DNA of 64,000 nt from NCBI GenBank assembly GCA_021768085.1, contig JAETOJ010000013.1:2448-66447 (forward strand), in the 5' to 3' direction. Position 1 is the first letter of the stretch, and each line of letters starts with the position of its first letter. Under the pieces are notes generated by a model that saw nothing but the letters and a program-made list of their open reading frames with translations, had not been told where the DNA came from and did no database searches. Positions 1 through 64,000 of the stretch are shown here, piece by piece. Position numbers and translations under genes: made by a program. This stretch comes from Bacillota bacterium. Lineage in GTDB: Bacteria > Bacillota > Clostridia > Oscillospirales > Oscillospiraceae.

Positions 1-209
1 GGCTCAAGGGCTGGGGGTTGGATGCTATCGAGTGCTATTACCCCAAATACACGCCAGAGCAGCAGGAATTCTATCTTCACCTGACGGAAAAGTACCAGCT
101 CCATCAGACCGGTGGCAGCGATTTCCACGGCGAGAGGGTAAAGCCGGACGTGGAGCTGGCGGCATTGGACTTGAAGTTTGACTGGTTATTGGATGAAACC
201 GTTTCGTGA
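1..209 (+). CDS. PHP-domain phosphoesterase (TrpH/YciV-like), C-terminal part; 5' end outside window
   Basis: Frame open from the window start; GLDAIECYY...TGGSDFHG is the PHP-family C-terminal metal motif. Confidence 0.85.
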   Translation, partial: LKGWGLDAIECYYPKYTPEQQEFYLHLTEKYQLHQTGGSDFHGERVKPDVELAALDLKFDWLLDETVS

Positions 210-598
210 AGGTTATGGTGTGAGAGCAAGGAGCAGCAATCTCTGCGATTCAAGGTGCTAAAAATGGAAAGGACGTGAGCAATTGCAGCGTTGCTCGCGC
301 CCTTTTTGCATATAGAAACCACTCGCTGGGCACGTGGTTCAAAAGGCGCCAAATGCTGATAATGTAGACAGGGGACCTCGAGCTCAGCATGGAGGCAGGC
401 ATTTCTTTGGAATATCGCTCGCTTTCATAGTTCAATTTCTAAAAAACATTTTTTGTTTGAGAACAGTTTCCTGTCCCCAAGTGCCCTGGTTAGGACATAA
501 CACATATGAAAATGCTCCGCGATGGCTGGCCCGTGGCTGTGTGGGGATACTTTTGGGGGACGCGCCATTTCAGCCGGACCCAAGCAGGAGGTGATTGG

Positions 599-1084
599 GT
601 GGCGCCCAGCGAACCGTGGAAGCTCGAGATAGAAAAGCTGTATAAGGAGATGTACCCGGCGCTCTACACTTATGCCCTGCGTGTTCTGAAAAACCCCGCC
701 TTGGCGGAGGAGGCTATTCAGGACGCCTTCTGCATCGCCTGTGCAAAGCGGGATCAGGTTCTATCCAACCCTAAACCTCAGGGCTGGATCATGATGACGC
801 TAAAGCACGTGATGCAGAATAAGCTCCGCCTCCAGCAGAAGCTCCAGCGGATGCTATCCCTCAGCGACGGAGAGGAGTTGCCCACCGAAAAGCCGGAGCT
901 GCTGAACGTGGATCTGTTGTTCGGCAACGTGTCGGACAGCGAGGACTTCCAGCTCCTTAAACGTATGGCCCTGGAACAATGCACCATACCGGAGCTGGCG
1001 CAGGAACTGGGTATCTCTGTGGAGGCCTGCAAAAAGCGGGTGCAGCGGGCCAGGAAGCGGCTGCAAAAAAAACTGAAGGTCTGA
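599..1084 (+). CDS. ECF-type RNA polymerase sigma-70 factor
   Basis: Region 2 (LYTYALRVL..AEEAIQDAF..W) and region 4 HTH (ELAQELGISVEACKKRVQRARKRL). GTG at 599 follows AGGAGG, so it is preferred to the ORF-track start at 506. Confidence 0.88.
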   Translation: MAPSEPWKLEIEKLYKEMYPALYTYALRVLKNPALAEEAIQDAFCIACAKRDQVLSNPKPQGWIMMTLKHVMQNKLRLQQKLQRMLSLSDGEELPTEKPELLNVDLLFGNVSDSEDFQLLKRMALEQCTIPELAQELGISVEACKKRVQRARKRLQKKLKV

Positions 1085-1112
1085 AGATGTCCGTAGGAAG
1101 GAGGGACTCTGT

Positions 1113-2021
1113 GTGCACAAGGCCGAAAAATGGAACCATCTTAATCCTGCCGATTTAGAGCAAATGAGTACCGCCAATCTGGAGAAGCTGCTTCTCCAGG
1201 ACTTCCAGGATCCGGAGAGCGGAGAAGAACACATGGACGAACTCTACTATGCCGCCCGGCTGCTGGCAGAACGGAACCCGGATTCCAACCCCGCACCGAA
1301 CCAGGCCTGGGAGATCTTTCAGGAGAAGTACCTCCCTTTTGCTGAGGCCCGCAGCGCCTGTTCTGAGGACGGTGTGGCACCGTCCTCAGACGCCGCCCCG
1401 GGGCGGCGTCAGCCCCGCTTCCGGCGATGGGGGGTGCGGGGAATTCTGGTTGCCGCGGCGTTGGCGGCCCTTCTGCTCTCTGCCTCCGTTGCCGCTGCCG
1501 CCGCCGGCCATGACCTGTGGCGGATGCTGGCCCGGTGGACAGACGAGGTGATCAGCATCGCGCCAGGTCAAGTCACTCGAGTAGATCCAGATGAAATACG
1601 CATACCCGAGGAGGGTACAGAATACTCCAATCTCCAGGAGGCGCTGGATGACTGCGGCTTGACCTTGCCTGTCGCCCCCAAGTGGATTCCGGAGGGCCTT
1701 GAGCTGATCCAACTGATCGTGGACACCAACGATCCCACCTCACTGGCTTTTGTGACGTATTACCATGGGGATGACACCACGCTCCTCATATCTCTCCATA
1801 TTTTCCTCACCCGTGAGGACGGAGGCCATGGAGGCTATGGCGACTTCCAAAAGGACGAAGGCGACCCCATCCCCTACGAGGCGGGGGGCATAACCCACCT
1901 GCTGTCCACCAACGCCGGACGGCCCATCGCACTGTGGGTCAATGGCCCTGTGGAGGGTTCCATCATCGGGGATATCACCATGGACGAGCTGAAACAGATC
2001 ATCGACTCCATCTACGAATGA
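1113..2021 (+). CDS. Putative anti-sigma factor: one TM helix plus DUF4367-like extracytoplasmic domain
   Basis: Directly downstream of the ECF gene; hydrophobic helix ILVAAALAALLLSASVAAAAA; C-terminal PKWIPEGLEL...GDITMDELKQIIDSIY is typical of DUF4367 proteins. Confidence 0.7.
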   Translation: MHKAEKWNHLNPADLEQMSTANLEKLLLQDFQDPESGEEHMDELYYAARLLAERNPDSNPAPNQAWEIFQEKYLPFAEARSACSEDGVAPSSDAAPGRRQPRFRRWGVRGILVAAALAALLLSASVAAAAAGHDLWRMLARWTDEVISIAPGQVTRVDPDEIRIPEEGTEYSNLQEALDDCGLTLPVAPKWIPEGLELIQLIVDTNDPTSLAFVTYYHGDDTTLLISLHIFLTREDGGHGGYGDFQKDEGDPIPYEAGGITHLLSTNAGRPIALWVNGPVEGSIIGDITMDELKQIIDSIYE

Positions 2022-2028
2022 AGAAAAA

Positions 2029-2133
2029 GGGCCCGCACGCGATGCGTGCGGGCCCCAGCCTGTCGAAGAACCCGGATACTCTTTTCGAGTATCCGGGTTC
2101 TTCGACAGGCTGCACCCCCGGCTTCGCCGGGGG
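2029..2133. repeat. Three tandem inverted repeats (12-bp, 26-bp and 8-bp arms); terminator and/or palindromic element
   Basis: gggcccgcacgc-gat-gcgtgcgggccc (2029-2055); cagcctgtcgaagaacccggatactc-ttttc-gagtatccgggttcttcgacaggctg (2056-2112); cccccggc-ttc-gccggggg (2115-2133). Confidence 0.9.
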
Positions 2134-2238
2134 TTGTTTACTCTTTGTCCTCCTCATAAAATTTTATGTGATTTCATCACAGTAAAAAGTAGGTTCGCCA
2201 GTATAATAGACTTACCAAATCCAAGAGGGGGTTCCGGC

Positions 2239-2445
2239 ATGGAAACGAGAATCAAGCGGCGGGCTGTTGTAGACGGTTCCGCCTGTGTTGCCTGCGGCTG
2301 CTGCGCGAAGGTGTGCCCGCTGTCCGCCATTCAGATCTGGCGCGGCGTCAGGGCGGTGGTTAACGCGGACAAGTGTGTGGGCTGCGGCAAATGCGCAAAG
2401 GAGTGTCCCGCGTCGGTCATTGAGATTCAGGAGGTGCGGCCATGA
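2239..2445 (+). CDS. 2[4Fe-4S] ferredoxin
   Basis: Two CxxCxxCxxxCP motifs (CVACGCCAKVCP, CVGCGKCAKECP); ATG at 2239 after a G-rich RBS. Confidence 0.9.
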   Translation: METRIKRRAVVDGSACVACGCCAKVCPLSAIQIWRGVRAVVNADKCVGCGKCAKECPASVIEIQEVRP

Positions 2446-3041
2446 AAAAGCGCTGGTATGATTACCTGTGGATCGTCGAGCTGACCTATCTGGTGCTGGG
2501 ATTCTTCAATATCCTGTTCGCCTGGATGGGTCTGCTGTTCTTTTTTATCCCGCTGATCATTGCCGCCGCCCGGGGCACAAAAGGGTACTGCAACCGCTAC
2601 TGTGGCAGGGGACAGATATTCGGCCTGCTGGGCGGGCGGTTCGGCCTGTCCCGGAAAAAGGATATACCCCGGTGGATGAAAAGCAAATGGTTCCGCTATG
2701 GTTTCCTGATTTTCTTCTTTATCATGTTCTTCCAGATGTTGTGGAATACTTACCTGGTGTTTGCCGGCGCGCAGGATCTGCGGCAGGTGGTGACGCTGCT
2801 CTGGACATTCAAGCTCCCCTGGAACTGGGCCTATCACGGGACGCTGTTCCATCCCGGCGTGGCACAGTTCGCGTTTGGGTTCTACAGTGTTATGTTGACC
2901 TCCACCGTTCTCGGCCTGATTACGATGGTACTGTTTAAACCCCGGAGCTGGTGCGTCTACTGCCCCATGGGGACGATGACGCAGCTGATTTGCAGGGCGA
3001 AAAACCGGAAGGGCGACCTTGCCACAGAACAAAAGGGATAG
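2442..3041 (+). CDS. Membrane 4Fe-4S binding protein (NapH/MauN-like CxxxCP motifs)
   Basis: YCNRYCGRG and WCVYCPMGT motifs plus several TM segments; overlaps the ferredoxin stop (ATGA coupling). Confidence 0.8.
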   Translation: MKKRWYDYLWIVELTYLVLGFFNILFAWMGLLFFFIPLIIAAARGTKGYCNRYCGRGQIFGLLGGRFGLSRKKDIPRWMKSKWFRYGFLIFFFIMFFQMLWNTYLVFAGAQDLRQVVTLLWTFKLPWNWAYHGTLFHPGVAQFAFGFYSVMLTSTVLGLITMVLFKPRSWCVYCPMGTMTQLICRAKNRKGDLATEQKG

Positions 3042-3124
3042 TCTGGCTATGATAGAGCCATCATGCAACAAAAAGGGAACAGATGCCTTCTGATGGGATG
3101 GAAGCTATACGAGCTGTGAAAGAG

Positions 3125-3158
3125 ACCGCCCCGGACGTTACATCGCGTCCGGGGCGGT
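3125..3158. terminator. Bidirectional terminator hairpin
   Basis: accgccccggacg-ttacatcg-cgtccggggcggt between convergent genes. Confidence 0.7.
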
Positions 3159-3260
3159 TATACCGCATGGGATATTCGGCCGGCACTGCCAGCCGCGCTG
3201 CGCATCTGACTGCTTGGCCTATATGGGGAAGCGGCCCTAAAGCTCCATATTGTGTGGATC

Positions 3261-3635
3261 TTACGCCTTCCAGAGGCTGTGCAGATTGCAGTAGGCGTAG
3301 ACGGCTTCCACCTCGTCCCCCTCACACAGAGCGAAGCAGGCGGCGGGCTCATCCCCCGGATGCAGAACCTTGCGCTGGTTGCCCTGCTTGGTTTGGAGGG
3401 AGATCCATTCAATGTAGTGCTCCGGCAGCATGGGGTGATCCACCGAACCAACCCGAACCTTGACCAGATTGCCCTCCACCTGGTATACGGGGATGTGCTT
3501 CTCCGTGGCGGCCTCGGTGGTGCCGGGAACCAGCTCGGTCATCTTCTGCCCGCAGCACATCACGGGGACGCCAGCGTTTTTGACCATGGCAATGATGTTG
3601 CCACAGTGCTCGCAGATATAAAATTTCTGTTCCAT
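3261..3635 (-). CDS. dfx: Desulfoferrodoxin / superoxide reductase
   Basis: CEHCGN...VMCCG, EKH, HPM...HYIEWI and YCNLHSLW motifs; ATG at 3635 with AGGAGG RBS. Confidence 0.92.
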   Translation of the reverse strand: MEQKFYICEHCGNIIAMVKNAGVPVMCCGQKMTELVPGTTEAATEKHIPVYQVEGNLVKVRVGSVDHPMLPEHYIEWISLQTKQGNQRKVLHPGDEPAACFALCEGDEVEAVYAYCNLHSLWKA

Positions 3636-3672
3636 TGTTCTGTTCCTCCTGATTTTATATTGGGAGCGGCCA

Positions 3673-4431
3673 TTATCCGCCGCAGTTTCCCCCGCAGCCG
3701 TGTTTATTCTCTCCGCAGTGCCCATGTGCTCCATGATGCTCATGGTGCTCACAGTGGATCTCCGCGCTGTAGTCCAGAGTCCCCGCCAGGAAATTCCGAA
3801 CCGCGTCGTCGGCAGCTCCGGCAACGCCACCATAGAGCTTGATTCCGGCCTGAGCCAGCGCCTGCTGGGCGCCACCGCCGATGCCGCCGCAGATCAGCAC
3901 GTCCACGCTCAGCCCGGACAGGAACCCAGCCAAAGCTCCGTGGCCGCTGCCGGTGGTATCTGCGATCTGCTCGTTAATGATGTTTCCACCTTCCGCATCG
4001 TAGATCTTCATTTGGCCGGTGTGTCCAAAATGCTGGAACACCTGGCCGTTCTCATAGGGAACCGCAATTCTCATAGTAGCTTCTCCTTTCTTTGCCTGCA
4101 AGGTCCACTGGCAGTTCCGCCCGCAGCCCCGTTCCCGGTCGCCTTGGCAAACCTGGTAATGCCCGCCGTCAATTACCAGCGCTTTTCCGTTGACAAGGCT
4201 GTCAGACAGCTTGAACCGAGCGTTTTCGTAAATCTCCGTCACCGTTGTCCGGGAAATCTGCATCTGAGCTGCGCACTGCTCATGGGTACGCTTTTCGTAA
4301 TCCACCAGTCGGATCACCTCGTACTCGTCCACGGTCAGGATGACCATGCCCGTCTCAGGCGCGGGCTGGGGGGCAAAGCCGCGGCACGTTGGCTCTGCGC
4401 AGATCCGGCGGCAGCGAGTGGGTCTGGCCAT
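3673..4431 (-). CDS. DUF134 HTH domain fused to NifB/NifX-family (FeMo-co biosynthesis-like) domain with His/Cys-rich tail
   Basis: N-terminal MARPTRCRRI...EYEVIRLVD...MQISRTT (DUF134); C-terminal RIAVPYENGQVFQHFGH...ICGGIGGGA (NifX-like). Confidence 0.85.
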   Translation of the reverse strand: MARPTRCRRICAEPTCRGFAPQPAPETGMVILTVDEYEVIRLVDYEKRTHEQCAAQMQISRTTVTEIYENARFKLSDSLVNGKALVIDGGHYQVCQGDRERGCGRNCQWTLQAKKGEATMRIAVPYENGQVFQHFGHTGQMKIYDAEGGNIINEQIADTTGSGHGALAGFLSGLSVDVLICGGIGGGAQQALAQAGIKLYGGVAGAADDAVRNFLAGTLDYSAEIHCEHHEHHGAHGHCGENKHGCGGNCGG

Positions 4432-4503
4432 GCTGTCATTCCCCTCTCACAGAAAATTACCGGCATATGTCGTTAATAGAATACTCCTTATCGCAAAAAA
4501 AGT

Positions 4504-4538
4504 CAAGCCCCGCGCTTCGCATGGAAGCGTGGGGCTTG
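4504..4538. terminator. Terminator-like hairpin
   Basis: caagccccgcgcttc-gcatg-gaagcgtggggcttg, with an A-tract shortly upstream. Confidence 0.55.
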
Positions 4539-4628
4539 TTTATAGGATACGTTGCTTTTTGCGTTGAAAACAAAGTATATCGGGCAGAAAGCAACTCTTA
4601 GTACTATTTCGGACAAACTCACTTGAAG

Positions 4629-4919
4629 TTAAATTTTCCATGCAGATGCTTCTTTCCCATGCAGCGGTTTGATCGAGTGGTGTAAAAAGACGCTGGCGCT
4701 CTGCCTTGGGGGAGGGCATACCCGCATCTGGGTGAAGTGCTCCCCGTCCTGGGAACACTCAATGCAGTAGTCGTCCTCTCTGCGGCTGAACCGATACCAC
4801 ATGGTTTTCACTTGGGAGGGGATTGCGGTGGTGGCCCAGTCGGAGTATCCATGGTTGGTGATTACACTGCACCGCTCCGGTGTCCGGAGCCACTCCAATT
4901 TGTTGACGTCAAATTTCAT
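4629..4919 (-). pseudogene. Degraded DUF1349-family gene (internal deletion, C-terminus lost)
   Basis: MKFDVNKLEWLRTP joined directly to SVITNHGYSDWATT...MWYRFSRREDDYCIECSQDGEHFTQMRVC, segments that I recall lying far apart in intact DUF1349 proteins; unrelated sequence follows. Confidence 0.6.
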
Positions 4920-4931
4920 TGGCCCGGCACC

Positions 4932-5600
4932 CTATTTCCACTGGAAGTTTTCTTTCCCGGCGCCCACTTCAAAGTGGTATTTGACGATGCCCAGATCCAG
5001 CTTCACATAAAAGGCATGGCCCGGCTGGACGGATACCCTGCCGTCCTCCTCCAGCGTAAACAGGAACTTCTGCTGGTTTAGCGCCGTGGGGGCCAGCAGG
5101 ACGGCCTCCATCCCGGCCCGGAACCAGTTGGGCGCAGGGTCTGCCGCTCTGGCAACCTCCTCCATAGGCTTGGACTTGTGGGGAATGCCCTGGGTTTTGC
5201 CGTGCCCCAGGGCGATGACGGCGGTTAGCTTCTCCCCGTCGCCCAGGGTGTAGGCCGACTTCACCTTGGTGAAGGTCAGCGCCACCCAGCAGGTGTTTAG
5301 CCCCATCTGCTGGGCCCTCAGCACCAGCCGCTCTCCCCAGTAGCCGCATTGTTCCTGCAAATCAGGTCCGGCCTTGCCCACCAGGGCGAAGTAGTTCTGC
5401 ACCCCGCTGAATTTGCCGTACCGGGCCATGGCGCCCTCAAACGCCTTTGCTTCATTGATCACCAGCTGAATGTGCAGACCACTCTCCCGGTTGCAGGCGT
5501 CCACCTCTGCCCGGAGCTGGGTTAGCTCATCGGGCTTCAGGGGCTTGTTCAAATATTGCCGGACGCTGTGCCGCGTCCGAATGGCTTCCAATTCTGTCAT
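4932..5600 (-). CDS. Nitroreductase family protein (TM1586-like)
   Basis: AIRTRHSVRQY FMN-binding start; LLAPTALNQQKF second motif. Confidence 0.88.
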   Translation of the reverse strand: MTELEAIRTRHSVRQYLNKPLKPDELTQLRAEVDACNRESGLHIQLVINEAKAFEGAMARYGKFSGVQNYFALVGKAGPDLQEQCGYWGERLVLRAQQMGLNTCWVALTFTKVKSAYTLGDGEKLTAVIALGHGKTQGIPHKSKPMEEVARAADPAPNWFRAGMEAVLLAPTALNQQKFLFTLEEDGRVSVQPGHAFYVKLDLGIVKYHFEVGAGKENFQWK

Positions 5601-5760
5601 GTGCACGTATCCTCCTGATCAAGCGTTCCCTCATTATAACATACGTGAGTCAAAAAGGAAATCCAAAGATCGCCGCAGCAAAGGATTGGCGAAATTCAAA
5701 TGGAGCCGCGTCAAATGGCCTCTGAGCTATTGCAACGCATACCTAAGTTTTTTCTACAGC

Positions 5761-5789
5761 TTGACTTTTCCCTCCAGTTGAATTAAAAT
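5761..5789 (+). promoter_or_regulatory. SigA-type promoter
   Basis: TTGACT-17 bp-TAAAAT. Confidence 0.6.
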
Positions 5790-5988
5790 CAAATGCCGCG
5801 GTCTGCTAATCGGGTTCTCAGGCGGACGGCGGTTTCGGGTGTGCCTGGCGGTTTTTCCGCCTGCGGAGGAGAGATCAAAGAAAAGCGCCGCGTAGTTCGG
5901 CGCTTTTTCCCTGTGCGGCGGTGGGGCTGAGGAAAGACTTGGATCGAGCCGTTCGGAACAGAGCGGACGGGAGGGGAGGGTCAAAGGC

Positions 5989-6507
5989 GTGACGGCACTT
6001 TACGGCACAAGGGGAGAGGACGGCAGACGGTTGGCCTGGCCTCTGTTGGCGTGGGCGGCCCGGGATTGCTGGGGATGGCCGTCCCTGCCCCCGGTGGAGC
6101 GTTCCCCCCGGGGCAAGCCCTTCTTTCCGGTGACGGAGAACCGGTGGTTTTCGCTGTCCCACAGCGGGGGATTGGCTCTGTGTGCACTGTCCGATGACGG
6201 CCCGGTGGGGGCGGACATAGAGCTGGAGCGCCCCCGAAGGGCGAACCTGCCCGCCTATGCCCTTAGCCCCAGTGAGCTGGCCAGGTTTGACGGAAGCTGG
6301 GCGGCGTTCTTCCGGCTGTGGACGCTGAAGGAGAGCTGGTGCAAACGGGAAGATACCCCCCTGTTCCCCCCCAGCCAGGTGGAGACGCCGCCTCCATGCC
6401 CCTACAAAAGCTACGCCGGAGCGGGCTGGCAGGGGGCGATCTGCTGTTCCGGGCTGCCGCCGGAGGAGATCCGCTGGGTGGCAGCGGAGATCTTAAAGGA
6501 TTCTTAA
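5989..6507 (+). CDS. 4'-phosphopantetheinyl transferase (short Sfp/Gsp-like)
   Basis: GKPF, FSLSHSGG, VGADIE and WTLKESWCK motifs. Confidence 0.85.
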   Translation: MTALYGTRGEDGRRLAWPLLAWAARDCWGWPSLPPVERSPRGKPFFPVTENRWFSLSHSGGLALCALSDDGPVGADIELERPRRANLPAYALSPSELARFDGSWAAFFRLWTLKESWCKREDTPLFPPSQVETPPPCPYKSYAGAGWQGAICCSGLPPEEIRWVAAEILKDS

Positions 6508-6541
6508 AAAAGTTCTCACCAAAAGCTAAAGGTGATCTCCC

Positions 6542-6569
6542 TTGAAACTGAAGATTTGTCCTTTATAAT
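6542..6569 (+). promoter_or_regulatory. SigA-type promoter
   Basis: TTGAAA-16 bp-TATAAT. Confidence 0.55.
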
Positions 6570-6766
6570 TGGAAACAGTAGGATAAGAAGTGGCAAATTC
6601 CACCCCGCGGCGTTTGCTGCGCCGGGAAAACGGCAATGCTTTCCTGTATGGCGGGAGCCCCGGGAAGGGCTGACAGCGGCTGCGGGGGAGGAGACACAGC
6701 GGGGAGGTCCCCGGGCCTGCGCCGCCCGTGGGCGTGGCTTGTGTGGACGACAGGAGGGAGATCTTC

Positions 6767-7837
6767 GTGAAGATTTTGATTTTAACCGGGAAATTCGGCA
6801 TGGGACATTTGTCCGCCGCCCAGGCGCTGCAGGAGCAGCTCCGGCAGGCGGGCCACCGGGCCGACACCGTGGATCTGTTTGAATACGCCCTGCCCGGCCG
6901 GGCGGCCGCCATGTACTGGTGGTTCAACGTGCTGGTGACCTACGGCGGCGTGTTCTACAATATCTACCATGACCTGACGGTCAACGACCCCGGGGACAGC
7001 CGGGGGGACGAGCTGCTGGGCGGCCTGGATCGCCTGCTGGACGAGTATGCCCCCGACGTGGTGGTGTCCACCCACCCCATCTGCTCCGCAGCCATGGCCC
7101 GGTACAAGGAGGACGGCCCCTCCGGCATCCCCCTGGTCACCTGCGTCACCGACGTGACCTGCCACAGCGAGTGGATCCACCCCGGCACCGACTGCTACCT
7201 GGTGGCAGGGGAGAGCGTCCGGCGGGGACTGGCCGCCAAGGGTGTGGATCCGGACACCGTGGTGGTGTCCGGCATCCCGGTGAGCGGAAGGTTCCGGCCC
7301 GCCCCGCGGGATCGCTCCGGGCGGCGGGAGCTGTTGATCATGGGCGGCGGCCTGGGCCTGATGCCCCGGCGGGACTCCTTCTATCAGGGGCTGGACACCC
7401 TGCCTGGGGTGCATACCACCATCCTCACGGGGAAGAACGAGAAGCTGTACCAGCGCCTCCACGGCCGGTATGAGAACATCGAGGCCGTCCCCTTCACCCG
7501 GGAGGTGGAAAAGTACATGGCCCGGGCCCACCTGATGCTGTCCAAGCCCGGGGGGATCACCTGCTTCGAGGCCATCGCCGCCCGCCTGCCCATTCTGGCG
7601 TGGCAGCCTTTCCTGAAGCAAGAGCAGGAAAACGCTGACTTCCTGGTGAGCCACGGCATGGCCCGCATCGCCGCCAAGGAGGAGGCCGCCTGCCTGGCCG
7701 CCATCCGGGAGACGATCTACGACGATAAGGCCCTGTCCGCCATGGAGCGGGCCATGGAACAGACCTCCAACCAGCTGACCCGGGCCGCGGTCTGCCGGGT
7801 GGTGGACGAGCTGGCGGGAGAGAGGGTGTCCGCGTGA
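6767..7837 (+). CDS. MGDG synthase / UgtP-like diacylglycerol glycosyltransferase (GT28)
   Basis: GKFGMGHLSAAQAL, VVSTHP, VTCVTD, SGIPVS and KPGGITCFEA motifs; GTG at 6767 after AGGAGG. Confidence 0.88.
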   Translation: MKILILTGKFGMGHLSAAQALQEQLRQAGHRADTVDLFEYALPGRAAAMYWWFNVLVTYGGVFYNIYHDLTVNDPGDSRGDELLGGLDRLLDEYAPDVVVSTHPICSAAMARYKEDGPSGIPLVTCVTDVTCHSEWIHPGTDCYLVAGESVRRGLAAKGVDPDTVVVSGIPVSGRFRPAPRDRSGRRELLIMGGGLGLMPRRDSFYQGLDTLPGVHTTILTGKNEKLYQRLHGRYENIEAVPFTREVEKYMARAHLMLSKPGGITCFEAIAARLPILAWQPFLKQEQENADFLVSHGMARIAAKEEAACLAAIRETIYDDKALSAMERAMEQTSNQLTRAAVCRVVDELAGERVSA

Positions 7838-8952
7838 AAAAGCAACTGAAAAACTTTCTGTGCATGGGGGCGGTGCTGGCCCTGCTGGGCTGGACGGTGC
7901 ACACCATCCTGAAGCAGCAGACCCCGGGCCAGCTCGCCGACGCCCTGCTCAGCGCGGATGGCTGGATGCTGCTGCTGGGCTTGCCGCTGATGGCCTTGTT
8001 CCTGTGCTGCGAGGCCGCCGCCACCTATGCCATCCTGCGCTCCCTGGGCTGCGGCCAGCCCTTCCGCCGCTGCGCCTACTACTCCTGCACCGGTTTCTTT
8101 TTCAGCACCATCACCCCCTCCGCCACCGGCGGGCAGCCCGCCCAGATCCTGGCCATGGGTAAGGACGGGGTGCCCACCGCCTCCGGCGCGCTGGATATGC
8201 TGCTGGTCACCATCGGCTACAACACCGCCGCCATGGGCTGGGGAATCTTCGCCCTGGCCACTGCCGGCAGCTTCACCGAGCAGCTGGGCGGCCAGGTGGG
8301 GCTGCTGCTGGGGGTGGGCCTGGCGGTGTTCGCCCTCATTGACGCGGCCATGTTGATGTTCTTGTTCCTCCCCGGCCCCGCCCGTCGGCTGCTGTACGGC
8401 TGCATCGCCCTGGCGGTACGGCTATGCCCCCGCCTGGACAAGGCGGCGCTGGAGGCCAAGGCTGACGCCCACATCGCCGAGTACCGCCGGGGAGCCCAGC
8501 TCATCCGGAAGGCCCCCGGCCTGCTGGCCTGGGTGCTGGGGCTCAGCGCCCTTCAGCTGGCTTGTTCCTATGCCATGCCCTATGTGGTGTACCGGGCCTT
8601 CGGGTTGTCCGGCTTCTCCCTGGGGCAGGCCGTCGCCCTCCAGGCCCTGTGCTCCCTGGCGGTGGGCTACCTGCCCCTGCCCGGATCCGCCGGGGCGGCG
8701 GAGAACGTCTTTCTGCGGAGCTTCCTGCTGATCTTTGGGGAGGGGCTGGTGGCCCCCGCCATGATTTTAAGCCGCACCCTGAACTGCTATCTGGTGCTCA
8801 TTGCCACCGCCGTGGTGCTGCTGGTGGGCCGCACGCTGCGCAGCCGCCGGATCGTCCGGGCGACCGCTCCCGAGGCCGAACCCGCCGCCCCCAAGAGTTC
8901 CGCGGTGAAGCGGGCGGCGCCCCCGGTCAAGGGCTGCCCCGACCGTGTCTAA
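7834..8952 (+). CDS. Lysylphosphatidylglycerol-synthase TM domain / UPF0104 flippase-like membrane protein
   Basis: GFFFSTITPSATGGQP and LPLPGSAGAAE motifs, multiple TM helices; overlaps the upstream stop codon. Confidence 0.82.
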   Translation: MKKQLKNFLCMGAVLALLGWTVHTILKQQTPGQLADALLSADGWMLLLGLPLMALFLCCEAAATYAILRSLGCGQPFRRCAYYSCTGFFFSTITPSATGGQPAQILAMGKDGVPTASGALDMLLVTIGYNTAAMGWGIFALATAGSFTEQLGGQVGLLLGVGLAVFALIDAAMLMFLFLPGPARRLLYGCIALAVRLCPRLDKAALEAKADAHIAEYRRGAQLIRKAPGLLAWVLGLSALQLACSYAMPYVVYRAFGLSGFSLGQAVALQALCSLAVGYLPLPGSAGAAENVFLRSFLLIFGEGLVAPAMILSRTLNCYLVLIATAVVLLVGRTLRSRRIVRATAPEAEPAAPKSSAVKRAAPPVKGCPDRV

Positions 8953-8970
8953 GCGGAAAGGAGTGAAACC

Positions 8971-9192
8971 ATGGCGAAAAAAGCCGCTGCGGGGATGTTC
9001 GCGATATTGCTCGCCGCCCTTCTGATCCCCATCCCCAACCATTTGAAGGATGGGGGCACCGTTCAATACCGTGCGGTTCTCTACAGCGTGGAAAAACTCC
9101 ATAAGCTGAACCCGCCGGGCTCCCAGTCGGAGTATCAAAAGGGGACGGTGGTGGAGATCCTGGGGATCGAGGTTTTTAACAATACAAAATAG
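8971..9192 (+). CDS. Small hypothetical membrane-anchored protein
   Basis: AAAGGAG RBS; N-terminal hydrophobic stretch then IPIPNHLKDGGTVQYRAVLY. Confidence 0.65.
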   Translation: MAKKAAAGMFAILLAALLIPIPNHLKDGGTVQYRAVLYSVEKLHKLNPPGSQSEYQKGTVVEILGIEVFNNTK

Positions 9193-9269
9193 GTGTCATT
9201 TCCCTGGCCCCTTCCGCATATACTGATTTGTATGGGCAAACTGTATGTGCAGAAAAAGGAGCGATTCTG

Positions 9270-9371
9270 ATGAAGAAAGACAAACGGTTTCAGTCCCCCG
9301 GCAATCCGCCCCAGGACGTGGACGACCTGATCTTCTCCGGGCAGACCGACGCCCGGATCAGCCAGCGGTAA
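9270..9371 (+). CDS. Candidate 33-aa small protein (MKKDKRFQSPGNPPQDVDDLIFSGQTDARISQR), below the ORF-track cutoff
   Basis: AAAGGAG RBS, own promoter-like motif upstream and a terminator directly downstream. Confidence 0.5.
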   Translation: MKKDKRFQSPGNPPQDVDDLIFSGQTDARISQR

Positions 9372-9380
9372 ACCGCCGTC

Positions 9381-9412
9381 GCCCCGCCCCGGTCTGGGGC
9401 GGGGCGGTTTTT
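9381..9412 (+). terminator. Intrinsic terminator
   Basis: gccccgcccc-ggtct-ggggcggggc followed by ggttttt. Confidence 0.65.
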
Positions 9413-9417
9413 CCCGC

Positions 9418-9446
9418 TTGACATTTTTCGGGCCGGGTGATATACT
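9418..9446 (+). promoter_or_regulatory. SigA promoter of the thrS leader
   Basis: TTGACA-17 bp-TATACT. Confidence 0.85.
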
Positions 9447-9451
9447 GCACC

Positions 9452-9697
9452 TGTCAAACCGGCACTGACGGAGAAGAAACCGCAAAGCGGCGCACAGAGA
9501 GGGACGCGCATTGGTGGAAGCGCCCCGCGCAAGGCGGCGGCCGTACCACTCCCGAGCCGCCCGCGAGGAGCGGGACGGGGCCTTCCCGTTACAGAAGGAC
9601 ACAAAGCGGCGGTCGCAGATCGCAAGCAGGGTGGAACCGTGGGACGGATAATCGCGTCTCACCCCTGAACTTCATCAGGGGTGAGGCGTTTTTGTTT
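9452..9697 (+). ncRNA. T-box riboswitch (Thr specifier)
   Basis: AGAGAG and GGTGGAAG stem I motifs; probable ACC specifier at 9545-9547; T-box AAGCAGGGTGGAACCGTG at 9624-9641; terminator cgtctcacccctga...tcaggggtgaggcg-ttttt; upstream of thrS. Confidence 0.9.
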
Positions 9698-9722
9698 TAC
9701 CCCAACACAAGGAGGAATCATC

Positions 9723-11483
9723 ATGAGCGAGGAAAACAATCTGTATACGTTTGAAAACGAGGCGTACCGCAAAACCTATTGGCACACCTGCTCCCACGTG
9801 CTGGCCCAAGCCATGAAGCGGCTCCACCCGGAGGTGAAGCTGGCCATCGGCCCGTCCATCGACAACGGCTTCTATTACGACTTCGACACCCCCGAGCCCT
9901 TCACTGAGGGCCAGTTGGCGGAGCTGGAGGCGGAAATGCGCAAGATCTGCAAGGAGAAGCTGAAGCTGGAGCGGTTCGAGCTGCCCCGGGCGGAGGCTGT
10001 CCAGTTCATGGAGGAGAAAGGCGAGCCCTACAAGGTGGAGCTGATCCACGACCTGCCCGAGGACGCGGTGATCTCCTTCTACAAGCAGGGCGACTTTACC
10101 GACCTGTGCGCCGGCCCCCACCTGGACTCCACCGGGCGGATCAAGGGCAACGCCATCAAACTCACCGCCTGCAATGCTGCCTACTGGCGGGGGGACTCCA
10201 GCCGGCAGACCCTCCAGCGGATCTACGGCGTGGCTTTCCCTAAGAAAGAGGAGCTGGACGAGTATCTGGCCAAAATTGAGGAGGCTAAGAAGCGGGATCA
10301 CCGCAAGCTGGGCAAGGAGCTGGGCCTGTTCATGTTTCGGGACGAGGGCCCCGGTTTCCCCTTCTTCCTGCCCAAGGGCATGGTGCTGAAAAACACCCTC
10401 ATCGACTACTGGCGGCAGGTTCACAAGAAGTACGGCTATGTGGAGATCTCCACCCCCATCATGCTCAACCGGCAGCTCTGGGAGCGCTCCGGCCACTGGG
10501 ATCACTATAAGAACAATATGTACACCACCGTCATCGACGACGTGGACTTCGCCGTCAAGCCCATGAACTGCCCTGGCGGGATGCTGGTGTACGCCAGCGA
10601 GCCCCACTCCTACAAGGAGCTGCCCCTGCGGGTGGCGGAGCTGGGCCTGGTTCACCGCCACGAGCTGTCCGGTGCACTTCACGGCCTGTTCCGGGTACGC
10701 TGCTTCACCCAGGACGATGCCCACGTGTTCATGACCCAGGATCAGATGAAGGATGTGATCCAGGAGACGGTGCGCCTGTTCGATGAGGTATACAACGTAT
10801 TCGACCTGAGTTACGAGATCGAGCTGTCCACCATGCCGGAGGATCACATCGGCACCGTGGAGGAGTGGGAACGCAACCAGGACATCCTCAAGGACGCGAT
10901 TACCAGCATGGGTAAGAAGTTCGTCATCAACGAGGGGGACGGGGCGTTCTACGGGCCCAAGCTGGACTTCCATCTGGCCGACTCCCTGGGGCACACCTGG
11001 CAGTGCGGCACCATCCAGCTGGACAGCCAGCTGCCCGAGCGGTTCGAGCTGGAGTATACCGGCGAGGACGGCCAGAAGCACCGCCCCGTCATGATCCACC
11101 GTGTGGTGCTGGGCTCCATCGAGCGGTTTATTGGCAGCATCACCGAGCACTTCGCCGGGGCCTTCCCGGTGTGGCTGGCCCCGGTGCAGGTGAAGGTGCT
11201 GCCCGTCACCGACCGGGCGGAGGAGTATGCCAAGGAAGTGGCCGCCAAGCTGGAGGCCCAGGGCTTCCGCTGCGAGGTGGACGAGCGCAATGAGAAGATC
11301 GGCAAGAAGATCCGGGAGGCCACCCTGGAAAAGGTGCCCTTCATGCTGGTGGTGGGCGACCGGGACATGGAGAACGGCACCGTTTCCCCCCGCCGCCGCT
11401 CCGGCGAGGATCTGGGTGCCATGGCGCTGGACGCCTTCGCCGCCCTGTTGGGGGACGAGGTGTCCTCCAAAGCCATCAAATAA
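9723..11483 (+). CDS. thrS: Threonine--tRNA ligase
   Basis: HTCSHVLAQA, DLCAGPH, RDHRKLG, KPMNCP, GLFRVRCFTQDDAH, AFYGPKLD and GSIERF motifs. Confidence 0.98.
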   Translation: MSEENNLYTFENEAYRKTYWHTCSHVLAQAMKRLHPEVKLAIGPSIDNGFYYDFDTPEPFTEGQLAELEAEMRKICKEKLKLERFELPRAEAVQFMEEKGEPYKVELIHDLPEDAVISFYKQGDFTDLCAGPHLDSTGRIKGNAIKLTACNAAYWRGDSSRQTLQRIYGVAFPKKEELDEYLAKIEEAKKRDHRKLGKELGLFMFRDEGPGFPFFLPKGMVLKNTLIDYWRQVHKKYGYVEISTPIMLNRQLWERSGHWDHYKNNMYTTVIDDVDFAVKPMNCPGGMLVYASEPHSYKELPLRVAELGLVHRHELSGALHGLFRVRCFTQDDAHVFMTQDQMKDVIQETVRLFDEVYNVFDLSYEIELSTMPEDHIGTVEEWERNQDILKDAITSMGKKFVINEGDGAFYGPKLDFHLADSLGHTWQCGTIQLDSQLPERFELEYTGEDGQKHRPVMIHRVVLGSIERFIGSITEHFAGAFPVWLAPVQVKVLPVTDRAEEYAKEVAAKLEAQGFRCEVDERNEKIGKKIREATLEKVPFMLVVGDRDMENGTVSPRRRSGEDLGAMALDAFAALLGDEVSSKAIK

Positions 11484-11496
11484 AGCGGAATATGGA

Positions 11497-11530
11497 AAAG
11501 CGGCCCGTCCCGGGAGGGACGGGCCGCTTT
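11497..11530. terminator. Bidirectional terminator
   Basis: aaagcggcccgtccc-ggga-gggacgggccgcttt between convergent thrS and permease. Confidence 0.85.
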
Positions 11531-11548
11531 GCGCTTGTGGGGAGGGGG

Positions 11549-12415
11549 TTAGCCCTTCACGCCACCGGAGGCGAGGCCGCTGACCAGATTCTTCTCAATG
11601 CACATGAACAGGATCACCACCGGGATGATGGCGAAGATGGAGGCGGCAAACAGATATTGCCACTCAATCATGTTATAGCCGTTGAAGGTGTTGATGCCCA
11701 CCGTCAGGGGTTTCAGAGTGTCGGTGGAGATCAGGCACAGGGCCACGGTGTACTCGTTCCAGGCGTTGATGAAGATGAAGATCAGGGTGGTGACGATGCC
11801 GGGGGCGGCTACGGGCAGCAGCACCCGCATCATGGCCTGCACCCGATTGCAGCCGTCAATGGTGGCGGCCTGCTCCATTTCGGCGGAGATGCCAATAAAC
11901 GTCCCCCGGAGCAGCCAGATGGTAAAGGCCTGGTTGAAGGCGGCGTTGATAAAGACCAGGCCCAGGATGCTGTCCGTCAGGCCCAGAACCTGCATCACCT
12001 GGTAGATGCCGATGAGCAGCACCACGGGGGCGAACATCTGGGAGACGATGACGAAGCCCAGGAACGCGGTCTGGCCTTTGAACTTCATGCGGGCCAGGGC
12101 GTAGGCGGCGGGAATACCGCACAGCATGGCGATCACGGTGGAGCCGCCCGCGATGAGGACAGAGTTAAGCAGGTAGCGGGCCATGGGTGCACGGCTCCAG
12201 ATCTCGATGAAGTTGGACCACAGGGCGGTGACGGGCAGGATAGTGTTGCCGGAGAAGATCTCCACCCGGTTTTTCAGCGCCGTGCACAGCATAGCGAAGT
12301 AGGGGTAGAGGGTGATGACGCACACGTCCAGCACCACAAAGTACAGCAGCACCCGCAGAATGACCTTTTTCACCGAGACCGGCTTTTTGACGGCGTTGGC
12401 GGCGGGATTACTCAT
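11549..12415 (-). CDS. Carbohydrate ABC transporter permease (MalG-like)
   Basis: EAA loop EMEQAATIDGC; six TM segments. Confidence 0.92.
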   Translation of the reverse strand: MSNPAANAVKKPVSVKKVILRVLLYFVVLDVCVITLYPYFAMLCTALKNRVEIFSGNTILPVTALWSNFIEIWSRAPMARYLLNSVLIAGGSTVIAMLCGIPAAYALARMKFKGQTAFLGFVIVSQMFAPVVLLIGIYQVMQVLGLTDSILGLVFINAAFNQAFTIWLLRGTFIGISAEMEQAATIDGCNRVQAMMRVLLPVAAPGIVTTLIFIFINAWNEYTVALCLISTDTLKPLTVGINTFNGYNMIEWQYLFAASIFAIIPVVILFMCIEKNLVSGLASGGVKG

Positions 12416-13353
12416 AGATCGCCATCTCCTTTCCGCAGGGTGTAAATCATGTACGCGCTGGCGCAGATCAGCAGGATCAGGAAGCCGATGACGGAGACCG
12501 CCGCCGCCTCCCCCTGCCGGCCGTTGTAGAAGGCCAGCTTATACAGGTAGGTTACCAGGGTGTCGGTGCGGTTGGCCGGGTCACCCTTTGTCATGGTCCA
12601 GATGATGGGGAAGGAGTTGAACACATAGATGATGTTCAGCACGGTGGACACCGTCAGGGAGGACTTTACCAGCGGCAGGGTAATTTTAAACAGCTTTTGC
12701 CAGTAGGTGGCCCCGTCCACCGTGGCGGCCTCGTAGTAGGAGCCGTCGATGCTTTGTAGCCCCGACAGGACGCAGAAGGTGACAAAGGGGATGGTGACGA
12801 AAATACCGCAGGCGATCTCCCAGCCGAAGTAGGCTTCCGGGGTGGGGGTCCAGTTCACCGGTTCGCTGATGATCCGCAGCTTCATCAGCAGGGTGTTCAG
12901 GGTGCCGTAGTCCTTATTGATGATGAAGCCCCAGGCGCTGGCCTGGATCACCAAGGTGGTGGCCCAGGGGAACACCACGATGGCCCGGGCGATCTTCCGG
13001 CCGCGGAACTTGTTGTTCAGCACCAGGGCCAGCATAAAGCCCAGCACGGTGGACAGCACCACCACCGCGATGGTCCACACCAGGGTGTTCTTCAGCACCA
13101 TGGCAAAGGCAGGGGTTTTGATGATCTTGGTGAAATTGGCGAAGTTGTTGAAGCCCCTGAGCTGGCCTGTTTTGCTCACGTTGTTCAGCGCCATCCGGAA
13201 CACGGAGATAATGGGGATCAGGATGAAAATAGCCATCAAAATGACGCTGGGGGCGATCCAGATATACGGCTCAACTTTACGGAGAACCCGCTTGCCGGAA
13301 TAGGGGTCCTTTTTGGTGGTGGAGACGGCTTTTGGCGCGGTTGCTTTACTCAC
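12412..13353 (-). CDS. Carbohydrate ABC transporter permease (MalF-like)
   Basis: EAA loop YYEAATVDGA; LVTYLYKLAF. Confidence 0.92.
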   Translation of the reverse strand: MSKATAPKAVSTTKKDPYSGKRVLRKVEPYIWIAPSVILMAIFILIPIISVFRMALNNVSKTGQLRGFNNFANFTKIIKTPAFAMVLKNTLVWTIAVVVLSTVLGFMLALVLNNKFRGRKIARAIVVFPWATTLVIQASAWGFIINKDYGTLNTLLMKLRIISEPVNWTPTPEAYFGWEIACGIFVTIPFVTFCVLSGLQSIDGSYYEAATVDGATYWQKLFKITLPLVKSSLTVSTVLNIIYVFNSFPIIWTMTKGDPANRTDTLVTYLYKLAFYNGRQGEAAAVSVIGFLILLICASAYMIYTLRKGDGDL

Positions 13354-13444
13354 GGGGACACCTCCCTATTTTCTCCCGCACAGGCTCCTTTCGGCCGCTT
13401 TCAAAACGCGGAAGCCTTCCGCACTTTGAGAACGGCTGAAAGAA

Positions 13445-13479
13445 GCCGCGGGCCAGGCCGCTCTGGCCTGGCCCGTGGC
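13445..13479 (-). terminator. Hairpin after the SBP gene (terminator or mRNA stabiliser)
   Basis: gccgcgggccaggcc-gctct-ggcctggcccgtggc. Confidence 0.6.
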
Positions 13480-13514
13480 AGTGCGTTGTTTCGATTTTGA
13501 ATGTGCTGGGACGA

Positions 13515-14840
13515 TTAGCCGGCGATTTCAGCCTGGAGGTTATCCAGCAGCTCCTGGACGTTGCCGCCCAGCAGGGCCTGCTGCTCCACGTTGATGACGC
13601 CCTGCTTCACGTCGGCCCACTCGGCCTTGGCGGTGGGATAGAACTTGCAGGAGCCCACGATGTCAACCCAGGGGGCCATGGCGGGGTCGGACGCGGCCAC
13701 GATCTCGCCGCCGGCAGAGGTGGCGGGCAGGAAGCCCTCCATCAGCACCCAATCGGAGTACCGGTTATCCTCATAGAAGAAATCGAAGAAGGTCTTGATG
13801 GCCTCGATCTTCTCAGCGGAGTGGTTGTTGTCGAAGCACATAAAGCGATCCATAACGCCAGCGGAGACGGAGGCATTGCCGCCGTTGGTGGGGATGGCCG
13901 CGAAGGCGTAGTTGATCTGCTCCTCCTTGGGGGTGTTGGCCTTGGCATAGTTGTCAGCGATGTAGGTGGGGATGGAGTTGGGGCCGATGACCATGGCCAG
14001 CTTGCCGGCGCCGAACAGATCTTGCAGATTGTAGCGGGTCTCGTTGGCGGGGTCGGAGTTCGTCAGGCCGTCATTGACCAGGCCAATGGCGTACTCAATG
14101 GCTTCCACGTTCTTCGGATCGTTGAGGATCCAGTTGCCGTTGGCATCGGTGAAGTCACTGCCGTTGTTCCAGACGTAGTAGGCGAAAGCGGCCTGGCCCT
14201 CGTCAGTAGTCATGTCAATGCCCCAGGGATAGATGCTGGAGTCATAGGCCTTGATCTTCTCGCAGGCGGCCTTCAGCTCATCCCAGGTGGTGGGGACCTT
14301 GTCCACGCCGGCGGCCTCGAGGATGTCCACGTTGTAGTACATGGCGCGGGCGGAGGCCAGATCGGGGATGGCCCACACGGTGCCGTCCACCACGGACTGA
14401 TCCAGGAAGGCCTCGTAGAACTTGGCGTAGGTCTCCTCGGACACGTAGTCCTTGGCGGGCAGGAGCAGGTCGTCGGCCTGATAGTCGGCGAACACGTCGA
14501 TGTTCAGGATGTCGGGAGCGTTGTTGCCGCCCAGACGGGTGTTCACCACGGTATAGATGTCGTTCCAGGACACGACCTCCACCACCAGGTTGATGTTCTC
14601 ATAGGCCTTGTTGAACTCGTCCTGGAAGTCAGCCCACCACTGCTTGGTGTTCTGGCCGTACTCGGCGGCGATGACGTTGATGTCGATCTTGTCACCGGCG
14701 GGCTGGGGATCGGCGGGCTTCTGGGTCTCCTGGGTGCCGGCGTTGGGATCCTTGGTGGGATCCGGGGTGTTGCTGTTGGCGCAGGCCACGAGAGAGAGCG
14801 CCATGGCCAGGGCCAGCAGCAGTGCAAGAATCTTTTTCAT
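13515..14840 (-). CDS. Sugar ABC transporter solute-binding lipoprotein (family 1)
   Basis: Lipobox MKKILALLLALAMALSLVAC; PDI, YYNVDILEAAG, PTTWDEL motifs; RBS AAGGAG spaced correctly for the ATG at 14840. Confidence 0.92.
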   Translation of the reverse strand: MKKILALLLALAMALSLVACANSNTPDPTKDPNAGTQETQKPADPQPAGDKIDINVIAAEYGQNTKQWWADFQDEFNKAYENINLVVEVVSWNDIYTVVNTRLGGNNAPDILNIDVFADYQADDLLLPAKDYVSEETYAKFYEAFLDQSVVDGTVWAIPDLASARAMYYNVDILEAAGVDKVPTTWDELKAACEKIKAYDSSIYPWGIDMTTDEGQAAFAYYVWNNGSDFTDANGNWILNDPKNVEAIEYAIGLVNDGLTNSDPANETRYNLQDLFGAGKLAMVIGPNSIPTYIADNYAKANTPKEEQINYAFAAIPTNGGNASVSAGVMDRFMCFDNNHSAEKIEAIKTFFDFFYEDNRYSDWVLMEGFLPATSAGGEIVAASDPAMAPWVDIVGSCKFYPTAKAEWADVKQGVINVEQQALLGGNVQELLDNLQAEIAG

Positions 14841-15049
14841 TTTCATTCTCCTTCTCAATGATGTTCTTCCTCCCGCAGTCCAGGCGGAAATGCCTGGAAA
14901 AAGGAGGCCGAGTACGTTGGCAAATTTCACAAACGTACTCTGTTGATACTGATTATACTTAGGCGTTCTGCAAATAAATAGGTGAAAACGTCCGGGTTAT
15001 AGAAAAATCGTACGAACATGAAAATTCGTACGATTTTTCTGAAAATTTG

Positions 15050-15904
15050 TCATTCGGTCAGAGGGGCAGGGCGGGCGCTTTTCCGGTACTGGCTGGGGGT
15101 GGTGCCGGCCACAGAGCGGAACACCTTGGAGAAATAGTTGTAGTCGCTGATGCCCACCGCCTCCGCCACGGCGGAGACGGGCAGGCTGCTCTGGATCAGC
15201 AGGCGCTTGGCCGCGTCGATGCGCCGCTGGGCGATGAGCCAGGACAGGGTGTGCCCGCCGGACAGCTCCTTGGCCAGGGCGCACAGCTTGGTGCGGCCGA
15301 TGTGGAGCTGCCGGGAGAGCTGGGCCAGGGAAAGCTTCTCCATATAGTGCTGATCCAGGTAGCCCTCCAGCCGCTCCAGGTCGCTCTGCTCGGCGGACTG
15401 GATCAGGCCCTCCAGCCGGATATAGGCGGCCAGGGCCTCCAGGGTTTCGGAGTAGGCCCGCAGTTCCTCCCCGGAGCACTGGCGGAACTGAAAAAAGGCC
15501 CGGCGGAGCTCCTCCACGTCCCCGGGCCACCAGTCCAGCAAGGGACGGGTGTTCTCCCACTGCTCCTCCACGGGGGAATCATCCAGGTAGCAGCCGAACA
15601 CCAGCCAGGCCAAGGGCTCCTCTTTGCTGTAGAGGGGCATGAGGGCCTCGCAGACGCCCAGATGGCAGCGGTAATACTGAAATCCGCCGTCTCCGGCGTA
15701 GCTGTTTACTTTCCAGGCATCGCAGGCCACACAGCGGGCATGGCCCTCGGGGTTGGCGTTGACGATGCGACAGAACGGGGGATGGCCGCTGAACAGCCGG
15801 ATATCCCGGCCGGTGACGTCCAGAATGTTGGCGGGCACGCCGGTGAGGATATCCAGGTTGGCAATGAGCCTGCTCAGCCGTTTTTCATCGAACAGGGTAT
15901 TCAA
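15050..15904 (-). CDS. AraC-family regulator with PocR-like sensor domain
   Basis: GHPPFCRIVN...YRCHLGVCEALMP N-terminal domain; AVGISDYNYFSKVFR...TPSQYRK AraC HTH; TTG start after GGAGG. Confidence 0.88.
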   Translation of the reverse strand: MNTLFDEKRLSRLIANLDILTGVPANILDVTGRDIRLFSGHPPFCRIVNANPEGHARCVACDAWKVNSYAGDGGFQYYRCHLGVCEALMPLYSKEEPLAWLVFGCYLDDSPVEEQWENTRPLLDWWPGDVEELRRAFFQFRQCSGEELRAYSETLEALAAYIRLEGLIQSAEQSDLERLEGYLDQHYMEKLSLAQLSRQLHIGRTKLCALAKELSGGHTLSWLIAQRRIDAAKRLLIQSSLPVSAVAEAVGISDYNYFSKVFRSVAGTTPSQYRKSARPAPLTE

Positions 15905-15995
15905 TTGGCGCGCCTCCTCTCCCCAATTTGCCGCTTTGCCGTAAGGCAAAGCGCACACGGGGCGTACGCCCCGTGTGCGTGATGGTTGTTTTCGC

Positions 15996-17111
15996 TCAGC
16001 CCTTCCGGTATTTCGACACGATGCCCTCCAGCTCGCTCCAGTGGGCCTCCATGTCGGACACCAGCTTGCACTGGGTACGGCAGCGATCCAGGTTGTGCCC
16101 CTCCCGGGCGATGTGGAAGTACACGTCCCCCACCAGGTAGTCGGTGAGGAAGCGGATGCCGCACTCCAGCGTCATCAGCTTGGCCCCCCAGGGCAGGTAC
16201 TCCACCTCGCTGTCGGTGAGGGCGTCCCCCGCCTCGCTGAGGAAGGCCTCGGTGTAGGCGGCGAACAGGTCCAGATCCAGGTTCACCTTGGACAAGTCCG
16301 TCTCATCCTCGGCGCAGTGGTTGGCGCCAAAGCGGATGGAGTCGCCGAAGTCGTTGATGGACAGGCCAGGCATGACGGTGTCCAGGTCGATGATGCACAC
16401 GCCCTCGCCGGTTTTGTCGTCCATGAGGACGTTGTTCAGCTTGGTGTCGTTGTGGGTGACCCGCAGGGGCAGCGTCCCCGCCCGCAGGGCAGACAGGGCC
16501 ACGGAGCAGTCCGTCTCCCGATCCAGCATGAACCGGATCTCCGGCTGACAGCTCGCCGCCCGGCCCAGGGGATCAGCCTCAATAGCCGCCTTCAGCTTGG
16601 CCAGCCGATCCTCGGTGTCGTGGAAGTGGGGGATGGTTTCGTACAGGGTGTCCGCCGGGTAGTCCCGCAGCAGCTTCTGGAACCGGCCGAAAGCCCGTCC
16701 GGAGGAGGCGAACAGCTCGGGTGTCTCGGCGGACTGATAGCAGATGGTGTGCTCCACAAAGGGGTACAGCCGCCAGGCGCCCCCTTGGCTGTCGGTGAAA
16801 TAGGGCTGGCCGTTTTTGGGGCGGAGCACCTCCAAGGCCTCCCGGCTGCGGTCGCCGCCGTTCTTCTGGATCTCCCGGCCCAGATAGTCGGTGACGCCGA
16901 TGATGTTCTCCATGAGCTGATCGGGCCGCTTGAAGGCGGCGGGGCTCATGCGCTGGAGGATGAACCGGCGGCAGCACAGATTTTCCGGCTGGGTATGTAC
17001 TACAAAAGTGTCGTTGATGTGGCCCTGGCCGAAGCGGATGGCTCCCACCACCGGGGCGCCGAAGTCAAAGGCGTCCAGCGCCTCGTGCAGGGCGGTGTCA
17101 AGGTCTGCCAT
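15996..17111 (-). CDS. N-acetylhexosamine 1-kinase-like phosphotransferase (APH fold, NahK/LnpB-like)
   Basis: GQGHINDTF, HNDTKLNN, IDLDTVMPG, DFGDSIR and TLECGIRFLTDYL motifs. Confidence 0.82.
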   Translation of the reverse strand: MADLDTALHEALDAFDFGAPVVGAIRFGQGHINDTFVVHTQPENLCCRRFILQRMSPAAFKRPDQLMENIIGVTDYLGREIQKNGGDRSREALEVLRPKNGQPYFTDSQGGAWRLYPFVEHTICYQSAETPELFASSGRAFGRFQKLLRDYPADTLYETIPHFHDTEDRLAKLKAAIEADPLGRAASCQPEIRFMLDRETDCSVALSALRAGTLPLRVTHNDTKLNNVLMDDKTGEGVCIIDLDTVMPGLSINDFGDSIRFGANHCAEDETDLSKVNLDLDLFAAYTEAFLSEAGDALTDSEVEYLPWGAKLMTLECGIRFLTDYLVGDVYFHIAREGHNLDRCRTQCKLVSDMEAHWSELEGIVSKYRKG

Positions 17112-17117
17112 GTCGTC

Positions 17118-18041
17118 TCAAGCCTCCCACAGGTGGTCGGGGTAGAGCCCCGCCTTTGTCTTTTCTGCAATGGCGGCCACCACGGTGGGCTTGTCCTCCC
17201 GGTAGGTGACGCCGTACCACTTGTCCTCGCTGACAAGCACCCGCACCTGGGCCTTGTTCTCCTGGATCAGCTGCTCCACCACCATGGGCAGGAAATACTC
17301 CGCCTTGGTGGGATTCTCTGCCAGCGCCTTGTCCAGGAAGGCGGGGAAGCGGGCCAGGGCCTCGTCCAGAAAGCTGCGGGTGAAGCCCCACATATTCATG
17401 GACACGGTGGTGTTCCCGGGCAGGGGCGTCCAGGTCTGGCCGCCGTCCTCGGTGAAGCGGGCGTCGTCCCCGTCCTTCTCGATGGTGGTGCGCTCCTGGA
17501 TGTCCCGGAGGATGTGCTCCCCGTCCACGGTGCACACGCCCCGGGCCACGGAGCCGTGCTCGGTGACGGTGTTCTTCAGCAGGTAACCCACCATCACGTA
17601 CTCGTACAGATCCCCGTCGGGGTGGGCGCACAGGTAGTCGTAGATGAGCTGGTACGCCTCGGGGCCGTAGTAGTCGTCGGCATTGATGATGGCGAAGGGG
17701 CCGTCCACCAGCTCCCGGGCGGACAGGGCAGCCTGGGCGGTGCCCCAGGGTTTGGTGCGCCCCTCCGGGACGGCGTAGCCGGCCGGCAGGTCGTCCTTGC
17801 GCTGGAAGGCGTACTTCACGTCCATCACCTTGGACACCCGGTCACCGATGCAAGCGCGGAAGTCGGCTTCGATCTCCTCCTTGATCACGAAGATCACGGT
17901 GTCAAAACCGGCCCGGTGGGCGTCGTAAATGGAGTAGTCGATGATGAGCTGGCCGTGGTTGCCCACGGGATCCAGCTGCTTGAGGCCGCCGTACCGGCTG
18001 CCCATGCCGGCGGCCATGATCACTAAAACAGGCTTTTTCAC
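17118..18041 (-). CDS. Sugar-1-phosphate nucleotidyltransferase (NTP_transferase family)
   Basis: MAAGMGSRYGGLKQ, KPWGTA, INADDYYG motifs. Confidence 0.9.
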   Translation of the reverse strand: MKKPVLVIMAAGMGSRYGGLKQLDPVGNHGQLIIDYSIYDAHRAGFDTVIFVIKEEIEADFRACIGDRVSKVMDVKYAFQRKDDLPAGYAVPEGRTKPWGTAQAALSARELVDGPFAIINADDYYGPEAYQLIYDYLCAHPDGDLYEYVMVGYLLKNTVTEHGSVARGVCTVDGEHILRDIQERTTIEKDGDDARFTEDGGQTWTPLPGNTTVSMNMWGFTRSFLDEALARFPAFLDKALAENPTKAEYFLPMVVEQLIQENKAQVRVLVSEDKWYGVTYREDKPTVVAAIAEKTKAGLYPDHLWEA

Positions 18042-18114
18042 TGTCTGCCATCCTCCTTAAATCTCTTAAATCTGCATGTAGAGGCGCATGCCGCGCCCGT
18101 TTGGATTTTACCGC

Positions 18115-19134
18115 TTACCCCTTGTAGCCGTTGGGGTTCATGGACTGCCACTTCCAGGAGGAGGCACACATCTCCTCGATGCCCAACTGGGCCGTCCAGC
18201 CCAGCTCGTCCCGAGCCTTGGCCGGGTCGGCGTAGCAGGCGGCGATGTCGCCGGGACGGCGGGGGTCGATGACGTAGGGCAGCTCATGGCCGCAGGCCTT
18301 CTCATAGGCGTGGAGCACGTCCAGCACGGAGTAGCCGTTGCCGGTGCCCAGATTGCACACGAACAGACCGCAGTTGGTGGCCAGCTTTTTCAGCGCCGCC
18401 ACGTGGCCCTTGGCCAGATCCACCACGTGGATATAGTCCCGCACGCCGGTGCCGTCGGGGGTGTTGTAGTCGTTGCCGTAGACGTGTACCTTCTCCAGCT
18501 GGCCCACCGCCACCTTGGCAATATAGGGCACCAGGTTGTTGGGAATGCCGTTGGGGTCCTCACCGATGAGGCCGCTCTCGTGGGCGCCGATGGGGTTGAA
18601 GTACCGCAGCAGGGCCACGTTCAGCTCGGGGTCGGCGGCGCAGATGTCCATGAGGATCTTCTCCTGGAACAGCTTGGAGGTACCGTAGGGGTTGGTGGTG
18701 CCGCCGGTGGGGAAGTCCTCCTGAATGGGGACGGTATGGGGGTCGCCGTACACCGTGGCGGAGGAGGAGAACACGAAGTTCTTCACCCCGTGACGGCGCA
18801 TGGCCTGGAGGAGGTACAGGGTGCTGATCAGGTTGTTGGAGTAGTACTCCAGGGGCTTGGCCACGCTCTCGCCCACCGCCTTCAGGCCGGCGAAGTGGAT
18901 CACGGAGTCGATGTCCGGGTGCTGGGCGAACAGGGCCTCCACCTCGTCCTCATGGCACAGCTCGGTCTTGACGAAGGGGATCTGTTTGCCGGTGATCTTT
19001 TCCACCCGCTTCAGGGCCTCCTCGCAGGAGTTGTAGAGGTTGTCCGCCACCACGATGTCGTAGCCCGCTTGGATCAGCTCCACGCAGGTGTGGCTGCCGA
19101 TATAGCCGGCCCCGCCGGCGACCAGAATAGACAT
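18115..19134 (-). CDS. galE: UDP-glucose/UDP-GlcNAc 4-epimerase
   Basis: GGAGYIGSH, HFAGLKAVGES, FSSSATVYG, YGTSK, LLRYFNPIGAH motifs. Confidence 0.96.
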   Translation of the reverse strand: MSILVAGGAGYIGSHTCVELIQAGYDIVVADNLYNSCEEALKRVEKITGKQIPFVKTELCHEDEVEALFAQHPDIDSVIHFAGLKAVGESVAKPLEYYSNNLISTLYLLQAMRRHGVKNFVFSSSATVYGDPHTVPIQEDFPTGGTTNPYGTSKLFQEKILMDICAADPELNVALLRYFNPIGAHESGLIGEDPNGIPNNLVPYIAKVAVGQLEKVHVYGNDYNTPDGTGVRDYIHVVDLAKGHVAALKKLATNCGLFVCNLGTGNGYSVLDVLHAYEKACGHELPYVIDPRRPGDIAACYADPAKARDELGWTAQLGIEEMCASSWKWQSMNPNGYKG

Positions 19135-19253
19135 AATAAAGACTCCTTTCAATTTTGAGGACTACTGGTGATCCGCTTCGTTGGAACCTGCCCCTATAGT
19201 CAAGGCACTTCAAAAGAGGCGACATACCTCTTGCATTTCTTCAAATGCGTTGG

Positions 19254-20225
19254 CTATATTGTAAGCGGGCCAGGGCGGAAAGGGAATATGCTATCGTGTA
19301 CATTATTTGCACAATCGTCCGGCAAAGGCCCGCCCTCAGACAGCATCTTTACGCTGCGCTCATACTCGCTGGGGGACATTCCCGTGGCCTGCCGGAACCG
19401 GCGGGAGAAGTAGTGTACCGACTGGAAGCCCAGCCGGGCAGCGATCTGGGTGAAGTTCAGCCGTCCCTCCCGGATCAGCCGCTTGGCGGACTGGATTTTC
19501 AGATCGCCGAACCAGGCCATCACACCGCCGCCAGTGTGGGCGTGGAACAGCTTTTGCAACTGGCTACGGCCCACCAGGTTGTCCCGGCAGATCTGCTCCA
19601 GGGTGAGGGGCTGATCCACCCGCCGTTCCAGGTAGTCCATCACCTGGGCCACCACGCCGTCCCCCTCTGGCCGCCCGTCCGAGCCAGGCTGGGGGGAGCC
19701 CTCCCGACGGATCAGCCGGATCAGCAATTCTTCCAGGGCGGCGCACAGCAGCTGCTCCCCCCCGAAGGGGGCCGCCCCTCGACGCTCCAGCCGGGTGAGG
19801 TTGGACAGATTCAGCGGTGCGGAGAAGGCGGCGGCGCTCTCTGCCACAACTCGGCCCAGCAGGGCCCGCTCCTCCCCGCGGATGGCGATGGTGCGATCTC
19901 GGAAGAAGTCCATGGCGGGGCTGTCGCAGCCGAAGCCCACCACCACCAGGTCGGGGGCCACCCCGGCGGCGGAAAAGGCGTGGAACTCCCCAGGGGCGTG
20001 GAACACCGCCTGTCCCTGCTCCAGGCGCAGCCGCCGCTCCCCGGCGGTGACCAGCAGGGAGCCCTTGTCCACGTATAAAAGCTCCCAGAAGTCGTGGCGT
20101 TCGCCGGGGTAGGCGTAGCTGCCGGTATACTCGAAGTAGTGCACAGAATAGAGCTTGTCCACCGCCACCGGGCGGCGGGGGATCAGGGGCCGGTAGTCCA
20201 GCCCGGCGGGGGCCTGTCCGCCCAT
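19254..20225 (-). CDS. AraC-family regulator with cupin sensor domain
   Basis: GERHDFWELLYVDKG cupin; LGFQSVHYFSRRF...SPSEY HTH. Confidence 0.9.
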   Translation of the reverse strand: MGGQAPAGLDYRPLIPRRPVAVDKLYSVHYFEYTGSYAYPGERHDFWELLYVDKGSLLVTAGERRLRLEQGQAVFHAPGEFHAFSAAGVAPDLVVVGFGCDSPAMDFFRDRTIAIRGEERALLGRVVAESAAAFSAPLNLSNLTRLERRGAAPFGGEQLLCAALEELLIRLIRREGSPQPGSDGRPEGDGVVAQVMDYLERRVDQPLTLEQICRDNLVGRSQLQKLFHAHTGGGVMAWFGDLKIQSAKRLIREGRLNFTQIAARLGFQSVHYFSRRFRQATGMSPSEYERSVKMLSEGGPLPDDCANNVHDSIFPFRPGPLTI

Positions 20226-20256
20226 GGGTATCCTCTCCTTTGCGCCGGGTTGGGCC

Positions 20257-20913
20257 TCAGCGGCCCCGCCAGTTTACCATCTTGGAGATGTCGTCAGGTC
20301 GGCCCGCTGCCATGATGTGGGTGTCGGCGGCAAAGATGAAATCGGGAGCGATGGGCAGGATGGCCCCGTCCTCCTTGCGGCCGATGACGTTCACGTTCCA
20401 CTTGCGGCGGATGTCCAGATCGATGAGGGTGAGCCCCGCCCAGTGATCAGGCACGTCCAGCTCAAAGATAGCATACCCCGGAGCCAGCTCCACATACTCC
20501 AGGGCCCCGTTCACGCTGAAGCGCATGGCGGTGCGCTGGGCCATGTCCCGCTCGGGGAACACCACCTCGTCCGCGCCGATCTTCAGCAGCAGCCGGGCGT
20601 GAAGATCTCGGTCGGCCTTGGCCACCACCATGGGGGCCCCCAGCTCCTTGAGTAGGGAGGTGATCTCCAAGGAGGACTGGAAGTTCTCGCTGATGCACAC
20701 GAAGCAGAAGTCGAAGCCGTCCACCCCTAAAGAGGCCAGCACCTCCTCGTCCATGCAGTCGCCCACCTTGGCCTGGGTGACGTGTGGGGCGATGTGGCTG
20801 ACGGCCTCCTCGCTGCTGTCAAGCACCATCACCTCGTTGCCCTGATCCATGAGCCGCAGGGCCAGGTTGGTGCCGAAGCGGCCCAGGCCGATCACCAGGA
20901 ATGTGGCGGCCAT
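20257..20913 (-). CDS. ktrA: Ktr/Trk potassium uptake regulatory (RCK) subunit
   Basis: VIGLGRFG NAD-binding motif; LLKIGADEVVFPERDM. Confidence 0.9.
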   Translation of the reverse strand: MAATFLVIGLGRFGTNLALRLMDQGNEVMVLDSSEEAVSHIAPHVTQAKVGDCMDEEVLASLGVDGFDFCFVCISENFQSSLEITSLLKELGAPMVVAKADRDLHARLLLKIGADEVVFPERDMAQRTAMRFSVNGALEYVELAPGYAIFELDVPDHWAGLTLIDLDIRRKWNVNVIGRKEDGAILPIAPDFIFAADTHIMAAGRPDDISKMVNWRGR

Positions 20914-20951
20914 TCTGATCACACCTTTCCATTTTTAGTATAACTGCGCCG

Positions 20952-22289
20952 TCACCCGATGGTGATGCGCTCTATGGGGTCCTTGACCCGGGGGGGCAGG
21001 CGCTCCGCCAGGGCCATCATCATGGTGAGGCTGCCGATCCGCCCGCAGTACATCATCACCAGGATCAGCACCCGGTTGAGGGGGGACAGGGCCCGGGTGA
21101 TGCCGGTAGACAGCCCCACGGTGCTCATGGCGGAGAACACCTCGAACAGGGCGTCCTGGAGGGGGAAGGGCTGGGTGGCCAGCAGGGCGAAGCCCCCCGC
21201 CATGGCCAGGGTCAGGTAGAGGGTAACCCCCGCCGCTGAGCGGTGGATCTGGCCCTCGTCCAGCCGGCGGTTGAAGGCTCCCACCTCCCGCCTGCCCTGG
21301 ATATAGGCCCACAGGGTGAGCAGGCAGACGGCCACGGTGGTGACCTTGACGCCCCCGCCGGTGGAGCCGGGGCCCGCCCCGATGAACATGAGCACGATGG
21401 TGAGCAGCCCCCCCGCGCTGGTGAGGGAGGCCAGATCCACGGTGTTGAACCCCGCCGTCCGGGGGGACACCGCCTGGAACAGGGAGGCCAGGGCCTGCTC
21501 CCCTGGGGCCATGCCGGCCAGCAGATTGTCCCGCTCCGCCAGCCAGAACAGCACCGCGCCCCCCAGGGTGAGAATCAGGGTGGCGGACAGCATGATCTTG
21601 GCGTGGAGGGAATACCGGCGCAGGCGCAGGCCCTTCTCCCACACCTCCCGCCACACCAGAAAGCCCAGCCCGCCCAGCAGAACCAGGGCGCACACGGTGA
21701 GGTTCACCAGGGGGTCGTCGGCGTAGTAGGTGAGGGAGCTATAGGGTTCCCGGAAGCCCATCAGGTCGAAACCCGCGTTGCAGAAGGCGGACACGCTGTG
21801 GAACACCGCGTACCACAGCCCCCGGCCCAGGCCCAGCTCAGGCACGAAGCGAACGGCCAGCAGGGCCGCCCCGGCGCACTCGATGACGGCGGTGCCGCAT
21901 AGGATATAGCGCAGGAGGATATACACATCGCTGAGCCGCTCGGCGCTGACGCTCTCCAGCATGAGATCCCGCTGGCGCAGGCTGATCTTCCGGCCCAACA
22001 GCATGGAGGCCATCAGCACCATGGTCATATAGCCCAGCCCCCCCACCTGGATGAGCAGCAGCAGGATGAGCTGACCCAAGCCGTTGAACTGGGTCCAGGT
22101 GTCCGCCGCCACCAGGCCGGTGACGCAGGTGGCGGAGGTGGAGGTGAACAGGCAGTCCAAAAAGGGGAGGGGGCGGCCTGTCCGGTTGGCAAAGGGCAGG
22201 GACAGCAGCACCGCGCCGGCCAGGATAATGCCCAGAAAACCCACGGCCAGAATACGGCCAGGGGTGAGCTTGACGGGTTTCTTCTTCAC
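20952..22289 (-). CDS. ktrB: Ktr/Trk potassium uptake membrane subunit
   Basis: SATCVTGL, SAFCNAGF, PRTAGFN, SAMSTVGLSTG and MYCGRIG pore motifs. Confidence 0.92.
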   Translation of the reverse strand: MKKKPVKLTPGRILAVGFLGIILAGAVLLSLPFANRTGRPLPFLDCLFTSTSATCVTGLVAADTWTQFNGLGQLILLLLIQVGGLGYMTMVLMASMLLGRKISLRQRDLMLESVSAERLSDVYILLRYILCGTAVIECAGAALLAVRFVPELGLGRGLWYAVFHSVSAFCNAGFDLMGFREPYSSLTYYADDPLVNLTVCALVLLGGLGFLVWREVWEKGLRLRRYSLHAKIMLSATLILTLGGAVLFWLAERDNLLAGMAPGEQALASLFQAVSPRTAGFNTVDLASLTSAGGLLTIVLMFIGAGPGSTGGGVKVTTVAVCLLTLWAYIQGRREVGAFNRRLDEGQIHRSAAGVTLYLTLAMAGGFALLATQPFPLQDALFEVFSAMSTVGLSTGITRALSPLNRVLILVMMYCGRIGSLTMMMALAERLPPRVKDPIERITIG

Positions 22290-22522
22290 GGGCGGCGGCC
22301 CCCTTTTCCTGGAAGGTTTATGTTATATTATACCTGCCTGGAGGATAGTTTGCAAGGGGAAAGGCATCCCCTCCGCGGATCTCCTCTCCGGGCTCCGCGA
22401 AACGACAAATTTCTTGCGTGAAAAGTGAAAGACAGGGGGTGCGGGACAGAGATAAGGTATGCTATAATAATATGATCAATCAGGAACACTTCCGCGGAGA
22501 GAACGGGAGAGGGGGACTTTGG

Positions 22523-24550
22523 ATGGGCTTGATGGACTACAGTCTGCTGGCGTGGGAAGGGATACGGTTTCTCACGTTCCTGCTGGTGTGCGGGCTGCTG
22601 ATGGAGGATCGCGTTCCCCGCCGGATCGCCTGGGTGGCAAAGGTGGGCTTCCTGGTGGCGGAGGTGGTGGTTCAGGCTGGAGTGCTCCTGCTGGGGGGAA
22701 GCTATGTCCTGATGCTCTCCCTGCTGGCGGCGACGGCCTATGTTCCTGCCATCGTCTACGTCCACATCCTCTCTAAAAACGGATTCATCCAGACCTGTAC
22801 GGTGTGGATGGCGGGGCTGTTGACGGCCCTTACCCTGCGCTGCCTGTACCAGGTGACGGCCGTGGCGGCCGGCTGGCTGGAGGAGGGGCCATGGCGGGTG
22901 CTGTTGCTGCTGGGCACGCCGCTGCCTGCGGCGGCGGTGCTGACGGTGCTGGCCGGATTCCTGCGCCGGCCGTTCCAAGCCTGCCTGCGGGAATACTCCG
23001 GAGGCTGGCTGCCGCTGCTATTTCCCACGTCCATCGTGTTCCTGCTGCTTTCCCACATCGGGAACAACACGGCGGATCCGGGGACGGTGGTGCTGATCCT
23101 CCTGGCCACCCTGTCCATGCTGCTGGTGGTGAGCCGGCTGATCCTGCTGTCCGCGTCCATCGCCCGGACAGAGGAGGCCGATCGGGCGGCGGCGCAGCAG
23201 CTGGCCATCCAGCGCCAGGATTACGAGGCCCTTCAGAAAAAGTTGGAGCTGGGCCGGGCCTACCGCCACGATATGCGCCACCACCTGAGCACGCTGGACA
23301 GCCTGCTCCAGCAGGGGGAGACGGACAGCGCGCGGCAGTACATCGGCCGGCTGGCGGGCCAGCTCACCGCCGTGGAGGGGGAGACCTGGTGCGGCAACCC
23401 GGCGGTGAACGCGGTGCTGGCCGCCCAGATCAGCCGGGCCAGGGAGTGCGGCTGCACCGTAGAGGCGGACGTGCGTATTCCGGATGAGCTCCCCTTTAAT
23501 GAGGCGGATCTGTGCGTGATTTTCGCCAACGCCTTGGAAAACGCCGTCCACGCCTGCCAGGCCATCCCCGGGGGAGGGGAGCGCCGGATCCGGCTGAGCG
23601 CCCGGCTCAATGACAATCGGAGGCTCACCATCGCCGTGGACAACTCCTGCCCCACGCCAGTGGAGCTGGACGGGGAGGGTATGCCCACCGCGCCCCGGGA
23701 GAAGGGCCACGGCTACGGCCTGCGCAACGTCCAGGCGGTGGTGCGGAGATACAACGGCCTGCTCCAGTGCGAATGGGCCGAAGGGGAGTTCCGCCTCCAT
23801 GTGGTGCTGTTCGACTCGGTGGAGCGCAGAAGCGCCCACAGACGCAGGGCCGTCTGGCCTGCGGTGGCGCTGACGGCGCTGTTTCTGGGGTGCTTCACGG
23901 CCAACAGCCTGTCCGAGACGGTGCGGGTGGCCCGGGAGATGCAGGCCGCCTCTGTGGTGGACGGGGCGGTGTGGCTGCTGGGGGCTCACAGCTTGTCAGG
24001 AAGCGGGGAGGAGCCCGGGGGGGACGGGACGCCCGGCGTCCCGGAGCTGGAAAAACTGGCGTGGGACTCTTTTTTGCAGTACGTATCCCGAACCTACGGC
24101 ATCTATACGGACATGGATGTGGGGTATACTGTGGTGAGGGACGACGCCGCCCTGCTGGTGGTGCGGTTCGACGGGGTGGTGAACCGGGGCAGCTCCGGCC
24201 AGTTCAACCGGTTCCTCAACTATGACAAGAGGAAGAACCGGGCGCTGTCGCTGTCCGATCTGCTGAGCGAGGGCTATGTGGAGGCCATCAGTGAGGAGAT
24301 CCTGCGGCAGATGATCGACCGGCAGGCCAAGGGGGAGGGGGACTATTACGCTCCCGGCGGGATTTGGCGGGAGGACGAGTGGTTCCAGACCATCGCCCCG
24401 GATCAGAATTTTTACATCAACGGGGACAGCCAGCTGGTGATCGCTTTCGACGAGTGCCAGGTGGCGCCGGGGAGCATGGGCGCGCCGGAATTTATCATCC
24501 CCGCTCAGGTGCTGGAAGGCCTTCTTGTCCAGCCGTCTATTCTGGATTAA
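22523..24550 (+). CDS. AgrC/VirS-like GHKL sensor histidine kinase with C-terminal TM helix and RsiV/DUF3298-like domain
   Basis: Multi-TM N-terminus; H-box YRHDMRHHL; N-box NALENAVHAC; G-box GHGYGLRNV; then a TM helix and WFQTIAPDQNFYINGDSQLVIAFDECQVAPGSMGAPEFIIP (DUF3298-like). Confidence 0.8.
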   Translation: MGLMDYSLLAWEGIRFLTFLLVCGLLMEDRVPRRIAWVAKVGFLVAEVVVQAGVLLLGGSYVLMLSLLAATAYVPAIVYVHILSKNGFIQTCTVWMAGLLTALTLRCLYQVTAVAAGWLEEGPWRVLLLLGTPLPAAAVLTVLAGFLRRPFQACLREYSGGWLPLLFPTSIVFLLLSHIGNNTADPGTVVLILLATLSMLLVVSRLILLSASIARTEEADRAAAQQLAIQRQDYEALQKKLELGRAYRHDMRHHLSTLDSLLQQGETDSARQYIGRLAGQLTAVEGETWCGNPAVNAVLAAQISRARECGCTVEADVRIPDELPFNEADLCVIFANALENAVHACQAIPGGGERRIRLSARLNDNRRLTIAVDNSCPTPVELDGEGMPTAPREKGHGYGLRNVQAVVRRYNGLLQCEWAEGEFRLHVVLFDSVERRSAHRRRAVWPAVALTALFLGCFTANSLSETVRVAREMQAASVVDGAVWLLGAHSLSGSGEEPGGDGTPGVPELEKLAWDSFLQYVSRTYGIYTDMDVGYTVVRDDAALLVVRFDGVVNRGSSGQFNRFLNYDKRKNRALSLSDLLSEGYVEAISEEILRQMIDRQAKGEGDYYAPGGIWREDEWFQTIAPDQNFYINGDSQLVIAFDECQVAPGSMGAPEFIIPAQVLEGLLVQPSILD

Positions 24551-24563
24551 GGAGGAAATCCCA

Positions 24564-25280
24564 TTGCTAAAGCTGTGTATCTGTGACGACGACCCGGGGG
24601 ATTTGGAGCGGCTGGAGACCTTCACCGGCGAGTTCTTCCGCAGCCGCCCCGATGTGCCCGCCACGGTGGAGACCTTCCGCTCGCCCTATGATCTGCTGGA
24701 GCGGCTGGAGGAAAGGGGCGGATTCGACCTCTATCTGCTGGACATCCTCATGCCCCATATGTCCGGGCTGGAGCTGGCCCGGAAGATCCGGGAGCGGGGG
24801 GAGACCGCCCAGATCCTGTTCCTCACCTCGTCCCGGGAGTTCGCCCTGGACGCCTTTTCCGTCAACGCTGCGGGCTACCTGCTCAAGCCGGTGGAGCGGG
24901 ACGCCTTCTGCAAGGCCATCCTGGCGGCGGTACAGGCCCTTACCCCGGCGGACGATCTGCATCTGCTGTTGAAAACCAGGGAGGGCATCCGGAAGATCCG
25001 CCTGCGGGAGCTGGTGTTGGTGGAGAGCTTTGACCACAGCCGGGTGTGCACTCTGTCCAACGGCATGGTGCTGGAAACCCCGGCCACCCTCACCTCCCTG
25101 CTGGAGCGGCTGGAGGGGGATGCGCGGTTCTTTTCCCCCCACCGGGCCTATATTGTCAACCTGGAATTCGTCAACGGGCTGGCGGGCAGCGAGCTGCTGC
25201 TGTTTAACGGGCGACGGCTGCCTGTGTCCCGAAAACTGGCGTCTCAGCTGAAAAAGGCCTACATGAGGTACGCGTTTTAG
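24564..25280 (+). CDS. LytTR-family response regulator
   Basis: ICDDD, LLDILMPHMSG, LLKP receiver motifs; FFSPHRAYIVNL LytTR domain; TTG start after GGAGG. Confidence 0.93.
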   Translation: MLKLCICDDDPGDLERLETFTGEFFRSRPDVPATVETFRSPYDLLERLEERGGFDLYLLDILMPHMSGLELARKIRERGETAQILFLTSSREFALDAFSVNAAGYLLKPVERDAFCKAILAAVQALTPADDLHLLLKTREGIRKIRLRELVLVESFDHSRVCTLSNGMVLETPATLTSLLERLEGDARFFSPHRAYIVNLEFVNGLAGSELLLFNGRRLPVSRKLASQLKKAYMRYAF

Positions 25281-25433
25281 ACAAGGCGCCCGAGGGATGA
25301 TTGCTCCCCGGGCGCCCCGGTTGCTTTCCACGCAGAAAATCAGGCATTTCAAGAAAAAATAAACACAAGGGTCTGGAAATATGATACAATGCGTGGTACA
25401 ATCTGGCTGTGTGAACTGCCAAAAAGATGGGCT

Positions 25434-25736
25434 TCATCGCGAGGGGGATTGTGAATTGTGCCCCAACTTGTCCACCAGGGCGATGACCAGGGCGGCGGAG
25501 CTGTCATCCAGGGCGGACAGATCCACATACCTGGGCGCGTCCACGCACACCAGATAGTCCACCGTCACCCCCAGCACCCGGGACAGACGGATCAGCACTT
25601 CCAGGGAGGGTGCCTTGCTGGCGGTCTCATAGGCGCTGATCATCCCCTTGGTGACCCCCACTCGATGGGCCAGCTGCTCCTGGGTCAGGTGCTTGCCTGC
25701 CCGAAGCTGGCGAAGCTTTTCGCTGCAATCGATCAT
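25434..25736 (-). CDS. XRE-family HTH transcriptional regulator
   Basis: LRQLRAGKHLTQEQLAHRVGVTKGMISAYETASKAPS; AGGAGG RBS. Confidence 0.9.
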   Translation of the reverse strand: MIDCSEKLRQLRAGKHLTQEQLAHRVGVTKGMISAYETASKAPSLEVLIRLSRVLGVTVDYLVCVDAPRYVDLSALDDSSAALVIALVDKLGHNSQSPSR

Positions 25737-25811
25737 GTAGTATCCCCTCCTTTCCGCTATCAGTGTAACAAAAAGAAGTTTTCCCATAGTGTACTTGGGT
25801 AATACTACCGG

Positions 25812-25840
25812 TTGACTTTCCGCCTTTCCTATAGTATTAT
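25812..25840 (+). promoter_or_regulatory. SigA-type promoter facing the pilus operon, overlapped by an 8-bp inverted repeat
   Basis: TTGACT-17 bp-TATTAT; IR arms taatacta (25800-25807) and tagtatta (25832-25839). Confidence 0.55.
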
Positions 25841-25947
25841 TTAATTTCATGGAAGCTATGAGCTTGCAGGCGCAAGGCGGACACAGAGGAGGCCGGCAGG
25901 CTGTGAAATCCTCCTTGATGCGTTTGGCACTTTGCGCAAAAAGGGGA

Positions 25948-25976
25948 TTGTCAAAAAGCATAAGCTGGTGTATGAT
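25948..25976 (+). promoter_or_regulatory. Second SigA-type promoter upstream of the giant pilin gene
   Basis: TTGTCA-17 bp-TATGAT, about 80 nt before the ATG. Confidence 0.6.
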
Positions 25977-26055
25977 AACCTAACGGAAGTAAATGAACGT
26001 TTACGCCCCCGTTTTTCAGGTTCAAGCCCGTGCCGTTATAGTAAGGAGCGTCGCT

Positions 26056-29000
26056 ATGAAGTTCAAAGCAAGCAAAAAACGGAACAACGGATTCACCTTG
26101 GTAGAGATGTTGGCGGTGACGGCCATTGTGGCCATCCTGCTGGCGATAGGGATAGTGGCGGTGGTGTACTATGCCCGCTGGCTCCACATCACCGAGCTGG
26201 ACAATACCGCCCGGGAGATCTACCTGGCTGCGGAGAACCGGGCGGTGCTGCTGTCCGCCGGCGGACGGCTGGAGGAGCAGGTGAAGGCGGCGGCGGGCGG
26301 TGCGGAGCAGACGGTGACGCCCCCGGACAAGGACAAGAGTGCCACCCCCCTGGCGGCGGGCGGCGGCGCGGCGAACGCCGAGTACCGCTACATATACTAC
26401 AGCGGTAGCGCCAACCAGCTGGAGGATCTGCTGCCCGTGGGGACGATTGACCCGGCGCTGCGTGAGGGCTATTTCTATATTGTGTATGAGGTGAACATGG
26501 GGAGCGTCACCGACGTGTTTTACGCCGAGGATGGCAACCTGTTGGACAATAATAATGATTTCCAGGACTTTTATGAGACGTGGCGGGGTTCCTCCCGGCA
26601 GAAGCGGCTGGATGAGAAGCGGATGATCGGCTACTACGGCGGCGAGGCGGCGGGAAATGATAAGACCGACGCGCTGAGGGCGCCCATCCTCCGGGTGTTC
26701 AACGAGGAGGAGCTGTGGGTGGAGCTCTCCTATGAGGTACCGACGGGGGAGACGCGGACGCCGCAGGTGCGGCTGTACCACGTCGAGGGCGAGAATAAGA
26801 AGTACGAGATAGATCTCAGCGATCTGAGTGGGTGGACAAAGACAACAACAACGGGCATAAACGGCACAACGTATACTTATACCCGGGTGCTGGATTCGCT
26901 GGAAACGGGCAAGCAGTTTCAAAATCTGTATCAGAATAATAGTGTTGTTACAGGCGAAAAGCCGGCCTCTTTCGGGTGGGACTTTACTGTGGAGGCATGG
27001 ACCGAGGGCGGTACTGTGCGCAGCACCTCCGCGTACGACACGGGGAACAGCCTGTTTGCCAGCAGGAAGGAGGAAGGCGATGGAGACGGCCCCGTTGCCT
27101 ACATCGGGAACCTGCGGCACTTGCAAAACCTGGACGAGGAGTTTTCCAAGGTAGAGGACAAGACGGCGGCGGTGCAGATCGCCGATATTGAGCAGAGCTC
27201 CAGCGAGCTTGATTATTATCGAAACTACGAGTTTAAGCCCATCAAAAATTCTGAACTGAAGTCCTATTGTGGTTCCTACGGGGCGAATGAGGCTGACTCT
27301 GTCGTGCACTTTATCAAGGGGCTGACGGTGACTGCTGCCAGCGTGACCGGAAAGCCCGCCGGTGGCCTGTTTGCCACTGTGCAAGGATCGGAGGGGGCAC
27401 CCTGGAAATTTAAAGATGTCCGCCTGATCAATACCCGGGTAAAGATGATAGAAGAAGGCACGGGACAAAGCTTGCCCGCTGGTGCCTTGGTGGGACAGGC
27501 GGGAAATGCCAGCTTTGACGGTTGCTGGGTCTACTGGGAGGGCGAGGCGCTGGAGACGCTGAAGGCTTCCATAATACCGGAGACTGGGTTGGAAGATATG
27601 CACTATCAGATCACGGGCAGCAGCGCTGGCGGGCTGGTGGGTGAGCTGAGCGAAGGAACGATCAAGGACTGCTTTGCGGCCACGCTGGTGAAGGGGACAA
27701 GTGTCGCGGGCGGGCTGGTGGGAATGGCAAATGACACTGTGATCGTGCAGAACTCCTATGCGGACTGCTATCTTACCGCATCCAATGCCGCCGCTGGTTT
27801 GATTGGGACTACCAATGGGACGGTCGATTTTACGAATGTTTACGCCGCCGGATTTGTTGATAATGCAAAGAAAAATGCGGCCGGGCTGTGCTGCAAGAGA
27901 GAAGGCGCGAGCGTTACGGTGACGGCGCAAAACGCCTATTCCGCCATGCACTATAAGAACACAGGGGAAAATGTTATCATTGTACCGCTGGCAGAAGATT
28001 TGGATGTGACCGAAGGTGATAATTCCCATTGCTATTTCCTGCAATACAGTAACGGAACGGGCGGGAGTGCCTACGAAGATATGATCAAAGTGGAGTTCCT
28101 TACGAAGGTAAACAACGGGGGGAACAACTTTGAGTGGAAGTACAGTGACAGCTACCCCTACAGCCTGCTGATGAATTTGACCGCGTATCCCTTCCCGGGG
28201 CTGGTGGGCCTGCCCCACTATGGGGACTGGAACGCTGAATTTGTCAAGCCTGCCCTGGTGTACTTCGAGAAGTACAAGCCAATCGAGGGCGGGACGGATC
28301 AATACGGCTTTTATGTCGATGGCGTGGATACTTTGAAGAAAGATACGGAGATAGAGGGGAGCTACACGGTTCCTCTGGATGGGTATGCCGTGGCGTTCCG
28401 GGAAGAGGATCTTGGGAGCAATAACGCAAATCTTACGATTACATTTACTTACTGGGATGAGGCTGAGAAAGTGCAGACGATATCCCAGGACTATAAGAAG
28501 ACCGGAGGCGGAAATCCCCATGATAATTTTCTGAAGGTAGAACACGATGGAAAAACCTATTACTTGGCAATCCTGCCGGATGGGTTGATCAACCGTGATT
28601 ACGCTTCGAAGAATTTCTATCAGCGCCTGAGCTTCCAGGTGAAGAACGACCCTACAACCACGTGGGCTGCCTACTGCCCCCACTTCGCCAAGACGGCAAG
28701 GCCCATTTCCGAGGGAATGACAGACCAGGAGCTCGCCAACATGGCGAAGCAGGCGCGCGGCTATGTGCGTACACCCCGGCACCTGCGGGCGCTGAGCCAG
28801 TTTGAGACGTATGCCTACGGGGGGAAGATCGAGGAGATCAACGGGAAAAATACCTGGGTCAGCCACACATATACTTATATCCAGGAGCTGGATCTGGATT
28901 ATACGGCCTATGAAGGGTATAATTGGGCTGGTAGTTGGGATAAAGACCTGTATACCCAGGAGCCCATCGGCAAATTCGGCGCGCCCTTCAACGGCAATTA

Positions 29001-32000
29001 CAACGGCGGGTGCCATACCATTCAAAATGTGAAATTCAAGCTACCCGAGGAGAGTGCCCGGCAGTATGCCGGTCTGTTCGGCCTGTCCGCCGGTAATCTG
29101 CAAAATATCGTCTACCTCGTGAATCCGAAGGAGACTATCTCCGTGGCGAGAACGGGTGTGACGCTGTACCTGGGCGCGCTGGCTGGAGGAAGCAGCGGTA
29201 CCATTACCAACTGCGCCGTGGCCGGGGCCGATCTCCAGGGCACGATCTACAACAAGGCCGAGGCATATGTGGGCGGCCTGGTGGGGATCAACAATGGCGC
29301 CATCCAAAACTGCGCTGCCGAGGTGGCCAGCCTGAAGGCCCGCGGGGAAGATTTCTCCACGGCCCGTGCTGGGGGCCTGGTGGGGCGGAACAATGGAACG
29401 ATCAGAACGTCCTACGCCGTGGGCCACATCAGCGGCGAGGCGCAAAATGACTCCTCGGCCCGGGTGTGCGGCTTTGTGGGCTATAACACCGGAACCATTT
29501 CATATAGCTACACAGCGGCCTGGCTGGAGTCCAGCGGAGCCGGGGTGGAGACCTTTGGCTTCTGTGGCGAGCGACTGGGCAGCCAGGATCATACCTACTT
29601 TGTGGACAGCGGCAACTTCACTTACCGGGAGGAGCCCTATAACGGCACCTATTCCACCGGAACGGAGCGGGCGACCCCTATTTCCTACCGGGTGATGACC
29701 GGCGGCGAGCTGGCCGCAGGCGAGAAAAAGCCGGAGTTGGTGGACAATGGCATGAATCAGGGGGGAACAGCCAAGAAGGGTAACGAAGATACACTCCTGG
29801 CGGATCAGTTCCCCCTGCCCACCGGCGTGACGAAGAACGGCGAGCCCGTCCACTATGGTCAGTGGCCCGAGGTGCTGGATCTGGGCGATATGGGGATGTA
29901 CTACTGGGAGAGGATGGAGTTGCCCGGGGCTAACGGAGTCCGAGAAGTCTACGGCGTCAGTATGCTGCGCGTGGATGCTGAAAAAAAGGAAGTGACTGAC
30001 GTCTCCACCCTGGCCACCGCTCATAGCGATGGCGGTGTGGTGGTAGATTATGGGTATGGGTTCTATTGCAGTAAGGGTATAGCAGATGAGGTGAACGTTA
30101 ATACCGAGGGAGTTCGTTACACTCAGGACGGAGTTACAGCGTTTGAGACGTATTACGGAAATCCAATGTATGATCTGGTTTGGTGGATGACCCCTCTGAG
30201 TCAGCTGTCTGATAAAGTAATGGATGAGACGGTAAATGTGAGCTTGAATCAACTAATGGAGCAGTACGAGTTTTTTTCCTACCATAGCTTTGTACCCAAC
30301 TCTGACCCAAATAAACGAGAAGAATCTTATATCCGAGATGGATTGTATCCATTTGCCAAAGAGGATCAGGGCGCTAATGTAGTGGTCAATATGTCGCTGA
30401 GTGGAGACGAGGAAGATCCCGACGGCGTGAAAGTCATGTTTAAATTCAATCCCCACTTTGCGAATGCGTTGTCTGTAGAAGCAGTTGGTTCGGGGAGCGA
30501 CAAGGGTGAGAGCATTGCTGATGATTGGAATGTCAATTCATTGGATAAGGAACCGGGGACGGAGGGCAACCCCTACGAAGTCCGCGCCATGGGCCAGCTG
30601 TCCGCCATCAACTGGAACAGCGAGAATCTGGATACCAAGACGGTGATTGATGGGGAGAGTAACAATACACAATTCCCCTATTTGTCCTATGGAGGACATA
30701 CCAGAGACTATGTTTGGGTGCAGACCCACGATATCCATGGCAACAGCAAAACATATACCCCCATCGCGGAGTACTATGACTACATAAGTCAACCAATTGG
30801 CAGATTGGCGGGTTGGTTCGGTGGATCTTTCAATGGGGACGACTATGTGATCGAAAACGTCAATATCCAGGGCCAGACGTCCTCCGTGGCGGGGTTGTTT
30901 GGGGTGGTGTTCAATGGCTCTTTGAGGAACATTGTGCTCTATAGCTCTGACGGGGCGGGAACAATTTCCAACACCGATAAGAGTGGAGTCAATCACACAA
31001 AGAGTCTGTGGTATTCCATGGGAACTCTGGCCGGCATTGCGGCGGCCAAAGAGAATGCGGATGGATACAAAGGTAACGTGGTGGAAAATTGCTCTGCTTC
31101 GGGATATACCATTCAGTACGGAACCTACAACAAAGTGGATAATGGAGCCGCAAATGATGGTAAAGGCGGCGGCAGTACGATAGGCGGGCTGCTGGGCTCA
31201 TCAGATATGGCGTTGAAAAACTGCACCGCTGCGACCAAAATCCAGATTTTTAAGGGGAAAGCCACGAAAACATTAGGAAATGACAATCTCCGCGCGGGCG
31301 GTCTGACCGGTGTGTGCCAAAACGCAATCACGAACTGCTATGTCGGAGGAAGCATTAAAGTCGAGAATGGCGTGATTGTAAAAAGTGGAAATGCCCTTTA
31401 TTTGGGGGGAATTGTTGGAGGCGGTTATTTCAAGCCTTTATCTGTAAAAGGAGCAAACAAAGGTAAGGATATTGAAATTGGGGGTGGCGGAAGCGGAGTA
31501 TCAGGAAGCGCAACGCTGACTAACTGCTACTCATATGTGGAACTGCCCAGTAAGAGTACGACGGTTTATACGACGCAAGGAGGTTTTGTGCCAAGCGAGG
31601 ACCCTGCACAGGGCGCGAATGAGGATAAAATCAAGGCATTGTATGCGATCGGCGGGCAGGGGGACGGCGACACCGACTATAGTGCCACCAACTGCTATTA
31701 TCTGGAAAGCGAGGTTATGAAGAACAACCTTAATGGGTTCAGCGGAGTGAATGCGACGGATATTCCGTATGTTGGCCGAACTGTGACATTGAGTGACGGA
31801 AGTACTCGAACGCTAACCCCAGACAATGTAGGAGATATTTATGATGTCAGTCCTGCCGTATACAGGAACTTTTATTCTAATGTAAGGGTTAATACTGGTG
31901 GCACTGAGATAACTATCAGATGTCGTATTCAAAATAGTAACGTTGTCGGCGAACCGTTATTTGTGTTTGTGGATGAGAACAATGAGTACTTTGACAATGG

Positions 32001-33690
32001 GAGCCAGGCTCCAGGGAGCGTAAGGGCCAGGTTTTTAGGGTGGATAAAAACCCCAATATCGGGTGGGGGTGGCAGCTGCGAAGTGACCAATGACCCCACA
32101 ATGCTTTATTCCGACCTCATACCCCTTACCTATAAGCAGCTGGCGGGGACGGATCAGATTGAAAAAAATGGAGAGCCGCAAGACATCTATGACTTGCTTC
32201 CCGACTTCGACCCCGTCACCGACACCGAGGACGGCTTCGCGGTTCCCGGCAAGTACAGCTACAACACGAAGATGAGGCCGGAGCTACAGGGTCTGCGCTA
32301 TCCCTTCCCTACCATCCTGACCCGGGACGCGGATGGCAAGAGGGTGCACGTCCACTACGGCGACTGGCCGCTGAACGGCATCGAGCGCGTGACCGGCGGC
32401 GCACCCATCCGTCTGGATCTGCTGAAGGTGGGCGGTGAAGTCAAGACGGAGACACTGACGCTGAGCGCAGAGGTGCCCGAAGGCGGTACGTGGAAGATCG
32501 AGAAGAAGACGCCGGCAGAGGGGGAGCAGTCCCAAAAGTCCATCATTGAGGCTTATTTGGGCGATGTGGAGGGGAATACCACGGCCTCCGATAACAATAG
32601 AAGCTGCAATCTGACAGTAAAGGGGCTTGAGCTGGGCCAGACGGAAGTGACGGTGGTGTACGAGAAGGGCGATGTGGAATATGGCAGGGTGACGATCACC
32701 GTCAATGTGACCGCGACGCTGCGGGTGAGGTCCGAGTTTTCGCCCATCTACGTGTTCCCCGGAGCCAAGAACATCGTGGTGCCGCTGGTGCTGTGCGATG
32801 ACGAGTGGAAGGAACTGAGCCAGGAAAAGCAGGCGGACGTGGAAATCGACCTGCGTAAGAGCAGATGTAGATGGCCCGAAGATCTGCTGAGCAATGCGCA
32901 GCTGGCGGGGCAGAACGGGGACTATTATCTGCTCCTGGAGGCAGTGGACAACCCGGAGGAGGAGAAGTTCAATGAACCACAGGCCATAACGGTCAGTGTG
33001 CCATACACCTACAACGGGGCGGAAATCGAGGCTGAGCACAGTATGCTGTCGGTAGAGATGAGGCCCCTACCGAAGCCAGAGATCAACGAAGAAACGGGTG
33101 TTACCCTGATTACATTCCCGGAGATTCCCCTCGGGAAGGACCAGGATGAGAGTGAGATTACGGTCGTGACCACTGTGAAACAGGCTGAGGTGGATGATGT
33201 TAAGAAACCGGCTTCCGGGAGTTCTGATGATCAGACGACGGATCCTGACACCACAGAGGAGCCAGAAGGCAGGGTAACATATGAAGATAATGTTGTATCG
33301 CTGGAGAATTACGCCCCAGGCAGCGAGGTAACGCTGACGCTGACGCTGGAGCTGAGCCGGAGCAACGCCACAGAGGGTGAGCAGTCCATGACCCAAACTG
33401 TCCCAATGACTGCGATCATTTTGGCGCTGTCTGAGAGCCCGGAGGATGGTGATCAGGGTGCTGAGAACCCCGGGGGCGGGGAAACAAATTCGGAGGCGAA
33501 GCAGGCGGAAAGTCAGGAGACCGTGCAGGCCGCCGAGCCGGAGCAGATTCAAGATCCGGAGCTCCCTGTGGGCGAGAGAGCGAAGCTGCCGGAGGGGCCG
33601 GATCCTGCCCTCCCGGTGGAGGAAAAAACAGACCCCGTCCCGGAGAAAGACGCCGGGACGGGGGAGGATGGGACGGAGCCGGAGCAGTAG
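26056..33690 (+). CDS. Giant (2544 aa) type IV pilin-like protein with GLUG-type repeat modules; putative pilus adhesin
   Basis: Class III signal MKFKASKKRNNG/FTLVEMLAVTAIVAILLAIGIV with Glu+5; repeated GGLVG/GLFG/GGLLG motifs; acidic Pro-rich tail; AAGGAG RBS before ATG 26056. Confidence 0.88.
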   Translation: MKFKASKKRNNGFTLVEMLAVTAIVAILLAIGIVAVVYYARWLHITELDNTAREIYLAAENRAVLLSAGGRLEEQVKAAAGGAEQTVTPPDKDKSATPLAAGGGAANAEYRYIYYSGSANQLEDLLPVGTIDPALREGYFYIVYEVNMGSVTDVFYAEDGNLLDNNNDFQDFYETWRGSSRQKRLDEKRMIGYYGGEAAGNDKTDALRAPILRVFNEEELWVELSYEVPTGETRTPQVRLYHVEGENKKYEIDLSDLSGWTKTTTTGINGTTYTYTRVLDSLETGKQFQNLYQNNSVVTGEKPASFGWDFTVEAWTEGGTVRSTSAYDTGNSLFASRKEEGDGDGPVAYIGNLRHLQNLDEEFSKVEDKTAAVQIADIEQSSSELDYYRNYEFKPIKNSELKSYCGSYGANEADSVVHFIKGLTVTAASVTGKPAGGLFATVQGSEGAPWKFKDVRLINTRVKMIEEGTGQSLPAGALVGQAGNASFDGCWVYWEGEALETLKASIIPETGLEDMHYQITGSSAGGLVGELSEGTIKDCFAATLVKGTSVAGGLVGMANDTVIVQNSYADCYLTASNAAAGLIGTTNGTVDFTNVYAAGFVDNAKKNAAGLCCKREGASVTVTAQNAYSAMHYKNTGENVIIVPLAEDLDVTEGDNSHCYFLQYSNGTGGSAYEDMIKVEFLTKVNNGGNNFEWKYSDSYPYSLLMNLTAYPFPGLVGLPHYGDWNAEFVKPALVYFEKYKPIEGGTDQYGFYVDGVDTLKKDTEIEGSYTVPLDGYAVAFREEDLGSNNANLTITFTYWDEAEKVQTISQDYKKTGGGNPHDNFLKVEHDGKTYYLAILPDGLINRDYASKNFYQRLSFQVKNDPTTTWAAYCPHFAKTARPISEGMTDQELANMAKQARGYVRTPRHLRALSQFETYAYGGKIEEINGKNTWVSHTYTYIQELDLDYTAYEGYNWAGSWDKDLYTQEPIGKFGAPFNGNYNGGCHTIQNVKFKLPEESARQYAGLFGLSAGNLQNIVYLVNPKETISVARTGVTLYLGALAGGSSGTITNCAVAGADLQGTIYNKAEAYVGGLVGINNGAIQNCAAEVASLKARGEDFSTARAGGLVGRNNGTIRTSYAVGHISGEAQNDSSARVCGFVGYNTGTISYSYTAAWLESSGAGVETFGFCGERLGSQDHTYFVDSGNFTYREEPYNGTYSTGTERATPISYRVMTGGELAAGEKKPELVDNGMNQGGTAKKGNEDTLLADQFPLPTGVTKNGEPVHYGQWPEVLDLGDMGMYYWERMELPGANGVREVYGVSMLRVDAEKKEVTDVSTLATAHSDGGVVVDYGYGFYCSKGIADEVNVNTEGVRYTQDGVTAFETYYGNPMYDLVWWMTPLSQLSDKVMDETVNVSLNQLMEQYEFFSYHSFVPNSDPNKREESYIRDGLYPFAKEDQGANVVVNMSLSGDEEDPDGVKVMFKFNPHFANALSVEAVGSGSDKGESIADDWNVNSLDKEPGTEGNPYEVRAMGQLSAINWNSENLDTKTVIDGESNNTQFPYLSYGGHTRDYVWVQTHDIHGNSKTYTPIAEYYDYISQPIGRLAGWFGGSFNGDDYVIENVNIQGQTSSVAGLFGVVFNGSLRNIVLYSSDGAGTISNTDKSGVNHTKSLWYSMGTLAGIAAAKENADGYKGNVVENCSASGYTIQYGTYNKVDNGAANDGKGGGSTIGGLLGSSDMALKNCTAATKIQIFKGKATKTLGNDNLRAGGLTGVCQNAITNCYVGGSIKVENGVIVKSGNALYLGGIVGGGYFKPLSVKGANKGKDIEIGGGGSGVSGSATLTNCYSYVELPSKSTTVYTTQGGFVPSEDPAQGANEDKIKALYAIGGQGDGDTDYSATNCYYLESEVMKNNLNGFSGVNATDIPYVGRTVTLSDGSTRTLTPDNVGDIYDVSPAVYRNFYSNVRVNTGGTEITIRCRIQNSNVVGEPLFVFVDENNEYFDNGSQAPGSVRARFLGWIKTPISGGGGSCEVTNDPTMLYSDLIPLTYKQLAGTDQIEKNGEPQDIYDLLPDFDPVTDTEDGFAVPGKYSYNTKMRPELQGLRYPFPTILTRDADGKRVHVHYGDWPLNGIERVTGGAPIRLDLLKVGGEVKTETLTLSAEVPEGGTWKIEKKTPAEGEQSQKSIIEAYLGDVEGNTTASDNNRSCNLTVKGLELGQTEVTVVYEKGDVEYGRVTITVNVTATLRVRSEFSPIYVFPGAKNIVVPLVLCDDEWKELSQEKQADVEIDLRKSRCRWPEDLLSNAQLAGQNGDYYLLLEAVDNPEEEKFNEPQAITVSVPYTYNGAEIEAEHSMLSVEMRPLPKPEINEETGVTLITFPEIPLGKDQDESEITVVTTVKQAEVDDVKKPASGSSDDQTTDPDTTEEPEGRVTYEDNVVSLENYAPGSEVTLTLTLELSRSNATEGEQSMTQTVPMTAIILALSESPEDGDQGAENPGGGETNSEAKQAESQETVQAAEPEQIQDPELPVGERAKLPEGPDPALPVEEKTDPVPEKDAGTGEDGTEPEQ

Positions 33691-33721
33691 ACGGCCCGGA
33701 ACAGGGAAGGGAGGACGTCCC

Positions 33722-34456
33722 ATGAAGAAAATACGGGAAAAGCTGCGCAGTGAGAGTGGGGCGTCCATCCTTCTGGCTCTGCTGTTCTTCCTGCTGTGCG
33801 CAATGGTGGGGGCGTCGGTGCTGATGGCGGCGGCGTCCAACGCTGGAAAGAGCCGCAGCAACCGGGAGGAGCAACAGAAGTACCTAACGCTGTCCTCGGC
33901 GCTACAACTGGTATGCGACGAGCTGACGGCGGCGGAGTATAAGGCGAGCTTTGCCTGGACAAAAACCGAAGAGATCATGAAAAATGTTGGGACAGTGGAT
34001 AAGCCAAATTTGGTGGTAGACCATTACAAACATTACTACGAACAAAAAACTGGTGAGTATACAGGGAAATTCCCGGAAGGTGTGCTACCTTTGCGAAACA
34101 CGCTGGACAGCCTGTTTGCCAAAACCCTCCCGCTCCCGAAGACGTTTGAAAATACGGATGAGTACATTTATCAAGTCGGATCCGGCGTGACGGTTGCACC
34201 AGGCGGAACGTTTGAACTGACTCTGACTGTGGACGCGGATGACAAGCCGGGGCTGGCCCAGCCGGTAAAGGTGGAGGTAACGCTGGACGAGAATTACCGT
34301 CTATCCCTCAAGGCCTGGCTGGAAAACGATTCAACCTATACCATGTATGGGACGTTTTTGACCACCGGAACGCCAGAGCTCACGGCGGGGGCGACGAGCT
34401 CTACTGCCATTGGCTGGACGCTGGGTCAGATCACCCGGGAGGAGGCCAAGGGATGA
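33722..34456 (+). CDS. Minor pilin, PilX/GspK-like (no Glu+5)
   Basis: MKKIREKLRSESG/ASILLALLFFLLCAMVG class III signal lacking E5. Confidence 0.75.
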   Translation: MKKIREKLRSESGASILLALLFFLLCAMVGASVLMAAASNAGKSRSNREEQQKYLTLSSALQLVCDELTAAEYKASFAWTKTEEIMKNVGTVDKPNLVVDHYKHYYEQKTGEYTGKFPEGVLPLRNTLDSLFAKTLPLPKTFENTDEYIYQVGSGVTVAPGGTFELTLTVDADDKPGLAQPVKVEVTLDENYRLSLKAWLENDSTYTMYGTFLTTGTPELTAGATSSTAIGWTLGQITREEAKG

Positions 34457-34770
34457 GACGCAAATTAAAAGACAACCGGGGCGAGACCCTGGTGGAGATG
34501 CTGGCCTCCATTCTGATCGCGGCGCTGGCGGTGGCTCTGCTGTTCACCTGCTGCATGGTGTCGGTGCAGATGGGCGGCCAGGCCCGGGCAGCGGACGAGA
34601 GGTACTATGAGAACTTGTCTGCGGCGGAGGGTAAAACAGGAGCATTAGAAAATGGCCAAGTGAATGTGGCGGGAGACGCCAGCAACGTTAAGATTGAGAT
34701 CCAACTTTACGGCGGCGAGGGGACGTACTCCTACCAGTGGAAAAAGGAGGGGGTTTCCGGTGGCCCGTAA
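34453..34770 (+). CDS. Minor pilin (PilV-like)
   Basis: MRRKLKDNRG/ETLVEMLASILIAAL. Confidence 0.8.
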   Translation: MRRKLKDNRGETLVEMLASILIAALAVALLFTCCMVSVQMGGQARAADERYYENLSAAEGKTGALENGQVNVAGDASNVKIEIQLYGGEGTYSYQWKKEGVSGGP

Positions 34771-35293
34771 GTGGAAGGACAGCCGGGGCCTGACCCTGGT
34801 GGAGATGCTGTGTGCGGTGGCCATTCTGGTGCTGCTGGGGCTGCTGATCAACACAGGACTACAGCTGGCCGTGCACAGCTACCAGGACATCACCGCCCAG
34901 GAGGAGCTGGAACTGCTGGCGGCCTCCCTTAGCAACGCCCTGGCGGACGATCTGCGTTACGCCAAATTTCCGGAGACTGGCGCCGGCAAGAGTTTGCGGA
35001 ATTACCACAGTGAGCGGTATAACGGCAATCAGATGCACACGGTGCTGTCCATAGGGACAGGCGACGAGAACGACGGAAAAGACAAAGGGCAACTTTACGC
35101 CAACGACTACCGGATGCTCCCCAGCGGGGCCTATGGAAGTGGGGGAGCCTACGTCATCCCGGAGGATGGCCTTAAAATCACATATGAAAACGGAATATTT
35201 ACCGTGAACTTGACGGTGAAGCAGGCAGCGGGGGAGCTTTCGGCCCAGGCGCATTTCACCGTCCGGTGCCTAAATCCTGGGGCAAAAAGATAG
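34760..35293 (+). CDS. Minor pilin (PilW/PilJ-like)
   Basis: GTG start; KWKDSRG/LTLVEMLCAVAILVLLG. Confidence 0.8.
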   Translation: MARKWKDSRGLTLVEMLCAVAILVLLGLLINTGLQLAVHSYQDITAQEELELLAASLSNALADDLRYAKFPETGAGKSLRNYHSERYNGNQMHTVLSIGTGDENDGKDKGQLYANDYRMLPSGAYGSGGAYVIPEDGLKITYENGIFTVNLTVKQAAGELSAQAHFTVRCLNPGAKR

Positions 35294-35305
35294 GGGGCGG
35301 GAGCC

Positions 35306-37027
35306 ATGGCAATGAAATACAATCGGCTGGGCGACATTCTGATCGAGAGCGGCGCCATCACAGAGGAACAACTCAAGAAGGCGCTGGAGATCCAGGCTGG
35401 CAGCGGCGAGCGCCTGGGCACGGTGCTGCAAGCCCACGGCTTCATCACGGAAAAGCAGCTCATTGACACGCTGATGAACCAGCTGGGTGTGGAGTACATA
35501 GACCTGAACTCCCTGTCCATCCCGTCGGAGATGGCCCAGATCCTGCCCAAGAACGTGGCCAAGAAACACATGGTGGTGCCCGTGAAGGCCACCCGCACGG
35601 ACGTACACCTGGCCATGGCTGACCCGCTGAACTTCGTGGCGGTGGAGGAGGTGCGGGCCATTACCCGCCGGCGGGTGATCCCGCTGATCGCCACCACCGC
35701 CGCCGTGGAGCGGGCGGTGCAGAACTTGTACAGCAACCAAGGAGCCATGCGTGCCATCGAGGAGATGCAGCGGGATCTGATCGGCGGGCAGTACGGCTCC
35801 AACGCTCTGGCGTCCGCTGGAACCCAGAGCGTAACGGTGGACGAGGACGAGGCGGACGCTGCCCCCGCCATCCGCCTGGTGAACTCTATCATTGACCGGG
35901 CTTACACCGAGCGGGCCAGTGATATCCACATGGAGCCCGGCGAGGATCACATGAAGATCCGGATGCGGATCGATGGGACGCTGCGCACCATCATTCAGGT
36001 GCCCCGGGAGCTGCAAAACTCCGTGATCTCCCGCATGAAGATCATGGCGCGGATGGATATTGCCCAGAAACAGATCCCCCAGGACGGCCGGGCCAACGTC
36101 ACCGTCCAGCAGGAGACGCTGGATCTGCGTATCTCCACCCTGCCCACCACCTACGGAGAAAAGGTGGTAGTGCGTCTGCTGCGCAAGACGGCGGAGTTGT
36201 CCACCCTGGACGGCATCGGCCTGCAGGGGGAGAACCGGGAGCGGTTCCTGCGACTACTGGACAACACCACCGCCGGCGTGATCCTCATGGTGGGGCCCAC
36301 CGGCTCGGGTAAGACCTCCACCCTGTATACCATGATCCAGCGGCTGAAAAGCGAGGAAGTGAACCTGGTTTCCCTGGAGGATCCGGTGGAGTACTACATC
36401 GAAGGGGCCTGCCAGGTGCAGATCAACGAAAAGACAGGGCTGACCTTCGCCAATGTGCTGCGCTCCGTGCTGCGGCAGGATCCGGACATCATCGCCGTGG
36501 GCGAGATCCGGGACGGTGAGACCGCCGAGATCGCCATGCGGGCCGCCATGACGGGCCACCTGGTGCTGTCTACGGTACATACCAACAACGCCGTCTCCTC
36601 CATCGACCGTCTGCTGGATATCGGTGTGGAGCCCTACCTCATCGCCGGGGCGGTGAAGGGGATCATCTCCCAGCGGCTGGTGCGCAAGGTGTGCCCCCAC
36701 TGCCGCAAGGCGTATACGCCCAGCGAGGAGGAGCTGGCCCTCATGGGGCTGGAGCATTCGTCGGCGCCCGTCCAGTTCTACCGGGGCACAGGCTGCGGTG
36801 AGTGCTTCAATACCGGCTACCGGGGGCGCACCGGCGTGTTTGAGATCCTCAACGTCACCCCTGCCATTCGCCATGCCATCCATTCCCGATCCATTGCCAA
36901 GCTGGAGGAGGCGGTGGGGCAGGCCGACTTCCAGCCCATCTGGGAGGATTGCCGCCGCCTGGTGCTGGAGGGTGCCACCTCCGCCGAGGAGGTGCACCGC
37001 GTCCTGGGCGGACAGGTGGTCTATTGA
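35306..37027 (+). CDS. pilB: Type IV pilus extension ATPase (GspE/PilB family)
   Basis: N-terminal MshEN-like RLGDILIESGAITEEQLKKALEIQ...RLGTVL; ASDIH; Walker A GPTGSGKT; LRQDPD; tetracysteine CPHC...CGEC. Confidence 0.95.
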   Translation: MAMKYNRLGDILIESGAITEEQLKKALEIQAGSGERLGTVLQAHGFITEKQLIDTLMNQLGVEYIDLNSLSIPSEMAQILPKNVAKKHMVVPVKATRTDVHLAMADPLNFVAVEEVRAITRRRVIPLIATTAAVERAVQNLYSNQGAMRAIEEMQRDLIGGQYGSNALASAGTQSVTVDEDEADAAPAIRLVNSIIDRAYTERASDIHMEPGEDHMKIRMRIDGTLRTIIQVPRELQNSVISRMKIMARMDIAQKQIPQDGRANVTVQQETLDLRISTLPTTYGEKVVVRLLRKTAELSTLDGIGLQGENRERFLRLLDNTTAGVILMVGPTGSGKTSTLYTMIQRLKSEEVNLVSLEDPVEYYIEGACQVQINEKTGLTFANVLRSVLRQDPDIIAVGEIRDGETAEIAMRAAMTGHLVLSTVHTNNAVSSIDRLLDIGVEPYLIAGAVKGIISQRLVRKVCPHCRKAYTPSEEELALMGLEHSSAPVQFYRGTGCGECFNTGYRGRTGVFEILNVTPAIRHAIHSRSIAKLEEAVGQADFQPIWEDCRRLVLEGATSAEEVHRVLGGQVVY

Positions 37028-37042
37028 GAGGAGGAGACAGCC

Positions 37043-38146
37043 TTGACGATAACACAGCTGATCGAGAAGGCCCGGGCAGACCGGGCGTCCGATGTGCATT
37101 TGGTGTGCGGACTCACCCCCCGGTACCGGGTGGACGGCTCCATCCGGGAAATGGGCGGGGAACGGCTCACCCCGGAGCAGTGCCTGGACTACGTCCGGGA
37201 GCTGGCCGGCGAACAGTTCGACGCCATGGTGGAGGTGGGCGAGGCCGACCTGGCCAAGACGCTGGCCGGGGTGCGCTGCCGTCTGAACCTGTTCCGGCAG
37301 CAGGGAAACTGGTCTGCCGCCATCCGCCTGCTCAATGAGCACATACCCGATATGTCCGAGCTGGGCCTGCCCAAGGCAGTGCAGGAGTTCCCCGGCTACA
37401 GCCAGGGCCTGGTGCTCATCACCGGGGAGACCGGGTCGGGCAAGTCCACCACCCTGGCCGCCGTGCTCAATGAGATCAACAAAACCCAGACGAAGCACAT
37501 CCTCACCCTGGAGGATCCGGTGGAGTACGTCTACACCCCCGACAAGTGCGTCATCAACCAGCGGGAGGTGGGTAAGGACACCCGCTCCTTTGCCGCCGGG
37601 CTGCGGGCCGCCCTCCGGGAGGATCCCGACGTGATCCTGGTGGGCGAGATGCGCGACCTGGAAACCATCGAAACTGCCCTCACCGCCGCCGAGACGGGAC
37701 ACCTGGTGTTCGGCACCGTCCACACCAACTCCGCCGCCGACTCCATCGACCGCGTGGTGGACGTGTTCCCCGCCGAGCGGCAGCAGCAGATCCGCCTCCA
37801 GCTGTCCATGACGCTGAAGGCCGTGCTGTCCCAGCAGCTGCTGCCCAGGGCCTCGGGCAAGGGCCGGGTGCTGGCCTGCGAGGTGATGAAAACCGATGGC
37901 GCCATCCGAAACCTCATCCGGGAGGGCAAAACCCCCCAGATCATCAACTCTATCCAGACCACCGGCTCCATCGGCAACATCCTCATGGAGCGGGCCCTGC
38001 AAAACCTGCTCAACGCCGGAACCATCACCCGAGAGACCTATGAGCAGGCCCTGCCTGGGGGCACCGTTCAGGCTAAGGACATGGGGATGGCCGGAGGGCC
38101 CGGCCAGAACCAGCGCCGCGGCTTCGGCCAGAGCCTGGGCTTGTAA
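37043..38146 (+). CDS. pilT: Type IV pilus retraction ATPase
   Basis: GETGSGKSTT, LEDPVE, INQREVG, ALREDPD, AETGHLVFGTVHT and AIRNLIRE motifs. Confidence 0.96.
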   Translation: MTITQLIEKARADRASDVHLVCGLTPRYRVDGSIREMGGERLTPEQCLDYVRELAGEQFDAMVEVGEADLAKTLAGVRCRLNLFRQQGNWSAAIRLLNEHIPDMSELGLPKAVQEFPGYSQGLVLITGETGSGKSTTLAAVLNEINKTQTKHILTLEDPVEYVYTPDKCVINQREVGKDTRSFAAGLRAALREDPDVILVGEMRDLETIETALTAAETGHLVFGTVHTNSAADSIDRVVDVFPAERQQQIRLQLSMTLKAVLSQQLLPRASGKGRVLACEVMKTDGAIRNLIREGKTPQIINSIQTTGSIGNILMERALQNLLNAGTITRETYEQALPGGTVQAKDMGMAGGPGQNQRRGFGQSLGL

Positions 38147-38161
38147 AGGAGGCGCGCCGTC

Positions 38162-39370
38162 ATGCCCACATATAAATACGAGGGGGCCTATGCCGGAGGC
38201 GAGAAGGTATCCGGCGTGGTGGAGGCCGCCAGCCGCCAGGAGGCGGTGGCCCAGATCCGCCAGAACTGCGAGATCGTGCTCAGCCTGAAGGAGATCCCCA
38301 AGTCCTTCACCCAGCGGCCCGCCGCCGCCATGATGCAGAAGATCAGCCCCAAGGCCCTGGCCCTGGCCTGCCAGCAGTTTGCCATCGTGCTCAAGGCGGG
38401 CCTGCCCCTGGTGCAGACCGTGGATCTGGTGGCGGGACAGTGCAGCGACAAGGCCCTCCAGCGCCTGCTGCGGCAGGTGTCCGAGGACGTGTCCAACGGC
38501 TGGAGCCTGAGCTACAGCCTGGATCAGCGGGGGGGTAAGCTGCCCGTCACCTTCCGGGAGACCATCCGCGCCGGCGAGGAGTCCGGCGACCTGATCTCCG
38601 CCTTCGACCGGATGGCCAAGTACTACGACCGCACCGCCAAAACCCACGCCAAGGCCATCAGCACCATGACCTATCCCGCCTTCGTCATCGTGGTGGCGGT
38701 GGTGGTGGTGTTCGTCATCATGAAATACGCCGTGCCCGCGTTCATCAGCACCTTCGCCGACATGGACGTGGAGCTGCCCGCCGTCACGGTGGGGCTCATC
38801 GCCGTGTCCAACTTCTTCGCCAGATTCGGCGTGCTGGTGCTGGCGGTGCTGGTGGCCATCATTGCCGCGTGCTGGCTCTACAGCCGCACCGAGAAGGGTG
38901 GACTGCTATTTAGCCGCCTGCGGCTGGGTTTGCCCGTGCTGGGCGAGATCGGCCGCATGGCCGGAGCCAGCCAGTTCGCCCACACCATGTCCGCCATGCT
39001 GGCCGCCGGCGTGCCTATTTTGCAGTCCATCGCCGTGTCCAGCCGATCCATGTCCAGCCTGGTGATGGCCCAGGAGGTCATGGAAAGCGTGGCCGGGGTG
39101 GAGGCGGGCCGGGGTCTGGGCGACAGCATGGCGGGCGCCCGGGAGCTGCCCCAGATGCTCATCCAGATGACCGCCGTGGGCGAGAGCGCCGGCGCGTTGG
39201 AGTCCACGCTGAACGTGCTGGCGGAGTACTACGACAACGAGGTGGACGTGCGCACCGAACGGGCGCTGGCCCTGCTGGAGCCCATCATCATTGTCTGCCT
39301 GGCGGTGTTCGTGGTGCTCATCCTGTTCGCGGTGTATCTGCCGCTGTTCAGCCTCTATAACAACATCTGA
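38162..39370 (+). CDS. pilC: Type IV pilus platform protein (T2SS-F family)
   Basis: Two T2SSF repeats (AGEESGDL; VGESAGAL) and three TM segments. Confidence 0.93.
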   Translation: MPTYKYEGAYAGGEKVSGVVEAASRQEAVAQIRQNCEIVLSLKEIPKSFTQRPAAAMMQKISPKALALACQQFAIVLKAGLPLVQTVDLVAGQCSDKALQRLLRQVSEDVSNGWSLSYSLDQRGGKLPVTFRETIRAGEESGDLISAFDRMAKYYDRTAKTHAKAISTMTYPAFVIVVAVVVVFVIMKYAVPAFISTFADMDVELPAVTVGLIAVSNFFARFGVLVLAVLVAIIAACWLYSRTEKGGLLFSRLRLGLPVLGEIGRMAGASQFAHTMSAMLAAGVPILQSIAVSSRSMSSLVMAQEVMESVAGVEAGRGLGDSMAGARELPQMLIQMTAVGESAGALESTLNVLAEYYDNEVDVRTERALALLEPIIIVCLAVFVVLILFAVYLPLFSLYNNI

Positions 39371-39508
39371 GGGGCGCGGCCCCCATCCAACCGCTTTTTG
39401 CCTTGCCGCCCGTTGGCAAGTGAAAAAGATATTCCCCGGCTTCGCCAACCCGGTCGGTGAATATATAGAAATCCTGATTCAGGAAGGAAAGGAGGAAAAT
39501 TTCCTGAT

Positions 39509-39979
39509 ATGAATGGGTTGAGGGAAAAATTCCGTAATAAGAAAGGCTTTACGCTGATTGAGATGCTGATCGTGGTGGCGATTATCGCCATTTTGATCGC
39601 TGTGTCTATTCCGCTGGTGTCCAATGCGCTGGAGAAAACAAAGCATGCTACCGATGCGGCCAACGAGCGAGCTGCGAAAGCGGAGTTTATGGTTCAATAT
39701 CTTTCGGATGCAGATGCTACTATTGATGGAGCTAAGGGCAAAATCTCCATCGACACCGCATATTTTTATGATGCGCCTAATGGATCCTTAGTAACTACAG
39801 GGCCAAAGGTTTCCAAGGCATATGGACAGCATGGGGATCATGTAAACAAATATTTAGCCATTGGGATAAATGATAAAGGCGAAGTAAAAATGATTTGGAC
39901 GACTTCAAATGGCGGCACAGCTTTTACTAATTTGACGAATACGGGGTTGTGCAGCAATCAAGAAGTGAACCATAGCTAA
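39509..39979 (+). CDS. Type IV major pilin 1
   Basis: NKKG/FTLIEMLIVVAIIAILIAVSIP; strong AAAGGAGG RBS. Confidence 0.92.
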   Translation: MNGLREKFRNKKGFTLIEMLIVVAIIAILIAVSIPLVSNALEKTKHATDAANERAAKAEFMVQYLSDADATIDGAKGKISIDTAYFYDAPNGSLVTTGPKVSKAYGQHGDHVNKYLAIGINDKGEVKMIWTTSNGGTAFTNLTNTGLCSNQEVNHS

Positions 39980-40226
39980 CTAATCAGCCATAAGCCAAAC
40001 GAAAAAACCAAACACAATCCCTCAGCCAAGACCTGGGTTGGCGAACCGTAAGGCTGGGGGAGCGTACCCGTCAAACGGGAGAACAACTGAATCTCCTTCC
40101 CACGGAAGGCACAAAGCAATTGCTTTGTCGTCTACCCGTGGGTAGACGATGGGAACCTCCCCCAAGAAAATTTGGGCGGCAGGCCCCGCGATGCCCGGCC
40201 TGTCCCAAGAAAAGGAGAAGATTTTC

Positions 40227-40697
40227 ATGAAGAACCTGAAAGCGAAGCTGCGCAAGAACGGCGGCTTTACTCTGATCGAAATGCTGATCGTGGTGGCGAT
40301 TATTGCCATTTTGGTGGCGGTGTCCATTCCGCTGGTAAGCAACGCTTTGGAAAGAACCCGTCATGCCACCGACGAAGCTAATGAACGTGCCGCAAAGGCC
40401 GAGCTGTTAGTGCAATATTTGGCTGATGAGGATGCAACTATTGATAACAAAAATGATCAGAAGATAGGGGTTGGCACGGTTTACTACTACAATGCCGCAA
40501 CGGGCGGTATTGAAACCACACCCAACAGCATCACTCCTTATGGTAAACACCATCATGATAATGCATACCTTGCTCTTAAAATCGATGACACTGGGAGGGT
40601 ATCGATGTTTTGGGCATCTGCCGCGGCAGGCGTTGATGGGAATACGAGTTGGGATGGCAATCTGTGCGGCGGAAAAGATGTCGCAAATTGTAAGTAA
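40227..40697 (+). CDS. Type IV major pilin 2
   Basis: RKNGG/FTLIEMLIVVAIIAILVAVSIP; AAGGAG RBS; C-terminal Cys pair (NLCGGKDVANCK). Confidence 0.92.
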   Translation: MKNLKAKLRKNGGFTLIEMLIVVAIIAILVAVSIPLVSNALERTRHATDEANERAAKAELLVQYLADEDATIDNKNDQKIGVGTVYYYNAATGGIETTPNSITPYGKHHHDNAYLALKIDDTGRVSMFWASAAAGVDGNTSWDGNLCGGKDVANCK

Positions 40698-40755
40698 TTA
40701 TAGGTTCATTCCGGGATCTATTTATATCCACAGGCACCCGTGCCACCCGCGCGGG

Positions 40756-40799
40756 CGCCCTCCAAAGCCCGCCGCCTCGGGGGCGGGTTTTGGAGGGCG
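40756..40799 (+). terminator. Hairpin downstream of the pilin genes
   Basis: cgccctccaaagcccgcc...ggcgggttttggagggcg. Confidence 0.6.
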
Positions 40800-40896
40800 G
40801 ACGCCCAACCTCCGCCCTGACCTTCCTCCAGGCCCCGCCGTCCCCCACGGCGGGGCCCCGGGGGACAAAAAACCTTTTGTGTATTTCCTGTGCGGC

Positions 40897-40964
40897 GGGC
40901 CGGTGAGGACACCGGCCCCTACAACCGGGGCCATATCCGTAGGGGCCGATGTCCCCATCGGCCC
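40897..40964. repeat. Inverted pair of GTAG-type REP-like elements
   Basis: gggccggtgaggacaccggcccctac (reverse complement gtaggggccggtgtcctcaccggccc) and gtaggggccgatgtccccatcggccc. Confidence 0.75.
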
Positions 40965-41007
40965 TTGCCATCCTCGCCGCTTTATGTTAAGCTAAAGGAG
41001 ACCCGCC

Positions 41008-41784
41008 ATGAACCCGGACGCCCTGCTGACAATTTATCTCTGCGTATGGCTCTTTGTGGCCGGGGCGGTGCTGGGCAGCTTCCTGGACTGCGCCGTGTGG
41101 CGCTGGGCCCGGGGGGAGGCCATGTTCCGGGGGCGCTCCCACTGCGGCTCCTGCGGGAAAACCCTGTCCCCCCGGGAGCTGGTGCCGGTGCTGTCCTACC
41201 TGTTTTCCCGGGGAAAGTGCCGCCACTGCGGGGCGAAGATCCCGGCGGAGTGCCTGTGGGCGGAGCTGGCGGGGGGTGTGGGCTTTGTGTGCTTCGGTGT
41301 GAAGTTTGGCCTGTCCCTGGAGCTGGCCCAGTGGCTGGTTTTGGGGGCGCTGCTGCTGGCGGTGGCCCTGACGGACGGGGCGAAGCAGATCATCCCCGAC
41401 CGGCTGCTGGTGGCCATGGCGGCCAACCGGATCGTGTGGCTGTTTGCGCTGCGGCAGCCCCTGTGGGACACGGGTAAGGGGATGCTGATCAGCTGCCTTG
41501 TGCCGGCGGCGCTGCTGGCCTTTGTGCTGCTGGCGGAAAAGGTGATGAAGAAGGAGGCCATGGGCGGCGGCGACATCAAGCTGCTGCTGGCGCTGGCGCT
41601 GTACCTGAGCTGGCCGGAGCTGCTGCTGACGCTGCTGCTGGGCTGTGTGCTGGGCATACTGGCGGCGGTGGCGGGGCGGAACCGGGGCCCGTTTCCCTTT
41701 GGGCCCAGCCTGGCCGCAGCGGCGGTGTTGGCGGCGTGCTTCGGCGGGCCGCTGGTGGACTGGTACCTGGGCCTGCTTGGGTAG
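41008..41784 (+). CDS. pilD: Prepilin peptidase / N-methyltransferase
   Basis: RSHCGSCG...GKCRHCG Zn sites; LTDG...IIPD; MGGGDIKL; PFPFGPSL. Confidence 0.93.
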   Translation: MNPDALLTIYLCVWLFVAGAVLGSFLDCAVWRWARGEAMFRGRSHCGSCGKTLSPRELVPVLSYLFSRGKCRHCGAKIPAECLWAELAGGVGFVCFGVKFGLSLELAQWLVLGALLLAVALTDGAKQIIPDRLLVAMAANRIVWLFALRQPLWDTGKGMLISCLVPAALLAFVLLAEKVMKKEAMGGGDIKLLLALALYLSWPELLLTLLLGCVLGILAAVAGRNRGPFPFGPSLAAAAVLAACFGGPLVDWYLGLLG

Positions 41785-41804
41785 AAATTGAGGGAGGACT
41801 GGAC

Positions 41805-42785
41805 ATGGGGAAGATCAAGGTGGGCTTCGATATCGGCGGAAGCTCCATGAAGGTGGCGGCGGTTCAGGGGAACGGCTTCCGGGTGGAGACGGTGCGCCTG
41901 CCGGAGAAGCTGGTGGACGAGAACGGGATCACGATGCCCAACGCGTTCACCCAGTTTTTGAAGCAGACGGTAAAGGAGCTGCGGCTGCCCCATGGGCCGG
42001 CGGCGCTGGCGCTGCCTGCCAGCCAGGTGATCTGCCGCCTGGTGAGTATGCCGGAGATGAGCCAGGAGCAGTTGCTGATGAACCTGCCCTATGAGTTTGC
42101 GGACTTCATCCAGGGCGCGCCGGATCAGTACCATTGCGACTACGCCATGTGCGACCGGCTGGAGGGCGACGAGGAGGGCTCCATGCCCATGATGGCGGCG
42201 GTGGCCTCCAAGCGGCAGCTGGAGGCGTACATCCGGATGTTTGCCAAGGCGGGGGTGCGGCTGAAGAAGCTGGTGCCCCAGGAGATGGCGCTGATTGAGC
42301 TGTGCCGGGCCCAGCCTGCCGGGGAGGGGCCGGGGGAGTATTGCATTGTGGACTTGGGCCACCAGCAGACGCGGATCACGGTGGTGTTAGGGGATCGGGT
42401 GCAGGCCACCCGGCGGCTGAACTTCGGCGGGCGGGACATGGATCTGGCCGTGGCGGAGGAGCTGGGGGTGGACGCCTTCCTGGCGGGCACCTACAAGATG
42501 GCGGGGCAGCAGGCTGCCCTGTCGGTGCCGGCGGTGGCGGACGTGTGCGAGCGGCTGGCGGTAGAAATCCTGAAGGTGGTGAACTTCTACCAGTTTACCT
42601 ATCGCTCCAGCAATCTGACGGGGGTGTATCTGGTGGGGGGCGGCGCGGGGCTGGAGCCCCTGCGGGACGCCATTGAGAACACAGCGGGGCTGACGCTGCT
42701 GGATCCGGGGACGCTGCTGTCCGCGGCGTCCGGCACGGCGGCGGACGGCATCTTCGCGGCGGGCGCCGCCATGGGAGGGGTATGA
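41805..42785 (+). CDS. pilM: PilM-like actin-fold pilus assembly protein
   Basis: VGFDIGGSSMK, IVDLGHQQT, YLVGGGA motifs. Confidence 0.85.
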   Translation: MGKIKVGFDIGGSSMKVAAVQGNGFRVETVRLPEKLVDENGITMPNAFTQFLKQTVKELRLPHGPAALALPASQVICRLVSMPEMSQEQLLMNLPYEFADFIQGAPDQYHCDYAMCDRLEGDEEGSMPMMAAVASKRQLEAYIRMFAKAGVRLKKLVPQEMALIELCRAQPAGEGPGEYCIVDLGHQQTRITVVLGDRVQATRRLNFGGRDMDLAVAEELGVDAFLAGTYKMAGQQAALSVPAVADVCERLAVEILKVVNFYQFTYRSSNLTGVYLVGGGAGLEPLRDAIENTAGLTLLDPGTLLSAASGTAADGIFAAGAAMGGV

Positions 42786-42786
42786 C

Positions 42787-43347
42787 ATGGGGAAAAAGCT
42801 GAAAAGCGCCCCCACCAAGCGGAGCATGAACCTGTACTTCAAGCCCGACCGCACCACCAAGCCGGCCACAGTGGCGCTGTATACGCTATTTGTGGTGGTG
42901 GTGCTGCTGGGCTTGTCCAAGGTGCTGGTGTACGATCTGTGGGTGAAGGTGGACGGGGCGCGCACGGCGCTGGCGGCGGTGGAGAGCCGGTTGGACGGGG
43001 TGATGGAGGAGCTGTCCGACTACTCGGAGGTAAAGGAGAAGTACCAGCGGTATTCCGCCACCGACGAGGAGCGGGAGCTCATTGACCGCATGGAGGTGCT
43101 GGCTCTGCTGGACGAAGCCATCGGCTCCACCGGGCAGTTGAGCAGCGTGGCGGTGAACGGCCAGGTGGTACAGGTGCAGTTCAGCCAGGTGACCCTGGCC
43201 CAGACGGCGGAGATCGTCCGGCGGCTGGAGGAGTCCCCCATTGTGGAGCGCACCACGGTAAACACGGCGGCCACCACGGAGGAGAACGGGGATCTGGTGT
43301 CGGCCAGCATCCTGATCCAGCTTCAGAAGGAGGGAGAGGGCGAATGA
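42787..43347 (+). CDS. PilN-like alignment protein
   Basis: N-terminal MNLYFKP motif, one TM helix, coiled coil; position after pilM. Confidence 0.7.
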   Translation: MGKKLKSAPTKRSMNLYFKPDRTTKPATVALYTLFVVVVLLGLSKVLVYDLWVKVDGARTALAAVESRLDGVMEELSDYSEVKEKYQRYSATDEERELIDRMEVLALLDEAIGSTGQLSSVAVNGQVVQVQFSQVTLAQTAEIVRRLEESPIVERTTVNTAATTEENGDLVSASILIQLQKEGEGE

Positions 43348-43883
43348 AACGGCAGTTGACGGCCCGGGAGCTCATTCTGCTGGGGATGCTGCTGGTGCTG
43401 GTGCTGGTGGGCGGCTATGTGATGCTGTACTATATGCCCATGACAGCAGAGCTGGATCGGCTGGAGCAGGAGAAGCTCTCCTGTGAGGATCAGCTGGCAG
43501 TGGCCCAGATCCAGGTGGAGGACAAGCGCCGCATGGAGCGGGAGCTGGAGGAGATCTTCGCGGCCAACCCCAATCCACTGAGCATTGCGCCCTATGACAA
43601 CCTCCAACCGGTGATGTTCGAGCTGAACGGCATTTTGCAGTCCACGCCGGAGTACTCCCTGTCCTTCGGCACGGTGAATACAGAGGAGACCATCGTCCGG
43701 CGGCAGATCCTGCTGAGCTACACCAGCGGCAGCTATGAGGCGGCCAAGCGGGTGCTCCAGCAGCTCCACGACAGTGCCTACCGCTGTATGCTGGACAACG
43801 TGAGCATCTCCATCGGGGAGCGGGACGAGGGGAACGTGTCGGTGAGCGCATCTCTGGTGTTCTTCGAGTATCAACAAGGATAA
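43344..43883 (+). CDS. PilO/GspM-like alignment protein
   Basis: LTARELILLG, one TM helix, coiled coil, ferredoxin-like C-terminus; position after PilN-like gene. Confidence 0.7.
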   Translation: MKRQLTARELILLGMLLVLVLVGGYVMLYYMPMTAELDRLEQEKLSCEDQLAVAQIQVEDKRRMERELEEIFAANPNPLSIAPYDNLQPVMFELNGILQSTPEYSLSFGTVNTEETIVRRQILLSYTSGSYEAAKRVLQQLHDSAYRCMLDNVSISIGERDEGNVSVSASLVFFEYQQG

Positions 43884-43888
43884 CGATC

Positions 43889-43925
43889 CGGGGACAGGCG
43901 GGGGCCTGTCCCCGGCGCTTTTTGG
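43889..43925 (+). terminator. Terminator ending the pilus operon
   Basis: gggacaggc-gggg-gcctgtccc followed by a T-tract. Confidence 0.65.
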
Positions 43926-44000
43926 AAAGCGGTTGTTTTATGTCCCCGGTTGTGGTATAGTGTCGGGGCTGAACTATTTCAACCAAAAAAGGAGCAAGTC

Positions 44001-45605
44001 ATGATCACAGTTACCGATTTGAGCTTAAACTACAGCGGCACGCCGCTGTTCGCCCACGTGGATCTACAGTTTGACCGGGGCAACTGCTACGGCATCATCG
44101 GCGCCAACGGCGCGGGCAAGTCCACCTTCCTGAAGATCCTCTCCGGCGAGCTGGACTCCACCTCTGGCGAGGTGTCCATACTGCCCAACGTGCGTATGTC
44201 CGTGCTGAAGCAGGATCAGAACGCCTATGATGCCTATCCCGTCATGGACACGGTGATCATGGGCAACCAGCGGCTGTATGACATCGGGAAGGAGAAGGAG
44301 GCCCTCTACGCCAAGGAGGAGATGACCGACGAGGACGGCCTGCTGGCCTGCCACCTGGAGGAGGAGTACGCCGAACTGGGGGGCTGGGAGGCGGAGAGCA
44401 ACGCCAGCCGGATCCTCCAGGGGCTGGGTGTGGGCACCGAGTTCCACGGGACGCTCATGGCGGAGCTGGATCCCCGGCTGAAGGTGAAGGTGCTGCTGGC
44501 CCAGGCCCTGTTCGGGGAGCCCGACCTGCTGATGATGGACGAGCCCACCAACAACCTGGACATCGACGCGGTGAACTGGCTGGAGGACTTCCTGCTGGAC
44601 TTCGAGGGCACCGTCATCGTAGTGTCCCATGACCGGCACTTCCTCAACACCGTGTGCACCCACATTGTGGACATCGACTACGGCAAGATCAAGATGTACG
44701 TGGGCAACTACGACTTCTGGTACGAGTCCTCCCAGTTGGTGCAGCAGCTTGTCAAAAATCAGAACAAGCGCAACGAGGAGAAGATCAAGGAGCTCCAGGA
44801 CTTCATCTCCCGGTTTTCCGCCAACAAGTCCAAGTCCAAGCAGGCCACCGCCCGGCGCAAGTTACTGGACAAGCTGACGGTGCAGGAGATGCCCGCCTCC
44901 TCCCGGCGCTACCCCTTCGTGGGCTTCACCCCCGACCGGGAGGTGGGCAAGGACATTCTGTTCGTTACCGACGTGTCCAAGACCATCGGCGGGGTGAAGG
45001 TGCTGGACAAGGTGTCCTTCATCGTGGGCCACGACGAGAAGATCGCCTTTGTGGGGGACAACGAGAACGCCCACACTGCCCTGTTCAAAATCCTGGCCGG
45101 GGAGCTGGAGCCGGACGAGGGCACGGTGAAGTGGGGTCAGACCGCCACCTTCTCCTACTTCCCCAAGGACAACACCCCCTATTTCCAGGACTGCGAGGAC
45201 GACCTGGTGCAGTGGCTGCGGCAGTTCTCCAAGGATCCCCAGGAGCAGTACCTCCGGGGCTTCCTGGGCCGAATGCTGTTCTCCGGGGAGGAGGTTAACA
45301 AGCCGGTGAAGGTGCTGTCCGGCGGGGAGAAAGTGCGGTGTATGCTGTCCCGGATGATGCTGTCCGGGGCCAACGTGCTCATGCTGGATCAGCCCACCAA
45401 CCACCTGGATCTGGAGTCCATCGCCGCGCTGAACAAGGGGCTGGAGGCGGTGGGCTGCAATGTGCTGGTGGCCTCCCACGACCACCAACTGATCCAGACC
45501 GTGTGCAACCGGGTGTTTGATTTCACCCCGGAGGGGAAGCTCATCGACAGCAAGACCACCTACGACGAATACCTGGCCCGCCAGCGGGAGCAGGGGGTCC
45601 TGTAA
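44001..45605 (+). CDS. ABC-F family ribosome-associated ATPase (YbiT/YkpA-like)
   Basis: Two ABC domains (GANGAGKST; DEPTNNLD; LSGGEKVR; DQPTNHLD) and no TM segments. Confidence 0.93.
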   Translation: MITVTDLSLNYSGTPLFAHVDLQFDRGNCYGIIGANGAGKSTFLKILSGELDSTSGEVSILPNVRMSVLKQDQNAYDAYPVMDTVIMGNQRLYDIGKEKEALYAKEEMTDEDGLLACHLEEEYAELGGWEAESNASRILQGLGVGTEFHGTLMAELDPRLKVKVLLAQALFGEPDLLMMDEPTNNLDIDAVNWLEDFLLDFEGTVIVVSHDRHFLNTVCTHIVDIDYGKIKMYVGNYDFWYESSQLVQQLVKNQNKRNEEKIKELQDFISRFSANKSKSKQATARRKLLDKLTVQEMPASSRRYPFVGFTPDREVGKDILFVTDVSKTIGGVKVLDKVSFIVGHDEKIAFVGDNENAHTALFKILAGELEPDEGTVKWGQTATFSYFPKDNTPYFQDCEDDLVQWLRQFSKDPQEQYLRGFLGRMLFSGEEVNKPVKVLSGGEKVRCMLSRMMLSGANVLMLDQPTNHLDLESIAALNKGLEAVGCNVLVASHDHQLIQTVCNRVFDFTPEGKLIDSKTTYDEYLARQREQGVL

Positions 45606-45712
45606 CCGGGCCAAATCCGCCCAAAAGAGCCAAAAAGCGGAAAACCGCTGGACTGCGCCCCTGGTTTTGGTGTATACTATATGGTAAAAAAGACCGTGGG
45701 AGGCCGTTCAAC

Positions 45713-46810
45713 TTGGAACTGACCCTGCAATCCCAACATGAATACGACAAGCTCCGATCCGGAGAGATGACCCCGGCCATGGCGGCGGAGTACCTCCGGG
45801 ACGGGAAGATCCGCACCCGGGGATTCGCCGAAACTCTGCGGCAGCTCTGCCCGGAGGGCAACCTCCAGGCCCGGATCACCGCCGCCCTCCAGGAGGACGA
45901 GCCGGAGGCCAACCCGGAATCGGTGGCCCGCCGGGTACGCAACTGGCTGTCCGGCCAGAACCAGCCCGTCAACCGGGAGGACATCTTCCGCATTGCCTTT
46001 GCCCTGGGGCTGAGCGAGGGGGACGCCAGCCTGCTGCTGGGGCTGTGCACGGGCTACGGCATCCATTACCGGGACGGCCGGGACGTGGTGTACGCCTGGT
46101 TTTTGCGGATGGGGCGGAGCTATGCCCAGGCCCGGGACTTCTTCGCCGATCTGCCCCCGGTGCCCAGGCCGGACAGCCCTCCGGAAACGGTGTCCAGCCA
46201 ACTGACCCACGAGCTGCAAAACCTCTTTCTGCGGGCCCAGACCCAGGAGGATCTGCGGGAGTGCTACATCGCCAGCCTGGACAAGCTGGGGGCGCTGCAT
46301 ATGCGGGCCTACTTCTACTTTGAGAAATACCTGGATCAGTTGGTGCGCCCAGCCCCCGCCTGGGGAGGCCTGCGGGAGCCGGACTACTCCATGGAGGCCA
46401 TCATGCGGCAGTATTTCTCCCTCCATATGCCCTCCGGCCGGAACCGGCAGGGCTATTCCGTGGTCCAGAAGCTGATCAAGCAGAACTGGCCCAACGCCAC
46501 CGCCCTAAAGAACATCCGCCAGCATAAGGAGGACGTGACCCGAAAGCTGCTCCTGCTGCTATACGTGGTGACGGAGAACGTGGTGGACGGGGAGTACCAT
46601 GAGATAGACGAGGAATACGTCAGCGCCCAGGAGCGGCTGGAGGATCACTGGTGGACGCTGAACGCCATTTTGAACGACTGCGGCATGCCCGCCCTGGATC
46701 TGCGCAACAGCTTCGACTGGCTGGTGGTGTACGCCATCACCGCCGAGGACGAGGCCATGAGCGAGCGGATGGAGCGGGTGATCGACGAGCTGTTTTCCGA
46801 TGTGAGATAA
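45713..46810 (+). CDS. Hypothetical protein with probable HTH-like DNA-binding region
   Basis: SVARRVRNWLSGQNQPVNREDIFRIAFALGL resembles an XRE-type HTH; codon style matches host genes; own terminator. Confidence 0.7.
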   Translation: MELTLQSQHEYDKLRSGEMTPAMAAEYLRDGKIRTRGFAETLRQLCPEGNLQARITAALQEDEPEANPESVARRVRNWLSGQNQPVNREDIFRIAFALGLSEGDASLLLGLCTGYGIHYRDGRDVVYAWFLRMGRSYAQARDFFADLPPVPRPDSPPETVSSQLTHELQNLFLRAQTQEDLRECYIASLDKLGALHMRAYFYFEKYLDQLVRPAPAWGGLREPDYSMEAIMRQYFSLHMPSGRNRQGYSVVQKLIKQNWPNATALKNIRQHKEDVTRKLLLLLYVVTENVVDGEYHEIDEEYVSAQERLEDHWWTLNAILNDCGMPALDLRNSFDWLVVYAITAEDEAMSERMERVIDELFSDVR

Positions 46811-46811
46811 C

Positions 46812-46848
46812 AAGCGCCCTCCCCCGGCAAGGCCGGGGGAGGGCGCTT
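46812..46848. terminator. Bidirectional terminator
   Basis: aagcgccctcccccggc-aag-gccgggggagggcgctt. Confidence 0.85.
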
Positions 46849-46884
46849 TCACGTCATAGGGGGGGGAGGGAACCGCGCCCAGGC

Positions 46885-47568
46885 TCATGCCGGAGGATAC
46901 TCCGTGCACAGCAGCCGGTAGGGGGGCTCGTCCTCCTCAATGACGGGGAACCGGCCCACAGGCGGGTTGAAGCGGTTGTCCGTGTTGTCGTCGTTGCACT
47001 GGCTCACCTCGCCGATGAGTACGTTGCCGGTGCCGGGCTCCACCTGGAAGTCGTGGTAGAGCCGGGGCTGAATGGAGATGCTCATGCCCGGCTCCAGCCG
47101 GAGCTGAGTGCCCGCCGGCACGGTGCGAACACAGCCGTCCAGATGAACCGTAACCTCACTCTCCCGGTCGATCTCCTCGTCGGTCAGGGAGTTGAACACC
47201 CGGATCAGCAGCACGCCGCCCCCACGGTTGATGATGTCCTCCATTTTGTACCAATGGAAGTGGTTGGGGGAATACTGGCCCTCCTTCAGAAACAGCAGCT
47301 TCTCTGCATAGGGCTTCCGGTACTTATCCGCCAATTTCAGGTTGCCGTTGCGCAGGGTGATCAGGGAGAAGCCCACCTCGTCAAAGCGGCCCAGGCCGTA
47401 GTCCGTGATGTCCCAGCCCAGCATATTGTCCCGAACCTCGTCATATTCGTGACCCTTGTGGGCCCAGTCCTCCGGCGTGAAGCGGCAGAAGGGGGGCAGG
47501 GCGAACCGGCAGTCCCGGATCATCCCCTCCATCTCCCGGAGGGCGGCGTTGATCTCGCTTCGTTTCAT
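46885..47568 (-). CDS. D-lyxose/D-mannose family sugar isomerase (cupin)
   Basis: MKRSEIN, GWDITDYG, YAEKLL, PNHFHWYKMEDIINRGGG, GEVSQCNDDNTDNRF motifs. Confidence 0.88.
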   Translation of the reverse strand: MKRSEINAALREMEGMIRDCRFALPPFCRFTPEDWAHKGHEYDEVRDNMLGWDITDYGLGRFDEVGFSLITLRNGNLKLADKYRKPYAEKLLFLKEGQYSPNHFHWYKMEDIINRGGGVLLIRVFNSLTDEEIDRESEVTVHLDGCVRTVPAGTQLRLEPGMSISIQPRLYHDFQVEPGTGNVLIGEVSQCNDDNTDNRFNPPVGRFPVIEEDEPPYRLLCTEYPPA

Positions 47569-47593
47569 CGTGTCAACCTTCCTTTCCGGCGGC

Positions 47594-48043
47594 TCACAGC
47601 CTGAATTTGACCACGGCCCGGCTCACCGGCATGGCCTCCCCCAGCTGCACCTTGACCATGTGGGCGTCCTCGGGGAATACGATGAGCACATCGTCCGCCG
47701 CCATGGAGTACCAGCTGCGCACCGGGCCCTCAAAGCCCAGGAAGTCCTCATCGTCCTTTCGGACAGTCTGGGTCAGCTCCGAGGCGTCGGACACGCCGAT
47801 CCGCTCCTGCCCCGTGATCATGATGTGGATGTCGCCATAGTGGGCATGGCCCTCCCAGGCGGCCTGTTTCTCCGGAATGGTGGTGTAGTCCAGCCGGTTG
47901 ATGTAGACGTTGTCGCCGTCCACCTCGTTGCGGCCCGGGGCCAGGCTGGCCAGATCTGCCTGGGCCAGGTGCCGGATGGCGGTGTCCAGGGCGGGGCACA
48001 GGCCCAGGTAGCGATCCAGGTGCGCGCGCTTCACATAGATCAT
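47594..48043 (-). CDS. YhcH/YjgK/YiaL family protein (NanQ-like)
   Basis: WEGHAHYGDIH and FPEDAHM motifs. Confidence 0.88.
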   Translation of the reverse strand: MIYVKRAHLDRYLGLCPALDTAIRHLAQADLASLAPGRNEVDGDNVYINRLDYTTIPEKQAAWEGHAHYGDIHIMITGQERIGVSDASELTQTVRKDDEDFLGFEGPVRSWYSMAADDVLIVFPEDAHMVKVQLGEAMPVSRAVVKFRL

Positions 48044-48247
48044 GGAAAAATTCTCCCTTCTTGACAGCGCGGCCCATGCCGGAAGGCGGTTTTGCCCCGG
48101 CAGATCCGCGGATTTCCATAAAAGGATAGCACAGTTTTCTCCGATTTTCAATAGCTTGCGGCACCGGATCCCGGTTGAGGTGAAAAGAAGTGCACAAGAG
48201 AGGGAGGGTACCCAACGGCAGAACTTGTAGAAAAAGTAAAATAATGT

Positions 48248-48276
48248 TTGACACTATGCGCAATATGGTGTATGAT
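48248..48276 (+). promoter_or_regulatory. SigA promoter of the Opp-type/NanA operon
   Basis: TTGACA-17 bp-TATGAT. Confidence 0.8.
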
Positions 48277-48379
48277 GAATACGTTGAGAGGCCGTTCTTT
48301 GGTGAAGTTGCCAAGAACGTCGGCCATCTCCTCTGACGGCTCAGGCCGCCACACGGAAAACCATAAGGAGGAAGAATTG

Positions 48380-50032
48380 ATGAAAAGAATTGCGTCTCTG
48401 CTGCTCGCCCTGTGCATGGTGCTTGCGCTGTGCGCCTGCGGCGGCACCCCCAGCGGCAACAACCCCAGCAATCCGCCGGCAAACAACAGCCAGTCCGGCG
48501 GGCAGCCCTCCGGCAATGAGGGCGTGGGCGGCACCGCCTACCCCAACCCCCTCCAGGACGTGCGCGTCCGTCAGGCCCTGTGGTATGCCATTGACATGGA
48601 CGCCATTGTGGACGGTCTGTGGAGCAACACCGTCATCGCCGCCCACAAGTCCCTGGTGCCTGAGGGCGCCTGGCAGGCGGACGGCCTAACCGAGTACAAG
48701 TACGACCCCGAGAAGGCCAAGGAACTGCTGGCTGAGGCGGGCTGGGACGGCAGCTACACCCTGAAGGCCGTCTACTACACCGGCAACCTGCTGGACACCA
48801 TCACCGCCATCAAGGGCTATTGGGAGGCCGTGGGTGTGAAGATGGAGTTCGATCTCCTCACCGACAACCTGACGGTTCTGCTGTGGACTCCCTCCCCCGA
48901 CGGCGTCAAGTCCGGTGTTGACTGGGATCTGTGCTTCGCGGGCACTAACGCCCTGACCCTGGGCGAGCTCTACAACCGCCACCACTCCACCGCCAACAAC
49001 AACTCCACCGTGCTGTGGGACAAGGATCTGGACGCCCTCATCGACAAGGCCAAGGTAGCGGTGACCACCGAGGATCAGAAGGCGGCCTACGACGCCATCC
49101 AGAAGTACGAGAACGAGAACGTGGAGACCATCCCCCTGTTCTACATCCCCTCCTGGATCATCACCTCCAAGCATCTGGACATGAAGGGCAACGCCCCCGG
49201 CAACGATCAGTTCTGCTATCAGAAGAACATTCTGGACTGGACCATCGACCGCGCCGACAAAACCATGTACACCAACACGGGCGCTGTCAATGCCCTGGAG
49301 CACACCGCCACCAACCCCGGCCTGTTCTGGCACCAGGAGATCGTGTTTGACCGTTTGCTGAACGCCGACACCAGCCTGACCGCCTCCGACGGGATGCTGG
49401 CCGAGAGCTATGACGTGTCCGATGACGGCAAGGTCATCACCTTCAAGCTCCGCGAGGGCGTGAAGTGGCACGACGGCGAGCCCTTTACTGCCGAGGATGT
49501 GAAGTGGACCTTCGAGTACTACTGCACCGTACCTGGCGCCAACACTGTGCTGACCGACGTCATTAACGATGCCTCCTCCATCGAGGTGGATGGGAACACC
49601 GTCACCTTCACCTTCAACAACCCGCAGCCCAACGCCCTGACTGTGTTCTCCCAGTGGTCCGTGCTGCCCAAGCACTGCCTGGAGAATGTGACCCCGGAGA
49701 ACTTCGCCGCCGACACCTTCTGGCAGAATCCCATCGGCACCGGCCCGTTCAAGGTGGAGAGCGTCAAGCTGGGCGAGTATACCACCCTGGTGCGCAACAA
49801 CGACTACTTCAAGCCTGGCACCGGCAATATCGAGAAGATCTATATGTATCCGTCCAGCGACGCGGGCGATGAAAACCTCATCACCAACGCCATGGCCGAC
49901 AAAATTGACTACGCCTTCTGTAAGGATTCCTCCCAGGTGCAGCAGGTGCAGGATATGGCCGGCTTCAATGTGGACACCGTCAATGTGACCTTCCCGCGGT
50001 ACATCTTCCTCAATATGTTTGAGCGCAGCTAA
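48380..50032 (+). CDS. Family 5 (Opp/Dpp-type) ABC solute-binding lipoprotein, circularly permuted
   Basis: Lipobox LALCAC; DVRVRQAL..AID and YDPEKAKELLAEAG come before LAESYDVSDDGKVITFKLREGVKWHDG and PIGTGPF. Confidence 0.88.
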   Translation: MKRIASLLLALCMVLALCACGGTPSGNNPSNPPANNSQSGGQPSGNEGVGGTAYPNPLQDVRVRQALWYAIDMDAIVDGLWSNTVIAAHKSLVPEGAWQADGLTEYKYDPEKAKELLAEAGWDGSYTLKAVYYTGNLLDTITAIKGYWEAVGVKMEFDLLTDNLTVLLWTPSPDGVKSGVDWDLCFAGTNALTLGELYNRHHSTANNNSTVLWDKDLDALIDKAKVAVTTEDQKAAYDAIQKYENENVETIPLFYIPSWIITSKHLDMKGNAPGNDQFCYQKNILDWTIDRADKTMYTNTGAVNALEHTATNPGLFWHQEIVFDRLLNADTSLTASDGMLAESYDVSDDGKVITFKLREGVKWHDGEPFTAEDVKWTFEYYCTVPGANTVLTDVINDASSIEVDGNTVTFTFNNPQPNALTVFSQWSVLPKHCLENVTPENFAADTFWQNPIGTGPFKVESVKLGEYTTLVRNNDYFKPGTGNIEKIYMYPSSDAGDENLITNAMADKIDYAFCKDSSQVQQVQDMAGFNVDTVNVTFPRYIFLNMFERS

Positions 50033-50051
50033 GTGACCTTGATGTGAAACG

Positions 50052-50082
50052 CACGGGGGCCGGCGTTTTGCCGGCCCCCGTG
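50052..50082 (+). terminator. Hairpin after the SBP gene
   Basis: cacgggggccggc-gtttt-gccggcccccgtg. Confidence 0.65.
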
Positions 50083-50138
50083 ATGTACTTCACAATGTAA
50101 ATTTTTAGAAAAGAAAGTTGGAGGAAAGGGGCGGTTCC

Positions 50139-51089
50139 ATGCTGAATTTTACACTGCGCAAGCTGATCGGAATGATTCCCATGCTGATCATCATCACCTT
50201 TCTGATCTACTGGGGGATCGAGCTGATGCCTGGCGACGTCATCGACTTTCTGATCCCCATGGATCAGCTGGCGGAAATGTCGGCGGAGGAAATCGCCGCC
50301 TTCAAGGCGGCCAAGGGGCTGGATGGCCCCATGATCGTCCGGTACCTGAGCTGGCTCAAGGACGTGTGTACCGGAAACCTGGGCTTTTCCCTGCAGAACA
50401 ATATGCCCGTGAGCGAGCTGATGATGCAGAAGCTGCCCGCCACCATTGAGCTGTCCCTGGCGGCGCTGGTGATCTCCACCGTGCTGGGCATCCTCCTGGG
50501 CGTAGTCTCCGCCCTGAAAAAGGGGAAGATCGCCGATAATGTGCTGACCGTGGCCGGCATGATCGGCGTGGCCATCCCCCAGTTCCTGTTTGGTATCTTC
50601 TGCATTATCCTGTTCTGCCTGACGCTGAACTGGTTCCCGGTGGGCCAGCGGGGGGACGGCGGGCTGCTCAGCGAGCTGCATCACCTGTTCTTACCCGCCT
50701 TTGTGCTGGGCATCTCCCAGACGGCGGGCGTCATGCGGTACTCCCGCTCCAGTATGCTGGACTCCATGAACCGGGACTATGTAAAGACCGCCCGGGCCAA
50801 GGGCCTGCCGGAGTGGAAGGTCAATATGTACCACGGCTTCCGTGTGGCCTGTACGCCCGTGATGGTGCTGATCGGTTTCCGTCTGCCCACCCTGATCAGC
50901 GGCGCCATCGTGATTGAGAACATTTTCCAGTGGCCCGGCGTGGGCCGTTGGTTTACCGACGCGATCAAGACCCAGAATACCCCCATCATTATGTCGGTTG
51001 GTTTATTTATGGTGCTGATGGTGCTGTTGTCCTCCCTGCTGGTGGACATCCTCACCGCAGTGCTCGACCCGAGGGTGAAGCTATCATGA
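50139..51089 (+). CDS. Opp/Dpp-type ABC permease (OppB-like)
   Basis: GNLGFS, PATIEL, DYVKTARAKGL, FQWPGVG, DPRVK motifs. Confidence 0.92.
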   Translation: MLNFTLRKLIGMIPMLIIITFLIYWGIELMPGDVIDFLIPMDQLAEMSAEEIAAFKAAKGLDGPMIVRYLSWLKDVCTGNLGFSLQNNMPVSELMMQKLPATIELSLAALVISTVLGILLGVVSALKKGKIADNVLTVAGMIGVAIPQFLFGIFCIILFCLTLNWFPVGQRGDGGLLSELHHLFLPAFVLGISQTAGVMRYSRSSMLDSMNRDYVKTARAKGLPEWKVNMYHGFRVACTPVMVLIGFRLPTLISGAIVIENIFQWPGVGRWFTDAIKTQNTPIIMSVGLFMVLMVLLSSLLVDILTAVLDPRVKLS

Positions 51090-52024
51090 ACATGAAAACG
51101 AAAAAAACGGCCCTTGACCGCAAGCTGGACAAAATTCGGGTTGCGGAAGAAAGCGGAAAGCTGGGCACCAAGCTGACCAACCGGACGCTGCGCAAGCTGA
51201 CGTCCAACAAGCTGGCGGTCTTCGGTGCGATCCTGTTTGTGGTGATCTGCGTGCTGTGCTTTGGCGCTCCCCTGTTCACCAGGTATTCCCCCACGGAGTT
51301 CTCCCTGACGGAGATCCAGGCGAAGCCCTCCCTGGCCCACATCTTCGGCACCGATCAGATGGGCCGGGATATCTGGAGTCGTATGCTCTACGGCGGCCGG
51401 ATCAGTATCATCGTCGGCCTGGGCAGCGCTCTGGGCGCCGCCCTGCTGGGGGTCACCCTGGGGATGTACGTGGGCTACCTGGGCGGATGGGTGGACAAGA
51501 TTTTGATGAAGCTCGCGGATATCTTCATGTCCATCCCCCAGATGGTGATGATCATCATCATCGTGGCCCTGGTGGGCCAAAGCCTGCAAAACCTGATCAT
51601 CATCTTTATCCTCACCGGCTGGCCCTCCATGTACCGTATGGCCCGGAGCAAGGTGCTCTCCCTCCGGGAGGAGGAATTCGTCCAGTCCCTGCGGGCCTTC
51701 GGCATCTCCCGGACGAAGATCGCCTTCAAGCATATGCTGCCCAACGCCCTGGGCCCCATTGTGGTGAACATCACCCTGTCCACCGCCATGTTCATCCTTC
51801 AGGAGGCGTCCCTGTCCGTGCTGAACTACGGCGTGCCCATGGAGCTGGCCACCTGGGGCAATATTATCAGCGTGATTACCAACTCTGGCACCATCCGGTT
51901 CGACTGGCTGGACAAGTGGTGGATGTGGCTGCCCTGCTCCATCATGCTGATCCTGTTTGTGCTGTCCATCAACTTCATCGGGGATGGTATGCGGGACGCG
52001 TCCGATCCCACCCAGATCGGCTGA
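51086..52024 (+). CDS. Opp/Dpp-type ABC permease (OppC-like)
   Basis: HIFGTDQMGRDIWSRMLYGGRISI; EEFVQSLRAFG; HMLPN motifs. Confidence 0.92.
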   Translation: MNMKTKKTALDRKLDKIRVAEESGKLGTKLTNRTLRKLTSNKLAVFGAILFVVICVLCFGAPLFTRYSPTEFSLTEIQAKPSLAHIFGTDQMGRDIWSRMLYGGRISIIVGLGSALGAALLGVTLGMYVGYLGGWVDKILMKLADIFMSIPQMVMIIIIVALVGQSLQNLIIIFILTGWPSMYRMARSKVLSLREEEFVQSLRAFGISRTKIAFKHMLPNALGPIVVNITLSTAMFILQEASLSVLNYGVPMELATWGNIISVITNSGTIRFDWLDKWWMWLPCSIMLILFVLSINFIGDGMRDASDPTQIG

Positions 52025-52037
52025 GAGGTGAACGAAT

Positions 52038-53063
52038 ATGAGTGAAAGCCAGAACAACGTCGTATTGAGCGTGAAGGATCTGCACGTCTATTTCTACACC
52101 AACCAGCGGTGCAACAAGGTGCTGCGGGGGGTCAGCTTCGACGTGAAGCGGGGCCGGACGCTGTGCATCGTGGGCGAGTCCGGCTGCGGCAAGTCGGTGA
52201 CCGCTAACTCCATCCTGCGCCTGCTGCCTGAACTGAGCCGCATTGAGGAGGGCTCCATCACCTACTACAAGGAGGATGGCACTGAGATCCGCCTGGATCA
52301 GCTGGAGAAGAACGGCAAGGAGATGCGCGCCATTCGAGGCCAGGACATCGCCATCATCTTCCAGGATCCCATGACCGCCCTGAACCCGGTGTTCACCGTG
52401 GGCTACCAGATTGAGGAGATGCTCCGCCAGCACAAGCCGGGGCTGTCCAAGGAGCAGTACAAGAAGGAGGCCATTGAGGATCTGGCCGACATGGGCATCC
52501 CCGCCCCAGACATCCGGTACGGCGAGTATCCCCACCAGTTCTCCGGCGGGATGCGGCAGCGCTCCATGATCGCCATGGGTATGTCCTGCGACCCCAAGAT
52601 CCTGTTGGCCGACGAGCCCACCACCGCTCTGGATGTGACCATCAGCGCTCAGATCTTCGACCTGATGAACGACCTGAAGCGGGAGCATGACACCGCCATC
52701 ATGATGATCACCCACAACATGGGCGTAGTGGCCGAGATGGCCGACGAGGTGGCCGTCATGTATATGGGCAACATCGTGGAGTACGGCCCGGTGGAGGACA
52801 TCTTCACCAACCCGGCCCACCCCTATACCAAGGCGCTGCTGCGCTCCATCCCCGTGCTGGGCAAGGGCAAGAATCAGCAGCTGGAGCCCATCCGGGGCTC
52901 CACGCCCGACCCCTTCAACCGCCCCAAGGGCTGCCAGTTCTGCCCCCGGTGCGACTATGCCTGCCCCCGCTGCGAGGAGGAGATGCCCGACGAGGAGTGG
53001 GTCAAGGAGGGGCACTATACCCGCTGCTTCAACTACAGGGAGGTGATGGCAGATGGCAAATAA
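52038..53063 (+). CDS. Opp/Dpp-type ABC ATPase (OppD-like)
   Basis: GESGCGKS, YPHQFSGGMRQR, DEPTTALD, HPYT, C-terminal Cys cluster. Confidence 0.94.
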   Translation: MSESQNNVVLSVKDLHVYFYTNQRCNKVLRGVSFDVKRGRTLCIVGESGCGKSVTANSILRLLPELSRIEEGSITYYKEDGTEIRLDQLEKNGKEMRAIRGQDIAIIFQDPMTALNPVFTVGYQIEEMLRQHKPGLSKEQYKKEAIEDLADMGIPAPDIRYGEYPHQFSGGMRQRSMIAMGMSCDPKILLADEPTTALDVTISAQIFDLMNDLKREHDTAIMMITHNMGVVAEMADEVAVMYMGNIVEYGPVEDIFTNPAHPYTKALLRSIPVLGKGKNQQLEPIRGSTPDPFNRPKGCQFCPRCDYACPRCEEEMPDEEWVKEGHYTRCFNYREVMADGK

Positions 53064-54102
53064 CGAGAAGGAGATCCTGCTGAAGGTGCGGGGGGCCAAG
53101 ACCTATTTCCCCATCAAGAAGGGCCTGATGAAGCGCACGGTGGGCTATGTGAAGGCGGTGGACGATATCAGCCTGGACGTGTACCGGGGCGAGACCCTGG
53201 GCCTGGTGGGCGAGTCCGGCTGCGGCAAGACCACCCTGGGCAAGTCCATCCTCCAGCTGGTGCCCGTCACCGAGGGCAGCATGGAGTATAAGTTTGAGGA
53301 CGGCTTCAAGGATCTGCGCAAGCTGCCCCGGAAGGAGCTGGATGACGCCCGGCAGAAGATCCAGATTGTGTTCCAGGACCCCTACTCCTCCCTGAACCCG
53401 GCCTTTACCATCTTCGGCTCCCTGGAGGATCCGCTGATCAAGTTCGGCATGAAGGATAAGCAGGAGCGAATCAAGAAGATCGGCGATCTGCTGGAGTCCG
53501 TCAACCTGCCTCGGGACTACATGACTCGTTATCCCAACGAGTTTTCCGGCGGACAGCGCCAGCGTATCGGCATTGCCCGGGCGCTGTCCGTGGGGCCGGA
53601 GCTCATCATTTGCGACGAGGCCGTGTCCGCTCTGGACGTGTCCATCCAGGCCCAGGTGCTGCGGCTGCTGAACCAGCTGAAGGAAGAATACAAGCTGACC
53701 TACATCTTCATCACCCACGACCTGTCGGTGGTGGAATACCTGGCCGACCGGATCGCGGTGATGTACCTGGGGCGCATTGTGGAGCTGACCACCTCGGAGG
53801 AGCTGTTCGCCAACACCCTGCACCCCTACACCAAGGCCCTGCTCAGCGCCATCCCCGTGGCCGATGTGGCCCAGAAGAAGCACCGCATCCCCCTCCAGGG
53901 GGACGTGCCCTCTCCGGCCAATCCGCCGTCTGGCTGCACCTTCCACCCCCGCTGTCCGGAGTGCCAGGAGCGGTGCAAGAACGAGCGGCCCGTGCTGGAG
54001 GAATATATCATTGACGGCGTTAGCCACTTTGTCTCCTGCCACAAGGTAAAGGAGATGATGGAGGCAAAGGGCGCGGTGAAAAAGGAGAGCGTATCAGAAT
54101 GA
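53053..54102 (+). CDS. Opp/Dpp-type ABC ATPase (OppF-like)
   Basis: GESGCGKT, YPNEFSGGQRQR, DEAVSALD, PSGCTFHPRC motifs. Confidence 0.94.
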   Translation: MANNEKEILLKVRGAKTYFPIKKGLMKRTVGYVKAVDDISLDVYRGETLGLVGESGCGKTTLGKSILQLVPVTEGSMEYKFEDGFKDLRKLPRKELDDARQKIQIVFQDPYSSLNPAFTIFGSLEDPLIKFGMKDKQERIKKIGDLLESVNLPRDYMTRYPNEFSGGQRQRIGIARALSVGPELIICDEAVSALDVSIQAQVLRLLNQLKEEYKLTYIFITHDLSVVEYLADRIAVMYLGRIVELTTSEELFANTLHPYTKALLSAIPVADVAQKKHRIPLQGDVPSPANPPSGCTFHPRCPECQERCKNERPVLEEYIIDGVSHFVSCHKVKEMMEAKGAVKKESVSE

Positions 54103-55034
54103 GTCGTGATATCCGTGATTTCAAGGGCGTGATCCCGGCGGTTCTGTCCATCTTTGACCAGGACGAGAACCTGGACGAGGCGGGCACCCGGGACTTTATC
54201 CGCTACCTGCTGTCCTTTGATATCGGGGGGCTGTACCTCACCGGATCCACCGGCGAGACCTTCTTGATGAATTCCGAGGAGCGGATGCACCAGGTGGAGA
54301 TTGTGATGGAGGAGGTGGGCGACAAGGTTCCGGTGGTGGTGCATGTGGGCGCCATGTCCACCCGGGCCTCCATCGAGCTGGCCAAGCACGCCGAACAGTG
54401 CGGTGCGGCAGGCATATCCAGCGTGCCCCCCTTCTACTTCAAGTTTAATGAGGATCAGATCTTCCACTACTATGAGGATCTGGCGGGCTCTACCAGCCTG
54501 CCCATGATCGTCTACAACATCCCCCTGGCGGGGCTGATGACGGTGGAACAGGTCATCCGTCTGTCGGAGATTGAGAACGTCAAGGGTGTGAAGTACACTG
54601 CTACCGCCCTCTACGAGGTGCCCCTGATCCGGGAGAGCTGCAAGCCCGGGTTCCAGATCTACGGCGGCTGCGACGAGCTGGGCAGCTCCAACATCGCCCT
54701 GGGGGTGGATGGGATCATCGGCTCGTTCTACAATGTGATTCCGGATCTCTACCTGAAGATCTGGCAGGCGGTGAAGGCATCCGACGTATCCACTGCCGCC
54801 CAGCTTCAGGGCAAGGCGGTGCACATCATCATGGCGGGTCTTCACAGCGGCAGCATGATGGCCTGCATCAAGGTGTGGCTGCGTGGGGGCGGCGTGCCAG
54901 CTGGGTACGCCAGAAGGCCCTTCTCCAACTTTACGCCGGAGGAGGAGCGGAAGCTGTTGGATGAGCTATGCGCCATTGATGAGACGGACGGGCTGGGCCT
55001 GGATATTGTCCGGCGGATCAAGGCCCGCGCATAA
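54099..55034 (+). CDS. N-acetylneuraminate lyase-like aldolase (DHDPS/NanA family)
   Basis: GLYLTGSTGE (NAL-type Ser rather than the DHDPS GTTGE), VYNIP, Schiff-base GVKYT. Confidence 0.8.
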   Translation: MSRDIRDFKGVIPAVLSIFDQDENLDEAGTRDFIRYLLSFDIGGLYLTGSTGETFLMNSEERMHQVEIVMEEVGDKVPVVVHVGAMSTRASIELAKHAEQCGAAGISSVPPFYFKFNEDQIFHYYEDLAGSTSLPMIVYNIPLAGLMTVEQVIRLSEIENVKGVKYTATALYEVPLIRESCKPGFQIYGGCDELGSSNIALGVDGIIGSFYNVIPDLYLKIWQAVKASDVSTAAQLQGKAVHIIMAGLHSGSMMACIKVWLRGGGVPAGYARRPFSNFTPEEERKLLDELCAIDETDGLGLDIVRRIKARA

Positions 55035-55080
55035 CGGAACAAATGAAAACGTGAGACGCCGCTGAGCGCGGCGGTGTAGC

Positions 55081-55120
55081 CATGCGAAAAAGTCTGCCCT
55101 CGGGCAGACTTTTTTGCATG
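55081..55120. terminator. Long inverted repeat / terminator after the lyase gene
   Basis: catgcgaaaaagtctgccc-tc-gggcagacttttttgcatg. Confidence 0.75.
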
Positions 55121-55257
55121 GGCGGGAAGGGGGGGCGGGCATTTGCGGTCAACCGGCGCCCCTGTGTGGGGCGGGCGGAAGGGACAAGGGTCGTCATTCA
55201 GAAGGAGCAGGCAGGGGACTGATCTTCCGTCGCCATTGGAAAAGGCTTGTTAGGGTA

Positions 55258-55286
55258 TTGAAAATCAGCGCCTCTTGTGATATGCT
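55258..55286 (+). promoter_or_regulatory. SigA-type promoter of the dlt-like operon
   Basis: TTGAAA-17 bp-TATGCT. Confidence 0.55.
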
Positions 55287-55424
55287 GTTGAGAGCCAAAA
55301 GGGAGCATATTTGGCGGATAAGTACCTTTTTTTGCAGCTGAATCGGTGAAAAGGGCGCGCCGTTCTGCCATGTGGTGCGCGAGATCGGCCGCTCCCTGAA
55401 CCAGACCCATCATAGGAGAGTGCG

Positions 55425-56954
55425 ATGGTTTACAATGTGACGTCCTGTTTGGACAATTCCGCCGGAGCCTATCCCGACAAAATTGCAGCGGCGGACGGGC
55501 AGGCTGCGCTGACCTATGGGCAGCTACTGGATCAAGCCCGCCGGATCGGAACCGCGCTGGCCGGCAGGCTGGACGGCGCCCGAGGCAAGCCGGTGTTCAT
55601 TTGCATCGGCCGCTGGGTGGAGTGCCTGCCCGCGTTTTTCGGCACTGCCGCCAGTGGCAATTTTTATGTGCCCATCGATCCCAGCCTGCCCGACCGGCGG
55701 CTGGCGGAGATCTATGCCACCATGAAGCCCCGGGTGGTTGTCACCACCCGGCGGGATACCCGGCCCCTGCCCTTCCCCGGCGCAGAGATCCTGTCCCTGG
55801 AAGAGCTGCTTTTGACCCCGCCGGACGAGCCGCTGCTCCGCCGGATCGGGGTAGAGATCACCGGAGAAAACCCGCTGTACTGTATCTTCACCTCCGGCTC
55901 TACCGGCGTGCCCAAGGGCGTGCTGGTGAGTCACCGCTCCGTCCTCAACATGACGGAGCAGTTCACCGAGGCCTTCGGGCTGGATCACACGGCGGTGTTC
56001 GGCAATCAGGCCCCTTTTGACTTTGACGTCTCAGTGAAGGATATCTACCTTACCATCCGAACCGGCGCCAGGCTGGAGATCCTGGAAAAGCCGCTGTTCT
56101 CCTCCCCTCGGCGGTTGATCGAGCGGATGGACGAGCGGGGCGTGAACACCATCATCTGGTCTGTCTCCGCTATGAAGATTCTCTCTGCGCTGAAGACCTT
56201 TGAGACGGTTCGGCCCAGCCATCTGCGCCGGGTAATGTTTTCCGGCGAGGCCATGCCCTGCAAGGTGCTCAACGACTGGATGCGTCATCTGCCGGAGGCC
56301 CGCTTTGTCAACCTGTACGGACCTACAGAGATCACCTGCAACTGCGCCTATTATCCGGTGGATCGGGCCTTTGATGACAGCGAGGCGCTGCCCATCGGCG
56401 GGGCCTTTCCCAACACCCAGGTGTTTTTGCTGGATGGGGATCGGGCGGTCACCGGGCCCGGCGAGCCGGGGGAGATCTGCGTGGCCGGAACCTGCCTGGC
56501 CCTGGGCTACTACAATAACCCGGAGCGCACTGCCGCGGTCTTCTGCCAGAATCCGCTGCAGACGGCCTGGCCGGAGAAAATTTACCGCACCGGAGATCTG
56601 GGCAGCTGGAACGAGCGGGGCGAGCTGATGTTTTTGGGCCGGGCGGACTCCCAGGTCAAGTATATGGGGTTCCGCATCGAGCTGGGTGAGATCGAGACGG
56701 CGGCCAATGCCGTCCCCTTTGTATCCTCCGCCTGCTGCCTGTTCGACGCTGACCGGGAGCAGCTGTGCCTGTTCTACCAGGCGGAGGGGCAGGACGACAA
56801 GGGGCTCATCGCCGCCCTGCGGGAGGCGCTGCCCCGGTTTATGGTGCCCGCGCGGCTATACTGGTTTGAGCGGCTGCCGGAGAACCGCACCGGAAAAATT
56901 GACCGCGCCGCGCTCCGGCGCGACTATATTGAGCAAACGATCAGGAGGAACTGA
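55425..56954 (+). CDS. Stand-alone adenylation domain protein (DltA-like AMP ligase)
   Basis: A3 FTSGSTGVPKG, A4 FDVSV, A5 NLYGPTE, A7 YRTGDL, A8 GRADSQVK..GFRIELGEIE, A10 GKIDR. Confidence 0.92.
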   Translation: MVYNVTSCLDNSAGAYPDKIAAADGQAALTYGQLLDQARRIGTALAGRLDGARGKPVFICIGRWVECLPAFFGTAASGNFYVPIDPSLPDRRLAEIYATMKPRVVVTTRRDTRPLPFPGAEILSLEELLLTPPDEPLLRRIGVEITGENPLYCIFTSGSTGVPKGVLVSHRSVLNMTEQFTEAFGLDHTAVFGNQAPFDFDVSVKDIYLTIRTGARLEILEKPLFSSPRRLIERMDERGVNTIIWSVSAMKILSALKTFETVRPSHLRRVMFSGEAMPCKVLNDWMRHLPEARFVNLYGPTEITCNCAYYPVDRAFDDSEALPIGGAFPNTQVFLLDGDRAVTGPGEPGEICVAGTCLALGYYNNPERTAAVFCQNPLQTAWPEKIYRTGDLGSWNERGELMFLGRADSQVKYMGFRIELGEIETAANAVPFVSSACCLFDADREQLCLFYQAEGQDDKGLIAALREALPRFMVPARLYWFERLPENRTGKIDRAALRRDYIEQTIRRN

Positions 56955-56957
56955 ACC

Positions 56958-57185
56958 ATGGAAAAGCTGCTGCGTATTCTGGAGGAAAACTGCCCCGGGA
57001 TCGACGTTCTGGGGAGTGACCGGCTGATTGACGACGAGATTTTGACCTCTCTGGATGTGGTGGTTCTGGTGGGGGAGCTCAATGACGCCTTCGGCGTGTC
57101 CATCACGGTGGACGACCTGGTGCCGGAGAATTTTAACTCCGTTCAGGCCATGTATGATCTCATCTGCCGGCTCGGGGGCAAGTAA
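56958..57185 (+). CDS. Carrier protein (DltC/ACP-like)
   Basis: 75 aa, acidic; ILTSLDVV contains the phosphopantetheine Ser; PENFNSV. Confidence 0.88.
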   Translation: MEKLLRILEENCPGIDVLGSDRLIDDEILTSLDVVVLVGELNDAFGVSITVDDLVPENFNSVQAMYDLICRLGGK

Positions 57186-57188
57186 GCG

Positions 57189-58766
57189 ATGTCAGTCAAC
57201 AGCGCCGCCTTCCTGCTGTTTTTGGCCGTGGCGGTGGCCGTCTATTACCTGGTGCCCAAGCGAGGGCGGTACCTGGTACTGCTGGCGGCCAGCGCGTTCT
57301 TCTACCTGTGCTACAGCCTGAAGGCCGCGATCTATCTGCTGTTTACCGTGGCGGCCACCTATGGCGCCGCCCTGGGTCTGGGCGCCCTGCGCCGCAGGGA
57401 GCGGGCAGAAGCGGCGGCGGAAGGGGCGGACGCAGCGGCTGTCAGGCGGGTCTGGCTGAGGCGCCGGCGGCTGGCGTTGACCGCCATTTTGGTGCTGAAC
57501 TTTACCACGCTGGCCCTGTTCAAGTATCTGGACAGCTGGCTGGGAACCGCCAACAGCGTGCTGGCGCTGGCAGGGCTGTCCTTCCGGTTCCGGCCGCTGG
57601 AGCTGCTGCTGCCGCTGGGGATCTCCTTTTATATCTTCCAGACCTCCGGCTACCTCATCGATGTCTACCGGGGAAAAGTGGAGCCGGAGCGGCACTTTCT
57701 GAAGTACGCGCTCTTTGCCGCCTACTTTCCCCAGATGATCCAGGGGTCCATCAACCGCTTCCAGAAGCTCCAGCCCCAGCTGATTGGGGGAAACGAGTTC
57801 TCCGCCGATCAGTTCAAGTACGGCGTGCAGCTGATGATTTGGGGAATGCTGAAAAAGCTGCTCATCGCGGACACCCTGGCCCCGGCGGTGACCGAGGTGT
57901 TTGACCACTTCACCCAGTACAGCGGCGCGGTGATTCTGCTGGCCGTCGTCCTCTACTGCCTCCAGCTCTACTGCGATTTCTCGGGGGGCACCGATTTAGT
58001 CCGAGGCGCCTCCCAGCTGTTCGGGGTGGAGATGATGGAGAACTTCCGCCGCCCCTACTTTGCCCATACCGTGGACGAGTTCTGGCGGCGGTGGCACATC
58101 TCCCTGGGGGAGTGGATGAAGGACTACCTCTTTTATCCCCTGGCCCTATCTAAGGGGCTGAACCGGCTGGGGAAGGCCCTGCGCCCGGTGGTGGGTCCCC
58201 GGCTGGGCAAGCTGGCGGTGCCCTGCATTTCCACTTTGGTGGTGTTCCTGATGGTGGGCATCTGGCAGGGACCCGGTCTGAGCAACATCGCCTATGGGTT
58301 GTGGAACGGCGGACTGATGTCCCTGGCTATGATAGCCCAGCCGGCGTCGGTGAAGCTCCGGGAGCGGCTGGGGATTGGGCACGAAACCCGGTGGTTCCGC
58401 GTGGTTCAGGTGGCCCGCACCTTCGCGCTGGTGGTGGTGGGGCGGTATTTCTCCCGCTCCAGCCAGCTGCTCCAGGCCCTGCGGATGCTCAAGCGGACGG
58501 TGTGCAGCTTCGGCTGGCGCTCCCTGGGCCCGGACGCGCTGTTCAGCTTCGGCCTCACTCCGGTGAATTGGGCCGTCCTGCTGATCTCTACGGCGGTTCT
58601 GGTGGCGGTCAGCGCCCTTCAGGAGCGGGGGATCCCCATCCGGAAGACCCTGGAGAAAAAGCACTGGGCCATTCAATTCACGGTGCTTTTTGTGGGAATT
58701 CTGGTGATTTACGTCTTTCTCAGCGGAGATTACATCCCCGCGGGCTATGTGTACGAAAGCATTTAG
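57189..58766 (+). CDS. MBOAT family acyltransferase (AlgI/DltB-like)
   Basis: PLGISFYIFQ, YFPQ, YCDFSG, NFRRPYFA...FWRRWHISL; VGIWQG at the position of the usual GxWHG. Confidence 0.92.
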   Translation: MSVNSAAFLLFLAVAVAVYYLVPKRGRYLVLLAASAFFYLCYSLKAAIYLLFTVAATYGAALGLGALRRRERAEAAAEGADAAAVRRVWLRRRRLALTAILVLNFTTLALFKYLDSWLGTANSVLALAGLSFRFRPLELLLPLGISFYIFQTSGYLIDVYRGKVEPERHFLKYALFAAYFPQMIQGSINRFQKLQPQLIGGNEFSADQFKYGVQLMIWGMLKKLLIADTLAPAVTEVFDHFTQYSGAVILLAVVLYCLQLYCDFSGGTDLVRGASQLFGVEMMENFRRPYFAHTVDEFWRRWHISLGEWMKDYLFYPLALSKGLNRLGKALRPVVGPRLGKLAVPCISTLVVFLMVGIWQGPGLSNIAYGLWNGGLMSLAMIAQPASVKLRERLGIGHETRWFRVVQVARTFALVVVGRYFSRSSQLLQALRMLKRTVCSFGWRSLGPDALFSFGLTPVNWAVLLISTAVLVAVSALQERGIPIRKTLEKKHWAIQFTVLFVGILVIYVFLSGDYIPAGYVYESI

Positions 58767-58775
58767 GAGGTGCCC

Positions 58776-60611
58776 ATGTCTTCTAAAAAATGGCTCGTCA
58801 TGCTCCCTCTCACCCTTCTGCTGGTCATGGGCTGCTGCGCGGTGTTCAATATGCTCATTGACCCCTTCGGGGTATTCGGTGACCCCATTTTGGACTGGTA
58901 CAGCTACAATGAAACCAACAATCCCCGGGTGGCCAAGCTGGCCTGGTTGGATGAGCACTACCAGCAGTACGACTCCTATGTGATCGGCTCCTCCTCCGCG
59001 GCCTCCTACAACGTGGAGGAGCTCAACGACTATCTGGACGCCAGCTTCTACAACCTGTTCGTCTATGGCTGCGACACCAGAGATTATCGGGATTTTGCCG
59101 CCTATGTACTGGAGCACTACACGGTGAAAAATATTGTGCTCAACCTGGGTATCAATGAGGCTGTCTATTACGACGAGGGGGAGGACGACCTTAACGGCAG
59201 GATGCACGCCAAGGCCAGTGGTAGAAGCCTTCCGCTGTTCTACCTGGAATACGCGCTGACTACCACCCTACAATCGGTGGAAAAGCTGGCGTTCCGGCTT
59301 CGGGACACGGAGCTGCCACAGGTGTTCGACGTGTTCCTGGTGGAATCGGGATGCTACGACAAGCGGGTGCGGGACGTGGAGAAAATCGGCGATCCCGCCG
59401 TCTATGATCGGGCCTACACCGGGGAGTTTTCCACCTCGGAACAAGGGGGACAACTTCCCTATGTCAAGGAGTGCGCCCAAATGGTGGCCGAGATCCGGGA
59501 TCTGTGCGCGGAGCGTGGGGTCAATTTGATGGTGATCACCTCCCCCGTCTACGCGGGCCAGTGGAATGCCTATGAGGAGAGCGCCCTGAGAGCCTACAAG
59601 ACGGCGTTGGCCGAAGTGACAGATTACTGGGACTTCAGCTGTACCCCCATCTCCTATGACAACCGCTATTTTTACGATCAGACCCATTTCCGCAACGCGG
59701 TAGGTACCATGGTGCTGGCGGAGATCTTCGGGAACGACCAGGTCTGGCGGCCGGAACGGTTCGGAGCCTGGATCACCGCGGGCAACTGCCAGACCTATCT
59801 GGACGGGCTCTTCTCTGATCCCCCCACGGCGAAGGTGGAGGACTACACGGCGGACGTTCCGGTGCTGCTTTACCACAGCATTGTGGAGGAGCCGGGCAGC
59901 TATTTAGAGGTGTCCCCGGAGACCTTTGACGCGCAGATGCGATTTCTGGCGGAAAATGGCTATCACGCGGTCACAACCCAGGAGCTTATTGACTATGTCT
60001 ATCACGGAGGAGAGTTGCCAGACAAGCCGGTGCTCATCTCCTTTGACGACGGCTATCAGAACAACTATGACTATGCGTGGCCCATTTTGAGGGAGCACGA
60101 CCTGAAGGCCACGATATACGCCATCGGCGTATCGGTGGGCCATGACCGCTATAAGGACACTCAGTTTGAGATGACCCCCCACTTTGGCTTTGAGGAGGCC
60201 CGTCGGATGGTGGAATCCGGCGTGATCGACGTGCAGTCCCACACCTATGATATGCACCAGTGGCCCCCCTTTGAGTCGGGGGATCGGATCCGGCAAACCA
60301 TGGCCCCGCTGGAGGGCGAGATCTATGATGACTATGCCGCTGCCCTGAACAGGGATGTCGCCGCCTACAACCAAATCGCAAAAAAAGAGCTGGGCTATGA
60401 GTTCACATCCCTGGCCTTCCCCGGCGGCGACTATACGACGCTGACCGAGGTGCTGGTGCACCAGGCGGGCATCCCGGTGACGATGTCCACCCGGACGGAC
60501 AGTCGCAATATCCTGGTGCGGGGCTTGCCCCAAAGCCTCTATGCGCTGTCCCGCTGGTCTGTTATGGAGGAAACCACCCAGGCTGACCTGCTGGAGGTGC
60601 TGAACGGATAG
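58776..60611 (+). CDS. Membrane-anchored SGNH-like (DltD/AlgJ-type) domain fused to a CE4/NodB polysaccharide deacetylase (IcaB/PgaB-like)
   Basis: N-terminal TM, IGSS and DQTH motifs; C-terminal PVLLYH, ISFDDGY, SHTYDMH, LAFPGG. Confidence 0.82.
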   Translation: MSSKKWLVMLPLTLLLVMGCCAVFNMLIDPFGVFGDPILDWYSYNETNNPRVAKLAWLDEHYQQYDSYVIGSSSAASYNVEELNDYLDASFYNLFVYGCDTRDYRDFAAYVLEHYTVKNIVLNLGINEAVYYDEGEDDLNGRMHAKASGRSLPLFYLEYALTTTLQSVEKLAFRLRDTELPQVFDVFLVESGCYDKRVRDVEKIGDPAVYDRAYTGEFSTSEQGGQLPYVKECAQMVAEIRDLCAERGVNLMVITSPVYAGQWNAYEESALRAYKTALAEVTDYWDFSCTPISYDNRYFYDQTHFRNAVGTMVLAEIFGNDQVWRPERFGAWITAGNCQTYLDGLFSDPPTAKVEDYTADVPVLLYHSIVEEPGSYLEVSPETFDAQMRFLAENGYHAVTTQELIDYVYHGGELPDKPVLISFDDGYQNNYDYAWPILREHDLKATIYAIGVSVGHDRYKDTQFEMTPHFGFEEARRMVESGVIDVQSHTYDMHQWPPFESGDRIRQTMAPLEGEIYDDYAAALNRDVAAYNQIAKKELGYEFTSLAFPGGDYTTLTEVLVHQAGIPVTMSTRTDSRNILVRGLPQSLYALSRWSVMEETTQADLLEVLNG

Positions 60612-60740
60612 GAGGTGGGCTGCCGTGGCCATCACCTACGCCCTTTCCCCCAAACGACCTGGACGATGTGAAGGCATTGCCCCCAAAGGGCGTCTATGTG
60701 GGCTGCGATCAGGTCGTACCAGCCCTGCCCAATAGTGAGT

Positions 60741-60784
60741 AAAATCAACCGGCGGCGGGCAATGCCCGCCGCCGGTTGATTTTT
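60741..60784. terminator. Bidirectional terminator
   Basis: aaaatcaaccggcggcgggc-aat-gcccgccgccggttgatttt. Confidence 0.9.
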
Positions 60785-60856
60785 GCTATAAACAGAAAAA
60801 TGTTGCAGGCTGCCCGTATCAGGAGACAGTGTGCCCGTTGTGCTCTGCCCCAGCGA

Positions 60857-61699
60857 TCATGATGCCGACCCCGTATGGCAATCCTCAAGCGGGCCGGCGT
60901 CCGCTCCCCAGACCTCTATCTGCGTCAACGCGGGGAACGGAGAGGGATCGTCCTCGTCCTTGATCAGCCGCTCCAGCTTCAGCCAGCGCACCACCCGTGG
61001 CGCAAGATCAATCTGCTGAGGTTCGCCGGTTTTGACAAACTCCGCTCGGATCTGTGAGCCATCGGAAAACTGGACGCTGCACTGCTTCCACCAGTTGTCA
61101 TGGGGAAAGTCCGCCCGAAGCGTAAACACCAGGCGATCCACCCGCACCTCGCGCCCGAACTCCAGCAACAGCTCCGCCTCCGGATCCCGGTTGATCCCCC
61201 AGCTCTGGTAGGGCCAGGCGCCGTGGCTGCTGTTGGCGTAACAGCCGTCAATGGCGTTGCGGGCGGCAAAGACCGATTCCCCCCGTGTTTCCACATTGGC
61301 CGAAGCGTGGGGGAAAAATCCCGTGTTGTCATGGCTGTCCAGGGGGTTGAGCGCCAGATTCCGGTAGGCGCCTGCCTCCCGGGGGCTGGCCTGCCTGGCC
61401 CACAGTAGATGGACGTCCCCCGTAAAGGATTTGGGGGAATAGCTCACCCGCTTTTCCCCAAAGGGCACCGCCAGGCAGAACTCGCCGGACAGGTAGCCAA
61501 AGGTTTCCGCCATGCTGTCCTCCAGCAGGGCCACCACATAGCCAGGGGCGCTGCCGCTCATGCGGATCACATCCCCCTCCACATAAGGCGCGGCGTACAC
61601 CAGGGTCACATGATCCCGCCCGCTGGCCTGGGCCTTTACCTGTCCATCCGCCCCGGTAATTGTAATGCTCAGTTCCATTGTGCTGTGCTGAATCTCCAT
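60857..61699 (-). CDS. Carbohydrate-binding protein (galactose-binding/discoidin-like fold)
   Basis: YRNLALNP, FAARNAIDG, SWGINRDPEAELLLEFGR, LRADFPHDNWW; GGAGG RBS. Confidence 0.7.
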   Translation of the reverse strand: MEIQHSTMELSITITGADGQVKAQASGRDHVTLVYAAPYVEGDVIRMSGSAPGYVVALLEDSMAETFGYLSGEFCLAVPFGEKRVSYSPKSFTGDVHLLWARQASPREAGAYRNLALNPLDSHDNTGFFPHASANVETRGESVFAARNAIDGCYANSSHGAWPYQSWGINRDPEAELLLEFGREVRVDRLVFTLRADFPHDNWWKQCSVQFSDGSQIRAEFVKTGEPQQIDLAPRVVRWLKLERLIKDEDDPSPFPALTQIEVWGADAGPLEDCHTGSAS

Positions 61700-61729
61700 A
61701 AGAGCCCTCCTATCATGGTTTGTCCATCT

Positions 61730-63460
61730 CTATACGCTGCCTGTCACCAGGGTGACCAGCCGATGGGTTCCCGCCTCCAAATGCAGGCGGATTGTCGGGA
61801 TACGGGTAAGGGGGTGAAGCAGGTTGGTGTTGGGCCAGGCCTTCACCAGCACCGGGCTCCCGCCGCCCTGCTCGCACCGAATGCCGCTGACGCCCCAGGG
61901 GAAGCGGGCGGTGACCCCGTCCTGCGTCCACTCCACCATGTCCTCGGAATAGGGCAGGCCATCCTGCTCCGCCGGAATGGCGAAGCCGCCGTCGGCCACG
62001 TCGATGGGCCGGTCGGTGGTGATCACATAGCTGCGCCGGTGGCTGGGGAAGCAGGGCGTCACCGTAACCTCCACCGTCACCCCACGCAGGGGGGAAAAGC
62101 GGCGCCAGATATGATCCGGTTCCGCCCGGAAGCCGTCAAACCCCCGCTGCATCCGCCAGTGCTCCTCCCCCGCCTCGCTCACCGCCAGGCAGTTGTCAAA
62201 GGCCCCTTCCTCCAGGCTGTCCCCCCGGGGCACGGAGAACCCAAAGCGGCTGGAATAGACCAGCTTTTCATACTTAGCTGCCACCTGCCCCAGCTGATTG
62301 ACGCACATCTGCCCCGCCGGGAACAACTGCACCTGGTTGGGGGCGCGGGCCGCCAGCATCCGGGCCTGTGGGAGGAGCTTCTGCTCCGCCAGCTCCGGGA
62401 TCTCCTCCCGTGCCTGCCAGAAGGGGTGCTCCTCGGGCAGCGCCAGACACAGAAACGCCTTCAGCCCCCAATAGGGTGAGCCGGGGGCGTTGTACGCTTC
62501 GCTCATGAACAGGTTCGGGTAGCCGTAGCCCACGGTCAAAAGCCCGCTGGAGTCAAAAATCGGCTGGGCCAGCCAGTCCCGTAGGTTGCCCAGAAGCCGC
62601 GATTTGAGCACCCCCCAGGGCAGGCACTCCACCCCCGCGAAGGCCAGCGCGGCAAAGAATGCGCCTTGCCCAAACCGGTAGGTTAGGCTCCGCCCAAAGG
62701 GCACCGCCCGCCCGCAGTCCTCAAACCAGTACAGATAGTCCCGGGCAAACTCTGCCGCCCGCTCCTTGAACCGGCGGCTGCGCTCGGGATCTTCCTTCTC
62801 CATGCACCAGGCGTAGATCAGGCCGTAGTAGTGCATTCCAAAGGGAATATAATAATCCATCTGGGTGGGCTCACCGTCGCAGTACCAGCCGCCGCCCAGA
62901 TACCAGCCCTCCAGCCGCCCAAGGTCGTCCTCCAGCCGCTCCGCGTCCCAATCCCAGCCCATGCGCCGGAAGGCGGCCTGGATCAGCACCCGGAAAAAGA
63001 GCCAGTTGTTTTGGGGCAGTCGTAGCTCCAGCGTGGCGGATAGCCACCGGTGCAGGTTCCGGGCCTCCCGCTCCGACAGTGCCAGCCGATCCCCACAGAG
63101 CATCAGCGTGACGGAGATGGCCGCCATCTCCACGATTTTCTGATCGCAATCGAAGGGATCCCCCCAGTAGGCGGGATGCTCCGGATCGGTGCCGTTTACC
63201 AGTCCCTCCCGGAACAGGGGCAGCCACGATTCCCCCCCGCCTTGGCTCCACAGGGGGCCCAGCCCCCACAGCATTCGGGAAAACGCCTCCATCCGGGCGG
63301 AGCGCTCCCCATAGTGGGCGGCGTGATCCCCCAGGTGCAGCCCGGCGTTTCCGGTGGTAAAGCGGCCCCTGATCGGCTCTAAAAGCCGTAAAAGGGCCCG
63401 CTCCACATCCCCGCGGGTGCGCAAGGGATTTTGAGAAAGTGGCAGATCAAATCGTTCCAT
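61730..63460 (-). CDS. DUF2264 domain-containing protein
   Basis: MEAFSRMLWG, GTDPEHPAYWG, DQKIVEMA, NNWLFFR, GWYCDG, GRSLTYRF, ESYN/EAYNAPGSPYW motifs; GGAGG RBS. Confidence 0.88.
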   Translation of the reverse strand: MERFDLPLSQNPLRTRGDVERALLRLLEPIRGRFTTGNAGLHLGDHAAHYGERSARMEAFSRMLWGLGPLWSQGGGESWLPLFREGLVNGTDPEHPAYWGDPFDCDQKIVEMAAISVTLMLCGDRLALSEREARNLHRWLSATLELRLPQNNWLFFRVLIQAAFRRMGWDWDAERLEDDLGRLEGWYLGGGWYCDGEPTQMDYYIPFGMHYYGLIYAWCMEKEDPERSRRFKERAAEFARDYLYWFEDCGRAVPFGRSLTYRFGQGAFFAALAFAGVECLPWGVLKSRLLGNLRDWLAQPIFDSSGLLTVGYGYPNLFMSEAYNAPGSPYWGLKAFLCLALPEEHPFWQAREEIPELAEQKLLPQARMLAARAPNQVQLFPAGQMCVNQLGQVAAKYEKLVYSSRFGFSVPRGDSLEEGAFDNCLAVSEAGEEHWRMQRGFDGFRAEPDHIWRRFSPLRGVTVEVTVTPCFPSHRRSYVITTDRPIDVADGGFAIPAEQDGLPYSEDMVEWTQDGVTARFPWGVSGIRCEQGGGSPVLVKAWPNTNLLHPLTRIPTIRLHLEAGTHRLVTLVTGSV

Positions 63461-64000
63461 CCCACATCGACCTCCAATCAGTATCAATAGTTGCATTTGT
63501 AATAAAGTAGATGGAACAGAGGTTCCACGAATAGTAATCTCCCGGTTGTGGGAAATAGGATGCGTCCCGAGGAGGAGCAGGCTCGCGCCCGCCTGGTGTC
63601 TTGTAGCACCGCCGCCAGGCAACAGAACAAGCCGTGTCCGAATATCCGCCAGCTCCCATATACTCGTAAAGTAACTATATAATACCTGAAAAAAAGGAGG
63701 TTGTCCACTCAATATTTTCTGCTCGCGGGATAGCCTCCCTCTGCGTCCTTTTCTGGAAAGTAGCCGCGAGACGGGGCACAGCGCAGGGACATGATAGAGG
63801 GGCTTTCGTTGTCTGCCACGGATGCACCATCTACTGGAAGATGGGAAAAATGGTTGGACGAGGGAGAACTAATTATCTCCAGACAGGTGAAAACCCTCCT
63901 TCGGATCCGCTGCAATCAAAGCGTAATCAAACGAAGGAGGGGGTTCACTGGCAGAAACGGCATATCAATAAGGAGGTAAAAAGCGCAGGCAATATTGGCC

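Follow-up and report, generated by a model that had tools for sequence, protein, structure and literature searches.

A glutamine fixed at the catalytic histidine position of a Dlt-like MBOAT clade among Oscillospiraceae and related Clostridia of gut and rumen

The locus described here raises the question of how an MBOAT gene has come to encode a glutamine where the family carries its most characteristic residue, and whether the product could still work as an acyltransferase. Published accounts of the MBOATs ascribe a particular histidine to every member of the family and take it to be the base in catalysis (PMC12148441, PMC8061759); a search of the literature on natural MBOATs that lack this histidine or carry glutamine in its place returned no paper describing a glutamine variant. 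In the window (the whole stretch of DNA that was analysed, 64,000 nucleotides in length), the hallmark 'invariant' histidine, represented by DltB His336, PatA His315 and HHAT His379, is absent from one MBOAT and a glutamine stands instead. Below we place this residue in its protein and operon, follow it across genomes and metagenomic sequences, and weigh the ways in which acyl transfer might proceed around it.

The glutamine codon and its operon

The MBOAT is encoded by the third gene of a tightly packed four-gene operon, the members of which are as follows.

55425..56954, plus strand: DltA-like amino-acid adenylation enzyme of 509 aa, operon gene 1 (PF00501, PF13193)
56958..57185, plus strand: carrier protein of 75 aa, with the phosphopantetheine-attachment serine in L-T-S-L-D (PF00550, E 1.8e-6)
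57189..58766, plus strand: MBOAT of 525 aa, with a C-terminal acyl-shuttle tail fused to it (Pfam, phmmer, AF2 and Foldseek)
58776..60611, plus strand: membrane-anchored fusion of a DltD-like (SGNH-type) domain and a PgaB-IcaB-like CE4 de-N-acetylase, 611 aa (PF01522, PgaB/IcaB NCBIfam)

The start of the MBOAT gene lies 4 nt past the stop codon of the carrier gene, and the GGAGG ribosome-binding site of the DltD-like/CE4 gene overlaps the MBOAT stop codon. The adenylase passes the cut-off of TIGR01733 (amino-acid adenylation domain) with 350 bits, and scores 290 bits against the DltA equivalog, which is under the cut-off of 560. An AF2 model of the DltD-like/CE4 protein reached a pLDDT of 90.9; by Foldseek its N-terminal domain matched DltD structures (7DXM, 6PFX, 3BMA and 6O93) and its C-terminal CE4 domain matched PgaB/IcaB-type structures (4U10, 3VUS and 4WCJ). 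Across the loci whose MBOAT carries the glutamine (hereafter Q-type, as distinct from His-type), gene order is conserved in nearly all cases, the carrier motif x-S-[LI]-[DNS] is kept in 29/29, and the partner motifs G-S-S-S, D-x-T-H, D-D-G and H-T-x-D-x-H are conserved. The upstream adenylase gene was not found in six Q-type loci, five of which have enough upstream sequence for it to be called non-adjacent.

Window positions 58251-58271 read atg gtg ggc atc tgg cag gga, in frame within the open reading frame 57189..58766 (+), and the peptide of the motif region is M-V-G-I-W-Q-G-P-G, with CAG at 58266-58268 as the codon of Gln360. Comparison of the protein by phmmer with all PDB chains matched only S. 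thermophilus DltB (6BUG and 8JEM, E about 1e-18), in an alignment that pairs 'mvgiwqg' with DltB 'vmgfwhg' and sets Gln360 at the position of the catalytic histidine; since the chain index of 6BUG and 8JEM equals the residue number, this histidine is His336. The letters, the reading frame and the alignment all agree with the preliminary description, which had located a glutamine at the MBOAT catalytic histidine, and the homology of the Gln360 position to DltB His336 is secure. The protein scores 45.4 bits against Pfam PF03062 (cut-off 27), a match that is also precomputed for all of its homologues, and its AF2 model, generated with 125 homologues, has a pLDDT of 93.3 and a pTM of 0.91. Foldseek placed DltB (6BUG/8JEM, E 8e-14 to 2e-12) at the top of the matches to this model, followed by HHAT, PORCN, LPCAT3 and MBOAT7. 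Against the DltB equivalog, NCBIfam TIGR04091, the protein scores 142.4 bits with a cut-off of 375, which sets it apart from the DltB orthologues. Both its descent and its fold make it a member of the MBOAT superfamily, though one lacking the canonical MBOAT active site.

The following features within the protein are needed for the comparisons with its relatives.

57633..57635, plus strand: Ile149, where His-type relatives have Thr, as does DltB (Thr130) (alignments)
58095..58097, plus strand: His303 of W-R-R-W-H, equivalent to DltB His289, the second active-site residue, which is kept (112/113 Q-type sequences)
58263..58295, plus strand: remodelled motif W359-Q360-G-P-G-L-S-N366-I-A-Y369 (alignment of the Q clade with His types)
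58746..58763, plus strand: tail Y-V-Y522-E523-S-I, a variant of FxYxxF, with the Tyr522 codon at 58752-58754 (alignments)

The second conserved MBOAT active-site residue is Asn or Asp in eukaryotes and the histidine of W-x-R-W-H in bacteria; its retention here, recorded previously as an upstream RRWH histidine, is borne out by His303. In the tail, every member of the 125-sequence alignment has Tyr522. The core Q clade shows [YF]-V-Y-E-[NST]-[VI] there, and in the protein of the window, which ends in Y-V-Y-E-S-I, both flanking Phe positions of FxYxxF are altered around the kept tyrosine.

Among known systems, DltB of the DltABCDX machinery for teichoic-acid D-alanylation (S. thermophilus, 6BUG and 8JEM) is the best match to the glutamine MBOAT in both sequence and fold. 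In both, an adenylase of the DltA type and a carrier protein of the DltC type supply the donor, and the two have in common the W-x-R-W-H histidine, a tyrosine nine residues past the catalytic position (Tyr345 in DltB, Tyr369 here) and a partner with the DltD fold. They differ in the replacement of His336 by glutamine and in length, the glutamine MBOAT being about 110 residues longer because it carries the DltX-like helices and the Tyr motif as a C-terminal extension; moreover, dltX is missing as a separate gene, a CE4 de-N-acetylase is part of the partner, and the adenylase falls under the DltA cut-off. A second point of reference is provided by the PatA/PatB-type MBOAT-SGNH O-acetyltransferases (also AlgI and WssH), in which a C-terminal FxYxxF acyl-shuttle is fused to the MBOAT (PMC12148441). 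With these the glutamine system shares two extra C-terminal helices, a terminal hexapeptide whose Tyr is invariant and an SGNH-type transferase that is a separate, extracytoplasmic protein, whereas the PatA/PatB-type systems use an acetyl-CoA donor, have no carrier protein, require the histidine (PatA His315), and carry F-x-Y-x-x-F where the glutamine clade has its own version of the motif. Combining Dlt-like donor supply with a PatA/AlgI-like fused Tyr tail, the system is therefore a hybrid. The source genome holds three further MBOAT genes, at least two of which have the canonical W-H-G and F-x-Y-x-x-F.

Fixation of glutamine under purifying selection

One third-position change interconverts His and Gln codons, which lends itself to the explanation that the CAG reflects a sequencing error or a strain-private one-base loss of function (CAC/CAT to CAG). 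To follow the residue beyond the source genome, we aligned 121 sequences, comprising the query and the 120 clusters, built at 90% identity from 5.8 billion proteins, that scored best against it, some of these clusters holding hundreds to thousands of member sequences. Glutamine is found in 115 of the 121, down to about 45% identity; the other six carry histidine, in the reading G-I-W-H-G-A-S-W-K-Y. The same picture emerges from orthologous loci in species-representative genomes, where G-x-W-Q-G-P-G is read in 33/33 loci at 44-97% identity, drawn from Oscillospiraceae, Evtepia, Oscillibacter, Faecousia intestinalis and other Clostridia of the human gut, the rumen and other guts. Over these loci the glutamine codon is CAG in 32 and CAA in one, and every synonymous codon is in use for the neighbouring Gly and Pro; glutamine has thus been held through long divergence, though one transversion would restore histidine. 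Estimates of dN/dS for eight pairs range from 0.09 to 0.23. An independent MAG (L035, 97% identity) has the identical glutamine codon, which excludes a base-calling error in the source assembly.

Against a sequencing error or private mutation, therefore, stand the occurrence of glutamine across 33 independent genomes, each of a different species, and across thousands of sequences from metagenomes, the purifying selection on the gene and the intact operon, and we give this explanation a negligible chance of being correct. The preliminary description had allowed for two possibilities, a one-base loss-of-function allele or a sub-family, and had pointed to fixation of glutamine across species in close homologues as a check between them. 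The 33 orthologues at species level do prove to be uniform for glutamine, and the counts, the dN/dS values and the intact pathway refute the first possibility and support the second: Gln360 is shown to be the fixed, selected state of a distinct Dlt-like MBOAT clade carried by Oscillospiraceae of the gut and rumen and by Clostridia related to them.

The operon is accessory and patchy in its distribution, as indicated by two results. In a first order-level sample, with the window protein as query, the best match outside its own genome was 43% identical, and a search with the His form P0124 as query found no orthologue at E 1e-110 or better in G248 or G386, two congeneric genomes that are each 99% complete.

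Origin of the clade and remodelling of the active site

Phylogenetic trees were constructed with FastTree on 83 sequences and with IQ-TREE (LG+G4) on 32. Glutamine is rare in the wider family: among the best 150 representatives in a 50%-identity library it occurs in four only (P0069, P0129, P0136 and P0244), and histidine in at least 119. The core glutamine clade is monophyletic with 99% support, and all the glutamine forms together with one His form (P0124) constitute a group with 93-96% support, the value being 96% for the grouping of 16 glutamine sequences with one His sequence. This group is nested within His-bearing proteins of equal length; branching near P0124 and P0113 is weakly resolved, and a single origin of glutamine was not rejected (p-AU 0.22). 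Glutamine arose inside one well-supported clade of a His-bearing family with the same four-gene operon. The basal glutamine forms keep His-type surroundings, reading W-Q-G-G-S-W-K-F in P0129 and W-Q-G-S-S-W-K-W in P0113, and in both the tail is F-I-Y-x-x-V; tentatively, this suggests an order of events in which the change from His to Gln was followed by the P-G turn and Asn366, and then by the Y-V-Y-E tail. A scan of metagenomes with P0113 as the query recovered only relatives at 38-48% identity.

The nearest His-type operons, found in Oscillospirales genomes and gut metagenomes (e.g. L071-L073, L109, L110, L113, L133 and L177), offer the closest comparison. They share the gene order, the DltD-like/CE4 fusion downstream, the MBOAT length and the Tyr tail, and their MBOATs are 37-46% identical to the glutamine type. 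They differ in the motif W-H-G-[AG]-[SN]-x-[KR]-[YF], in Thr149 and in the tail F-I-Y-x-x-F, and most of them carry an additional GNAT gene.

When 34 core glutamine sequences were compared position by position with 88 His sequences, few positions separated the two types: T149I, Thr152, F221L, P345, H360Q, A362P, S363G, Y366N, I377M, W497F and x523E. Several of these cluster around the lost histidine, where Q360, P362, G363 and N366 are each present in 100% of the core Q clade and in 0-12% of His types; Pro362-Gly363 makes up a Pro-Gly insert-like turn, and Asn366 replaces the Tyr of the His types (DltB Tyr342). Position 149 is Ile in 91% of the Q clade and in 8% of His types, Thr being found in 72/88 of the latter, and Glu523, which directly follows Tyr522, is present in 97% of Q types and in 12% of His types, where the position is variable. 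The pocket was defined by the residues mapped onto the DltB inhibitor pocket, namely F147, L260, Y261, D263, F264, W299, W302, H303, W359 and Y369, and each of these is conserved at 97% or above among 113 Q-type sequences, as is Tyr522. In the Gln/His comparison no newly gained His, Lys or Asp was found elsewhere in the MBOAT, Glu523 being the sole gain. Cys257 was considered as a gained substitute and rejected; it is enriched in the glutamine clade, yet is present in 15% of His types. As read from these alignments, one site is remodelled and there is no decay.

We also asked whether genes beside the MBOAT could account for the glutamine. Co-occurrence with the SGNH-CE4 fusion, which the preliminary description had put forward, holds in so far as the fusion is present with glutamine; it does not distinguish the clade, however, since the same fusion stands beside His-type MBOATs in the sister operons (L071-L073, L110, L113, L133, L137, L177 and others). 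Two further features initially point toward an altered chemistry, in which a more reactive donor (e.g. a free aminoacyl rather than an N-acylated thioester) or another acceptor would render the histidine dispensable and glutamine better suited. A GNAT gene located between the adenylase and carrier genes is present in many His-type sister operons and in 0/33 Q-type loci, and wherever a Q-type locus has its adenylase gene adjacent, the pocket of that adenylase shows the motifs FDFDVSVKD and GPTEITCNC[AT], which are unlike those of the nearest His-type operons. However, GNAT is also lacking from several His-type operons whose partner is the same DltD-like/CE4 protein (L177, L179, L182, L183 and L122), so that loss of GNAT is at most permissive and was rejected as the cause. 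A new donor acid as the sole cause was likewise rejected, the exact combination of FDFDVSVKD and GPTEITCNCT being found beside His-type MBOATs of another branch (L119, L123, L140, L160, L163 and L166). In addition, DltB handles a free aminoacyl thioester and still needs its histidine. Altered donor or acceptor chemistry thus appears to us rather improbable, and since partner, GNAT and adenylase motifs are all found with His types as well, none of them alone accounts for the glutamine.

Candidate routes of acyl transfer

Drawing on the patterns of conservation described above, we consider it reasonably probable that the Q-type MBOAT is a working acyltransferase with a remodelled active site. 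The adenylase would load an amino acid onto the carrier protein, and the phosphopantetheine arm would carry this amino acid through the MBOAT tunnel, where Tyr522, in the C-terminal tail of the MBOAT itself, would receive the acyl group. From Tyr522 the DltD-like domain would take the acyl group and put it on a GlcNAc-type polymer, the same polymer that the fused CE4 domain is predicted to de-N-acetylate. Activation of Tyr522 would fall to a residue other than Gln360, the candidates being His303 and/or the clade-specific Glu523, and Gln360 and Asn366 would have hydrogen-bonding or positioning roles only. From homology with DltB and PatA models, we infer that His303 and Glu523 would lie near Tyr522 and Gln360. 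The invariance of Tyr522 and the full conservation of the pocket argue for chemistry that has been kept at the MBOAT. Glu523 is missing in the basal glutamine forms P0129, P0113 and P0136, and so cannot have been the original compensation.

The main rival to a working enzyme is that the MBOAT has become a conduit or pseudoenzyme, which docks the loaded carrier and threads the phosphopantetheine arm across the membrane, leaving the thioester to uncatalysed attack by Tyr522 or to direct attack by the DltD-like Ser while the MBOAT itself is non-catalytic. Glutamine cannot act as a general base or deprotonate a phenol, which speaks for such a role, and a channel or relay function had been proposed in the preliminary description. 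The requirement for the histidine in related systems points in the same direction: in DltB and PatA the equivalent residue is reportedly needed for acyl transfer from the thioester to the shuttle Tyr, and is thought to be a base, and the PatA His315Ala substitution abolished auto-acetylation (PMC12148441). On the other side, the pocket residues, His303 and Tyr522 are conserved to the degree given above in a gene under clear purifying selection, and if the site were idle, it would be hard to explain why its acceptor Tyr is invariant and why a Glu has newly become fixed beside it. We accordingly regard a non-catalytic MBOAT as unlikely, though as an explanation to be taken seriously.

Returning to a catalytically active Q-type MBOAT, several findings from characterized family members are relevant to how Tyr522 might be activated. 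In the FxYxxF acyl-shuttle of DltX and PatA it is the Tyr that accepts the acyl group, which the SGNH partner then takes (PMC12148441), and in DltB, His289 and His336 lie in one pocket, with the sulfonamide of an inhibitor sitting between them (PMC11035591). Purified HHAT H379A suffers only an about twofold loss of activity (PMC8061759), so that an MBOAT can work without the catalytic histidine. Like the glutamine clade, this mutant is an MBOAT without the 'invariant' His; unlike the clade, it is eukaryotic and engineered, and has an acyl-CoA donor and a protein acceptor. More tentatively, we propose that the Q types could be the first natural active MBOATs without the 'universally conserved' His, its job having passed to His303 (a swapped dyad) and/or to the Glu523 carboxylate, a possibility that, from the sequences at hand, we judge to be slightly less likely than not.

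By exchanging only the catalytic His and keeping the donor genes, the pocket, the acceptor Tyr and the partner, the clade represents a natural experiment on the MBOAT mechanism, for which the nearest His-bearing sisters with the same operon would serve as matched controls in residue swaps. If the Q types are active without the histidine, then this residue is not an obligatory general base for acyl-Tyr formation in bacterial envelope acylation. As a natural exception to a residue that textbooks call 'invariant', the glutamine clade is clean and open to testing. Its operon, which is carried by common gut commensals, probably attaches an amino acid to a surface polymer of the GlcNAc type, and an amino acid so placed would bear on surface charge and on interaction with the host. 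The clade is abundant in gut metagenomes, and its cultured carriers include Faecousia intestinalis CLA-AA-H192 (L061) and Oscillospiraceae bacterium 50-58 (L039).

Genomic setting of the window operon

The operon at 55425-60611 on the forward strand, which encodes an adenylase, a carrier protein, an MBOAT and a DltD-like protein fused to a CE4 (PgaB/IcaB-like de-N-acetylase) domain, is flanked by the following features:

Features flanking the window operon
55092-55105: terminator-like hairpin after the preceding DHDPS-family gene (consensus match only)
55258-55286: sigma-70-like promoter match with extended -10 TG, preceding the adenylase start by ~140 nt (consensus match only)
60857-61699, (-): candidate ORF, 280 aa, downstream of the operon, overlapping the next
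61409-62479, (+): candidate ORF, 356 aa, downstream of the operon, overlapping the previous
61730-63712, (-): DUF2264 gene, next after the two overlapping ORFs

The promoter and hairpin matches are consistent with transcription of 55425-60611 as a single unit. Neither overlapping ORF has a Pfam match. The operon looks accessory; a search at E 1e-110 or better with P0124, a His-bearing MBOAT that groups with the Gln forms in trees, found no orthologue of the Gln-type MBOAT (Gln replacing the catalytic His) in G248 and G386, two 99%-complete genomes from the genus to which the window's genome belongs.

Variation among Gln-type loci

In five Gln-type loci (L038, L042, L043, L044 and L048) the sequence ahead of the carrier gene showed no adenylase gene, as was also the case in L047, where less upstream sequence is available. 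Genes for RecR and ribulose-phosphate 3-epimerase lie upstream in L038 and L042, the two loci inspected. The activating enzyme for such loci must be shared or encoded elsewhere. The DltD-like partner also varies: in L063 (8508-9539 onward) it is only ~502 aa long with no CE4 domain detected, and the DltD-like/CE4 fusion is therefore not obligatory in the Gln clade.

Gene content of His-type operons

Many sister operons whose MBOAT keeps the His encode, between adenylase and carrier protein, a protein of 257-300 aa with a C-terminal GNAT (acetyltransferase) domain, as at these positions:

GNAT-domain protein genes
L071, 7897-8670, (-)
L072, 5080-5982, (+)
L073, 7773-8570, (-)

Further His-type loci with such a protein are L074, L109, L110, L112, L113, L126, L133, L136, L137, L157, L161 and L188; the window and all 33 Gln-type loci lack it. 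The presence of this gene between those for adenylase and carrier suggests that, in the GNAT-bearing His-type operons, the amino acid on the carrier may be N-acylated.

Another, abundant His-type branch is represented by gut metagenome contigs (L119, L123, L140, L160, L163 and L166), in which a gene of ~1.26 kb separates those for adenylase and carrier protein. Downstream, these contigs showed no DltD-like/CE4 gene. Its MBOATs carry the motifs F-W-H-R-W-H and V-W-H-G-P-A-W-K-F and the tail G-G-F-I-Y-A-Q-F, and its adenylase pocket motifs are identical to those of the Gln clade.

Duplicated components were also observed, with a His-type MBOAT followed by two tandem DltD-like genes in L111 (G308:C29), and a single adenylase/carrier pair flanked by two MBOAT paralogues in L075 (G068:C32).
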